This document shows positions 1-53,080 of a DNA stretch of 53,080 nucleotides, in pieces. A model generated the notes under the pieces. It was not told the origin of the DNA. It saw only the letters and a list, made by a program, of their open reading frames with translations, and did no database searches. The stretch comes from Vulcanimicrobiota bacterium (lineage in GTDB: Bacteria > Vulcanimicrobiota > Vulcanimicrobiia > Vulcanimicrobiales > Vulcanimicrobiaceae). Each line of letters starts with the position of its first letter. Positions within the stretch are counted from its first letter, which is position 1. The DNA lies in the NCBI GenBank assembly GCA_034666305.1, contig JAXDMA010000321.1, forward strand, positions 1 to 53,080, read 5' to 3'. The position numbers and the translations under genes were made by a program.

Positions 1-405
1 GCTGCGCAGCTTCCACGCGATTTGGCCGCGCCCGACGTCCAACGCGGTGACGTGCCTAGCCCCGTGCTGCAGCATCGCGTCGGTGAACCCGCCCGTCGAT
101 GCGCCGACGTCGAGGACGTCGAGGCCGCCTACGTCCAGCGCGAAGTCACGCAGCGCGCCGGCGAGCTTGTCGCCGCCGCGGCTCACGTAGCGCGGCGGCT
201 CCTCGACGGTGACGCGCGCGGCCTGGGGAACGTGCGTCCCTGGCTTCGTGGACGGCTCCTCGTCGACCCGAACCTTCCCCGCGAGAATGAGCGCGCGCGC
301 TTGCGAGCGCGTCAGAGCGGTGATCTCCACCACGACCGTGTCCAGCCTGCGAATCGCGCGCCCGCCGTGCGCGAGCGCGTCCTCAGAGCTTGATTTCGTC
401 GTCAT
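1..405 (-). CDS. tlyA: TlyA family rRNA methyltransferase/hemolysin (5' part; runs off window start)
   Basis: Absent from the ORF track. Manual minus-strand translation from ATG 405 gives S4-like RRLDTVV..TRSQARALILAGKVRV, then YVSRGGDKL and LDVGASTGGFTD; follows xseB. Confidence 0.92.
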   Translation of the reverse strand, partial: MTTKSSSEDALAHGGRAIRRLDTVVVEITALTRSQARALILAGKVRVDEEPSTKPGTHVPQAARVTVEEPPRYVSRGGDKLAGALRDFALDVGGLDVLDVGASTGGFTDAMLQHGARHVTALDVGRGQIAWKLRS

Positions 406-631
406 CCAGCGCGTCCTCGACCGGACGCGAAGGTGCGGGCGGCGCGTTCACCGCGTCGATCGCCTGCTGCGCGTTCTTGAGCAGACCCTCGCAGCGCCCG
501 ACGAGCTCCTTGCCCTCGGCATAGAGCGCGACCGCGCGCTCGAGATCGGGTTCTTCGGTCTCGAGCGATTTCACGATCTCCTCCAGCCGCTGGAGCGAGC
601 GCTCAAAAGAGGCTGATCTGTCGTCCGCCAT
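383..631 (-). CDS. xseB: Exodeoxyribonuclease VII small subunit
   Basis: SFERSLQRLEEIVKSLE..LERAVALYAEG pattern; ATG 631; directly downstream of xseA. Confidence 0.93.
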   Translation of the reverse strand: MADDRSASFERSLQRLEEIVKSLETEEPDLERAVALYAEGKELVGRCEGLLKNAQQAIDAVNAPPAPSRPVEDALDDDEIKL

Positions 632-2048
632 GCGTCCCTTCGCGTTCGACGCGCGCCGTGAGGCTTCCGCGAGCCAGCTGCGCCCGGATCGTCGACCCCG
701 GCGGAACCAGCCCCGCATCCGTCAGCGGGTGCCCGTCCTCCGCCGTAACGATGGCATAGCCGCGTTGCAGGATCGCTGCCGGATCGTGTCCGCTCAACGA
801 CGCCTTGATGGTGTCGAACCGCGCGACGCGCCGCTCGAGCAAACGCACCATCGCGGCGTCGAGCCGGCTCGCCGTCGCGACCGACGTCCGCCGCGCGCGC
901 GCGACGCGCGAGGCGGGATCGACGCGCGCCAGCCGCGACGCGAGCTGAGCGACGCCGTCCGAGCGGCGCCGCAGCAACGCGGGAACCTCGCGCGCGAGCC
1001 GGTCGCGAAGCTGCTCGAACCGCCCGCGCCGCTGCGCCAGGCGCGCCGCGGGCGCCGCGGCGGCGAGCCGGCGCTCGAGCGTCAGGAAACGGTCGCCGCA
1101 CCCGCGCACGCGCTCGCGCGCCGCGGATGCGAGGCGCCGCGCGGCGACGTCGACGTGCTGGCGCCGCGCGGCGAGCGCGCGGTCCATGTCGCGCGCGAGC
1201 GTGCGGCGGCGTTCGGCGACGAGTCCGAGCAGGTCGTCGCGGCGCGGAAGCACCGTCTGCGCGGCGGCCGACGGCGTCGGCGCACGATGATCGGCGACGA
1301 AGTCGGTGAGCGGCGCGTCGGCCTCGTGACCGATCGCCGACACCGTCGGGATGCGCGACGCGGCCAGCGCGCGCACGACGCGCTCGTCGCTGAACGCGAA
1401 CAAATCCTCGAACGAACCGCCGCCGCGCGCGACGACGAGGAGGTCGAAATCACCGGCCGACGCGCGGGCGATCGCACGCGCGATCTCGGGCGCCGCGTTC
1501 TCGCCTTGCACCGGCGTCGCGATCACGGTGACCTCGACGTGCGGCGCACGCGCCCGCGCCTGCGTCAGAAAATCTTTCGCACCGTCCGCGTTCTCCGACG
1601 TGACGAGCGCGACGCGGAACGGGTAGCGCGGCAACGCGCGCTTGCGCTCCGGCGCGAACAGTCCTTCGGCGGTCAACCGCGTCTTGAGCGCCTCGTAGCG
1701 GCGGTGCAGCGCGCCGGTACCGCCCTCGGCCGCGACGTCGAACACGCGCAGCTGATAGCGCGAAGCCTTGCCGTACGTCTGGACGCTGCCGTAGGCGACG
1801 ATTTCATCGCCGTTCGCGAGCTTGGGAAACGTCGCCGCCGCCTCGCTGAACGCGACGCAGTTCAGCAACGCGTCCCGGTCCTTGAGGTCGAAGTAGACGT
1901 TGCCGTTGACCTGCTCGCGAAGGTTTGAGATCTCGCCGCGCACGCCGATCCGCGCGAACGCGCGTTCGCGCGCGAAAAGCCCCGCGATGTAGTTTGCCAG
2001 CCGCGAGACCGCGACGACGCGGACGTCGGCGCGCGTGCCGCCCGTCAC
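603..2048 (-). CDS. xseA: Exodeoxyribonuclease VII large subunit
   Basis: GEISN, YFDLKD, RGGGSFEDL, SAIGHE.D, APTPSAAA, LQRGY motifs; GTG 2048 overlaps the PBP stop (GTGA). Confidence 0.95.
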   Translation of the reverse strand: MTGGTRADVRVVAVSRLANYIAGLFARERAFARIGVRGEISNLREQVNGNVYFDLKDRDALLNCVAFSEAAATFPKLANGDEIVAYGSVQTYGKASRYQLRVFDVAAEGGTGALHRRYEALKTRLTAEGLFAPERKRALPRYPFRVALVTSENADGAKDFLTQARARAPHVEVTVIATPVQGENAAPEIARAIARASAGDFDLLVVARGGGSFEDLFAFSDERVVRALAASRIPTVSAIGHEADAPLTDFVADHRAPTPSAAAQTVLPRRDDLLGLVAERRRTLARDMDRALAARRQHVDVAARRLASAARERVRGCGDRFLTLERRLAAAAPAARLAQRRGRFEQLRDRLAREVPALLRRRSDGVAQLASRLARVDPASRVARARRTSVATASRLDAAMVRLLERRVARFDTIKASLSGHDPAAILQRGYAIVTAEDGHPLTDAGLVPPGSTIRAQLARGSLTARVEREGTHGGRQISLF

Positions 2049-4249
2049 GGCGTCGACGTCGACGGCGCCACGGGTTGATCGAGCCGCACGAAGGTCTGCC
2101 CGTCCCCCAGAGTATCCGGCGGCGGCGTCAGCGGCACGATCGTCGGCGGCGTGCGCGGCGCGGTGGCGACGTGCGTGACGTCCCGTGCGAGCGGCACGGC
2201 CGCGTGCCGGTGCCGGCGGCCCGTTGACGGCGTGGTCGACGGATCGTCGGGTGCGCCGCACGTGTGCACGGGCTCAGTGCCGGCGACGAACACCTCGTCT
2301 TTGCCGGTGCCGCACAATTTGAGCTTGTGCACTTCACCGATCGGCATGACGAAGTCGTGCGGCTTGGTCTTCTCGAGCGCTTTACGCATGAAGCGCGCCC
2401 AGATGCGGGCGGGGATGTTGCCGCCGTACGACTCGTTCATGCGCGAGTAGTTGTCGTTGCCGATCCACACCGCGGCGACGAGGTCGGGCGTGAAGCCGAC
2501 GAACCATGCATCGCGGAAGCTCGACGTCGTCCCGGTCTTGCCGGCCGCGGGCCGTCCGATCTCCGCGTTCGGGTAGCCGGTGCCTTCTTTTATGACCGAC
2601 TCCAGCATCGACGTGGTCACGTACGCGACGCCGGCGCTGACCACTTCGTTCTGCTGCGGATAGGTGTTGTCCAGCACGGCGTTTCCGAGCGAGTCGCGCA
2701 CCAGCTTGATCGGCGAGGGCGGGATGTGCACGCCCTGGTTCGCGAGCGTCGCGAAACCCGCGGCTTGGTCGAGCGGTGAAACGCCGGACGAGCCGAGCGC
2801 GAGCGAAAGCGTCGGATCGAGCGGCGCCGTCACGCCCATGCGGTGCGCGTACTCGACGATGCGCTCGATGCCGATGTCTTGCGCGAGCTTGACCGCGACG
2901 ACGTTCCGCGACTGCGCGAGCGCGTAGCGCAGCGTGATGGGCCCGAGGAACCGCATGTCGTCGTCCATCGGCGCCCAGCGCGTGCCGTCGCCCATCGGGT
3001 AACTCACCGGCGTGTCTTGCACGATCGTCGTCGGCGGGTGCCCGCTATCGATCTCGGCGGTGTAGACGTACGCTTTGAACGACGAGCCCGGCTGGCGGTG
3101 CGACTGCCAGGCGCGGTTGAACTGGTTCGTCAGCGAGAACGGCGTCGCGCCGCCGACCATTGCGAGGATCTCGCCGGTCGACGGTTTGATGGCGACGAGC
3201 GCGCCCTGGTGCGCGCCGATGCCTTCGGCGACCGCGCGGCCCACGCCCCACGTGACCGCATCCTGCGCGATCTCTTGCATGGCGGGATCGAGCGTCGTAA
3301 ACACTTGCAAGCCGCCTTCGAACGTGGCCTGCGTGCCGAACTGCTCTTCGAGCAGATGCGTGACGTACGTCGTGAAGTACGGGTAGCGATACGACTGAAG
3401 CCCGTGCGGCCGTTCGACCAGCAATCCGAGTGGCCCGCGCTCCGCGGCCGAGGCTTGCCCGCGCGTGATGAACCCCGCATCGACCATGCGGCCCAGCACG
3501 TGCTGCTGGCGCTGTTTGGCGTGATTCATGTTCACGTACGGCGAGTAGTCGGACGGCGCTGCGAGCAGGCCGGCGAGCATCGCCATCTGACCGAGCTTGA
3601 GATGCCCGACGTCCGTACCGAAATACGTGTGCGCGGCGGCTTCGATGCCGTACGCGCCCGAACCGAAGTACATGATGTTCAGGTAGCGCTCGAGGATCTC
3701 GTCCTTGGTGTAGTAGCGCTCGATCTCCATCGCCAGCAGCGCCTCTTGAATCTTGCGCGCGGCGGTGACCTCGTCGCTGAGAAAGAGCTTGCGTGCCAGC
3801 TGCTGGGTGATCGTGGAAGCGCCTTGCAGGCGCTGATGCCGATAGTCGGCCAGCGCCGCGCGCGCGATTCCGGCGAAGTCGATGCCGTGGTGCTGGTAGT
3901 AGTGCGCGTCCTCGGTCGCGATGAAGGCGTTGCGCACGGGCACCGGTATCTTGGCGATCGGCACCCACGTGCGGTTCTCGCGAAAAAGGTTCGCGAGCTG
4001 CATGCCGTTGCGCGCGACCACGCGCGTCGACCGCGACGGCTGGTAGTCCGCCATGCGGTTGATGTCGGGCAGGTTGCGCGAGTACGACGCGACGATCCCC
4101 GCGACGATGCCGACGAACAGCAGCACCGCGAACAGCACGAATACGGCCAGCGTCTTGACGACGCGGCCGACGATGCGCCACGGGCCGCCGCCGCGCTTGA
4201 CCGGCCGGCGCCGCACGGCGCTGCGCGAACGCGGCAGCGCGCGGCTCAT
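2045..4249 (-). CDS. Class A penicillin-binding protein (PBP1A family)
   Basis: N-terminal TM; transglycosylase motifs EDAHYYQH.G, GASTITQQL, RKIQE; transpeptidase SSFK, SRN, KTG. Confidence 0.95.
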   Translation of the reverse strand: MSRALPRSRSAVRRRPVKRGGGPWRIVGRVVKTLAVFVLFAVLLFVGIVAGIVASYSRNLPDINRMADYQPSRSTRVVARNGMQLANLFRENRTWVPIAKIPVPVRNAFIATEDAHYYQHHGIDFAGIARAALADYRHQRLQGASTITQQLARKLFLSDEVTAARKIQEALLAMEIERYYTKDEILERYLNIMYFGSGAYGIEAAAHTYFGTDVGHLKLGQMAMLAGLLAAPSDYSPYVNMNHAKQRQQHVLGRMVDAGFITRGQASAAERGPLGLLVERPHGLQSYRYPYFTTYVTHLLEEQFGTQATFEGGLQVFTTLDPAMQEIAQDAVTWGVGRAVAEGIGAHQGALVAIKPSTGEILAMVGGATPFSLTNQFNRAWQSHRQPGSSFKAYVYTAEIDSGHPPTTIVQDTPVSYPMGDGTRWAPMDDDMRFLGPITLRYALAQSRNVVAVKLAQDIGIERIVEYAHRMGVTAPLDPTLSLALGSSGVSPLDQAAGFATLANQGVHIPPSPIKLVRDSLGNAVLDNTYPQQNEVVSAGVAYVTTSMLESVIKEGTGYPNAEIGRPAAGKTGTTSSFRDAWFVGFTPDLVAAVWIGNDNYSRMNESYGGNIPARIWARFMRKALEKTKPHDFVMPIGEVHKLKLCGTGKDEVFVAGTEPVHTCGAPDDPSTTPSTGRRHRHAAVPLARDVTHVATAPRTPPTIVPLTPPPDTLGDGQTFVRLDQPVAPSTSTP

Positions 4250-4659
4250 ACCGACGTCGCCGTGCCCAAGATGCGCGCGAGCACGCCGTTGACGTACCGG
4301 CCCGAATCTTCGGTCGAAAACTTCTTCGCCAGCTCGACGGCTTCGTTGATGACGACGGCGGGATCGGTCTCGGCGCGGTGGCGCAGCTCGAACACGCTCA
4401 TGCGCAAGATGATCCGGTCGATCGTCGGCAGCCGGTCGAGCGTCCAGCCTTCCAAGCGCGGCGCGATGAGCGTATCGGACTCGACTTCGTTCTCGATCGT
4501 GCCCAGGACGAGATCGCGCACGAACGCGCGCCCGTCGGACGACTGGTCGCGCGCGAGCAGCTCCGTGAGCATGTCGTTCACCGGACGCTTTCCGACTTCG
4601 GTGCCGTAGAGCGCCTGCAGCGCGATCTCACGCCCATGCCGCCGCGAAGTTGAGGGCAT
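4246..4659 (-). CDS. nusB: Transcription antitermination factor NusB
   Basis: REIALQALY, W..DRL..IDRIILR, INEAVELAKKF, YVNGVL. Confidence 0.95.
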   Translation of the reverse strand: MPSTSRRHGREIALQALYGTEVGKRPVNDMLTELLARDQSSDGRAFVRDLVLGTIENEVESDTLIAPRLEGWTLDRLPTIDRIILRMSVFELRHRAETDPAVVINEAVELAKKFSTEDSGRYVNGVLARILGTATSV

Positions 4660-4660
4660 C

Positions 4661-6016
4661 TTAGACGGCGGCGGCGCGCCGGTCGAGAAATGCCGGCAGC
4701 CAGCCGACGCCGATCCCGCCCGCGCGGAACTCGGGGTCGCCGAGCAGCTCGCGGCAGAAATCGACCGTCGTCTTCACGCCTTCGATACGCGTCTCGCTCA
4801 GCGCGCGTTCCATGCGCAGGATCGCCGACTCGCGCGTGCGGCCGACCGCAATGATCTTCGCGAGCATCGAGTCGTAGAACGGCGGCACCATGGCGCCGCT
4901 GTAGACGTGCGTGTCGACGCGAATACCCGGGCCGCCGGGGAACACGACCGACGTCAGCGTACCGGCGGCGGGCGCGAAGTGATTGTCGGGATCCTCCGCG
5001 TTGACGCGCACCTCGATCGCGTGACCGTGCGCGTGAAGATCCTCCTGGCTGAAGCCCAAATGCTCGCCCGCGGCGATGCGAATCTGCTCCTTGACCAGAT
5101 CGACGCCGTAGATGAGCTCGCTGACCGGGTGCTCCACCTGGATGCGCGTGTTCATCTCCATGAAGTACACGTCGCCGCCGTGCACGAGAAACTCCAGCGT
5201 TCCGGCGTTCGTGTACCCGACCGCGCGCGTCGCCGTCGTCGCGACCTCGTGCAGGCGGTCGCGGATCGCGACGTCGAGCTCGGGCGCGGGCGCTTCCTCG
5301 ATGAGCTTTTGATGCGACGGCTTTTGGACCGAGCAGTCGCGCTCGCCGAGGTGCACGACGTCGCCGTGCTCGTCCGCGAGCACCTGCACCTCGATGTGGC
5401 GCGGGTTGACGATCAGCTTTTCGACGTACATGCGTCCGTCTTTGAACGATGCTTCGGCTTCGGCTTGCGCCGTGGCGAACGCGGTCGGCAGCTCGTCGGG
5501 TTTCGCGACGGCGCGCATCCCCTTGCCACCGCCGCCGGCGGTCGCTTTGAGCAGCACCGGATAGCCGATCTGCTCGCACACGACGCGCGCTTCCTCGACG
5601 TTCGCGACGATGCCGCTGCCCGGCGTCGTCGGAACGCCCGCCTCGTGCATCAGACGCTTCGCCGTCGCCTTGTCGCCCATCGCGTTGATCACCGCCGGCT
5701 TGGGCCCGATGAACGTCAGGCCGTGATCGGCCGCGATCTCGGCGAAGCGCGCGTTCTCGGCAAGGAAGCCGTAGCCGGGATGGATCGCATCGCAGCCGCT
5801 GATGAGCGCCGCCGAGATGATGTTCGGAATGTTCAAATACGAGCGCATGACGGGCCCGGGGCCGACGCAAAACGCTTCATCCGCGTGGCGCACGTGCAGC
5901 GACAAGCGGTCGGGCTCGGAAAAGATCGCGACCGTCGCGACGCCCAGCTCGCGGCAAGCCCGATTGATACGAAGCGCGATCTCGCCGCGGTTGGCGATGA
6001 GAACTTTGCGAAACAC
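4661..6016 (-). CDS. accC: Acetyl-CoA carboxylase biotin carboxylase subunit
   Basis: KVLIANRGEIA, HPGYGFLAEN, GGGGKGM, EMNTRIQVEHPV, YDSMLAK. Confidence 0.97.
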   Translation of the reverse strand: MFRKVLIANRGEIALRINRACRELGVATVAIFSEPDRLSLHVRHADEAFCVGPGPVMRSYLNIPNIISAALISGCDAIHPGYGFLAENARFAEIAADHGLTFIGPKPAVINAMGDKATAKRLMHEAGVPTTPGSGIVANVEEARVVCEQIGYPVLLKATAGGGGKGMRAVAKPDELPTAFATAQAEAEASFKDGRMYVEKLIVNPRHIEVQVLADEHGDVVHLGERDCSVQKPSHQKLIEEAPAPELDVAIRDRLHEVATTATRAVGYTNAGTLEFLVHGGDVYFMEMNTRIQVEHPVSELIYGVDLVKEQIRIAAGEHLGFSQEDLHAHGHAIEVRVNAEDPDNHFAPAAGTLTSVVFPGGPGIRVDTHVYSGAMVPPFYDSMLAKIIAVGRTRESAILRMERALSETRIEGVKTTVDFCRELLGDPEFRAGGIGVGWLPAFLDRRAAAV

Positions 6017-6019
6017 GCG

Positions 6020-6442
6020 CTATCTCTCGATTGCGAACAGCGGTTGGCCGTATTCGACGGGCTGACCCTCGGTCACGAACACGGCGACGACCCGCCCGCC
6101 GCCGCGGGATCGAACGGGGTTGCGGATGCCGAGCGTCTCGACCGAGGCGAGCTCGCGATCCGTGTCGAGGTCTTGGCCTTCGGCGATCGGGGGCCGCACG
6201 TGCCGCAGGATGCCCACCACGTCGCTCGCGATGATGTCCTCGCGGTGCTCGACCGGCTTCTCTTCGGGCTCGGCGGCCGCCGCGGGGGGCGCCGGCACGG
6301 CTGCGGCGAGCCCGTTGGGGCGCGGCGCGCGGCGCAGCTCGATCTCCGTATCGCCGTCGCGGACGCGCAGGCGGGCGAAACCGGCCTCGGTCAGCGCGCC
6401 GGCGAGCGCCCGGGCTCGCGTGGCGATCGCGTCTTCGGTCAT
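6020..6442 (-). CDS. AccB/BCCP-like biotin-lipoyl domain protein lacking the biotinylated Lys
   Basis: Occupies the accB position; Pro/Ala linker; C-terminal GQPVEYGQPLF; the expected EAMK motif reads ETLG. Confidence 0.85.
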   Translation of the reverse strand: MTEDAIATRARALAGALTEAGFARLRVRDGDTEIELRRAPRPNGLAAAVPAPPAAAAEPEEKPVEHREDIIASDVVGILRHVRPPIAEGQDLDTDRELASVETLGIRNPVRSRGGGRVVAVFVTEGQPVEYGQPLFAIER

Positions 6443-6605
6443 CGGGCGTGCGGTTCGACGCTTTACGACGCCGCCCCCGGGCGGGACGGCGCGCTCCCGA
6501 GGAGGGGCGGCGCGCCCCACAAGAGGTGCGGGCGGGGGAGAGGTCCTGCCGATACATGGTACGATGGACCCAGGAGGTGCGCACTTCACCGCCGGCACCA
6601 TTGCC

Positions 6606-8486
6606 ATGGAATCGGCGTTCGTCCTCGCGTACCCGCACGGCCTCGACTTGGGGCGCGCGGCGTGCGACGCGTTGGACCGGGCAGGCATCGCGCACTGCCG
6701 TGCTCGCTTCCCCTACTCGAGCGACGACGCGGGCCTGCCCGTGGTCTACGCGATCGACGAGGCCGGGTTGTTATCGCTGGGTCCGCGCGAGACGGTCGAG
6801 CACGCGCTGGAGCTGATCGGCCGCGCGCAGATCGCCACGACCGTCATCCTGGCCGAGCCGGGCTCCAACGCGTCGTGGCTCGCGGCGAACCCCTTCGTCA
6901 GCGGCTGGGTGGTCGCGCCGGCCGACCCGGCGGCGCTTGTCGCCACGGTCCGCAACGCGGCGGCGACGCTGGCCGCCCGCGAGGACGTGCGGATCGCGCA
7001 AGGCGAGAGCGAGCGGCTTCTGCAAATCGGCTTGGCGCTCTCGGCGGAGCGCGACGTGACCAAGCTGCAGCAAACGATCGTCCGCAACGCGCGCGAGCTC
7101 ACCCGGGCCGACTCCGGCTCCCTCTATCTGCTCGAGGAGGGCGAGAACGGCGAACGCGTCCTGCGCTTCGCCGTGGCTCAAACGGGCCCCAACGACTTCG
7201 GCGCCTACCTCGGCGCCGTGCTGCCGCTGTCCCGCACGTCGATCTCGGGCTACGTCGCGCTGAGCGGCGAGACGGTCCGCATCGACGACGCGTACGCACC
7301 CGGCGAAAGCGCCGAGTATCGCGTGAACCGCAGCTTCGACAAAGCGAACGGCTACCGCACGATGTCGGTGCTCGCCGAGCCGATGCGCGATCACGAGGAC
7401 GCCATCGTCGGCGTGATCATGCTCATCAACCGCAAGCCGGACTTCGGTCTGATCCTGACCTCACCGGCCCACACCGAAGAGGTCGTGCAGCCGTTCAGCT
7501 CGCGCGACGAGCACGTGCTGCGCTCGCTGGCCTCACAAGCGGCCGTCGCCCTTGAAAACAAGGCGCTGCTCGACTCGATCCAGGACCTGTTCGAACAATT
7601 CGTGCGCGCATCGGTCAAAGCGATCGAAGTCCGCGACAAGTCCACCCAGGGCCACTCGTCGCGCGTCGCCGAGCTGACGTGCCTCCAGGCCGACGCGGTC
7701 AACGCGGTGGAAACCGGCATCTTCGCCGACCTGCACTTCAACGTCGACCAGATCCGCGAAATGCGCTATGCCTCGCTCCTTCACGACTTCGGCAAGGTGG
7801 CGGTTCCGGAATACATCTTCGGCAAAGCGAAAAAACTGCCGGACGGCCGGATCGACGCGATTCGTCTGCGCTTCTTGCTCGCGATCGAACAAACGTCCGA
7901 CGCGCGCCGGCGCGACGAGCTCCGCGCGCTGTTGGCACACGTGGAATCCGCCAACGAGCCTCACGTCATCTCGATGGACATCGGCAACGTCCTCGACGCG
8001 CTCGCACGCATGACGTACCGCGACCTGGACACCGAGCGTCCCTTGCTCGACCGCACCGAACTGGAATTCTTGCGCATTCCGCGCGGCTCGCTTTCCGGTG
8101 AAGAGCGCCGCAAGATGGAACAGCACGTCACGCAGTCATTTTATTTCCTGCGCGAGATTCCATGGTCGAAGACCCCGTGGCACAACGTTCCGGAGATGGC
8201 CTACGGCCACCACGAGCATCTCGACGGCAGCGGTTACCCGCGCGGCCTCAAGGGCGCGGAAATCCCTCCGCAAGTCCGCATGCTCACCATCAGCGACGTC
8301 TTTGACGCCTTGACGGCAAACGACCGGCCGTACAAACCCGCGATGCCCGTCGAACGCGCCCTCGACATCCTCGTGCGGGAATTCGCGGACCGCGGAAAAA
8401 TCGACCGCGACCTGCTGGACCTCTTCATCAAGAAAAAAGTCTACGAACCGGTCCTCGCGGCGCGGCTGGAAAATCAGGGCCGGTAA
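6606..8486 (+). CDS. GAF + HD-GYP domain phosphodiesterase (c-di-GMP turnover)
   Basis: GAF region (ADSGSLYL, SISGYVA, FDKANGYRT); HSSRVA, LLHDFGK, HHEHLDGSGYPRGLKG, DVFDAL..DRPYK. Start ATG 6606 or 6564. Confidence 0.9.
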   Translation: MESAFVLAYPHGLDLGRAACDALDRAGIAHCRARFPYSSDDAGLPVVYAIDEAGLLSLGPRETVEHALELIGRAQIATTVILAEPGSNASWLAANPFVSGWVVAPADPAALVATVRNAAATLAAREDVRIAQGESERLLQIGLALSAERDVTKLQQTIVRNARELTRADSGSLYLLEEGENGERVLRFAVAQTGPNDFGAYLGAVLPLSRTSISGYVALSGETVRIDDAYAPGESAEYRVNRSFDKANGYRTMSVLAEPMRDHEDAIVGVIMLINRKPDFGLILTSPAHTEEVVQPFSSRDEHVLRSLASQAAVALENKALLDSIQDLFEQFVRASVKAIEVRDKSTQGHSSRVAELTCLQADAVNAVETGIFADLHFNVDQIREMRYASLLHDFGKVAVPEYIFGKAKKLPDGRIDAIRLRFLLAIEQTSDARRRDELRALLAHVESANEPHVISMDIGNVLDALARMTYRDLDTERPLLDRTELEFLRIPRGSLSGEERRKMEQHVTQSFYFLREIPWSKTPWHNVPEMAYGHHEHLDGSGYPRGLKGAEIPPQVRMLTISDVFDALTANDRPYKPAMPVERALDILVREFADRGKIDRDLLDLFIKKKVYEPVLAARLENQGR

Positions 8487-9124
8487 ACGAGCCCTATGCT
8501 GAGGACCGGCACGACGACCCGCGTCCGCAACTCGCCGCGTAATCGCTGCATGTCGGCCCGAAACGCCGGATCGTTCGCAAGCGGACCCGACGCCGCCACG
8601 CTTGCGGTTCCGTTGCGCACGAGCGCGCCGGCATCGATTTCGATCGCGAGCCCACGAATGAGGCCCGTGCCGGTTCCGATACCGGCATACAGCGAAGGCC
8701 GGTCGAATCGCACGCGCGCGTTGACGGCCCCCGTCCCGCTCACCGGGTAGGCGTTGTTCCCGACGCGAATCATGCCCGCCGACTCCCGTGCAACGTTGTC
8801 GATCGCGTCGTTGCCGAACACGAGGCCGCCGCTGATGCGATACCGTCCCGCGTACGGCCGGTAATCCGCGATGACCCCGACGTTGCTGTACCGCGTCGTC
8901 GTGGTATACGTGGTCGTATCGTACGTGGACTGCTGCGAAACGCTGAGCGACCCCGTCGTCACCCGAACGCTGAAGTCGTAGAGCAGCGGCTTCTCGAGCG
9001 TGATCCCGTGGCCGATCGTGCTGGCGTGCACGCCGGCCGACACCGACGAGAACAGATCGGCGCGAGCCGCGGCAGGCACGGCAAGGAGCGCGAGGCTACA
9101 CGACGCGGCGAAAAGGCGTCTCAT
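8474..9124 (-). CDS. Putative outer-membrane beta-barrel protein
   Basis: Signal peptide (MRRLF..PAAARA); alternating beta-strand pattern; ends LSIGLVYRP; ATGA overlap with folK stop. Confidence 0.65.
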   Translation of the reverse strand: MRRLFAASCSLALLAVPAAARADLFSSVSAGVHASTIGHGITLEKPLLYDFSVRVTTGSLSVSQQSTYDTTTYTTTTRYSNVGVIADYRPYAGRYRISGGLVFGNDAIDNVARESAGMIRVGNNAYPVSGTGAVNARVRFDRPSLYAGIGTGTGLIRGLAIEIDAGALVRNGTASVAASGPLANDPAFRADMQRLRGELRTRVVVPVLSIGLVYRP

Positions 9125-9585
9125 CGCGGCTCCAGTTCGACGACTCCGGCGCGCTCTCCGGGCGGAAGCGCATCGCGCAGCGCAACGTAGCGCGGATCGA
9201 TCTCCGCGAGCGGCACGAGCGCGAAGGCGCGCTCGTGAAGGCGGGCATGCGGGATCGTCAGGCCGGCGCCGGTCAGCCGCACGCCGTCGTACGCGAGGAT
9301 GTCGAGATCGAGCACGCGCGGTCCCCACCGGAACGTCGTGACGCGGCCGGCTTCGGCCTCGATACGCTGCAGCGCCGCGAGCAGCGCGTGCGGCTCGAGC
9401 GCCGTGTCGATCAACGCGGCGGCGTTGACGAAGGGGGCTTGCGCGGTCACGCCCCACGGGGCGGTGTGGTAGAGCGACGAGCGCGCGAGCACCGTGCCGG
9501 TGCCGGCGAGCCGCTCGAACGCGCCGCGCACGTTCGCTTCGGCGTCCCCGCTGTTCGAGCCGATGCCCACTGCCGCCACTGGCAT
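9121..9585 (-). CDS. folK: 2-amino-4-hydroxy-6-hydroxymethyldihydropteridine diphosphokinase
   Basis: GIGSN.GD, SSLY.T.PWG, F.NA, RWGPRVLDLDIL, LTIPH..LHERAF. Confidence 0.95.
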   Translation of the reverse strand: MPVAAVGIGSNSGDAEANVRGAFERLAGTGTVLARSSLYHTAPWGVTAQAPFVNAAALIDTALEPHALLAALQRIEAEAGRVTTFRWGPRVLDLDILAYDGVRLTGAGLTIPHARLHERAFALVPLAEIDPRYVALRDALPPGERAGVVELEPR

Positions 9586-9594
9586 GCTATGCCT

Positions 9595-10467
9595 TCACGG
9601 AAGGCGCTCGGCCCAACCGTCGGGCCGCCAGCCGCGCACGATCGCATCGGCGACCCGGACGGCGTCGCGCTGCCCCGGAACGTCGTGCACGCGCACGATG
9701 TCGATCCCGGCATCGATCGCGAGCGCGATCGTCGCGGCGGTCCCGAGCTCGCGCTCGTCGACGCCGCGTCCCGTGAGCTTGCCGATCGTCGACTTGCGCG
9801 ACGTGCCGAGCAGCGTCGGAAAGCCGAGCGCGACCAGCCGGCCCAGCGCGCGGAGCACGGCCAGATTGTGTTCCGGCAGCTTCCCGAAGCCGATGCCCGG
9901 ATCGAGGATCACGTGCTCGGCGGGGATGCCGGCGGCCACGCAGCGCGCGCCCGCCGCATCGAGCGATGCGAGCACTTCGTCGACGACGTCGCGCTCGTAC
10001 AGCGCGACCGGCTTGTTGTGCATCACGATCATCGGCGAACCCGTTTCCACGCACGCGGCGATCAGCTCGTCGGACGCGCCCCAGATCGAGTTGAGCACGT
10101 CGCCGCCAGCGGCGTGCGCATCGCGAAACACGCCGGCCTTGAACGTGTCCACCGACACGATCGCATCCGGTGCAGCCGCGCGCAGGGCGGCCAGCGCCGG
10201 CAACAGCCGCGCACGCTCGGTCGCGGCATCGATCGGGCGATGACCCGGCCGCGTCGACTCCGCCCCGACGTCGACGACGTCCGCACCATCCGCGAGCTGT
10301 CCGAGCGCTCGCGCACGCGCGGCGCCGGCTCCCTGCACGCCGTCGCCGGAGAATGAGTCCGGCGAGACGTTCACGATCCCCATCACATAGGTCCGCACGC
10401 CCCACGGCAGCACGCGGCCGCGCACGCGCAGCGCCCCGCGCTGCGTGGTCACGAAGCCATCAGACAT
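9595..10467 (-). CDS. folP: Dihydropteroate synthase
   Basis: MGIVNVSPDSFSGDG, DVGAESTRPG, SVDT, DPGIGFGK, GTSRKS, RVHDV. Confidence 0.96.
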   Translation of the reverse strand: MSDGFVTTQRGALRVRGRVLPWGVRTYVMGIVNVSPDSFSGDGVQGAGAARARALGQLADGADVVDVGAESTRPGHRPIDAATERARLLPALAALRAAAPDAIVSVDTFKAGVFRDAHAAGGDVLNSIWGASDELIAACVETGSPMIVMHNKPVALYERDVVDEVLASLDAAGARCVAAGIPAEHVILDPGIGFGKLPEHNLAVLRALGRLVALGFPTLLGTSRKSTIGKLTGRGVDERELGTAATIALAIDAGIDIVRVHDVPGQRDAVRVADAIVRGWRPDGWAERLP

Positions 10468-11782
10468 TGGTGCCGGACTGAACGTTCGCCATCCACCATT
10501 CGCGCAGCTCGGCGACGACGAACGTCGAGCCGGTCACGACGATGATGTCGTCGCCTTCGGCGTTGCGGCGCGCGATCGAAAACGCTTCGACCGGGTCGGT
10601 GATCGCACGCCCCCAGCCGCCCAGCTCGTCGGCGATCGACGCAAGCCGCTGCGGGCGCGAACAGTTGCGGCCGGCCACGGAAAACGTGGTGAACGTGAAC
10701 GATCCGCGCAGCGCGAGGAACGGTTCGATCACCTGCGCCGCGTCTTTGGACTCGCCGATCGCCATCACGAACGTGAAGCGGCGGTTCGGGAACGTCTGCG
10801 CCAGCGCGTGCGCGAGGTGCGCCGCCTTGTCGGGGTTGTGCGCGATGTCGAACACCACGCCCGGATGCGACGGGAAGAACTCCATGCGGCCCGGGATCAC
10901 CGTGCGCGAAAGACCGGTCTCGATCTGCTCGCGCGTCGGGCGCAAACCGGGCCGAAGCTGCTCGAGCGCGCGCACCGCCGTCGCCGCGTTGTCCTGTTGA
11001 AAGTCGCCGAGCACGGGCAGCGAGATCTCGTAGCGGTCGACCGGCGTGATCAGCGCGAACGACTGGCCGTAGCGCTCGCCCGAGCGCGGCTCGATCGTCA
11101 CGGTGTCGGCGACGGCGATGAACGGCGCGCCCGCATCCGCGCAGGCTTGCTCGATCACGCGACGCGCACCGGCGTCGCGCACGAAGCTCACCAGCGGGAT
11201 GCCCGCCTTCGCGATGCCGGCCTTGTCGCGGGCGATGTCCTGGACCGTGTCCCCGAGGATGTCCGTGTGGTCGAGCGCCACGTTGGTGATGACCGCGACT
11301 TGCGGGCGCAGCACGTTGGTTCCGTCGAGCGTGCCGCCGACGCCCGCTTCGATCACCGCGACGTCGACCTCGGAACGCGCGAACCAGAGGAACGCGAGCG
11401 CGAGCAGCGTTTCGTAATACGTCGGCCGGCCATGTTCGAAGGAAATGCGGTCGACGGCACTCTGCATCTCACCGATGAGGTCGCCGAACGCGTCCTCCGG
11501 GATCGCGAGCCCGTCGATGCGCGCGCGCTCCGTCACGCTCGTGAGGTGCGGCTTCGTGTGCAGTCCCGTACGCTTGCCCGACGCCTGCAGCGCCGCGGCG
11601 ATCATCGTCGACGTCGAACCCTTGCCGCTCGTCCCTGCGATGTGGATCGTGGGATACGCGTCCTGCGGGTTGCCGAGCGCTTCCAAGAACGCGAAGATGC
11701 GATCGAGGCGGTTGGACATCCGTCGCGACGCATTCTCGTTGATCAATCCAAGCAAGTAGGACTGTGCGGACTGAAAGGTCAC
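10460..11782 (-). CDS. folC: Folylpolyglutamate synthase/dihydrofolate synthase
   Basis: IHIAGTSGKGST, EAGVGGTLDGTN, LDHT.ILG, PGRME, DIAHNP, TGS; GTG 11782 overlaps the mog stop. Confidence 0.94.
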   Translation of the reverse strand: MTFQSAQSYLLGLINENASRRMSNRLDRIFAFLEALGNPQDAYPTIHIAGTSGKGSTSTMIAAALQASGKRTGLHTKPHLTSVTERARIDGLAIPEDAFGDLIGEMQSAVDRISFEHGRPTYYETLLALAFLWFARSEVDVAVIEAGVGGTLDGTNVLRPQVAVITNVALDHTDILGDTVQDIARDKAGIAKAGIPLVSFVRDAGARRVIEQACADAGAPFIAVADTVTIEPRSGERYGQSFALITPVDRYEISLPVLGDFQQDNAATAVRALEQLRPGLRPTREQIETGLSRTVIPGRMEFFPSHPGVVFDIAHNPDKAAHLAHALAQTFPNRRFTFVMAIGESKDAAQVIEPFLALRGSFTFTTFSVAGRNCSRPQRLASIADELGGWGRAITDPVEAFSIARRNAEGDDIIVVTGSTFVVAELREWWMANVQSGTNV

Positions 11783-12297
11783 CCTTCGTGATACCCCGTG
11801 GGGTGATGATCTGTTGCGACGCCGGCAAGCAGATCGAGCGCGTGCGGCAGTCCGCCCGCAATGGCGTCGAGCGTCTCGCGCACCGCCTTGGGGCTGCCCG
11901 GCAAGTTCACGATCAGGGAGCGGTTGCGCACGCCGGCGACGGCGCGCGACAGCATCGCCGCGCGCGTATGCCGCATCGACGCCGCGCGCATCGCCTCGGC
12001 GATGCCGGGAACCTCGAAGTCGAGCACCGCGACGGTCGCCTGCGGCGTGCGATCGCGTTCGCCCAGACCGGTGCCGCCCGACGTGAGCACCAGCCGCGTC
12101 GGGCCCTCGCACAGTTCGATCAGCGCCGCCTGTAGCGCCGCGGGGTCGTCGGGCAGGACGCGCTCGTCGTCGACGGCGAGCGGGTTGCCGAGCAGCACGT
12201 CCTTCATCACCGGGATGCACGCGTCGGGCCGTTCGCCGGAGTGCGCGCGGTCGGACAAGATGATCAGCGAGACCGGGTGCACGACGCGCTCGCTCAC
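11779..12297 (-). CDS. mog: Molybdopterin adenylyltransferase (MogA/MoaB family)
   Basis: SDR...GERPD, TSGGTG...RDRTP, AMLSRAVAGVR, NLPGSPKAV. Confidence 0.9.
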   Translation of the reverse strand: MSERVVHPVSLIILSDRAHSGERPDACIPVMKDVLLGNPLAVDDERVLPDDPAALQAALIELCEGPTRLVLTSGGTGLGERDRTPQATVAVLDFEVPGIAEAMRAASMRHTRAAMLSRAVAGVRNRSLIVNLPGSPKAVRETLDAIAGGLPHALDLLAGVATDHHPTGYHEG

Positions 12298-12776
12298 GGT
12301 GCGAGCCGCCAATCGCCGGACTTGCCGCCCGTTTTCTCCACGAGCCGCACGCTCTCGACGACGATGCCCTTGTCGACCGCCTTGCACATGTCGTAAACCG
12401 TCAGCGCGGCGACGCTGGCCGCGACCATCGCTTCCATCTCGACGCCGGTCTGGCCGACCGTGGTCGCGCGCGTCGCGATGCGCAGCGTCGTGTCGTCGTC
12501 CCACGCGAAAGCGACGTCGACCGCGCCGAGCGGGATGGGGTGTGCGAGCGGGATCAGTTCGTGCGTGCGCTTCGCGGCCATGATCCCGGCGAGTTGCGCG
12601 GCCGCGAACGCATCGCCCTTCGGGAGCGTCGCGGCACGCAGCGCCGCGGCTGCATCCGCGCTCAAGCGCACCCGCGCCTCGGCGCGCGCGGACCGCGCGG
12701 TAGCGGGTTTCGCACCGACGTCCACCATGACGAGCGAACCGTCCTCGCGCACGTGCGAGAGCTTCGACATGCTCAT
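12294..12776 (-). CDS. moaC: Cyclic pyranopterin monophosphate synthase
   Basis: LSH...G..MVDVGAK, KGD, AGIMAAKRT.ELIPLAH, TGVEMEA, YDMCKAVDK, KTGGKSG. Confidence 0.95.
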   Translation of the reverse strand: MSMSKLSHVREDGSLVMVDVGAKPATARSARAEARVRLSADAAAALRAATLPKGDAFAAAQLAGIMAAKRTHELIPLAHPIPLGAVDVAFAWDDDTTLRIATRATTVGQTGVEMEAMVAASVAALTVYDMCKAVDKGIVVESVRLVEKTGGKSGDWRLAP

Positions 12777-13789
12777 AGGAACGACAAATCCGTCGCCGTC
12801 GGCACCACGTCGTTCTCGCGCAGCCAACCGGCGTCGTAGAGCCGCGAGCGGTAGCGATCGCCGCCGTCGCACAACACGGTCACGACGCTGCTGCCGGCGG
12901 GCAGCGTCCGCGCGTAGCGGGCCGCCGCGGCCACGTTGAGCGCCGCCGAGCCGCCCACGAAGAGCCCCTCCTCGCGCAGGAGCCAGTGCGCCATCTCGGT
13001 GAGCGTGCGGTCGTCCACGCGCACCGCGTCGTCGACATCGGCGTCCTTGAAGTTCGCGACGATGCGCTTGATGCCGATGCCTTCGGCGTTCGAATCGCCT
13101 TCGACCGCAAGCGCACCGGTCTTCACGAAGCTGTAGAGCGCCGATCCGTATGGATCCGCGAGCACCACGCGAATCGCCGGATCGTACGCCTTGAGCGCAC
13201 GCCCCACGCCTGCGATCGTCCCGCCGGTCCCCGCCGCCGCGACGAACGCGCTCAGCGTCCCCTCGGTCTGCGCGATGATCTCCGGACCCGTGGTCGCCTC
13301 GTGCGCAGCACGATTGGCGGTGTTCTCGAACTGGTTCGCCCACACCGCGCCCGGAATCGACTCGGCGACTCGGCGCGCTTCGTGGTAGTAGTTCGCGTCG
13401 TTGGTGTACGGAGCGGCCGCGACGACGCGCAAATCGGCGCCGAACGCACGGAGCAGCGCGTACTTCTCCGCCGCCTGATCGTCGGGCATGACGATGATCG
13501 TGCGATACCCGCGCGCGTTGCCGACCAGCGCCAAACCAATCCCGGTGTTGCCCGCGGTGCCTTCGACCACGACACCGCCCGGCACGAGCAACCCGCGCGC
13601 CTCGAAGTCTTCGATGATGCCGCGCGCCGCGCGATCTTTCACCGAACCGCCCGGGTTGAGGAACTCGGCCTTGCCGAGGATCGTGCGGCCGATCGCGGCC
13701 GACAGCTTCGGCAGCGCGATGAGCGGCGTATTGCCGATCGCACCGACGAACCCGTCGCGTGGCAAGGTGGCGAGTGAGGGTTTCGGCAC
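12773..13789 (-). CDS. cysK: Cysteine synthase (PLP-dependent, CysK family)
   Basis: IGNTPL, KAEFLNPGGSVKDR, TAGNTG, GTGGT, EGIG, LCDGG.RY; start approximate. Confidence 0.9.
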   Translation of the reverse strand: MPKPSLATLPRDGFVGAIGNTPLIALPKLSAAIGRTILGKAEFLNPGGSVKDRAARGIIEDFEARGLLVPGGVVVEGTAGNTGIGLALVGNARGYRTIIVMPDDQAAEKYALLRAFGADLRVVAAAPYTNDANYYHEARRVAESIPGAVWANQFENTANRAAHEATTGPEIIAQTEGTLSAFVAAAGTGGTIAGVGRALKAYDPAIRVVLADPYGSALYSFVKTGALAVEGDSNAEGIGIKRIVANFKDADVDDAVRVDDRTLTEMAHWLLREEGLFVGGSAALNVAAAARYARTLPAGSSVVTVLCDGGDRYRSRLYDAGWLRENDVVPTATDLSFL

Positions 13790-13815
13790 GGTGCGGTGAA
13801 CGTCGTCCGGCGAGG

Positions 13816-14901
13816 ATGACGGTTCCTGTTGTACCTGACGGCGCGCTCGGATTATACAGCGCCGTCGGCGACGCATTCGCCGGCCGGCGGCTGGGCTTCG
13901 GCGGACGCCGCGCGGCGCTCGCCGCTCGCTTCGCCGCGCACCGCCGCGGCGACGCGGCCACCGTCGCCGCCGTCTGGGTCGCCGGCGCGCTGGCGGAAAC
14001 CGGCCTCGTCGACGTGGTGCTGACGCCGGATGCCAGCCCGCACGCGCGGCTGTTCGCGCTCGCCGACGCACCGCTGCACGGGGCCCGCATCGTCGCCGCG
14101 CTCCCCGGCCTCCCACCAGCGTCCGCCGACATCGTGCGCTGGCACCGCGAGCACGACGACGGCACGGGCATCCCCGACCGGCTGCGCTGGGACGGCATCC
14201 CGGTCGAGGCCGCGGCCTTGGGGATCGTCCACGGCTTCCTCGAGGCGATCGAAGACTCCGAGGAACCCCGCGGTCCCGACGAGGCACTGTTCACGATCGT
14301 CGCCGAAAGCGGCCGCCGCTATCGCATCGACCTCATACGAACGTTCCGCGAGTTCGTCATGGCCAACGCCGACAGCTGGGACGAGCCGCTCGACATCGCC
14401 GTCCCGGAAACCGCCGAAGAGCCAGCCCTGGCGGCGTTAGCGGCGCGCATCGACGCCCGCGACCCGCGCAATCCCGGTCGCAGCGAGCGGCTCGCGAAGC
14501 TCGCCGGCACGCTCGCGGGCCGGCTCGACCTCGACCCGAGCCGCGCCGGCCGGCTCGCCCGGCTGCTCGCGCTCGGCCGCGCCGCGGACGCGATCGACCA
14601 CGACGACTTCGACCCGCTCTCACGCCTGGCGCGCGACCGCCGGGACGCCGTCGCGCGCCGGGCCTCGACGATCGCCGCTTCGGTATCGCACTATGCCGCC
14701 GACGCGCCCTATCTCGCGGCGTCCGCCGCGTGGTTCGAGGAAGGCGACTCGAACCGGCTCGCCGCCGTGCTCGGCCTCGCGCTGGCGGTCGACGCGCTTC
14801 CGGCGACCGATGTCGCGCGACGTCTGGGCGCCGCGGCGGGCACGCAGTTCGATCCCGAGGTGACGCGCGTGTACCTCGCGACGCTAGGCGCGCCGACATG
14901 A
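13816..14901 (+). CDS. Tandem degenerate HD-GYP-like protein
   Basis: WHREHDDGTGIPDRL..DGIP, RIDARDPRNPGRSERLA and AAGTQFDPEV match the HD-GYP scaffold; both HD positions are replaced (LAETG, LLALGR). Confidence 0.72.
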   Translation: MTVPVVPDGALGLYSAVGDAFAGRRLGFGGRRAALAARFAAHRRGDAATVAAVWVAGALAETGLVDVVLTPDASPHARLFALADAPLHGARIVAALPGLPPASADIVRWHREHDDGTGIPDRLRWDGIPVEAAALGIVHGFLEAIEDSEEPRGPDEALFTIVAESGRRYRIDLIRTFREFVMANADSWDEPLDIAVPETAEEPALAALAARIDARDPRNPGRSERLAKLAGTLAGRLDLDPSRAGRLARLLALGRAADAIDHDDFDPLSRLARDRRDAVARRASTIAASVSHYAADAPYLAASAAWFEEGDSNRLAAVLGLALAVDALPATDVARRLGAAAGTQFDPEVTRVYLATLGAPT

Positions 14902-15812
14902 TCGAGCTGCCGGCGCGCACGCGCCGCGTCTCGGGGACGCGGTTGCTCGATCTCTGTCGCGAACGCGACATCGGGAGCCTCGTCGATCCGTTCATGGGGT
15001 TGCCGACGCATCTCAACGTGCTCAAGCGTCATGGCATCGCCGTGCATGGCGGTGACTTGCTCGAGTGGTTCGTGCGCGCCGGCGAAGGCCTGGTCGTCAA
15101 CGACTTCACGATCCTGCGCGAGAACGAAGTCGCCGAAGTCGTCGAGATGCTGCCCGGGCGGATCTATCCGACCGATCTCTTCCGGGCTTGGGAAGGCGTG
15201 TTCTTCAGCGAGGAACAGTGCCGCTATCTCGGCGTGTGGCATGCGAACGTGCATGCGCTGCGGAGCGACGGGCAAACCGGGCTCGCGGTGCTCGGGCTTT
15301 GGCACGTGCTGTGCCACTGGCTGCTCAAAGCGCGGCATCCGGACGAGATGGTGGACGTTGCGCCCAGCGAGCTCGCGTGGACGTACATTCGCGAAACCGA
15401 ACGCTGGGTGGCCGATAACGGCAAGCGCAACACGGTGCGGCGCGGTGACTTCGCGACGACGCTCGCCAACGCAAAAGCTGACGCGGTGTACTTGGCGCCG
15501 CCTGGGCGCAGTGGCGCAAAACGCATCGACGCGCGCGTGTGGATGTGGGAAGCGTGGTGGCAGGGAGATCCGTATCTCAACGTCGAGCGGCTGTATCGCG
15601 ATACCGTCTTCGGGAGCGGTGCGAACGACGATGCAAGCTACGACCGCGCGATCGACGATGTGCTTACCGCTTCGGGTGCCGCGCGGTGTGTGATCGTGCA
15701 GTCGAATGTGCGGGAGGCGGCTCGATTTGAGCGGCTCGTTCGCGCGCATCGGCCGAATGTCGAGATCGTCAGTCCGAACGATGACGAGCTCTATGTGATC
15801 GGGCGTCTGTAA
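14898..15812 (+). CDS. Degenerate D12-class N6-adenine DNA methyltransferase-like protein
   Basis: Motif I-like LVDPFMGLP; motif IV-like ADAVYLAPPG (DPPY expected); ATGA overlap with the upstream gene. Confidence 0.65.
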   Translation: MIELPARTRRVSGTRLLDLCRERDIGSLVDPFMGLPTHLNVLKRHGIAVHGGDLLEWFVRAGEGLVVNDFTILRENEVAEVVEMLPGRIYPTDLFRAWEGVFFSEEQCRYLGVWHANVHALRSDGQTGLAVLGLWHVLCHWLLKARHPDEMVDVAPSELAWTYIRETERWVADNGKRNTVRRGDFATTLANAKADAVYLAPPGRSGAKRIDARVWMWEAWWQGDPYLNVERLYRDTVFGSGANDDASYDRAIDDVLTASGAARCVIVQSNVREAARFERLVRAHRPNVEIVSPNDDELYVIGRL

Positions 15813-15825
15813 CTCTGGTGGCTTC

Positions 15826-15967
15826 GGCTGGGGCGCGACGTTGCTGCGCCGGGGACGCTCCCTCCGCCGCATCGTGCGGCTCCGGTCACTCGGCGCTCCG
15901 TTCGCTCCCGCCCTCCGGGCTCCGCGAACTCCGCGACGCCCCGTCGCAGCAACATCGCGCCCCAGCC
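15826..15967 (+). repeat. Hairpin repeat element, copy 1 (~142 bp, ~29-bp terminal inverted repeats)
   Basis: GGCTGGGGCGCGAcGTTGCTGCGcCGGGG ... CCCCGtCGCAGCAACaTCGCGCCCCAGCC enclosing a core shared with copy 2. Confidence 0.85.
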
Positions 15968-15992
15968 TTCGGGCATGATGGGTGGTCACATC

Positions 15993-16026
15993 AAAAATAA
16001 AAAAGGGGGATTGTGGAGTTGCCCCT
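15993..16026 (-). terminator. Possible intrinsic terminator of the uppP operon
   Basis: On the minus strand an AGGGG/CCCCT stem is followed by a long T-rich run; the stem is short. Confidence 0.4.
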
Positions 16027-16080
16027 ACGCGCGGGTTTGATTGCCGATGTGACGCGTGCTTTGGTTATGGATCTTTGATT

Positions 16081-16230
16081 GGCGGGGGGTCGTCGTGCGG
16101 TGCTGTGGCGGGGCGTTGCGGAGTTCGCGGAGCCAGGATGGCGGGAGCGAACGGAGCACCGAGTGACCGGAGCCGCAGGATGCGGCGCAGGGAACGTCCC
16201 CGCCACAGCACTGCACGACGACCCCCCGCC
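16081..16230 (-). repeat. Hairpin repeat element, copy 2 (150 bp, 33-bp terminal inverted repeats), inverted relative to copy 1
   Basis: GGCGGGGGGTCGTCGTGCgGTGCTGTGGCGGGG ... CCCCGCCACAGCACtGCACGACGACCCCCCGCC; the reverse complement of its core matches copy 1 with few substitutions. Confidence 0.85.
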
Positions 16231-16248
16231 CGCCACCATCGTGGCGTG

Positions 16249-16422
16249 TTAGCGCGACGGCGTTGCGCTTTGGAAGCGGTACCAGACGAGGCAGAGTAGA
16301 GCGAGGATGATGCTTACGATGCCGTGTTTGAGGTGGACGCCCGCCGGAATGAAGTGGCCCGTCCAGTAGAGGATTGCGATGATGACGAAGACGGCGGCTA
16401 GGATGAGCGCGAGCTGTTTCAT
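16249..16422 (-). CDS. Small two-TM membrane protein (57 aa)
   Basis: MKQLALILAAVFVIIAILYW..HLKHGIVSIILALLCLVWYRF; ATGA overlap with the uppP stop. Confidence 0.75.
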   Translation of the reverse strand: MKQLALILAAVFVIIAILYWTGHFIPAGVHLKHGIVSIILALLCLVWYRFQSATPSR

Positions 16423-17297
16423 GCGATTACTTTCGTGATGAAGAGGATGAACGATATTCCGCCGGCTGCGATACAGTACCAGGCGAACGGTGAGAGGTCG
16501 TTGTGGCGGAAGTAGCGGGTGAGGAACGCGACCGATGCGTACGCGGTGACGCCTGCGACGATCCCGCCGACCACTGCTTGGATCAGTACGACGTGTGCGT
16601 CCGGGGCGAACAGTTTTGGAAATTCCAAGAGGCTCGCGGCCAGAATGACCGGCGTTGCCAGGAGGAATGAATATCTCGCTGCGTCTTCGTGGTGCAGGTC
16701 GCGTAGGAGGCCTGCGACGATTGCGGAGCCTGCGCGTGAGATGCCCGGGAGAAGTGCGAGAGATTGTGCGAAGCCCACGAAGATGCCGTCGCGTGGTTTG
16801 AGCTCGTCGAGGCGGCGGTATTGCGCGGACTGCGGCGACGTTTGTGTTGCCGTCGACGGGTGCTGGCGCCGGCGTAGCCATTCGCCCAGCAGCATGATGA
16901 AGCCGTTCGCGAACAAAAAGAGCGAGACCGGTATCGGGGATGCGAACAATTTTTTGACGTATGATTCCAGCAGCACGCCGAGGACCCCGACCGGGATCGT
17001 GCCGGCCACCAAGAGCCATGCGGTCCGCTCGTCGCGGTCGTCCGTGAAGCGGCCGCGGACGACGCTCGCGATGAACGCGCGAATGATCGCGATCCAGTCC
17101 TTGCGGTAGAAAACGATCAGGGCAAGGGCTGTGCCCAGATGCAGCACGACGACGAATGCGAGGAACGATTCCGAGCCTTCGTCGACGTTCCAGCGGAGGA
17201 GCGCCGGGAGCAGCACGGTGTGCCCCAAGCTGCTGACCGGAAACAACTCGCTCACGCCCTGCAGTACCGCAAGAAGCATCGCCTGCACGAACGTCAC
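16419..17297 (-). CDS. uppP: Undecaprenyl-diphosphate phosphatase
   Basis: QGVSELFPVSSLGH, LHLGT, AQSLALLPGISRAG, AARYSFLL; GTG 17297. Confidence 0.95.
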   Translation of the reverse strand: MTFVQAMLLAVLQGVSELFPVSSLGHTVLLPALLRWNVDEGSESFLAFVVVLHLGTALALIVFYRKDWIAIIRAFIASVVRGRFTDDRDERTAWLLVAGTIPVGVLGVLLESYVKKLFASPIPVSLFLFANGFIMLLGEWLRRRQHPSTATQTSPQSAQYRRLDELKPRDGIFVGFAQSLALLPGISRAGSAIVAGLLRDLHHEDAARYSFLLATPVILAASLLEFPKLFAPDAHVVLIQAVVGGIVAGVTAYASVAFLTRYFRHNDLSPFAWYCIAAGGISFILFITKVIA

Positions 17298-17354
17298 AAG
17301 GCCCGTCGGTTCGCATGCGGGGGAGGGTTTCCCGCTCGTGCGGAAAGCGACGAG

Positions 17355-17714
17355 GTGAGTGAGGCACGCTCGCATCGGCGACTCTCGGATGCACCGCTGC
17401 TGGTAGCGTACACGATCGGCGACGAGTTCGCGGCGGCGCGTACGGAAACGTACGACGTCGGTCTGGGGGGTCTCGCGATGTTCGCGGACACGGAACTGCC
17501 CGCGGGTCAGCGCTTGCGGCTGGAGCTCGAGCTACGCGGCGAGCCGCGCCCGCCGCTGCAGCTCACCGGTGAAGTTCGCTGGTCGCGCTTCGATGCCGCG
17601 CTCGGCAAGTATCGCACCGGCATCGAGTTCACCGACCGCACGCCCGAGCAAGAAACCCAACTCCACGGCTACATCGAAACGATGTACCAACTCCGCGACC
17701 TAGGCGTAATATAG
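17355..17714 (+). CDS. Stand-alone PilZ domain protein
   Basis: RSHRR (RxxxR), DVGLGG (D/NxSxxG-like), GEVRW, TGIEF. Confidence 0.8.
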   Translation: MSEARSHRRLSDAPLLVAYTIGDEFAAARTETYDVGLGGLAMFADTELPAGQRLRLELELRGEPRPPLQLTGEVRWSRFDAALGKYRTGIEFTDRTPEQETQLHGYIETMYQLRDLGVI

Positions 17715-17746
17715 GAATGCGCTCCGGCTGACGGCCAAGATGATCA

Positions 17747-17793
17747 GGACGCGGAAAATGCCCCGCCCAAAGGGCCGGGGCATTTTTGCGTCC
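17747..17793. terminator. Bidirectional intrinsic terminator between the convergent PilZ and tonB genes
   Basis: AAAATGCCCCG..CGGGGCATTTTT stem with A and T flanks; a second hairpin lies at ~17797-17828. Confidence 0.75.
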
Positions 17794-17827
17794 GCAGACT
17801 TCTTGCGCTCGTGCAGAGCGCAAAAGT

Positions 17828-18595
17828 CTATTGTGACGTGAAGTCTACGCTGAAGATGTAGTCCGCGGCGATCGGCTTGCAGTCGCGGATCTCCGTTTGG
17901 AACGTCGATTGGCGTGCGGCCGAAAGTGCGGCGCTGTTCAGGATCGCGCTCGGCGACGTCTGGATGCGCGTGCCGACGACCCTGCTGTCGGCATTGAGCG
18001 ACACCACGACTTGGACCGTGCCTTGTATGCCCTGCTGCTGTGCCATCGGCGGCGTGTCGGGCTCGACGGGACGGATCGTGGTCGCGGCGACGTTCGGACG
18101 GTTGCAGCTCTGCGGGGTCGGGGTTGGCCTCGGTGTCGGCGCGGGCGTCGCCGGAGCCGGCGTGGCCGGCGGGGCGGTCGACGGCGCGGACGTCCCCTGA
18201 CCTTGCGGGATCCCCTGCGTGTTGCCGACGGTGTGGGTGTTGGCGTTTTCCGTCGGTCCCGAATTCGATTTCGATTCGGTCTTGAGCGTGTTGATCTTGA
18301 TCTTGGGTTGCTGCGGCGCCGGCGTCTGCTGTGGCGGCGGCGTCTGCTTGGGCGGCGGCGTCGGCGGCAGGGTCGGGTGCGGCGTGGGCGTGGGCGGGGG
18401 CGTCGGCGGCGGCGTCGGGATGCGCGCGACGGTCACCTTTTGCGGGGCTTCTTCCTGTGTTTGCGTGTTCTGGAACTTCAGGAACGGCCCGCCGATCAAG
18501 TGCAGCGCGATCGAGATCGCGAAGCCGTACAGCAAAAAGTTCTTGGCCCGGTCGGCGGGCGGAGCCGGCGGGCGTGGCGTGTTGTTGCTCGCCAT
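17828..18595 (-). CDS. tonB: Energy transducer TonB
   Basis: TM with SIALH (SxxxH); Pro/Thr-rich spacer; TonB C-domain GIQGTVQVVV..LNSAALSAAR. Confidence 0.88.
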   Translation of the reverse strand: MASNNTPRPPAPPADRAKNFLLYGFAISIALHLIGGPFLKFQNTQTQEEAPQKVTVARIPTPPPTPPPTPTPHPTLPPTPPPKQTPPPQQTPAPQQPKIKINTLKTESKSNSGPTENANTHTVGNTQGIPQGQGTSAPSTAPPATPAPATPAPTPRPTPTPQSCNRPNVAATTIRPVEPDTPPMAQQQGIQGTVQVVVSLNADSRVVGTRIQTSPSAILNSAALSAARQSTFQTEIRDCKPIAADYIFSVDFTSQ

Positions 18596-19021
18596 TTAAC
18601 CCGACTGCCCTTCAGGCGTGCCCTCGACGTGGTTCGCAAGCCCGAACGTCGTGAGGTTCGCGGACTTCGCCGCGTCCATGACGCGCAGAATCGTCCCGAA
18701 GCTGGCCTTCGGGTTCGCCTTGATGATGACGGTCTTGAGGCCGCTGCCCGTCGATCTCACGAGCTCGGCGAACTGCTGCTTGGCCTGCATCTCGTTCACG
18801 ATGCTCGACCCGATCTGAACCTGATTCTTCTCGTCGATGCGCACCACGATTTGCGACTGGTGCACCTTCTCGGTGTTCTTTGCGTCGGGGAGCTTCGGCT
18901 CTTTGACGACCGAGGCGAGAATGATGAAGATGATCAGCAAGACCAACAGCACGTCCGTGAACGGCGTGATGTTGATCGTCGACATCACTTCTTCTTCGCC
19001 TTGTCCGGTGGAGACGGCCAC
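18596..19021 (-). CDS. exbD: ExbD/TolR family protein
   Basis: INITPFTDVLLVLLIIF. Confidence 0.92.
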   Translation of the reverse strand: MAVSTGQGEEEVMSTINITPFTDVLLVLLIIFIILASVVKEPKLPDAKNTEKVHQSQIVVRIDEKNQVQIGSSIVNEMQAKQQFAELVRSTGSGLKTVIIKANPKASFGTILRVMDAAKSANLTTFGLANHVEGTPEGQSG

Positions 19022-19045
19022 GAAGTTCTCTTCCTTCTCTCTCGG

Positions 19046-19462
19046 TTATCCGCCGGTGACGAAGCCGACGTCGTTGAGGCCCGCGATTTTCGAGGCGTCG
19101 AGAATCCGGATGATCTCACCGTACGGCGCCTTGACGTCCGCCGTGAGCGACACGTGTTTGTCGCCGCGCCGTGCCTTGACGTCCGCCATGTCGGAGTAAA
19201 TATGGGCGTCGTCAGTCAGCTTACCGTCGATGTAGATCTTCCCGGTCTCGTTGACGAGCACTTCGATGGTGTCGGTCTTCTTCTGCTGCTGGACCGGCGT
19301 GTTGTCGTTCTTGTCGGGCAGCTGCTTCTCGAATCCCGGCGGGGCGACCAGCGCCGCGAGAATCATGAAGATGATGAGCAGGACCAGCAGCACGTCGGTG
19401 AACGGCGTGATGTTGATCTCGGCCATCACCTCTTGGTCTTGCTGAGCGGAGACCATGCTCAT
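19046..19462 (-). CDS. exbD: ExbD/TolR family protein
   Basis: EINITPFTDVLLVLLIIFM, ADVKAPYG. Confidence 0.92.
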   Translation of the reverse strand: MSMVSAQQDQEVMAEINITPFTDVLLVLLIIFMILAALVAPPGFEKQLPDKNDNTPVQQQKKTDTIEVLVNETGKIYIDGKLTDDAHIYSDMADVKARRGDKHVSLTADVKAPYGEIIRILDASKIAGLNDVGFVTGG

Positions 19463-19499
19463 GAGTCGAGCCCTTCGGTCCTAAGGTTCAAGCGCCGCG

Positions 19500-20180
19500 C
19501 TACTTCGTCGCGCCGGTCGTGCCCGGCTGATAGAGATCGGTCGGGATCGGCGTACCCGTATTGTGGAAGTGGAGCATCTCGGCGAGCTGGTTGGCCGCCA
19601 CGATCATCTCCTGGTTGTACGCCTTGATGCGCGTCTTGAAGTAGTTGAAGAAGATAACCGCGATGACGGCGACGAACAGGCCGGCCGCCGTGGTGATCAG
19701 CGCTTCCGAAACGCCCGCCGCGACGACGGCCGGGGTCGAGTTGCCCTTGAGGGCGATGTCCTCGAACGCTCGGATGATGCCGAGCACGGTCCCGAACAGG
19801 CCGACGAAGGGCGCGATGACGGCGATGGTGCCGATCACGCCTAGGTTCCGCTCGAGCGAGTTGAGGTTTTCCATCAGGGCGATGGAGAGCGCATCCGTGA
19901 TGTCGGCGCGGTTCTTCTCGCCTCGCTGGAGGCCGAACTCGAGGATCTTCGGGAGCATGCCTTTGTTCGACCGGCAAATCTTGATTGCGCCGGGGAGGTC
20001 ATCCGCGGCGATGCGCTGGCCGATCGTGCGCAGGAGGCCCTTCGAGTCGGAGTGCTGGCTCGCGAAGAAGAGCAGCCGCTCGATCACGATGGCGACAGCC
20101 GCCACCGACAGAACGAGCAGCATCCACATCGCGGGGCCGCCCTTTTGGATCGTGTCGAAAAATCCGGTGATTGCGTTCAC
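19500..20180 (-). CDS. exbB: MotA/TolQ/ExbB proton channel
   Basis: APFVGLFGTVLGII.AF, GVSEALITTAAGLFVA. Confidence 0.93.
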   Translation of the reverse strand: MNAITGFFDTIQKGGPAMWMLLVLSVAAVAIVIERLLFFASQHSDSKGLLRTIGQRIAADDLPGAIKICRSNKGMLPKILEFGLQRGEKNRADITDALSIALMENLNSLERNLGVIGTIAVIAPFVGLFGTVLGIIRAFEDIALKGNSTPAVVAAGVSEALITTAAGLFVAVIAVIFFNYFKTRIKAYNQEMIVAANQLAEMLHFHNTGTPIPTDLYQPGTTGATK

Positions 20181-20288
20181 GAGCTCTAGTAAAGCCTCCG
20201 AGTCTTCGAGGGTGATGAGGACGTCCGGCGGGGACGCCCGGGGGGCGCGGGCGGGCCTCTGTGTTGGCCGTCCCGCCGTCCATTCCTA

Positions 20289-21584
20289 CTACTTGGGTGG
20301 GCTCAACTTCTTGAGCGCGGTGTCGATGTCGGCATTGAGCGACGTGTCCGAACCTGCGTTCGCCTTTGCCTTTTGCAGAAGCGGAATTGCGCCTTTGTTG
20401 TCGCCGGCGTTCGCGAGCGCGATCCCGGCGACGTAGTTCGCCCGGGCGTCGTTGGGGTCGACGGCGAGCGCCTTGTCGGCTTCGGCCTTGACGCGCTTCC
20501 AATCGGGCTTGTCGCCTTGCGAAAGCACGTTCGCCGCCTGCACGTAGAGGACGACGCTGCGCGACGGTACGATCTTCGCCGCGTTCTCTAGGTCGGCGAC
20601 GGCTTCATCCCTCTTGCCAGCCTGCATGGCGGCGACGGCCTGCTGGTTGTAATACGATGCGAGCGTGTCGTCGACGCGTGTGTTCGACGGATCGCGGCGC
20701 TTGAGCTGTTGCGCGAGCGCGATCCCTTTGTCGGACTGGCCGCCGAAGACGTATGAAGTGGCCAGCGCCCCGTCGATGGCGTTGATGGTCGCTGCGTCCG
20801 CGTTGCCGGCAGCCGCGAGCGACTTCGCCTTTTCGAGGTCGGCGATGGCCTGCGGATATTTCTGAGCGTTGGCGTAGGCCGTGCCACGGATATACAGCGT
20901 GTTCACGTTTTGCTGAAGCGCCAGCGCCTTGTCCGAAAGCGCGATTGCGCGGTCGTAGCTCTTGGCCTTGAGCGCGTCGACCGCGGCATCGGCGTACGCC
21001 TTGGCGGCGACGGCTTTAAAGCGTTCCGGGATCGTTCCCGCGGCGTCGAACGCGGCGGCCGCGCCCGCGGCGTCGTTGAGATACGAGTCGGCAACGCCGA
21101 GCAGCGTTTCCGCATCCCGGTCCCCCGGATGCCCCGTGAGATACGCCATGAGCTCGGTCTTGGCATCGGCGTATTTGCCGGCGCGAATCAGCGCGTTTGC
21201 CTGGTTCACGTCGTTGACCGTCGAGCCGGTGTCGGTCGTTACCGCGTTTCCGCTAAACTTCAGCGCCATGGTGTAGAACGCATCGATGGCCTTGCCGTCC
21301 CGCAGGCCCGGCTTATACGTCGAGCTCTTCGCGATCTCGACCGCGGCCGCGTCGTCGCCGTGATTCGTCGATTTTTCCACCTCGACCGGGCCGACCGAGC
21401 CATTCGATTTCACGAAGACCTTCAGCGTAACCGCCCCGGTCCCGACCACGGGGCTGCTGGCGGTTCCCTGCTTGATGATTTTGGGCGGGGTGTAATACGT
21501 CGATGTCTGCGCGGATGCGGCCAACGGCAACGCAAAAGCGAGCATTGCGGCGGCGGCGAGCAAACGGGTGGTGCGGTAAGCCAT
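20289..21584 (-). CDS. Exported protein: TonB C-terminal-like domain plus TPR repeats
   Basis: Signal peptide ending ASA-Q; GAVTLKVFV..G.V..VEVEKST..DDAAAVE..YKPG..DGK; helical TPR repeats (KALALQ, ADLEKA, ALAVDPNDA). Confidence 0.75.
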   Translation of the reverse strand: MAYRTTRLLAAAAMLAFALPLAASAQTSTYYTPPKIIKQGTASSPVVGTGAVTLKVFVKSNGSVGPVEVEKSTNHGDDAAAVEIAKSSTYKPGLRDGKAIDAFYTMALKFSGNAVTTDTGSTVNDVNQANALIRAGKYADAKTELMAYLTGHPGDRDAETLLGVADSYLNDAAGAAAAFDAAGTIPERFKAVAAKAYADAAVDALKAKSYDRAIALSDKALALQQNVNTLYIRGTAYANAQKYPQAIADLEKAKSLAAAGNADAATINAIDGALATSYVFGGQSDKGIALAQQLKRRDPSNTRVDDTLASYYNQQAVAAMQAGKRDEAVADLENAAKIVPSRSVVLYVQAANVLSQGDKPDWKRVKAEADKALAVDPNDARANYVAGIALANAGDNKGAIPLLQKAKANAGSDTSLNADIDTALKKLSPPK

Positions 21585-21747
21585 GGTACCTCGTAACGCG
21601 GATTTGGTACGGGAACAACGCCGAGCGACGACTGGGCGTTCCGCGCGCCGTGCCGTCGCGACCGGGCGCCCGTTTTTGCATGCTCGCCCGTTCACCTGCT
21701 TGCTTACGCTTGCGATCGCTCGGGTGGCCGCTCGCCGAACTGCCCGG

Positions 21748-22116
21748 TTATTGCCGACCTGAGAGGTCGGGACGAAGCCCCGTGGCTCCTTCGAGATAGA
21801 CGTGCTGGATCTCGTCGGGGCGCCGCTCCGTGTTGATGTGGATGAGGATCCGGATGCAGCGCTCTAAGCGTCCGGGTACCCCGATTTCCGTGAAATTCAA
21901 CAGCGGCACGAGCGTCCAGCCCATGCGGCGCGCCGCCGCGGCCGGAAACTCCGAGACGAGGTCGGGAGTGACGGTAAACAAAGCCGACGCGACGTCGTCG
22001 GGGACGAACCCGTTGCGCTCCACGATCTCACGGAGCAGGCGTTCGGTCGCATCGAGGATCAGTACCGGCTCATCGCGCGCGACCGTCGTGGCGCCGCGAA
22101 TGCCCCGCACGATCAC
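21748..22116 (-). CDS. aroH: AroH-class chorismate mutase
   Basis: VRGIRGATT, FTVTPDL..EFPA.AAR, CIRIL, HVYLEGA..LRPD. Confidence 0.95.
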   Translation of the reverse strand: MIVRGIRGATTVARDEPVLILDATERLLREIVERNGFVPDDVASALFTVTPDLVSEFPAAAARRMGWTLVPLLNFTEIGVPGRLERCIRILIHINTERRPDEIQHVYLEGATGLRPDLSGRQ

Positions 22117-22877
22117 CGGTGGTTCGCCTCGCGGTCCGGAGCGGCCGCGGCCGCGTTTGCTTCTGCGACGATGCGACGCAGCGCCGTGAGCTCGCGATCC
22201 GTTGCGGCGCGCACCGCGCCCGGCGCCAGCTCGCCCAGCGAGATCGGCCCGAACCGCAACCGGACTAACGCGACGACGGGATGCTCGACGACCTCGAACA
22301 TCCGGCGCACTTGCCGGTTGCGGCCTTCGTGCAGCGTGATGTCGACGAGCGAAACGTCGCGCCGCACCGCGACGATGCGAAGCTGTGCCGGTGCGGCGCG
22401 GCCTTCCTCGAGCCGCACGCCCCGCAGAATCTTCTCCACCGCGGCGGATTCGAGCCGCCCGCGTAGCGTGGCGCGGTACGTCTTCTCGACGCCGAAGCGC
22501 GGATGCGTCAGGACGTTTGCCGTGTCGCCGTCATCAGTGAGCAGCAGCACGCCGCTCGTGTCGTAGTCGAGCCGGCCCACCGGCACGACGCGCGCGGTGA
22601 TGCCGGCGCGCCGCACGACGTCGGCGACGGTGCGGCGGCCTTCGGGATCGCGCATCGTCGTCATCACGCCGACCGGTTTGTGCAGAACGACATACGAGCG
22701 CGTCGCCGCCGGGCGGACGATGCGCCCGTCGACTTCGACGCGCGCGTCGTCGTCGACGCTCGTTCCGAGCTCGCGCACGATGCGACCCGCGACGCGCACG
22801 CGGCCGGCAACGATCAGTTCCTCCGCGCGACGGCGCGACGCGACACCGGCCGCCGCGAGGAATTTCTGAAGGCGCAG
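22113..22877 (-). CDS. rluB: rRNA pseudouridine synthase (RluB/RsuA family)
   Basis: S4 domain LRLQKFLAAAGVASRRRAEELI lies upstream of the ORF-track start; VGRLDYDTSG, EGRNRQVRRM. Start inferred at CTG 22877 or ATC 22880. Confidence 0.9.
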   Translation of the reverse strand: MRLQKFLAAAGVASRRRAEELIVAGRVRVAGRIVRELGTSVDDDARVEVDGRIVRPAATRSYVVLHKPVGVMTTMRDPEGRRTVADVVRRAGITARVVPVGRLDYDTSGVLLLTDDGDTANVLTHPRFGVEKTYRATLRGRLESAAVEKILRGVRLEEGRAAPAQLRIVAVRRDVSLVDITLHEGRNRQVRRMFEVVEHPVVALVRLRFGPISLGELAPGAVRAATDRELTALRRIVAEANAAAAAPDREANHR

Positions 22878-22890
22878 GATCTGAGCGGCC

Positions 22891-24288
22891 CTAGACTTTT
22901 TTGAGGTCGAACGCGGTCACGAACTCGTCGTTCGTCTTCGTTCGCGCGAGCGCCGCGTAGATGCGGTGCGACGCTTCGACGGGCGCGACGCCCGCAAGCG
23001 CACGGCGCAGATCGCCGACCTTGCGGAGCGCGATCTCGCTGAGCAGCTGTTCTTCGTAGAAGTTACCGCTGCGAACGAGATCGACCGGCGGGTAGGCGCG
23101 GGCCTCGGCGAGCTCGCGTCCGAGCACGACCTCCGCGTTCGACAACGGCGAGAACTCTTCGAGAACGAGCGTGTCGAGCGCCGACGCATCGGCTCCGACG
23201 GTCGCCAGCACGGTGAGCGATCCGCCGCCTTCGGCCGCACGCGCGGCGCCGAACAAGCGCTTCGGCCGCTGCATCAGCGCGGCATCCATCAGCGCGGCGT
23301 TTCCTTTGTGATGCGAGATCGCGGCGTACGCGCGCACGAGCCGCGTCATTGACGACACGAGCACGACCGCGTCCTGTCCCAGTTCGGCGAGCCGCTTCGC
23401 GCGTTCGAACACGAGCTCCGCGGTGGTGACGTGGTTGTCGGGATGCTCCTCGAACGTCGTCGCCACGACTTCGACGTCCAGCGCGCGCTGCAAGTGCGTG
23501 ACGGCTTCGGGACGCTCGTCGACCAGCAGCACGATCACGTGCGCGTCGGGATGGTTCGCTTCGATCGCGCCCGCGATGCGCACGAGCAGCGCGCCGTCGT
23601 CGGTGCGCGGCGGTGCGAGCAGCAGCGCGCGTTGTCCCTTGCCGAGCGGCGCGAACAGATCGAGCGCGCGCGTCGTCAGGTCGCCGCGCATCTCGAGCAC
23701 GAAGCGCTCCGCCGGCGGATCGGCACCCAGCTCTTCGAAGATTCGGCGGTTGGAAAGCATCTCGGGCGGATGGCCGTTGACCGTCTCGACCTTGACGATG
23801 CCGTAGTACTTCTCGTTTTCTTTGGGTTTGCGCACCTGGCCGGCGACGAGGTCGCCGCGGCGCAGTTCGAAGCGCCGGATCTGCGACTGTGAGATGTAGA
23901 TGTCGTCGGCGCCCACGAGGTAGCCCTCGCGCCGCAAGAAGCCGTAGCCCTCGGGCAAGACGTCCAGAACGCCGTTGGCCTTCTCAAGGCCGCTGCGCTG
24001 CGCTTGGATCTCGACGATCTGCGCGACGAGATCGTCCTTCTTGACCTTCGTCGGCAGCTCGATCTCGAAGGTCTTCGCGAGCTCGTTGAGCTCCGCTTTG
24101 CTCATCTCGGTGAGCTGCTCGGCGGACAGGAGCGGCGGCCCGACGGGCTGCGGAAACTCCGGCTGGGTGAAGACGTCGTGCTGTTGCGGCACGCCGTTCT
24201 CGTTGAAGCGCTGGCGGTTGCGCCGCGAGCGGCGGCGGCGGCCGCCTTCCGGCTTACCGCTGTGCTGGGGTCGGTTATCGAACTGCAG
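22891..24288 (-). CDS. rho: Rho termination factor homologue with degenerate ATPase motifs
   Basis: Rho N-domain, GYGFLR, DIYISQSQIRRFELR.GD, GKGQR, DERPE, KRLFGAAR, TKTNDEF. Start either CTG 24288 (GGAG 7 nt upstream) or TTG 24369. Confidence 0.9.
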   Translation of the reverse strand: MQFDNRPQHSGKPEGGRRRRSRRNRQRFNENGVPQQHDVFTQPEFPQPVGPPLLSAEQLTEMSKAELNELAKTFEIELPTKVKKDDLVAQIVEIQAQRSGLEKANGVLDVLPEGYGFLRREGYLVGADDIYISQSQIRRFELRRGDLVAGQVRKPKENEKYYGIVKVETVNGHPPEMLSNRRIFEELGADPPAERFVLEMRGDLTTRALDLFAPLGKGQRALLLAPPRTDDGALLVRIAGAIEANHPDAHVIVLLVDERPEAVTHLQRALDVEVVATTFEEHPDNHVTTAELVFERAKRLAELGQDAVVLVSSMTRLVRAYAAISHHKGNAALMDAALMQRPKRLFGAARAAEGGGSLTVLATVGADASALDTLVLEEFSPLSNAEVVLGRELAEARAYPPVDLVRSGNFYEEQLLSEIALRKVGDLRRALAGVAPVEASHRIYAALARTKTNDEFVTAFDLKKV

Positions 24289-24417
24289 CGAACTGCTCCC
24301 TCGGGGAGACGGGCGATCCGCGCGACGGGGCCGGACCGGCGAGGCTGCCGGGGCCGCTCGTCGGCGCAACGCCGAGGAACGAGAATTGCGCGCGGATCAG
24401 ACTGCGCGACGCAACGG

Positions 24418-24446
24418 AGTCTATCACAGCGGCGTCACGGCGACAA
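24418..24446 (-). promoter_or_regulatory. Putative sigma70-type promoter of the rho-like gene
   Basis: Minus strand TTGTCG-N17-TAGACT with an extended -10 TG. Confidence 0.55.
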
Positions 24447-25115
24447 GGCGCGCGGTCCGCTGACGCTCGGATTCCCGCGCGCGTAGAAGCGCAGCGGCTC
24501 GCCGGCGGCCTTGGTGATCCCGATCCGGGGGCTCACGCCCACCGGCAGGGCTACGCCGTCGTCCGCGAGCCGGAGCTCGGTACCCGCCGTCAGATCAGCG
24601 CCGTCGAACTCCGGGCCGATCGCGAACGCTTTGCAGAGATTGCCGGGGCCGCGCGCGAGGTCGCGATCTTTGACGTCCGGCCGCCCGCGCAGCGCGCGCA
24701 TCGTGGCTAAGCCGGCGACGGGCTCGCACGCGCGCACGAGCGACGCCGCGCCGACGCCTTCGCCTTCGCTGGTCACGTTGAGGCACCAGTTGACGCCATA
24801 GATGAAGTAGACGTAGGCGTGCAGCGGCGGGCCGAACATCGCGCGGTTGCGCCGCGTCGGCCCGCGAAACGCGTGCGACGCGGGATCGTGCGGGAAGTAG
24901 GCCTCGGTCTCGACGATGCGTCCGATCAGCGTCTCGCCGTCGACGACGCGCACCAGGAGCTTGCCGATCAGCGCGCGCGACAGCGCGATCGTGTCATGCG
25001 GCAGATCGGCGGCGCTCAGTCCTTCGACGAGCTCGGAATGAGGCGGTTCATGCGGCGGCCGGGGTGCGGAGGGCGATCTCCGCGCGGGCGCGCGTTTCGA
25101 GGTCGTGGGTTTCAA
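24435..25115 (-). CDS. mpg: DNA-3-methyladenine glycosylase (Mpg/AAG family)
   Basis: GRIVETEAY..DPASHA, AYVYFIYG..WCLN, LARGPGNLC, RIGI, RF; start uncertain. Confidence 0.93.
   Translation of the reverse strand: MKPTTSKRAPARRSPSAPRPPHEPPHSELVEGLSAADLPHDTIALSRALIGKLLVRVVDGETLIGRIVETEAYFPHDPASHAFRGPTRRNRAMFGPPLHAYVYFIYGVNWCLNVTSEGEGVGAASLVRACEPVAGLATMRALRGRPDVKDRDLARGPGNLCKAFAIGPEFDGADLTAGTELRLADDGVALPVGVSPRIGITKAAGEPLRFYARGNPSVSGPRALSP
25021..25043. repeat. Short REP-like palindromic unit
   Basis: CCTTCGACGAGCTCGGAATGAGG; a similar unit lies in opposite orientation at 37149-37173. Confidence 0.4.
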
Positions 25116-25488
25116 TCGGTTCGCCGCGTTCGACGCGCGCCGCCGCGAAGCCGTGCAGGACGCAGCGCGTCTTGACGTAGGCCATCGCGAGCGCGGGCGG
25201 GACGGGGCGGCGCGCGTTGAGGTCGTCCACGACGGCCTCGGCGGCCAGGCGCATCCGCACGCGTGTGAAGCCGTGACCGCGCAGGTAGCCGCCGGCGGCC
25301 GCGACCGCCGCGTAGCCGAACTCGCGGCCGTCGAGCGCCGCGAGCGGCGCGGCGCTGAACGGGACCTTGGCGACGGTGCGGCCGCTGCCCGTCGCGATCG
25401 CGAGATAGGCGATCCCGTTGCCGGTGCGGTCGGCCGAGTAGCCGACGGCGACGTCGGCGGAGCGGTGGCGTGTGGCGGTCTGTTGCAT
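25048..25488 (-). CDS. Hypothetical protein with RNase H-like pattern, catalytic residues absent
   Basis: REFGYAAVAAA..YLRGHGFTRVRMRLAAEAVVDDL resembles RNase HI NxAEYxA..G..RxxIxGDSxLVV; directly downstream of the SOS promoter. Confidence 0.6.
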   Translation of the reverse strand: MQQTATRHRSADVAVGYSADRTGNGIAYLAIATGSGRTVAKVPFSAAPLAALDGREFGYAAVAAAGGYLRGHGFTRVRMRLAAEAVVDDLNARRPVPPALAMAYVKTRCVLHGFAAARVERGEPIETHDLETRARAEIALRTPAAA

Positions 25489-25501
25489 GGCTCGTGCGAT
25501 C

Positions 25502-25530
25502 ATCCTATATCGAACATGTGTTCGAGTCAA
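25502..25530 (-). promoter_or_regulatory. Sigma70 promoter with LexA (SOS) operator in the spacer
   Basis: Minus strand TTGACT-N17-TAGGAT; palindrome TCGAAC-ATGT-GTTCGA at 25510-25525 matches the GAAC-N4-GTTC box. Confidence 0.85.
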
Positions 25531-25549
25531 GTCAACCGAAGTCGACCTG

Positions 25550-26668
25550 TCAAGCTGCGCGCGCGGCCAGCACCTCCTGGTAGAGCTCGAGGATTCGCCG
25601 CGTCTGCATCTCCACGGTAAACCGCGAGAATGCCAAATGTACGGCACTCTGATCGCGACCGGCAGCCAATGCGCTCCGAATCGCGTCGGCCAGCGCCTCG
25701 GGATCGGCGGCCACCAGCCGGCCCGCTCCCACCAGCACGTCGCGCGACGCCGCGCTGTCCGCGGCGATCACGGGCAGCCCGGCAGCAAGGGCTTCGGCCA
25801 GAACCAGCCCCTGCGTGTCGGTCGTCGACGGGAACACGAACGCGTCGACCGAGGCGTATACGTCGGGGAGCCGCTCGCGGGCGAGCGTGCCCGTGAAGCG
25901 CACCCGCGCCTCGACGCCCAGCCGCCGCGCGCGCTCCTCGAGCGCGGCGCGATGCGGACCCTCACCGACGATCGCGAGCCGCAGATCGGGTGTACGCGCG
26001 AGCGCATCGAGCGCGAGCTCGACGTTCTTTTCCATCGCAAGCCGCGACACGACGAGCGCGAGCGGCGCGTCGTCGTTCGCGCCGAGCCGGGCGCGCACGA
26101 GCGCACTGCGCCGCCCGCCGGCAAAGCGTTCGACGTCGATCGCGCTCGGCACCACGGAAATCGGCGCGCGCACGCCGAGCTCGCGCAAACGGATCTCCAT
26201 CGCGTGGGTCGGCACCACCACCGCGTCGGCCCAATTCGCGTAACGGCGCGTCAGCTCGGACATCGCGCGTTCGGTCGTAGCGCGGTCGAACGGCGCGTAG
26301 TGCGCGTACGCATCCAACCGCGTGTGGTAGGTGAACACGAGCGGAATGCGATGCCGCCGTGCGTACGACGCGCCCATCCAGCCGGTGACGAACGGCGAGT
26401 GCGCGTGCACGATGTCGAGTCCGCGCACGCGGCGCCGATCGACCGCATTCAAATATGGTAAGCACAAGCGATATGCGGTTTGCGTCGGCAGCGGCAGCGA
26501 CGGGATCCGCACGACGTCGCGTTCGTCGTCGATGAAGCGCGGAAAGTGCGGCGCGACGGTCGTCACCTCCACGCCGTGCGCGCACAAGCCGTCGCGCAGC
26601 GCGTCGATGCTTGCGACGACGCCGTTGACGATCGGTTTGTAGCACTCGGTGAAAAATCCGACCCGCAC
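25550..26668 (-). CDS. GT4 glycosyltransferase (MGS-like)
   Basis: FFTECYKPIVNGV, HAHSPF, TYHT, SRLAMEKN, FVFPSTTDTQGLVLAEA. Confidence 0.92.
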   Translation of the reverse strand: MRVGFFTECYKPIVNGVVASIDALRDGLCAHGVEVTTVAPHFPRFIDDERDVVRIPSLPLPTQTAYRLCLPYLNAVDRRRVRGLDIVHAHSPFVTGWMGASYARRHRIPLVFTYHTRLDAYAHYAPFDRATTERAMSELTRRYANWADAVVVPTHAMEIRLRELGVRAPISVVPSAIDVERFAGGRRSALVRARLGANDDAPLALVVSRLAMEKNVELALDALARTPDLRLAIVGEGPHRAALEERARRLGVEARVRFTGTLARERLPDVYASVDAFVFPSTTDTQGLVLAEALAAGLPVIAADSAASRDVLVGAGRLVAADPEALADAIRSALAAGRDQSAVHLAFSRFTVEMQTRRILELYQEVLAARAA

Positions 26669-26771
26669 GAGGATGACGCCATTCGCCGTTTGCTCGCAGC
26701 ACCATCCGGATTAGGACCATCGTGCCGCGCGCGTACCAGAAGGCCGGACCTAGCGACTACGACCCCCGTAT

Positions 26772-26801
26772 TTGACGGGGTCGCGCCGGTCATGCTACCG
26801 T
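26772..26801 (+). promoter_or_regulatory. Putative promoter of the yabE-like operon
   Basis: TTGACG-N18-TACCGT with an extended -10 TG. Confidence 0.45.
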
Positions 26802-26993
26802 ACTCGGGTTCACCAAGGCCCATTCGGGTCTTGGGGGCACTCGACCGAGCGTCGAGCCCGTGGTGTTGCCGCCGGGGCCCGAATTACGCTCGCCGACCAC
26901 CGCTACGACGTCGAGTGCGGACCAGAAAAAGCACGGATCCCTATGATCCGGGCCTGCTGGACCGCACCCTCCGCACGAGAAAGGAGTCGGACG

Positions 26994-28040
26994 ATCCGCA
27001 ACGATCTTCCATCACCGTTCATGACGACGGGCGTGCTCTCGCTAGGGTTGTTGATCCCGTTCGGAGCCGGTACGGTTCCCGACCAGATCGCCAAAAAGGT
27101 CGCCGCGATCGCGGCGCCGGCCCCCGCCAAGCACATCACCTTCGTCCATGACGGGCTCACCGAAACCATCGAAACCAGCGCCGAGACCGCCGCCGACTTC
27201 CTCGCCGAACGGAATCTGAGCCGCTCCCCCGACGACGCGATCAGCGTCGACCCCGCCAGCCCCCTCACCGACGGCGAGACCGTCGCCTACCGAGCCGCCG
27301 TCCTCGTCACCGTCACCATCGACGGTCAGTCGCGCATCTTGCGCACCCCGGCGGTCAGTGTCTTCGCCCTCCTCAACGAGCAGGGCGTCGCCTTCGACCG
27401 CCACGACCAAGTCTCGCCGGCACCGTCCTCCGCGATCGCGAACGGCACCGCCGTGACCGTGCAGCACGTGGACGCATGGACGGAAACCGTGCGCAAACCC
27501 GTTGCCGCGAAGGTCGTCAAGCGGTGGGCGTTCACCCTTGCTGCGGGGACCACGCAGGTCATCGACGCGGGTAAGCCCGGCGTCGCCGAGACGGCCTATG
27601 CGATCACTCGGACGCCCGACCGGCGTTCCGTTCGCCGGAGGGCCTTGGTATCGCGCATCCTGCGCGCGCCGCGGTCGCGCATCGTCGCCGAGGGTATCGG
27701 TGAGTACGCGGCCCTGTCGCAGCTCGCGGAGCGCGGCATCACCGGCACCCTCAAGCTCGCCGGATCGGCGCTCTCGATGGTCGCCACCGCCTACACCGCC
27801 GGGTGCGGGGGCTGCAGCGGGATCACCGCGAGCGGCCGGCCCGCGGGCCACGGCATCGTCGCCGTCGATCCGCGCGTCATCCCGCTGGGCACGCGGATGT
27901 ACATCCCAGGCTACGGCCATGCTGTCGCCGGCGACACGGGCGGTGCGATCAAGGGCCGCCGGATCGATCTCGGCTTCAACTCGAACTACGCGGCAAACCA
28001 GTTCGGCCGCCGCTCGATCACGGTGTACCTGATCAAATAG
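26994..28040 (+). CDS. YabE/RpfB-like cell-wall protein (DUF348 + G5 + 3D domain)
   Basis: MVATAY..GITASG..GIVAVDPRVIPLGT..AGDTGGAIKGRRIDL; upstream of rsmA. Start either ATC 26994 (AAGGAG 7 nt upstream) or ATG 27021. Confidence 0.9.
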   Translation: MRNDLPSPFMTTGVLSLGLLIPFGAGTVPDQIAKKVAAIAAPAPAKHITFVHDGLTETIETSAETAADFLAERNLSRSPDDAISVDPASPLTDGETVAYRAAVLVTVTIDGQSRILRTPAVSVFALLNEQGVAFDRHDQVSPAPSSAIANGTAVTVQHVDAWTETVRKPVAAKVVKRWAFTLAAGTTQVIDAGKPGVAETAYAITRTPDRRSVRRRALVSRILRAPRSRIVAEGIGEYAALSQLAERGITGTLKLAGSALSMVATAYTAGCGGCSGITASGRPAGHGIVAVDPRVIPLGTRMYIPGYGHAVAGDTGGAIKGRRIDLGFNSNYAANQFGRRSITVYLIK

Positions 28041-28879
28041 ACTCCGAAGAAAGCCGGCGAGCCAACCACCCCAGGGCGCTTCTCGGCGCGCGCGGGATTC
28101 GGCCCAAGAAGCGGCTCGGGCAGCACTTTCTCATGGACGGCGGGACGGCCACGCGCATCGCACGGCTCGCCGCCGACGCACCGGGCGACCGCGTGCTGGA
28201 GATCGGCGCCGGGACCGGCGCGCTGACCGCGGCGCTGCTACGGCTCGGCGCGGACGTCACCGCGTTCGACCTCGACCCCGAGATGGTGGAGGTCCTTCGC
28301 TCGCGCCAGGACCTTCGCGGCGTGGAGATCCTTCAGGCCGACGCGCTCGCGTTCGACTACGCGGCGTGGGCCGGCGCCGGCGACTGGCGCGCGGCGGGAA
28401 ACCTGCCGTACAACGTGGGCACGCCGCTGCTGGTGAAGCTCGCTTCGCTGCCGCGACCGCCCGAACGTATCGTCGCGATGATTCAGAAGGACGTTGCGGA
28501 CCGGCTGCTCGCGAAGCCCGGAACGTCGCAGTACGGCAGCCTGACGCTGGCGATCGGCCTGACGATGGGCGTGCAGCGCGCGATGACCGTTCCGCCCAGC
28601 GCGTTCTTCCCGCGCCCCGGCGTCGTATCGTCGGTCGTCGTGCTGCGCCGGCTCGACGAACCGCCGGCGGTCGTGCGCGACCGCGCGCGCTTCGAACAGG
28701 TCGTGCGCGGAGCGTTCGCGTACCGGCGCAAGACGCTGGCGAATTCCCTTACGCTCGCGCTCGATCTTCCGCGCGAGCGCATCGTCGCGGCGATCGCCTC
28801 ACTCTCGCTCTCTGCTGACGTCCGTGGTGAAGACCTCGACCTCCGATCGTTTGCCGCTCTCGCCGACGCGCTCGCCTGA
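28037..28879 (+). CDS. rsmA: 16S rRNA m6(2)A1518/1519 dimethyltransferase
   Basis: PKKRLGQHFL, EIGAGTGALT, GNLPYNV, MIQKDVADR, FFPRPGV.S, FAYRRKTL; start inferred at ATA 28037. Confidence 0.94.
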   Translation: MDSEESRRANHPRALLGARGIRPKKRLGQHFLMDGGTATRIARLAADAPGDRVLEIGAGTGALTAALLRLGADVTAFDLDPEMVEVLRSRQDLRGVEILQADALAFDYAAWAGAGDWRAAGNLPYNVGTPLLVKLASLPRPPERIVAMIQKDVADRLLAKPGTSQYGSLTLAIGLTMGVQRAMTVPPSAFFPRPGVVSSVVVLRRLDEPPAVVRDRARFEQVVRGAFAYRRKTLANSLTLALDLPRERIVAAIASLSLSADVRGEDLDLRSFAALADALA

Positions 28880-29585
28880 ACCCGGCTTCGTTTGGTGGCA
28901 GTCGCTGCTGTTCACGGTGCTGCTGGTCGTCGCGATGTTCGTCCCCGCGACGGTCCTGCTCGCCTTTCTGATCGTCGGCGGCTGGGCGCATTTGGAAGAC
29001 TTGCGCTCGCTGTCGTGGCCGCTGCTGCTGGCGCAGGTCTTCTCCTACGCGACGACGCTCGCCGTGATCTTGCCGCTGCTGCCTTTGCTCGCGGGCCGCA
29101 GCTGGGCGCAGCTCGGGTTGCGTGCGCCGCGGCTGCGCGATCTCGCGTTCGCGGCCGTCGGCGCCGTCGCGATGGTCGCCGCGACGGTGGCGGCCGGCGC
29201 CGCGGAACAAGCGATCTTCCACCTCAAGCCGGACGAGGTGCAGGTGCAGATGCTGCGCAGCGCGCGCGGGTCGATGATCGGCATGTTCGTGTTCTTCGCG
29301 TGCATCGCGGCGCCGTTCGTCGAAGAGCTGACGTTTCGGGGCTTCATCTTCAACGCGCTGCGGCGGTATTTCCCCGTGTGGGCGGCGGCACTCGCATCCG
29401 CGATCCTGTTCGGGCTCGCGCACTGGCAACCCGGGAACGCGGGCGCGATCATCCCGCTCGCTGCCGCGGGCACGATCCTCGCGCTCGTGTATTACCGCAC
29501 GGGCTCGCTCGTCGCGTCGATGTTCACGCACGCGCTGTTCAACAGCGTGACGGTCGTGCTGGTGCTCGTCTTCCACCAGGTATGA
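28824..29585 (+). CDS. CPBP family intramembrane metalloprotease
   Basis: EELTFRG, FGLAH, HALFN; multi-TM; start approximate. Confidence 0.9.
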   Translation: MVKTSTSDRLPLSPTRSPEPGFVWWQSLLFTVLLVVAMFVPATVLLAFLIVGGWAHLEDLRSLSWPLLLAQVFSYATTLAVILPLLPLLAGRSWAQLGLRAPRLRDLAFAAVGAVAMVAATVAAGAAEQAIFHLKPDEVQVQMLRSARGSMIGMFVFFACIAAPFVEELTFRGFIFNALRRYFPVWAAALASAILFGLAHWQPGNAGAIIPLAAAGTILALVYYRTGSLVASMFTHALFNSVTVVLVLVFHQV

Positions 29586-29597
29586 ATTCGCGCGGCG

Positions 29598-30854
29598 TCA
29601 GCGCTGCGTGAAGGGCACGCCTCCGCACAGCACCGTGTTCGCCGGCCACGTGCCGATGCCCAGCGATGCGAAGAACGCTCGAGCGTCCTTGTCGTACGCC
29701 GGGCAATACCCGCCCTCGTGCGGATCGTATTTTGCAAGCAGCACGTGGGGGTTCGCGGCGGCGACCACGTACGCGCCCTCGTTGGGGCGGCGCACGACGA
29801 CGTCGTGCCGCGCATCGCGCAACGCCACGGCGGCCGCGTACGCGCCGCGGTCGACGATGTATGGCCAGCGTCCGATTTTCAGCACCGTATCGTTGATCGT
29901 CAGCGCGCACACGATCGCGCACGCGAGCACCGGCAGCGCCAGGCGCGGGCGTTTTGCGACGACGTACGCGGCGGCGAGCGCGGTCGAGGCGACGAGCGGG
30001 GCGGTCCAATGCGTACCGATGCGCGCGATCGGATAGGCCCACGGGCGGTTGAACACGAGCTCCGCGACGAGCGGGAGCGCGAGCAGCAGCCGCCACCGCA
30101 AGAGCAGCGGCGCGAACGCGAACGGCGCCAGCACGGCGGCGAAGAACGCGAGCTTCTGCAACGGGTCGTCGACGTGCAGCGCGTAGCCCGGCAGCGACGG
30201 GTGCGCGTTCGTTAGCCGCTCCGCGACGACGAAGCCGATCCCGTTGACGACGGCCAGCGCGGCGACGCCGATGCCGATGCGGCGGTCCCACCATAGCGCG
30301 CACGCCGCACCGAACCAGGCGAGAAACAGCGCCTGGTCTTCTTTGAGTCCGAGCAGCAGCTGCGCCACGACGAGCGACGCCGCCAGCGAGCGGCGTCGCA
30401 CCGCCAGCGCGCCGAGCGCAGCGAGCAGCGGCACGAACACGTTCTCGAGGAAGTTCCCGTACGCGATCCCTTGCACCGACGGTGACAGCAGGTAGGCGAT
30501 CCCGACCGCCGATGCCGCACGCGGCGGCGCGCCGCACGCGCGCGCGAACGCGCAAATGGCAAGCGCCGCCGCCGCGAGCGCCAGGACTTGCACGACCAGC
30601 AGCGTCTGCGCGTACGGCAGCACCGCCATCAGCGGCACGAGCGCGAGCAGCGCCCACGAGTCGTGCACTTGCAGATGCGCCCGGTACTCGGCGCCGTTCC
30701 ACGAACCGCGGCCGTGCGCTTCGCCGGTCAGCCACTGCACGAACGTTCCGGTGTCCGCACCGTAGCGCAGCGCGTAGAGCTTGTTCAAATCGAGCGCGAT
30801 GTAGACCAGCGCGAACACGGCCGCGGCGATGACCACCGCGCGCGTGGGTTTCAC
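29598..30854 (-). CDS. DUF2079-like membrane protein (GT-C-like)
   Basis: DTGTFVQ, HLQVHDS, LLVVQ, LKED; many TM segments; downstream of a GT4 gene. Confidence 0.65.
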   Translation of the reverse strand: MKPTRAVVIAAAVFALVYIALDLNKLYALRYGADTGTFVQWLTGEAHGRGSWNGAEYRAHLQVHDSWALLALVPLMAVLPYAQTLLVVQVLALAAAALAICAFARACGAPPRAASAVGIAYLLSPSVQGIAYGNFLENVFVPLLAALGALAVRRRSLAASLVVAQLLLGLKEDQALFLAWFGAACALWWDRRIGIGVAALAVVNGIGFVVAERLTNAHPSLPGYALHVDDPLQKLAFFAAVLAPFAFAPLLLRWRLLLALPLVAELVFNRPWAYPIARIGTHWTAPLVASTALAAAYVVAKRPRLALPVLACAIVCALTINDTVLKIGRWPYIVDRGAYAAAVALRDARHDVVVRRPNEGAYVVAAANPHVLLAKYDPHEGGYCPAYDKDARAFFASLGIGTWPANTVLCGGVPFTQR

Positions 30855-31933
30855 GCGCCGCTGCCGCGCGCGACGGTGTCGTCGACGATCGCGCGCAGGC
30901 GCGCGACGAAGCGCTCCGGCCGGAACTGCTCGGCATGCGCGCGCAGCCGCCCGGAGTCGTAGTGCGCCGGATCGAACGCGCGGATCGCTCGCGCGAGCGA
31001 ATCCGCCGTGGGCTCGCGAAAGAACGCGCCGGTCTCACCCTCGGCGATCGTCTCGAGCGCGCCGCCCGCTGCGAACGCGATCGTCGGACGGCCCGCGGCG
31101 GCCGCCTCCAGCGGCACGAGCCCGAAGTCTTCTTCCGCCGGCAGGATCGCCGCACGCGCGTCGCCCACGAGCGCGTTGCGCGCCGCATCGTCCACGGCAC
31201 CGTGAAACGTCGTGCGCGTCCCGCGCGCGAGCTGCTCGAGCCGCCGTTCGTCCGGTCCGGCGCCCACCACGTGCAGCGGTACGCCGGCGAGCGCGCACGC
31301 CGCGATCGCGAGATCGACGCGCTTGTACGGCAAGAGCCGCGACACGACGACGAAGTAGTCCCCGGTCCCCGCGCCTTGCGTGAAACGGTCCACGTCCACC
31401 GGGCACGGCAGCACGTCGGCAGCGCGGTGATACCACTTGCGCACGCGGTCCGCGACGTTGCGCGAGTTCGCGACGAGCCGCGTCGGGCGCTGCGCCGCGC
31501 GCACGTCCCACGCCGCCAGCCGCTTCAGCAGCGGGCGCGCGAGCACGCCGCCGGCAAAACCGCCGACGTAGCGCTCCGCGTCGAAAACGAAGCGCGACAC
31601 GGTGTTGATGTAGCACACGTGCACTGCATCGGGCCGTACGATTACGCCCTTCGCCCAGGCCGTCGTCGACGACACCACGACGTCGAATTCCGAGAGATCG
31701 AACGCTTCGAACGCGCGCGGATACAGCGGCGCATACGCCCGGAACGCACGGTCGCGCAACGGAAAACGCTGCAGGAACGACGTTCGCACCCGCCCGGCGG
31801 GCACGAGATCGCCGACGGCGCGTTCGTCGTAGAGCGCGGTGTACACCGGCGCCTCGGGCCAGGCGCGCACGAAATGCGCGAACACGCGCTCCGCGCCGCC
31901 GCGCTGATTGAGGTAGTCGTGAACGAGCGCGAT
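30851..31933 (-). CDS. GT4 glycosyltransferase
   Basis: IALVHDYLNQRGGAERV (upstream of the ORF-track start), SRLLPYKRVD, EDFGLVPLEA; start inferred at ATC 31933. Confidence 0.9.
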   Translation of the reverse strand: MALVHDYLNQRGGAERVFAHFVRAWPEAPVYTALYDERAVGDLVPAGRVRTSFLQRFPLRDRAFRAYAPLYPRAFEAFDLSEFDVVVSSTTAWAKGVIVRPDAVHVCYINTVSRFVFDAERYVGGFAGGVLARPLLKRLAAWDVRAAQRPTRLVANSRNVADRVRKWYHRAADVLPCPVDVDRFTQGAGTGDYFVVVSRLLPYKRVDLAIAACALAGVPLHVVGAGPDERRLEQLARGTRTTFHGAVDDAARNALVGDARAAILPAEEDFGLVPLEAAAAGRPTIAFAAGGALETIAEGETGAFFREPTADSLARAIRAFDPAHYDSGRLRAHAEQFRPERFVARLRAIVDDTVARGSGA

Positions 31934-31958
31934 CTTCTGCGCGGCGCCGTCCCCCGGT

Positions 31959-33260
31959 CTAGTTCTCGGTCGCGCGCGGCATCACCAGCGCGACGTCGAA
32001 CCTCTGGAAATACTTCTTCGCGACGCGCTGCACGTCGGCCGCGGTGACGCGCGCGATCGCCCCGCCGACGGCATCGGTAACGTCGGCGTCGAGGCCATGC
32101 GCCACCGCATTGCCGACGGCGAACGCGCGCTGGTCGAGCGACACCGTTTCCAGCGTCCACGCACCGCGCGCGGTTTCCTTGTACCGGCTCAACACCGCCG
32201 CCGTGAGCGGCTTCGCCGCCGCGCGTTTCAACAGCGTGTCGATGCCGGTCAGCCCGAGCTCGGGATCGAGCTGCGAGCCGTTGATCCACAGCACGAGCTG
32301 CGCGGGCGCCGCGTCGTAACCGTAGAGCGTACCGGCGGCGCGAAACACCGGCGGCAGCGTCGTCGCGCCGGGGCGTTCGAACACGCCGGCGAGCAGCGCG
32401 CGCAGCACGAGCGCCGCGGGGAAGTCGCGGTCGCCGAGCGCGGGCGCGGCGAACCCGAGCACGACGTACGTCGCGGCGACGTCACGGTGCGTGACGATGC
32501 GTTTGGGCTGCGCGCCGAACGGGCGTGTCGCGAGCGCCGCCGCCGGTGCGGTGCCCGGCGCGAGCGCGTGAACCAGCGCGCGGCCGGCGGCGTCCGTCAC
32601 GTCGCCCGTCCGCCCGACCGCCGCCACGAATGCGTCGCCGCGGAGATACCAGCGTGCGAAGAACGCTTTGGCGTCCGCCGGTCCGAGCGCGGCGACGGAG
32701 CCCGCGTCGCCGAGCGCGGGCAGCCCCGCCGGGCCGCGGTAGTACGAAGACCGCAGCAGCTGCAACCCGACGAAGCGCGGATCGCCCTCTTCGTCGGCGC
32801 TCCGCGCGGCGAGCACGGCGCGCGCGGCGGCGATGGTCGCCGTATCGAACGCAGGCCCCGCGAGCGCGCGTGCGACGAGCGGCGCGGCCGCGGCGAGGCC
32901 GTCGGGCGTGCCCTCCAGGTAGAACCGGACGTGCTGCGCGGAAACCACATAGCCGATCGACGCGCCGTGCGCATCGACCGCGTCGACGAGCGGCACGGCC
33001 TGGCCGAAGCCCGGACCGGGATCGACGGGCGTGCGCAGCACCGTCTCAGCGACCAGTGCCGCGATGCCGCTCTGGCGCGAGGTCTGCCGGTCGAGTCCGG
33101 CGCGAACGAACAGCTCGACGGCGGCAAGCGGTGACGCCTGGTCGGCATGAGAGTATGCGCGCGCGCCGCCGAGGTCGATGACCGCCGTTCGCGGCGCGGC
33201 CGCGACGACGGGGGCCGCCGTTGCCGCGGCCAGAGCAGCCGCCGCGAGGGCGGCGATCAC
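31959..33260 (-). CDS. M16 peptidase homologue, inactive, exported
   Basis: Signal peptide; VRAG..Q.SGIAALVA; YVVLGF.AP..DFPAALVL; ARVTAADVQRVAKKYF; no HxxEH. Confidence 0.8.
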   Translation of the reverse strand: MIAALAAAALAAATAAPVVAAAPRTAVIDLGGARAYSHADQASPLAAVELFVRAGLDRQTSRQSGIAALVAETVLRTPVDPGPGFGQAVPLVDAVDAHGASIGYVVSAQHVRFYLEGTPDGLAAAAPLVARALAGPAFDTATIAAARAVLAARSADEEGDPRFVGLQLLRSSYYRGPAGLPALGDAGSVAALGPADAKAFFARWYLRGDAFVAAVGRTGDVTDAAGRALVHALAPGTAPAAALATRPFGAQPKRIVTHRDVAATYVVLGFAAPALGDRDFPAALVLRALLAGVFERPGATTLPPVFRAAGTLYGYDAAPAQLVLWINGSQLDPELGLTGIDTLLKRAAAKPLTAAVLSRYKETARGAWTLETVSLDQRAFAVGNAVAHGLDADVTDAVGGAIARVTAADVQRVAKKYFQRFDVALVMPRATEN

Positions 33261-34591
33261 GCGGGCGCCTTCGGCGGCGAGGGCGGGCGCTTCGCGAACG
33301 TGACGACCGCCGGCGGCACGCCGAGATAGCGCGCGGCGGCTTGGGCAACGTCCGCCGGCGTCAGCGCGGCCGCCAGCGAGAAGTAGCGGCCCTGGAGGCC
33401 GCCCTCCGCGGGAGCATACGCGGGATCGCCTTCGACCGCGTACCAGCCGTACGTGTCGGCGACCTCGGCCGGCGTGTTCATCGCCGCCAGCAGGCGGTAC
33501 ACGAACCCCGCCCGCGCCGCTGCGAACGCCTCGGGAGCCATGGGCGCCGCCGCGGCGGCGACGGCCTTTTCGACGATGGGGCGTGCCGTTGCCGCTTCGT
33601 CGCCCGTGATCGTCACGAGGAACACCCCGGGATCGTGGTAGGTCACGAACTTCCCGGTGACCGTAGCCTTCCGGCCGGCGAGCGCACGGGCGACCATACC
33701 GGTCCTCGGCGCGAACAAGGCGTCGGCGAGAAAATCGAGCGCGGTCGCGCCGCGTTCATCGGCGATCGGGGGACCGAGCCAGCCCAGGCCGCTGCCGCTG
33801 ATCACGCCGGTCCGCTGCAGCGGTTCCGTCTCGGGCGTGCGCGTCGCCGGGGCCGGCGTCACGGCCGCCTCCGGTGACCGCGGCGACGTGTCGCCGCTGC
33901 GCGCGGCGACGCTTTTGAGCGCGGCCGCGTCGACGTTGCCCGCCAGGATCAAGATCGCGTTGCCCGGCCGGAAGGCGCGTTCGGCGAAGGCGCGGACGCG
34001 CTCGACCTTGACGTCGCCGAGCTTCGCCGTGGGCAGCGTGCCGTCGTGGAACGGCCCGGAGGCGAAGAGGGCGGCGCCTAACGCATCCTCGATCACGTCG
34101 GGCTCGACGGACCGCAGCAGGGCGTCCTCGCCGACGTCGCGCTGCGCCACGGCAAAGCCCGGCGCGGTGACGACCGGCGCGAAGAAATCCGCGGTCATCG
34201 CCCGCACCGTCTGCGCGACGCGGTCGGGCGGCACGAGCGCTGTGATCGCGACGCTGTCGGGATAGGCCGCGACGCTGAGCCGGCCGCCGAAGCGCTCCAC
34301 CAGCTGCGCCAGCGGCGTGCCCGAGATCGGTGCCGACGCGGACACGGTCGTCGCGGCGAGCCGCGAAAGACCCGGCGCGGCCGGGGCATCGAAGCCGCCG
34401 GCAGGCGCGCGGTACCACAGTGCGACCGCCGCGCCCGACTGCGCGCGGTCCGCGCGCAGCTCGTACGTCACGCCGCCGGGGAGGGTCCCGGTGGCTGCGG
34501 CGGCGTCCTGCGCGGCAGCCGCGCTCGCGGCCCCGCAGACGAGAAGGGCCGCGGAAACCGCGGCCCAGAGACCCGTCGAGAATCCGCTCAC
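33257..34591 (-). CDS. M16 peptidase homologue, inactive, exported
   Basis: Signal peptide; TLPGG, ALWY.A, PGLSRLAA (HxxEH position), FRPGNAILILAGNVD, LTPADVAQAAARYL. Confidence 0.78.
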   Translation of the reverse strand: MSGFSTGLWAAVSAALLVCGAASAAAAQDAAAATGTLPGGVTYELRADRAQSGAAVALWYRAPAGGFDAPAAPGLSRLAATTVSASAPISGTPLAQLVERFGGRLSVAAYPDSVAITALVPPDRVAQTVRAMTADFFAPVVTAPGFAVAQRDVGEDALLRSVEPDVIEDALGAALFASGPFHDGTLPTAKLGDVKVERVRAFAERAFRPGNAILILAGNVDAAALKSVAARSGDTSPRSPEAAVTPAPATRTPETEPLQRTGVISGSGLGWLGPPIADERGATALDFLADALFAPRTGMVARALAGRKATVTGKFVTYHDPGVFLVTITGDEAATARPIVEKAVAAAAAPMAPEAFAAARAGFVYRLLAAMNTPAEVADTYGWYAVEGDPAYAPAEGGLQGRYFSLAAALTPADVAQAAARYLGVPPAVVTFAKRPPSPPKAPA

Positions 34592-36504
34592 GCGGGTTCC
34601 GGGGAGATGTTCGGCGGCAGGCGCTTGGGACGTTCCGGCCGCGTCTCGGGCTCGACCGGGCGCGATCCCGCGAGCGGTTCGTCGACCGGCGTCTCGACGA
34701 CGGGCTCGTTGGGCGGCCACGGCTTGTCGCCGAGGATCGCGAGCACTTCTTGCGTCTCGACCGTCTCGTGCTCGAGCAGCGAGTTGGCCATGCGCTCGAC
34801 CTTGTCCCAATTCACCTCGAGGATCTTGCGCGCATCGCTATAGCACCCGTCGATGATCTTGCGGACCTCGACGTCGATCTTGCCGGCGATCTCTTCGGAG
34901 TAATTGCGATCTTCGCCGAAGTCGCGACCGAGGAACACCTGGTGGTTGCCGCGGCCGTACTGGATCGGCCCCAGCGTGTCGGACATGCCGTACTGCGTGA
35001 CCATCCGCCGCGCGAGCTCCGTCGCCTTTTCGAAATCGTTCGATGCGCCGGTGGTGACGTCACCGAACTTGATCTCTTCGGCGATGCGGCCCGCCACGGA
35101 CATCTTGATCTGCGCGAGCAGCTCGTTCTTGGTGACCGAATGACGGTCTTCGTCCGGCAGCGACCACGTGAGCCCCAGCGCCATGCCGCGCGGGATGATC
35201 GTCACCTTATGAACCGGATTCGAGTTGGGCGTGAGCCCGCCGACGATCGCGTGGCCGGACTCGTGATACGCCGTGTTCTCTTTCTCGCGCTGCGACATGA
35301 CCACCGACTTGCGCTCGGGGCCCACCATCACGCGGTCGATCGCCTCGTCGCAATCGTTCATCTCGATCACGGACTTGTTGCGGCGCGCCGCGAGCAGCGC
35401 GGCTTCGTTGAGGAGATTCTCGAGATCCGCGCCGGAGAAGCCGGGCGTGCGCCGCGCGAGCGTCTCGAGCGAGACTTCCTTGGACAGCGGTTTGTTCTTG
35501 GAATGCACGCCGAGAATCGCTTGCCGGCCGCGCACGTCGGCGCGGTCGACGACGATTTGCCGGTCGAAGCGCCCCGGGCGCAGCAGCGCCGGGTCGAGCA
35601 CGTCAGGACGGTTCGTCGCGGCGATCAGGATGACGCCGGTGTTCTGGTCGAACCCGTCCATCTCGACGAGCAATTGGTTGAGCGTTTGCTCGCGCTCGTC
35701 GTGCCCGCCGCCGAGTCCCGCGCCGCGCTGGCGGCCGACCGCGTCGATCTCGTCGATGAACACGATGCACGGCGCCGACTTCTTCGCCTGCTCGAACAGA
35801 TCGCGCACGCGCGACGCGCCGACACCGACGAACATCTCGACGAAGTCCGAACCGGAGATCGAGAAGAACGGCACGCCCGCCTCGCCGGCGATGGCGCGCG
35901 CGAGCAGCGTCTTACCGGAACCAGGCGGACCGAGCAGCAGCACACCCTTGGGGATGCGCGCGCCCAGCGCTTGAAATTTCTTGGGGTACTTGAGGAACTC
36001 GACGACCTCGCCCAGCTCTTCTTTCGCCTCGTCGACGCCCGCGACGTCGGCGAACGTGACCTTCGGCCGGTTCTCGTTGAGCAGCTTCGCTCGCGAGCGC
36101 CCGAACGAAAGTGCCTGGCTGCCCCCGCTCTGCGCCTGGCGCAAGATGAAGATCAGCAGCAGCGCCATGATGATGAACGGGATGAACTGGAGGACGTACC
36201 CGAACAGCGGCGTCGACGTGTTGTTGATGACGTTGATCTCGACGCCGTTCTGGCGCAGCGTCGAAAACAGGTCTTTGTCGTCCGGCACGACCGTCGTGAA
36301 CTTCTGCTGGTCGATCAGCTCGCCCGAGACGTCGCGGCCCGTGACCGTGACCTTCTTGACCTTGTGCTGCTGCACGTCGCTGAAGAACGTGGAGTATGCC
36401 AAAGCCGTGGTCGTGCTCTGCGGCATCACGAGCTTATCCACGATGAAAATCACCAGGATGAAGATGCCGAGGACGACGAGGATGCCTTTGAGGTGCTTGC
36501 CCAT
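34588..36504 (-). CDS. ftsH: ATP-dependent zinc metalloprotease FtsH
   Basis: Two TMs, [38 protein letters not shown]. Confidence 0.98.
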
Positions 36505-36542
36505 TGGTTGCGAGACCCTTTTACCGTTCTTTCCTAAGAACG

Positions 36543-37148
36543 TTACTCGGTAAGATACGTCTCGCGCTGTAATGGTTGACCGGGGTCATGCGGGAGCACG
36601 TCCGGCCGGAGCTTCGCGAGATAGGGAAGAGTCCGATACCGTTCCTGGTAGTCCAGACCGTACCCTACGACGAACTCGTCGGGGCAGGTCAAGCCCGTGT
36701 AATCGACCGCCACGTCGACCGCTCGGTGGTATGGCTTGTCGAGGAGAACGGCCGCCCGGAGTGACGCCGGCTGCCGGTTGGCCAGCATCGCGCGCAGGTA
36801 GTGGAGGGTGTGGCCGTTGTCGATGATGTCCTCGACGATGACCACGTGCCGCCCCTCGATCGCGTGCGTGGTGTCCTGGATGAGCCGCACCTCGCCGCTG
36901 GAACGATGGGCGTTCCCATACGAAGAGACGGCGAGAAAGTCGAGCTGCACGTCCGTAGGACCGCCCGGAGTCTGCGCGAGTGCCCGGGCCAGGTCGGCCG
37001 TCACGAACAATGCGCCTTTGAGCACGCCCAGAAGAACCACGGAACGGCCGGCGTAGTCGCGCGCGATCTCCGCGGCGATCCGGCGGTTCGCGGCCGCGAT
37101 CTCTTCGGCGCTGATGAGAATCTGCTCGATGCCGGGCGGGAGCGTCAT
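36543..37148 (-). CDS. hpt: Hypoxanthine phosphoribosyltransferase
   Basis: GVLKGA, VSSYG, IVEDIIDNGHTL, FVVGYGLDY. Confidence 0.95.
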   Translation of the reverse strand: MTLPPGIEQILISAEEIAAANRRIAAEIARDYAGRSVVLLGVLKGALFVTADLARALAQTPGGPTDVQLDFLAVSSYGNAHRSSGEVRLIQDTTHAIEGRHVVIVEDIIDNGHTLHYLRAMLANRQPASLRAAVLLDKPYHRAVDVAVDYTGLTCPDEFVVGYGLDYQERYRTLPYLAKLRPDVLPHDPGQPLQRETYLTE

Positions 37149-37173
37149 GTCATCGTGAGCCGCTGTCGAAGGG
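37149..37173. repeat. Short REP-like palindromic unit
   Basis: GTCATCGTGAGCCGCTGTCGAAGGG between tilS and hpt; resembles 25021-25043. Confidence 0.35.
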
Positions 37174-37203
37174 TGCATCCGACGCGGGTTCGCGCTCGGT
37201 TCG

Positions 37204-38022
37204 TTACCGACCCGTGCCGCGTTCGCCCGCGTCGAGCATCGCTTCGATGCGCTCGAACGGAACGTCGCGCAGCAAGTTGCGTTTGCGCAGCTCGTCGCGC
37301 AGCGCGCGCCGCGCCTGTCCGCGCCCGCTGCGCTCGAGCTCGCCGCGTACGATCGCGGCGCAGCGCGCGACGGCGCGGTCGAGCCGCGGGAACTCCTCGC
37401 GCAGCGCGGCGAGCGGCGCACGCAGCGCGTTGCGGCGGTACCGCGTCTGCTCGTTCGTGGGATCGAGCGCGTACGGCAGCGCGCTGCGGCGCAGCTCCGT
37501 TGCGAGCTCCGCGTGCGTCACGCGCAGCACCGGGCGCAGCAGCTCGACGCGTTCGGTCAGCGGCCGCCGCGGCGGCATCCCGGCAAGCCCGTCGACGCCG
37601 GTGCCGCGAAAGAGCGCGAGCAGCACGGTCTCGGTCTGGTCTTCCGCGGTGTGCGCGGTGGCGACCGACTTCGCGCCCGCCGCGTCCGCCAATTCCGCGA
37701 GCGCGGCGTAGCGTGCCGCGCGCAGGCCGGCCTCGTCGTCGCCCGCGACGCGCGGGCGTGCCACGACCGCCCGGCGGCCCAACCGCGCCGCGACCGAAAG
37801 CACCACGCATTCGTCCTGGCCCGCACTCGCGCGCACGCCGTGATTGACGTGCGCGAGCACGACGTCGTATCCGTCTTCGCGCCCGAGCCGGTCGAGCAAC
37901 GCCGCGAGCGCGACCGAGTCCGGACCGCCCGAGCACGCGACGCAAACGCGAACGCCGCGTTCGAAGCGCACGGCGCTCCGAATCACGGCGTCGAGCGCGC
38001 GTTCCGGCCGGGCGCCGCGCAC
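37204..38022 (-). CDS. tilS: tRNA(Ile)-lysidine synthetase (short form)
   Basis: SGGPDS, HVNHG.R, RAARY, AHTAEDQTET, DPTN...YRRN. Confidence 0.93.
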   Translation of the reverse strand: MRGARPERALDAVIRSAVRFERGVRVCVACSGGPDSVALAALLDRLGREDGYDVVLAHVNHGVRASAGQDECVVLSVAARLGRRAVVARPRVAGDDEAGLRAARYAALAELADAAGAKSVATAHTAEDQTETVLLALFRGTGVDGLAGMPPRRPLTERVELLRPVLRVTHAELATELRRSALPYALDPTNEQTRYRRNALRAPLAALREEFPRLDRAVARCAAIVRGELERSGRGQARRALRDELRKRNLLRDVPFERIEAMLDAGERGTGR

Positions 38023-38110
38023 GGCGTCAGGACGCCTTCAAACAGATCACCATTCTCGGGCATCGTGGCGAGGGAAGTCGCCCGAGAACGGACACGGTAT
38101 CTGAATCGCC

Positions 38111-39268
38111 TCAGTTCACGATGATTTGCGAGGCGCTCACGCTGAACCAGACCGTCGCCGACACCGGATGCGCCGGAGGCCCGCCGGTGACGATGCCTTT
38201 GCAGATACCCGCGGTCTTCGACGTCACGCCGAACGTGAAGCTGTTCACGGGAACGACGGTGACGACCGCGCTCGCGCCGCTGCCGCACGTCGCGACATCG
38301 AGCGCGAGGGCGAACGCATGCCCGGGGAAACCCCAGCCCGCCTGCGCCGCGCCGAACTGCTGCGTCGACGGGATCGTCGTGAAGAACAGCGTCGGCTGAT
38401 TGAAGTTCGGGTCACTCGGCTTGAGCGTATCGTTTGTCGTGCCCGACAAGGTGATGGCCGAATTGGTGGTCTGCACCGCGGTCGTGGTCGTGGGCTTGTT
38501 CGGGATGGCGATCGTGATCGTGAACGGATCGTCGGCGGTCCCGGTGTAGCTCAAGTTCACCACGTCGTTCGGGCCGCCGACGGTGATGGTCGGGCCACTC
38601 TGCGTGCCGTCGCTGATCGACGTCGCGCCGGTCGAGTCGTTGTCGGTCAGCGTGAACGGGTTGGCGTACGGCGTGCTGCCGACGATGAGCGTACCGCCCG
38701 CGTCGAATGCCTGAACCGTGATCGGCCCGGCGAACGACGTGCCCGCGTTGAGCGTCGGTGCGGTCACGACGACGCTGGCGACCAGGCCGTTGACGGACGC
38801 GGTGAGGTTCGGCGTCGTGCCCGGCGTGATCGTGTACGTCGCGGTGGTCGTCGCGAGCTTGTTGTTGCTCGCGTCGAACACGTCGAACTGATACGTCACC
38901 TGGCCGGGCGGAGCGTAGATCGTGACCGTACACGTCTCGCCGCTGGGCGACGTCGTGCAGTTACCGCCCGTCGCGGTCGAGAGCGGGATCGTCTGCGGGT
39001 TGACGGGGGCCTGGGCCGAGGTCGGCGGCTGGCCGTCGACCGTCTTGATGGTGACGACGAGGGAGGTCGCGACGGACCCGGCGCGGGGCGCGCGCTGCGC
39101 GGACGATGTGCTGCGGGGCACGCCGATCGTCAGCTTCGCGGTACCCGGCGCGGGGGTCGCCGTCGGCAGGGGCGTCGGCACCGGTCCGATCGGAGCGGGC
39201 GTGGAGCTTCCGCCGCCGCAACCGGCGAGGAAGACGAGTGACGCGACGGCCAACGCGCGCGTGTTCAT
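38111..39268 (-). CDS. Thr-rich beta-sandwich lipoprotein
   Basis: Lipobox LAGC, Pro/Thr linker, Ig-like strands with Cys pairs. Confidence 0.75.
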   Translation of the reverse strand: MNTRALAVASLVFLAGCGGGSSTPAPIGPVPTPLPTATPAPGTAKLTIGVPRSTSSAQRAPRAGSVATSLVVTIKTVDGQPPTSAQAPVNPQTIPLSTATGGNCTTSPSGETCTVTIYAPPGQVTYQFDVFDASNNKLATTTATYTITPGTTPNLTASVNGLVASVVVTAPTLNAGTSFAGPITVQAFDAGGTLIVGSTPYANPFTLTDNDSTGATSISDGTQSGPTITVGGPNDVVNLSYTGTADDPFTITIAIPNKPTTTTAVQTTNSAITLSGTTNDTLKPSDPNFNQPTLFFTTIPSTQQFGAAQAGWGFPGHAFALALDVATCGSGASAVVTVVPVNSFTFGVTSKTAGICKGIVTGGPPAHPVSATVWFSVSASQIIVN

Positions 39269-39292
39269 GTGACGTCGCCTCCGCTGTACGGG

Positions 39293-39742
39293 TTACTGTT
39301 TGGCGTGGCGGCTGGTGATCGTCACCGTGCCGCCGTTGACGGTGACCTTGAATTGCGCCGTCGCGCCGGATTGGTCGGTGAGCGTGATGTTGCAGGTGCC
39401 GGTGTTTTGCGGCGTGACCGTCGCGGTGAAGACGTTACCGTTTCCCGACGGGTTCCCGACGGTGACGAGCGCGGAGGCGCCCGATCCGCATGCGGCGTCA
39501 GGCGTGACGGTGAGCGAGCTCGTCGGGACGGACACCGTGATGGTCACGTTCTGCGCGTACGTGGCGCCGGTCCCGGAAAATGTCAACGAGTTGGGACTCA
39601 CCGTCAACGTTCCCGGCGGCCGCTGATCCCCCGTCGGAAACGGCGGCGGGTTCGCACCGCCGCCCTGGCAGGCTGCGAACGACAGGGGGACGAGCGCGAT
39701 AAATCCCGCTCGTAAAAAATTGCGGTACCGGTTCATCATCAC
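39293..39742 (-). CDS. Small Ig-like lipoprotein
   Basis: Lipobox FAAC; LTVSPNSLTF; Cys pair; GAAGGA upstream of the ATG run. Confidence 0.75.
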   Translation of the reverse strand: MMMNRYRNFLRAGFIALVPLSFAACQGGGANPPPFPTGDQRPPGTLTVSPNSLTFSGTGATYAQNVTITVSVPTSSLTVTPDAACGSGASALVTVGNPSGNGNVFTATVTPQNTGTCNITLTDQSGATAQFKVTVNGGTVTITSRHAKQ

Positions 39743-39809
39743 TTTCCTTCGGCGCGCCCTGGTAGGCCGATGATCGCTCGTACACCGCAGGGTGAACGCT
39801 ACCCTGCCG

Positions 39810-40307
39810 TCACCGGCTGGTGGATCGAGCGATCTCGCGCTCGACGTCGCGTGCTTGGATGTCCCGGCGGCGGTCCCAAAGCTTCTTCCCGCGCACCAGC
39901 GCGAGCTCGATTTTGACCCGGCCGTTCTTGAAGTACAAGCGCCAGGGGACCAGCGTCAGACCCTTCTCCGCCGCGCGTCCGGCGAGCCGCTGGATCTGCT
40001 CGCGGTGGAGCAGCAGCTTGCGCGGCCGGTTCGGCTCGTGGTTGAAGTGGGACGCCTCCTTGTACGGCGGCACGGTCAGGTTCAACAGGAAGAGCTCGCC
40101 GTCTCGAAGGCGTGCGAAGGCTTCGTTGATCGACACGTTGCCGCGCCGGATCGATTTGATCTCGCTGCCTTGCAGCGCGACGCCGGCCTCGAGCGACTCG
40201 AGCTTCTCGTACTCGTGGCGGGCGCGCCGGTTGTCGAGCGACGGCTCGGGCGCTTGCGCCGCCCGCTCGGCCTTCGCGGCGACGCGAACCTGTTTCATCT
40301 TCGCCAT
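39810..40307 (-). CDS. smpB: SsrA-binding protein
   Basis: NRRARHEY..EAGVALQGSEIKSIR, RKLLLHR, GKKLWDRR. Confidence 0.95.
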   Translation of the reverse strand: MAKMKQVRVAAKAERAAQAPEPSLDNRRARHEYEKLESLEAGVALQGSEIKSIRRGNVSINEAFARLRDGELFLLNLTVPPYKEASHFNHEPNRPRKLLLHREQIQRLAGRAAEKGLTLVPWRLYFKNGRVKIELALVRGKKLWDRRRDIQARDVEREIARSTSR

Positions 40308-40753
40308 CAGACGAGCGCGTCCGATCGTCCCAGCCTGGGCTTGCCGAGCGGTCCGGCGGACACGAACGAGCCTTCCGCCGTCGCGAAGACGGTGCCGTCC
40401 GCGTGCGCGACCGTCGCGTCGAGCGCGATGACCGCGCGCCGCCGCCACTTCACGACCCCGGTCACCACGAGCGGTTCGCCGAGCGGGACCGCCGCGCGGA
40501 AGCGCAGCTGCATCGAGGCGGTCATGCCGCGCTCGCCGATGTGCCCGCATGCGTGGGCCATCGCTTCGTCGAGCAGCGTCATGACGATGCCGCCGTGCGC
40601 GGTTCCGCGCCAGCCTTGAAAGCGCGGCGGCAGCGTGATCTCGGCGCGCACGGCGCCTTCGCCCGCCGCGACGAAGTCGAGGTGCAGGCCGTCGGCGCTG
40701 TAAGGACCGCAGGCGAAGCAGCGCCCGTCATCGACCGGCACCGCGCCGCTCAC
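40307..40753 (-). CDS. PaaI family thioesterase
   Basis: CFACG....GL, QGW...HGG....LDEAM. Confidence 0.88.
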   Translation of the reverse strand: MSGAVPVDDGRCFACGPYSADGLHLDFVAAGEGAVRAEITLPPRFQGWRGTAHGGIVMTLLDEAMAHACGHIGERGMTASMQLRFRAAVPLGEPLVVTGVVKWRRRAVIALDATVAHADGTVFATAEGSFVSAGPLGKPRLGRSDALV

Positions 40754-41781
40754 GTCTTCTTTTTCTTCGGCGCCGGCGAGCTCGACTGCGCCGGCGACGG
40801 CTTGGGTGACGGCTTGCCGTACGCGCCGTCGTCGATTCGCTTGAGCAGCGTGGTCGCATACGCCGTGTCGGTGCCCGCGGTGATCGACGCCCGCAGCGCA
40901 CGCCGCGCGTCGTCCGGCTTCTTTTCGTCGAGGTAGATGCGCGCGAGCAGCGTGTAGCCGTGCTGCCCCGCCTCGCCGACGTGGCCGACGTCGGCCTGCA
41001 GCCCGCGCGTCGCATAGGCGATCGCCGCTTCGTATTGGCCGAGATCGTGCATGAGCGACGCGAGGTGGAAGTAGATGTCGGCGTAATCCGGCACGAGGTT
41101 CGGGACGTCGATGAGCGACGTCAGCGCGCGCTGCGGATCCTTGAGGTCGACCTGGTAGATGCGCGCGAGGTACTCGCGCGCGAGCACGTTCTGCGGATCC
41201 GTGGCGAGCGCGGTGACGAACTCGGTCTTCGCGCGGTTGGCGCTGCGCTCGGCTTCGCGCATGATTCCCAGCGCGGTGTGCGCGGCCTGCGACGCCGGAT
41301 CAATCTGCAGCGCGAGGTTGAGCTCTTCGCGCGCGTCAACGTTGCGGTCGCGCCCGGTGAGCGACACGAACATGTACGTGAAGCCGAGGCGGATGTGCAC
41401 GAGCGCGTTTTTGGGGTTCTTCGGCAGCGCGTCTTCTTCGGCGTTGACGAGCGCGTCGAGCTCGCCCGGCGTTTGCGCCGCGGTCGCGTTGAGGAACGAC
41501 AGCGCCAGGGTGTTGTCGGGGACGACCGCGAGCGCGTGCTCGAAGCCGACGCGCGCGGCCGCGAAATCCCGCGCGTAGAACGCACGCAGTCCTTCGCCCA
41601 GCGGCACCGTGAACGCCGGGTTGGCGTAGTCGTTGCGCGCCGTAGCCGGCGCCGTCGCGCGAACGGGCGGCACCGGCGCCGCGGCGGGAACGGGCGACGG
41701 TTTGGGTGCGGGCGTCGCCGCCAGGAGCGGGAGCGCGCACAGGGACGCGAGGACGAACGCGGTCAGAGAACGGCGCAGCAC
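40750..41781 (-). CDS. Exported tetratricopeptide repeat protein
   Basis: Signal peptide; repeats ALAVVPDN, ALQIDPAS, ALATDPQN. Confidence 0.8.
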   Translation of the reverse strand: MLRRSLTAFVLASLCALPLLAATPAPKPSPVPAAAPVPPVRATAPATARNDYANPAFTVPLGEGLRAFYARDFAAARVGFEHALAVVPDNTLALSFLNATAAQTPGELDALVNAEEDALPKNPKNALVHIRLGFTYMFVSLTGRDRNVDAREELNLALQIDPASQAAHTALGIMREAERSANRAKTEFVTALATDPQNVLAREYLARIYQVDLKDPQRALTSLIDVPNLVPDYADIYFHLASLMHDLGQYEAAIAYATRGLQADVGHVGEAGQHGYTLLARIYLDEKKPDDARRALRASITAGTDTAYATTLLKRIDDGAYGKPSPKPSPAQSSSPAPKKKKT

Positions 41782-41853
41782 AGCGCGCCTCCGTTCCCGC
41801 GGGTTCCCGAGGAACCCTCGGCTGCGGCCGAAGCGCGGGACTTCCGCCTGGCC

Positions 41854-42579
41854 CTAGCGGCCGACGTCCAGGCGGCGGGCGAGCGCGTCGGGCAGGTTCG
41901 CGGCGCGGATCTTCTCCTGCACGCGCGCGATCGGGTACTCCACGCGGGTGACGGTGACGGTCTGCGTGTCCGAGTCGTAGAATCCGAACGACGAGCGCGG
42001 GTTGAGATCGCGCGGCTGCCCCACGCTGCCGACGTTGAACAGATAGCGCAGGCCCGGCAGCAGCTTCACGACGGCTCCTTGCTGCAGGTGCTCGTGCTCG
42101 ATCGTGCCGTCTTCGTTGAGCGTGTAGACTTCGGCGATGTGGGTGTGCCCGATGAAGATGATCGGCGCGTCCGTCGCCGCGAACGCGCGCGCCGCCGCCG
42201 CTTTGTCGAGGATGTACTCGAAGTAGTTGATCGGCGCGCCGTGCACGAGCAAGAACTCCGGCATGCGAAACTCGTAACCCAGGCTGTCGAGCCACGCGAG
42301 GTTTTCTTTGGCGAGCACGCTTTGGGTCCACTTCATCGCTTCGCGCGCCGCCGGGTTGAAGTACGCGAGGCCGAAGTTGTCGATCGCGGCGACGTCGTGG
42401 TTGCCGAGCACCGTCGCCGTCGCGCGCGCGCGAATCTTTTCGACGCACTCGTTCGGGTTGGGGCCGTAACCGACGATGTCGCCAAGGCACAGCAGCGCGT
42501 CGTCGTCGCGCAGCAGCGCGAACACCGCGTCGAGCGCCTCGATGTTCGAGTGGACGTCGGAGACGACCGCGTACCTCAC
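41854..42579 (-). CDS. Metallophosphoesterase (calcineurin-like)
   Basis: SDVHSN, LGDIVGYG, GNHD, GHTH, NVGSVGQPRD. Confidence 0.92.
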   Translation of the reverse strand: MRYAVVSDVHSNIEALDAVFALLRDDDALLCLGDIVGYGPNPNECVEKIRARATATVLGNHDVAAIDNFGLAYFNPAAREAMKWTQSVLAKENLAWLDSLGYEFRMPEFLLVHGAPINYFEYILDKAAAARAFAATDAPIIFIGHTHIAEVYTLNEDGTIEHEHLQQGAVVKLLPGLRYLFNVGSVGQPRDLNPRSSFGFYDSDTQTVTVTRVEYPIARVQEKIRAANLPDALARRLDVGR

Positions 42580-43703
42580 CTTGCCGCCTTCTCCCGTACG
42601 CCGTCGAGCGCCTCGGCGAACGCTTGCGCGAACGCCGCACGCTGCGGCGCGGTCCCGACGGTCACGCGGACGTACCCGTCGATCGGCGGCGCCCACGGCT
42701 TGCGCACGAACACGCCGCGCTCGAGCAGAGCCTGGAGCATCGCGTCGGCCTGCGCCTTGGTCCCGATGCCGATGCACACGAAATTGGTCGCCGACGGCAG
42801 CGACGGCAGGCCGTGCCGCGCGGCCAGCGCGTGGTATTCGTCCCGCCCGCGCTCGACCTCGGCGATCACGCCGCGCAGGAACGCGCCGTCGTCGAGCGCC
42901 GCGAGCGCGCCGATCTGCGCGGTGCGGTTGACGCCGAAGTGCAGCCGAAGCTTTTGGAACGTCGTCACCGTGCCGGCGGACGCGAGCGCGTAACCGATGC
43001 GCGCGCCCGCCATGCCGTACGCTTTTGAAAACGTGCGCGTGCGGATCGTGCGCGGGTCGATGACATCGGCCGGCAAGTCGGCGGGCGCGACGAAGTCGGC
43101 GTACGCTTCGTCCAAGAACAGCAGCACGTCGTCCGGCAAAGCGGCGCGCAGCGCCGCGATCGTGGCGCGGTCGACGAAACCGCCCGACGGGTTGTCGGGG
43201 TTCGCGACGTAGACGAGCTTCGCGTTCGAGCGCGCGACCGCGTCGACGATGCGTTCGGGCACGATCCCGCCGCGCTCGTCCGGCTCGGCGAACTCCGCGC
43301 GCGCGCCGTACGCGGCCAAATGGTAGAACAGCGTCGGATACGTGCCGCGCGTCGCGACGCACGGTTCGCCGGGCGCGCAGAACGCGCGCACGATGAGGCC
43401 CATCAAGTCGTCGATGCCGCAGGCGACCACGATCTCGCCGATGGTGCAGCCGTGGCGCGCGGCCAGCGCGCTGCGCAGCTCGAGCGACTCGGGATCGCCG
43501 TACCAGGACGTCAGCGGCACGGCGTCGCGCATCGCCGCGATCGCGCGCGGCGACGGGCCGAACGCGCTTTCGTTCGCGCCGAGCCGGAGCATCTCGCGCA
43601 AGCCGAGCCGGCGCGCGAGCTCTTCGGGCGCGACGAACGGCGTCGACGGCGGCACGGCGGCGACTTGGGCCGTGGGCTGCGGGAAACGGGGCGGCTCGCT
43701 CAC
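42576..43703 (-). CDS. PLP-dependent aminotransferase, HisC-like
   Basis: GANES.FG, NPDNPSG, DEAY, RTFSKAYGMAGARIGY. Confidence 0.88.
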   Translation of the reverse strand: MSEPPRFPQPTAQVAAVPPSTPFVAPEELARRLGLREMLRLGANESAFGPSPRAIAAMRDAVPLTSWYGDPESLELRSALAARHGCTIGEIVVACGIDDLMGLIVRAFCAPGEPCVATRGTYPTLFYHLAAYGARAEFAEPDERGGIVPERIVDAVARSNAKLVYVANPDNPSGGFVDRATIAALRAALPDDVLLFLDEAYADFVAPADLPADVIDPRTIRTRTFSKAYGMAGARIGYALASAGTVTTFQKLRLHFGVNRTAQIGALAALDDGAFLRGVIAEVERGRDEYHALAARHGLPSLPSATNFVCIGIGTKAQADAMLQALLERGVFVRKPWAPPIDGYVRVTVGTAPQRAAFAQAFAEALDGVREKAAR

Positions 43704-44251
43704 GTGCCTGCGACCCGAATGCGGTCGACGACGTTGCGAATGCCGGCCGTGTCGCGCGCGGTCGCGAGCATCGTGCGCTTCGTCTTCGCGTCGCGAACCG
43801 TCCCGGTCAGCGTCGCGACGCCGGCGTCGACCCGCACGGTGACGTTCTGCAAGCCGAGCTGCGCGGCGATCGCGGCCTGAACCCGGGTGGCCAGCGCGAC
43901 GTCACCGACCTGGTCTCGCAAGCGCGGGCTGCGCGGATCGACGCGAAGATGGTCGACGACGCGCTTCACGTACGTCGTGCGCTCCGCGTCCGCGACGATC
44001 GCCTGGCGCGTCTTGGCGTCGCGCACCTTGCCGCGCAGCGTGACGACGCCGTCGACCACCGAGACGCCGACGCTCGTGGTCGAGTCGGGATATTCCGCGG
44101 TCAGCCGCGCCTTGACGGCGCTCATGATCAGCGCGTCGCGCAGCACCGTCGTCGCGGGCCGCGTTTGCTGCGGGCCCGGCGCGGTGTCGGGCGCGGGCGC
44201 GGTGCAAGCGGCGAGCGCGAGCACCGCGGCGAGCGCGAGCGGACGTCTCAC
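43700..44251 (-). CDS. Dual-BON domain lipoprotein
   Basis: Lipobox LAAC; two repeats D..I/L...V.A.....G.V/ATL.G.V. Confidence 0.88.
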   Translation of the reverse strand: MRRPLALAAVLALAACTAPAPDTAPGPQQTRPATTVLRDALIMSAVKARLTAEYPDSTTSVGVSVVDGVVTLRGKVRDAKTRQAIVADAERTTYVKRVVDHLRVDPRSPRLRDQVGDVALATRVQAAIAAQLGLQNVTVRVDAGVATLTGTVRDAKTKRTMLATARDTAGIRNVVDRIRVAGT

Positions 44252-45480
44252 GCGGTGCCGCCGTAGCGCACGACCGTGACCGGTTCGCCCACCTCGACCT
44301 GCGCGCGATCCGGCCCGACCACCACGTAGCCGTCGGCCCGGGCCAGCAAGCTCGTGGGCGACGCGCGCAGCGCCAGCGGCCGCGCGGCCGCGCCGTCGAG
44401 CACCGCGGGGACGTACCACGTCCAGCCGGCCCGCCCGGGGAACGCCTCGGCCGCGACGGCGGCCACGGTTGCGCGGCGGGCTTGCGCCTCGCCGGTCAGC
44501 GCGCGAAACACCGCGGAGGCGATCGCGTCCAGGATCGTCAGCGCGCTGGCGGGATTTCCCGGCAGCCCGATCACCGGCCGGGTCCCGACCGCCGCGAGCA
44601 CCGTCGGCTTGCCGGGCTTGACGCGCAAGCCGTGGACGACGACGCCGGGCGCACCGAGACCGTCGATCGCGGCCGGCACGTGGTCGCGTGCGCCGACCGA
44701 CGAGCCGCCGGTGAGAACGACCGCATCGGCGACGCGCAAACCCTCCGCGATCCCGGCGCGAATCGCGCCGACCTCGTCGACGGCGCGCGGCAGATGCACC
44801 ACCTCGCAGCCCAACGCGGCGAGCCCGCCCGCGATCGCCCACCGGTTCGAGTCGCGCACTTGGCCGGTGCCGGGAACGTGCGCCGCATCGACGAGCTCGT
44901 CGCCGGTGGAAACGACGGCGACGGACGGCCGGAGGTAGACTTCCACGGCGGTGACGCCCAGCGTGGCCAGCACCGAGAGCTCGGCGGCGCCGACTCGCCG
45001 GCCCGCGTGCAGCACCAGATCGCCCGGCGCCATGTCTTCGCCGCGCCGGGTGAAGTACGCGCCCGGCCTGGGCGCCTCGGCGGCGATCAGCTCGCCGTCG
45101 CGCTCCTCGCCGTCTTCGACCGGCAGCACGGCGTCGGCGCCCGGCGGAAGCACGCCCCCGGTCGGGATGCGCATCGCCTCGCCGGGCCGGAGCGGGCCGG
45201 GCGGCGCCGCGCCCATCCGGATCGTGCCGGCGATGCGGCGCGGCGTGCCGCCCTCGGCGGACCGCACGGCGAACCCGTCCATCGTCGCACGATCGTCGGC
45301 CGGGTACGGCGCGCCGGCGACGGCGTCGCGCGCAAGGATTCGGCCGAACGCCCGGTCGAGCCCGACGCGCTCGGTTCCGCGCGGGCGCACGGTCACCGCG
45401 GCAAAATACGTTTCGAGCGCCTCGGCGGGCGCGAGGAGCCGGTCGGTCTCGAAGGTCGCCCCGGGCTGCAGCGCTCGCAT
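44248..45480 (-). CDS. moeA: Molybdopterin molybdotransferase
   Basis: MDGFAV, IPTGG.LP.GADAV, STGDEL, DSN, TGGSSVG, KPGKP, LPGNP. Confidence 0.94.
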   Translation of the reverse strand: MRALQPGATFETDRLLAPAEALETYFAAVTVRPRGTERVGLDRAFGRILARDAVAGAPYPADDRATMDGFAVRSAEGGTPRRIAGTIRMGAAPPGPLRPGEAMRIPTGGVLPPGADAVLPVEDGEERDGELIAAEAPRPGAYFTRRGEDMAPGDLVLHAGRRVGAAELSVLATLGVTAVEVYLRPSVAVVSTGDELVDAAHVPGTGQVRDSNRWAIAGGLAALGCEVVHLPRAVDEVGAIRAGIAEGLRVADAVVLTGGSSVGARDHVPAAIDGLGAPGVVVHGLRVKPGKPTVLAAVGTRPVIGLPGNPASALTILDAIASAVFRALTGEAQARRATVAAVAAEAFPGRAGWTWYVPAVLDGAAARPLALRASPTSLLARADGYVVVGPDRAQVEVGEPVTVVRYGGTA

Positions 45481-45541
45481 CGCACGCCCCATTCGACCCG
45501 CACACGGAGGGGACCGCCGCCATCGCGAACGCACCGCGGCT

Positions 45542-46840
45542 GTGCTCAATCTCGAACTGCTGCGGCGCGAACCCGATCACGTCCGAATCGCCGCGCGCCG
45601 GCGCGGCATCGGTGCGGAGTTCGTGGATCGCGTGCTCGAGCTCGATCGCGAACGCCGCGCGACCATCGTCGCCGTCGAGAACCTCAAGGCCGAGAAGAAC
45701 GCGCTGACCGCGCAGATCGCACAGGCGGCGGACAAGAAAGCGGCGGCGGCCGAATTGCGCCCGCGAATCGCAGAGCTCGACGCGCGGATCGGCACGGCGG
45801 GCGAACGGCTGCCGTCGTTCGACGAGCAGATCGCCGCGGCGCTTTCCGACGTGCCCAACGTGCTCGACGGGTCCGTGCCGGACGGCAGCGACGAGCACGC
45901 GAACGTGCAGGTGCGCGCTTGGGGCGAGCCGCCGCGCTTCGATTTCGCACCGAAGCCGCATTGGGAGCTCGGCGAGCGGCTGGGGATCTTCGACGTGGAA
46001 CGCGCGGCGAAGCTGGCGGGCTCGCGGTTCACCGTCCTGCGCGGCGCCGGGGCGCGCCTCTCGCGCGCGCTTGTCTCGTTCTTTCTCGACCGCGCGGCGC
46101 GCAACGAGTACGTCGAGATCAACCCGCCGGTGCTGGTATCGCGCTCGACGATGTGGGCGACCGGCCAGTTGACGAAGTTCTCGGATCAAATGTACGCGTT
46201 CGAAGGCGACGACGCGAACGACGCGCTGTACTTGATCCCCACGGCCGAGGTATCGCTGACCGCGCTGCACCGCGACGAGATACTCGCGCCGGGTAGTGTA
46301 CCGCTGCGCTACACCGCGCACACGCCGTGCTTTCGCAAAGAGGCCGGCGCGGCGGGTCGCGACACGCGCGGGCTCATCCGCCAGCACCAATTCGAAAAGG
46401 TCGAGCTCGTGTGGCTCACGCTGCCCGAGCGCTCCTTCGACGATCTCGATACGCTCGTGCGCAATGCGACGGGGTTATACGAAGAGCTCGGGATCGCGCA
46501 CCGCGTCATGCTGCTGTGCGCCGGCGATACCGGGTTCAACGCCGCGAAGACGTACGACGTGGAGGCGTGGTTTCCGGGCGCTGACGCGTACCGCGAGATC
46601 AGCTCGTGTTCGAATTGCACCGACTTCCAGGCGCGTCGCAGCGGGCTTCGCTTTCGCCGCGAGGCCGCGGCGAAACCCGAATTCGTGCACACGCTCAACG
46701 GCTCGGGCGGCGCCGTCGGCCGCACGCTGGCGGCCGTCGTCGAGAACTACCAGCGCGCCGACGGGGGCGTCACCGTTCCCGACGTGCTGCGCCCGTTCGC
46801 GGGGTTCGCATCGATCGAGCCGGACGGCTCGACGCACTGA
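45542..46840 (+). CDS. serS: Serine--tRNA ligase
   Basis: N-terminal coiled coil, YLIPTAEV, FRKEAG..GRDTRGLIRQHQF.KVE, EISSCSNCTDFQARR, HTLNGS. Confidence 0.97.
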   Translation: MLNLELLRREPDHVRIAARRRGIGAEFVDRVLELDRERRATIVAVENLKAEKNALTAQIAQAADKKAAAAELRPRIAELDARIGTAGERLPSFDEQIAAALSDVPNVLDGSVPDGSDEHANVQVRAWGEPPRFDFAPKPHWELGERLGIFDVERAAKLAGSRFTVLRGAGARLSRALVSFFLDRAARNEYVEINPPVLVSRSTMWATGQLTKFSDQMYAFEGDDANDALYLIPTAEVSLTALHRDEILAPGSVPLRYTAHTPCFRKEAGAAGRDTRGLIRQHQFEKVELVWLTLPERSFDDLDTLVRNATGLYEELGIAHRVMLLCAGDTGFNAAKTYDVEAWFPGADAYREISSCSNCTDFQARRSGLRFRREAAAKPEFVHTLNGSGGAVGRTLAAVVENYQRADGGVTVPDVLRPFAGFASIEPDGSTH

Positions 46841-47778
46841 TGCACGACGATGACGTGGTCGCGCGCGCGGTCGCCGTACTGCGCGGCGGCGGCGTCGTCG
46901 CGATCCCCACCGAAACCGTCTACGGCCTCGCTGCCGACGTCGCGAATGCCGCCGCGATCGCGCGCGTGTACGCGATCAAGGGCCGGCCGCCCGATCATCC
47001 GCTGATCGTGCACGTGTACGACGTCGATGCGCTCGAGGGCTACGTTGCCGAGATCACGCCGGCGCTGCGCGCGCTCGCGCTGCGTTTCTGGCCCGGACCG
47101 CTGACGGCGATCGTCGCGCGCGGCCCGCGCACGCCGCTGAACGTCACCGGCGGCCAAGACACGGTCGCGGTGCGCGTGCCCGAGCATCCGCTCGCGCGCG
47201 CGATTCTGGCGGCGTTCGGGGGCGCGCTCGCGGCGCCGTCGGCGAACCGTTTCGGGCGCATTTCCCCGACGCGCGCGGAGCACGTGCGCGCCGACCTCGG
47301 CGACGAGGTGGATCTCGTCGTCGACGGCGGCCCGGCGCGCGTGGGGATCGAGTCGACCATCGTCGATCTCACCGGCGCCGTGCCCGCCGTGCTGCGCGCC
47401 GGGTCCGTCACGCCGTCGGAATTGGGCGCCGCGCTTGGCGTGCCCGTCGTGACGCGTGTCGGCGGTGCGGTCCGCGCGCCGGGCACGCTGCGATCGCACT
47501 ACGCTCCGCGCGCGCACGTCGTGCTCGTCGAACCGCAGGATCGCGAAGGCGAAGCGCGCAGGCTCGCGGATGCCGGCGGACGGGTCGCGCTGCTGACGCT
47601 GCCCGACGATCCCGCCGCCGCCGCGACGGCGCTGTACGCGACGCTGCGTGCGCTCGACGCCGACGGCTACGCCACGATCGTGGCGACGCTGCCGGCGAAC
47701 ACCGAGGCGAACGCGGCGGTGCGCGACCGGCTCGTGCGGGCCGCGGCGCCGCGAACGGCCAATGGTGAGCCGACGTGA
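46840..47778 (+). CDS. sua5: L-threonylcarbamoyladenylate synthase (Sua5 type)
   Basis: PTETVYGL, KGRP..HPLIVH, WPGPLT, APSAN, GIESTIVD, APG...SHYAP. Confidence 0.93.
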   Translation: MHDDDVVARAVAVLRGGGVVAIPTETVYGLAADVANAAAIARVYAIKGRPPDHPLIVHVYDVDALEGYVAEITPALRALALRFWPGPLTAIVARGPRTPLNVTGGQDTVAVRVPEHPLARAILAAFGGALAAPSANRFGRISPTRAEHVRADLGDEVDLVVDGGPARVGIESTIVDLTGAVPAVLRAGSVTPSELGAALGVPVVTRVGGAVRAPGTLRSHYAPRAHVVLVEPQDREGEARRLADAGGRVALLTLPDDPAAAATALYATLRALDADGYATIVATLPANTEANAAVRDRLVRAAAPRTANGEPT

Positions 47779-48563
47779 AGACCGTAATCCTCGCGGGCGG
47801 CCTCGGCACACGCATCTCCGAGGAGACCGAGAACCGTCCGAAGCCCATGGTGGAAGTCGGCGGCAAGCCGATCCTGTGGCACCTGCTCAACATCTATTCG
47901 GCGGCCGGCTTCGACGAGTTCGTCATCGCGTTGGGTTACAAGCAAGAAGTCGTCAAGGAATATTTTCGCGCGTTCTGGGCGCACAACAACGATCTCACGA
48001 TCGACCTCGCGACCGGCACGGTCGAGGGCGTGCGCGACCGCCTCACCGAGCGCTGGAAGATCCACTTGATCGATACGGGTATCGGCACGATGACGGGCGG
48101 GCGCATCAAGCGCTTGCGCGAGGTCATCGGCAACGAGACGTTCATGTGCACCTACGGCGACGGCCTCGCGTCGATCGACGTCGCAGACCTCGTCGCGTTT
48201 CATCGCCGCGAGGGACGGATCGCGACGCTCGCCGCGGTTCGGCCGCCGGCCCGTTTCGGTGCGCTTCAGGTCGACGGCAACCGCGTGAAGACGTTTCAGG
48301 AAAAGTCGCAGACCACCGAAGGCTGGATCAACGGCGGTTTCTTCGTGTTCGAACCCGAGCTGTTCGACCGCATCGGCGGCGACGAGACGCTGCTCGAGCA
48401 CGAGCCGCTCGTCGGCCTCGCGCAGGACGGTCAGCTCTCGTGCTATCTGCACGAAGGCTTCTGGCAGCCGATGGACACGCTGCGCGACAAACGCCTGCTC
48501 GAGGAGCTTTGGGCGTCCGGCAATCCTCCCTGGGCGCGGGCTGCCGCGCCGAAAACGCGATGA
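47775..48563 (+). CDS. rfbF: Glucose-1-phosphate cytidylyltransferase
   Basis: [50 protein letters not shown]. Confidence 0.94.
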
Positions 48564-49557
48564 GCGCCGGGTCGCGCTGGGACGGGCGGCGCGTGCTCGT
48601 CACGGGAGCGACGGGGATCGTGGGCTCGTGGCTGTGCGAGGCGCTGCTCGAGCGCGGCGCAGCGGTCGTCGCGCTGGTGCTCGACGACGACCCGCAATCG
48701 CGTTTTTACTCGGGCGCGATCGCCCGCTCGTGCAGCATCGTGCGCGGCAACCTCGCCGACATCGCGGACTGCGCGCGCGCCGTCAACTCCTACGAGTGCG
48801 AGACGATCTTCCACCTCGGCGCGCAGACGATCGTGGGGACGGCGCTCCGCGATCCGCTCGAGTGCTTCGAATCCAACATTCGCGGGACGTACAACCTGCT
48901 GGAAGCGGCGCGCCGGCTGCAGCCGCTCGTCAAGGCGTTCGTCGTCGCCTCGACCGACAAAGCGTACGGAGAAGCTCCAGTCCTGCCGTACACCGAGGCG
49001 ATGCCGCTGGCCGGCAAGCACCCGTACGACGTTTCGAAGAGCTGCGCGGATTTGCTCGCCGCCGCGTATCACCATACCTACGGCCTGCCGGTCACGATCG
49101 CGCGCTGCGGCAACATCTACGGCGGCGGCGACTTGAACTGGTCCCGAATCGTCCCCGGCACGATCCGCAGCTTGCTGCGCGGCGAGCGCCCCGTGCTGCG
49201 CAGCGACGGCGCGCCGGTACGCGATTACATCTACGTCAAAGACGCGGTCGACGCGTACATCGCGCTGGCGGAAGCGACGGACCGCGCGGGCGTCGCCGGC
49301 GAGGCCTTCAACTTCGGCACGCAATCCGGTTCGACGGCGATGAACATCGTCGAGACGATCGCGCGCGTGATGCACGTCGAAGCGAATCCCGTCGTGCTCG
49401 ACGCCGCGCCGATGGAGATCCGCGAGCAGACCCTCGATGCGGGCAAGGCGCGCGCGCGCCTGGACTGGCGTCCCCGCTGGAGTCTCGAGGACGGGCTGCA
49501 CGAGACGGTGGCGTGGTATCGCACGCACCTCTCGGCGCCGCTTCGAGCGGCGCGCTG

Positions 49558-49558
<1 letters not shown>
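48560..49558 (+). CDS. rfbG: NAD-dependent sugar dehydratase, probable CDP-glucose 4,6-dehydratase
   Basis: [29 protein letters not shown]; sits between rfbF and rfbH. Confidence 0.78.
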
Positions 49559-50897
<1,339 letters not shown>

Positions 50898-50901
<4 letters not shown>

Positions 50902-51983
50902 GCGGCGAAGACGTCTTCGGCGCGAACGTAGTCGCCGATGTCGGTCAAAAGCCGCGCATCGAGCGCCGTCGGGACCACGCGGACGTCGCCGAGCGCGTGC
51001 GCCAGGATGAGCGCGACGCTGCCGGCGGAAGCCTTCTTGTCGCGCGCCATCGCCGAAAGGATCGCCGCCGCGTCGTACGATCCCGCGCCACGAAATGCGA
51101 ACGACCCGGCGATGAACGCGTGCACCTCGTCGTAGACGGCGCGCGCGAGCAGTCCGCGCCGCCAAGCCACGAAGTTCGCGACGTCGATCCCCCAGGCGAC
51201 GGCGATCCCGTGCGGCACGGCGTTTTTCGTGACGGACTCGAGCGCGTGCCCGAACGTGTGCCCGAAATTGAGGATCCGGCGCAGGTCGCGCTCGTGTTCG
51301 TCGAGCTCGATGATCCGGCGCTTCGTCTCGAGGCTCGCCCGGATGTGACCGCTCAGCTCCGCGCCGCGAAAACCGCCGGCGGTCACGTCGCCGCGAACCT
51401 TGGCGAACGCCGCCGCGGATTCGACGATCGCGAGCTTGACGATCTCGCCGTACCCCGAGCGCACGTCGTCGTCCGCGAGCGTGTCGGCGAACCGTTCGCA
51501 CACCAAGACGCGCCGCGGTGATTGGAAGGTGCCGAGCTGGTTCTTGAACGCGCCGAGATTCACGGCGCACTTCGCACCGATGCAGCTGTCCGCCATCGCC
51601 AGCAGCGTCGTCGGAACGTAGACGTACGGCACACCGCGGTACCATAGGTGCGCGCTCAGCGTCGCGACGTCTTGCGTGACGCCGCCGCCGATCGCCACGA
51701 TCGTCGTGCTCTTGCCGCCGCCGGCCGCCTGCAGCGCGAGCAAGGCGCGCTCGACGCCCTGCAGCGTCTTTTCCGCTTCCGTCGCGGCGATCGCGTAGCG
51801 CGGGATATCCGCGAACGCCGCAAACGCTTCGCCGTACAGCGCTGCGACGCGTTCGTCGACGATCGCGAACGGCGCGGGCAGCGACGCGATTGCGGCGGCG
51901 AGCGAGGCGATGTCCGCGAACGGTTCGACGGCGTAGTCGCCCTGCGACGAAGCGATCGGAAGCGGCGCGCCCGCGCCGATCAT
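50898..51983 (-). CDS. AroB/3-dehydroquinate synthase-like sugar-phosphate cyclase
   Basis: [51 protein letters not shown]. Confidence 0.85.
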
Positions 51984-52651
51984 TGGATCAAGAAACCGCC
52001 GTCGATCGCGACGGTCTGGCCCGTGACGTACGTGTTGTCTTCACCGCCAAGCCAGGTCGCCAAGACCGCGATCTCGGCGGTCGACGCCAGCCGGCGCAAC
52101 GGGACTTGCGCGCACAGCGCGGCGATCTGCTCGGGCGTGTTGTTCCGGCGGGTGAGCTCCGTGTCGACGAATCCGGGCGCGATGGCGTTGACCAGCACGT
52201 TGCCCGCACCGTACTCGATCGCCGCCGTCTTGGTGAGCCCGATCAGCGCGGCCTTGCTGGCCGTGTACGCGCCGCGCGCGGCGCGGCTCTTGATGCCGTA
52301 CACCGAGGCCACGTTGACGACGCGCCCCCAGCCGCGTTCCGCCATCGGTCCGGCGAAACGGCGCAGCAGCGACCATGCCGACAGCATGTTCGTCTGCATC
52401 ATTCGATGCAGGTCGGCGTCGGGCAGCGCGGCGATCGAACCCAGCACGTTCTCACCGGCGTTGTTCACGAGCACGTCGACGTCACCCAGGTCGTCGCGCT
52501 CGCAATAGCGCGCGACGGCGGCCGCGTCGCTCAGATCGAGCTCGGCCCGCGACGGCGCCAGCACGCGCCAGCCGCCGGCTCGATAGCGCGCCGCGATCGC
52601 GGCGCCGATGCCGCGCGCGGCGCCCGTGACCAGCACGCTACGCGCGGACAA
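51980..52651 (-). CDS. SDR family oxidoreductase
   Basis: TGAARGIG, NNAG, YTASK, NAIAPG, DGG. Confidence 0.92.
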   Translation of the reverse strand: MSARSVLVTGAARGIGAAIAARYRAGGWRVLAPSRAELDLSDAAAVARYCERDDLGDVDVLVNNAGENVLGSIAALPDADLHRMMQTNMLSAWSLLRRFAGPMAERGWGRVVNVASVYGIKSRAARGAYTASKAALIGLTKTAAIEYGAGNVLVNAIAPGFVDTELTRRNNTPEQIAALCAQVPLRRLASTAEIAVLATWLGGEDNTYVTGQTVAIDGGFLIQ

Positions 52652-53080
52652 GGTCTTCGAACCCGTGCTCCGCCGCCACGATGAACGACGGCCGGGCGCG
52701 GACTTCTTCGAAGATCATCCCGACGTATTCGCTGATGATCCCGAGAAAGAGAAACAGCAGCCCGAACATCAGGAGCATGAGCGCGACGATCGTCCCGTAG
52801 CCGGCGAACGGCACGCCGAACATCACCCAGTCGACCGCCAGGACGATCATCGTCACGAAGGAGATGGCCGCGAGCGTGACGCCGAAGAGCGGGATCAGCT
52901 TGAGCGGAGCGACGGAGCTCGCGATGATTCCGTTGAGCGCGAACCGCACGTTGCGCGCGAACGCATAGGTCGACTTGCCGCCGTGGCGCGGCGCGCGCTC
53001 GTGCTCCACGGGCGCCGACGTGAAGCCGATCCAGCCCCACATCGTGCGCATCATGCGGTTGCGCTCGCGCATCGCGTTGA
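52638..53080 (-). CDS. GT2 glycosyltransferase, DPM/ArnC-like (3' part; begins beyond the window)
   Basis: RERNRMMR..W.GF, R..G.S, two C-terminal TMs, LGIISEYVG.IFEEVRARP. Confidence 0.85.
   Translation of the reverse strand, partial: NAMRERNRMMRTMWGWIGFTSAPVEHERAPRHGGKSTYAFARNVRFALNGIIASSVAPLKLIPLFGVTLAAISFVTMIVLAVDWVMFGVPFAGYGTIVALMLLMFGLLFLFLGIISEYVGMIFEEVRARPSFIVAAEHGFEDLVRA

Follow-up and report, generated by a model that had tools for sequence, protein, structure and literature searches.

What may a Rho protein still do once the residues that drive its motor have been replaced? The question is raised by a gene located on the reverse strand of a 53,080-nucleotide stretch of DNA from a Vulcanimicrobiota bacterium (contig JAXDMA010000321.1 of assembly GCA_034666305.1), referred to as the window. 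The initial annotation described a full-length rho homologue with an intact RNA-binding domain and altered ATPase and translocation motifs, and suggested that its product is a pseudo-ATPase kept by selection. Rho proteins predicted to have lost the motor are called motor-dead below.

Organization of the rho locus

The ORF spanning positions 22891-24369 (reverse strand) is translated without internal stops. Pfam domains are found in the order Rho_N, Rho_RNA_bind (1e-32) and ATP-synt_ab (RecA-like). The protein scores 432 bits against TIGR00767, less than the curated cut-off of 509, but passes the looser PRK09376 cut-off (315). Against NF041509 (paralog_Rho2) it reaches 322 bits, the cut-off being 628. 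Translation had been placed at TTG 24369. It likely begins at CTG 24288 (window 24286-24288, reverse strand), behind a GAGGGAG site, as the CTG and a purine-rich site before it are found in 32/32 genus orthologues and in most canonical family members. Residue numbers given here nevertheless follow the 492-aa ORF beginning at TTG 24369, not the 465-aa CTG form. The Arg-rich extension is present, as annotated, but is no oddity of this gene, since alignment with the canonical Rho of the family indicates that it is ancestral. Gene calls for rho in public records vary from about 400 to 550 aa. A search of the ESM Atlas returned ordinary Rho clusters only.

Table 1. Features of the rho locus (positions refer to the window)
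Feature	Position	Strand	Remarks
rho orthologue, predicted ATPase-dead by sequence	22891..24288	-	465 aa from likely CTG start
Arg-rich N-terminal extension GRRRRSRRNR, probably disordered	24130..24288	-	common to the canonical Rho of the family
Rho N-terminal helical bundle PF07498	23989..24117	-	Pfam match
Rho RNA-binding OB domain PF07497	23761..23976	-	Pfam, alignment, dN/dS 0.08-0.09
Walker A APPRTDDG (canonical APPKAGKT), degenerate	23593..23616	-	chain alignment, homologue tally
DERPE, kept: catalytic Glu and Arg valve equivalents	23506..23520	-	alignment, homologue tally
Walker B LVSSMTR (canonical LLDSITR)	23341..23361	-	alignment, homologue tally
Q-loop HHKGNAALM, remodelled, 2 residues shorter than canonical	23287..23313	-	alignment, tally
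R-loop ASALD (canonical GSKMD), degenerate	23173..23187	-	alignment, tally
EFSPLSN (canonical EFKGTGN)	23137..23157	-	E334 kept, K336 lost
SGNFYE (canonical SGTRKE), Arg finger lost	23053..23070	-	orthologue and homologue tally
rho leader, about 120 bases, pyrimidine tract	24289..24411	-	conserved family-wide
Leader motif GGCAGCCTCGCC	24338-24349	-	conserved within rho leader
Predicted hairpin over ribosome-binding site	24296-24308	-	rho leader
Promoter-like TTGTCG-17-TAGACT, extended -10 TG	24418..24446	-	conserved; below scanner threshold
mpg, methylpurine-DNA glycosylase	24435..25115	-	Pfam; upstream syntenic marker
RluB-like pseudouridine synthase (rluB)	22113..22877	-	Pfam; downstream marker
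aroH chorismate mutase	21748..22116	-	Pfam; downstream marker

The order mpg-rho-rluB is shared with canonical rho genes across the class. The likely start of rluB is CTG 22877 (window 22875-22877, reverse strand), 13 bases past the rho stop; in rho-less relatives rluB starts with ATG or GTG. The gene had been credited with a promoter of its own. The candidate falls short of the scanner threshold, but the pattern TTGTC[GC]-~17-TGnTA[GA]ACT is visible upstream of the 32 genus orthologues. Two of five rho-less genomes retain a similar -10, which there would serve to transcribe rluB; the promoter by itself is thus no proof of a need for rho.

The rho leader has no match in Rfam and a folding z of -1.1, and covariation in the ribosome-site hairpin amounts to one shared change. 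The leader motif accompanies the gene. It is absent from the mpg-rluB gap in 4/5 rho-less genomes and in genome G155, which has a decayed rho; the fifth rho-less genome, G131, has one match, inside an inserted gene. The U-rich stretch of canonical leaders has turned C/G-rich in the motor-dead genus. Leader-based autoregulation of rho is a guess.

Two proteins of the window without Pfam matches may be mentioned. One, of about 155 aa (25048-25647, reverse strand), is conserved and lies between a glycosyltransferase and mpg family-wide. The other is a 360-aa ORF (14730-15812, forward strand) containing DPFMG and DAVYLAPP, which presumably recall adenine methyltransferase motifs, the catalytic one being apparently altered.

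Motor motifs are lost and RNA-site residues are kept

Substitutions were read from alignment to the solved Rho chains 3l0o, 8q3q and 3ice, E. coli numbers being assigned via 3ice. Functional labels of motor residues derive from PMC11347177, PMC4499133 and PMC11829017. Conservation was tallied in 81 close database homologues, which overlap the genome set, and in a genus set of 32 full-length orthologues. Translation and alignment bear out every motif substitution listed in the initial annotation. E. coli K181, G183, K184 and T185 are replaced by R255, D257, D258 and G259, D265 by S339, K326 by A397, K336 by S407 and R366 by F437; Y426 stands at F355. According to PMC11829017, G183, K184, T185 and R366 are among the Rho residues that touch the phosphates of the nucleotide.

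No GK[TS] is found in the Walker A of the 81 homologues, and GKT is absent from all 32 genus orthologues, none of which has K at the K184 position; PPKAGKT is intact in all 42 full-length rows aligned from other genera. R takes the place of K181 in 81/81; at K184, 61 homologues have D, 9 have E and none has K. At the Walker B D265 position S is found in 69/81 and D in 5, R269 being retained in 81/81. Five residues, none of them K, cover the K326 position in all 81 homologues. The Arg finger R366 is missing in 32/32 orthologues, and homologues show W, F, A, V or M in its place. As the same losses recur in 32/32 orthologues and 81/81 homologues, they are neither a sequencing artefact nor due to chance.

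The retention of DERPE, KRLFGAAR and the C-terminal TKTNDEF, as well as the uninterrupted frame, had been correctly recognized. The catalytic Glu and Arg valve equivalents are each found in 80/81 homologues. The window's Rho retains the equivalents of E211, R212, R269 and E334 and still has an aromatic residue at 355, so some ligand binding is possible. Other positions are newly conserved. The HHK of the Q-loop is found in most of the 81 homologues (H 78, H 76, K 80), and N436 and Y438 are invariant in 81/81. Residues Y142, F144, R146, D156, Y158, E186, K187 and Y188, which we take to be the equivalents of the E. coli Rho primary site, are kept in 80-81 of the 81.

The loss of the P-loop lysine, the Arg finger and the Q and R loops predicts an ATPase-dead protein. 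Judged from these residues, the window's Rho very probably neither hydrolyses ATP nor translocates, and RNA binding at the primary site is probably retained.

Selection and predicted fold

Pairwise dN/dS values (NG86), rough on high-GC sequences, were compared between 32 genus sequences and 16 canonical Rho of the family. The latter include the unpublished G245 and G255, also used in alignments and Rho trees (G255 in the leader comparison as well); no conclusion rests on these. The OB domain has the same value, 0.088, in the motor-dead genus and in canonical Rho. The C-terminal (ATPase) domain rises to 0.29, about seven times the canonical 0.041. At 18 loci analysed with their flanks, dN/dS is 0.080 for the OB domain, 0.255 for the C-terminal domain and 0.10-0.30 for eight neighbour genes, the OB domain having the lowest value among the regions and genes measured. 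Selection on the ATPase domain is relaxed relative to canonical Rho, yet it is purifying and within the range of neighbour genes. Residues R255, A289, T304, H353, K355, L372, N436 and Y438 differ from canonical Rho and are fixed in 32/32 orthologues.

The view of a pseudo-ATPase kept by selection thus gains ground from the OB (0.08-0.09) and C-terminal (0.26-0.29) values and from the presence of the gene in 41/44 genus genomes. Neither sign of recent decay, GKT in close relatives (0/81) or dN/dS near 1, was seen. An AlphaFold2 model has a pLDDT of 90.8, and Foldseek returns Rho with a TM of 0.85. The input alignment contained canonical Rho and the match is partly built in, so the model tells of fold compatibility, no more.

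A single rho gene in the genus

Motor-dead rho is found in 41 of the 44 genomes of the Vulcanimicrobium/Ca. Elarobacter genus, the three lacking a match being 72-89% complete. All 15 near-complete genomes, one of which is a single contig and 99% complete, host exactly one copy. Two low-quality bins have a second, partial match of the same motor-dead kind. In the window's own assembly (75% complete) a second rho was not found, and only one Rho OB domain is present; two other weak matches to the rho search (22-27% identity) are probably FliI/F1-type ATPases. Having no second rho in near-complete genomes, the genus is without a canonical partner for this protein.

Proteins 78-94% identical to the window's Rho are titled Ca. 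Elarobacter sp., Vulcanimicrobiota or Eremiobacteraeota in the records. A named homologue, with P-loop APPRSNEA, is the Rho of Vulcanimicrobium alpinum (P0035, BDE07083.1; also WP_317994698.1), the species with which the phylum was first brought into culture (PMC10582173). The unpublished genomes G036, G189, G222, G240, G253 and G269 enter genome tallies only, and no conclusion rests on them.

Graded decay and deletion in the family

Among 251 genomes of the phylum, 229 have a rho match, 197 of them over the cut-off. Within the family 20/171 genomes have no rho match, and no OB-domain match was found in these 20. One (G263, 86% complete), from a genus with canonical rho, was not counted among the losses, since an assembly gap is the likely cause. 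The remaining 19 rho-less genomes, two of which are single contigs, belong to 13 Vulcanimicrobiaceae genera. In all five that were tested rho is missing from the slot between mpg and rluB. The two genes adjoin in four (L293, L295, L296 and L297, of genomes G170, G079, G224 and G181, respectively), which is a clean deletion, and are separated by an unrelated gene in the fifth.

The family features a series running from canonical Rho, through partly drifted, motor-dead and heavily decayed forms (the last in G155 and G226), to clean deletion. Some intermediates keep GKT and the finger and have drifting loops (G246; 13 homologues); in G148 the loops are lost and GKT is kept. A second motor-dead type (L076/G161 and 18 homologues; P0086-P0120) has lost the P-loop, which reads PPRVD, and the catalytic Glu, the corresponding motif being DGRPED, but keeps the Arg finger and the Walker B Asp.

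Canonical-rho genera form one clade in the species tree, and two clades and one lone genome fall outside it. Grouping the two outside clades as one is neither rejected nor established by the AU test (p 0.356). In Rho trees, built with FastTree and showing long branches, degenerate forms are all on one side, with support of 1.0 for the full length and 0.946 for the N-terminal half. These patterns are read most simply as one early relaxation, after which the lineages went separate ways.

Other low-scoring rho genes have different origins. Family f5 was considered as a second dead lineage because of low TIGR00767 scores and rejected, the catalytic motifs being intact. Its Rho (L080-L084) is a mirror image of the window's: the motor is intact, the OB domain has drifted and some 250-350 aa have been inserted. 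Low scores in G251, G248 and G257 reflect partial matches near contig ends, and in G218 a frameshift. The rho-less group of Vulcanimicrobiaceae is not listed in the table of Moreira et al. 2024, which covers RefSeq reference genomes only (PMC11347177).

Transcription termination without a Rho motor

Terminators and purine content were scanned by simple in-house rules, on rough gene calls and small samples. Sites consisting of a hairpin plus a U-tract near nusG number 108 in 420 kb of canonical, 33 in 197 kb of rho-less and 16 in 131 kb of motor-dead genomes. At rough unit ends U-tract terminators number 8/148, 5/144 and 6/287, respectively. Thus neither count, near nusG or at unit ends, rises where the motor is lost. 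U-tract intrinsic terminators seem rare family-wide, also in rho-less genomes, and are found at 2-5% of rough unit ends.

Purine bias was checked against the contrast offered by Bacilli, in which a shift is described (PMC13323073). The rpoC purine excess is 0.045-0.051 in rho-less, motor-dead and canonical members of the family, with no difference, and no genome-wide bias was found in any of the three groups. NusG shows no clear change, its KOW loops being unaltered; the A in 'IDFAKG' is found in nearly all non-canonical genomes, yet also in several canonical ones. No replacement for Rho emerged from terminator scans, purine bias or NusG. In the family the nusG-rplK-rplA-rplJ-rplL cluster is interrupted by other genes and unlinked to rpoBC (L174, G019:C1:1461000-1478000).

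Possible roles of the motor-dead Rho

In the mechanism we propose, this part of the family would have ceased to need Rho-dependent termination, and the motor residues would thereby have been freed. The acidic residue replacing K184 and the missing finger would block ATP binding and hydrolysis, and hence translocation. The intact primary site and the Arg-rich extension would retain their hold on single-stranded, pyrimidine-rich RNA, with the RecA-like domain persisting as a folded scaffold, probably still as a ring. The protein may then chaperone or regulate untranslated RNA, and a likely target is the conserved leader of its own gene. Considering sequence data as a whole, we deem it fairly likely that an ATPase-dead Rho is kept as an ATP-independent, non-terminating RNA-binding protein. 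A chaperone would be favoured over an ATP-independent terminator because catalytically dead Mycobacterium tuberculosis Rho does not terminate and sister genera live without rho. The M. tuberculosis E386A protein retains RNA binding and oligomerisation, with no unwinding or termination (PMC4499133). As sister genera deleted rho outright, the RNA-binding role is dispensable there.

The former ATP pocket or the pore may instead have been re-tooled to bind a nucleotide, an alarmone, phosphate or a metal, the ligand switching RNA binding or assembly. The residues proposed to contact the ligand (R255, E285, R286, R343, H292, H353-H354-K355, N436 and Y438) are nearly invariant in the 81 homologues, whereas the GKT positions vary, and the oligomeric state of E. 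coli Rho is reported to shift with ADP and (p)ppGpp (PMC11829017). A sensor of this kind is unlikely, however, given D or E at the K184 position in 70/81 homologues and the sister motor-dead type, in which Gly replaces E211 in 18/18 and HHK is missing.

ATP-independent termination or pausing, in which Rho would sit in an open 'stand-by' form on RNA polymerase and nascent RNA and induce allosteric release or slowing, is likewise rather doubtful. Open, catalytically inactive Rho has been seen on RNA polymerase by cryo-EM, though the same review also holds that stand-by complexes are possibly off-pathway (PMC12360218). The motor-dead Rho is the only Rho in genus genomes, NusG KOW loops are unaltered and U-tract terminators are rare at unit ends. 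Rho-less sisters have equally few, so that the scarcity needs no such protein, and catalytic-Glu mutants of M. tuberculosis Rho lose termination (PMC4499133). Since U-tracts do not rise with motor loss, a role in termination stays alive.

It is quite improbable that the gene is a relic slowly being lost, with nothing but weak selection against misfolding, or its position in the rho-rluB-aroH operon, to preserve it. Graded decay and deletion among relatives, the raised C-terminal dN/dS and the closeness of the likely rluB start agree with such a relic. Against it are the low dN/dS of the OB domain, the presence of rho in 15/15 near-complete genomes and the fixation of new residues across the genus, and the operon outlives clean rho deletion in four sister genomes.

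It was also suggested initially that the protein might join a canonical Rho ring as a non-catalytic subunit or might inhibit such a ring. In species that have two rho genes, mixed hexamers have indeed been put forward (PMC11347177). Here this role is highly improbable, as neither the own assembly nor the 15 near-complete genomes have a second rho and the gene occupies the ancestral rho slot.

Comparison with known Rho proteins

The closest system is canonical Rho (TIGR00767, PRK09376; PDB 1pv4, 3ice, 5jji, 3l0o), subtype 2a of Moreira et al. The window's Rho, 54-57% identical to the canonical Rho of the same family, shares with it the three domains, the initial basic extension, the primary site, DERPE, the predicted fold and the genomic slot, but has no GKT, Arg finger or K326/K336 equivalents; the Walker B Asp is mostly lost and the Q-loop remodelled. 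In functional Rho the ATPase domain is described as highly conserved, and as intact in second copies (Moreira et al., PMC11347177).

Rho-like proteins of Thermoleophilia and Rubrobacteria (Conexibacter woesei, Baekduia soli and relatives) are described as lacking the catalytic Glu and the Q and R loops. In this type another residue stands in place of Glu, and the Rho model does not pick up the ATPase domain (PMC11347177). The window's type, by contrast, has lost the P-loop and finger but retains Glu, and its ATPase domain is still detected. The two states, found in different phyla, likely arose independently. Group B/Type 4 second copies (paralog_Rho2, NF041509) are likewise divergent members of the Rho family; they are extra copies without the N-terminal domain and keep catalytic residues (PMC11347177), whereas the window's Rho is a sole copy that keeps the N-terminal domain and has lost catalytic residues.

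Loss of rho is common to the 13 sister genera and to Cyanobacteriota, Mycoplasmatota and part of Bacillota. Known Rho-less lineages are reported to rely on intrinsic terminators (PMC11347177), unlike this family, in which no rise of these was seen. The string 'Vulcanimicrob' is absent from the Moreira et al. 2024 supplement (PMC11347177). In the openly accessible literature on the Rho of this clade or on naturally dead Rho, only a note in that supplement was found. The Thermoleophilia proteins are a precedent. What is added here is a sole full-length copy with an unchanged OB domain, found also in a cultured host, and a series leading to clean deletion.

Because databases name motor-dead proteins 'transcription termination factor Rho', tallies of Rho-positive species that rely on domains are in error for this clade. 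Possible motor-free jobs of Rho, such as RNA chaperoning, condensate scaffolding and stand-by polymerase binding, have so far been explored by means of engineered mutants. In this genus the motor and RNA binding have come apart in the course of evolution, and canonical, half-decayed and rho-less relatives are natural controls. It is conceivable, though unlikely, that this branch of the family, running without a Rho motor and nearly without U-tract terminators, follows an undescribed termination route in which, in Vulcanimicrobium, the motor-dead Rho with the HHK loop takes part; within that same slender possibility, its part may be that of an ATP-independent terminator or of a ligand-switched RNA regulator. 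The clade seems to be without the intrinsic terminators of other Rho-less bacteria, and is a place to seek another way of terminating transcription.
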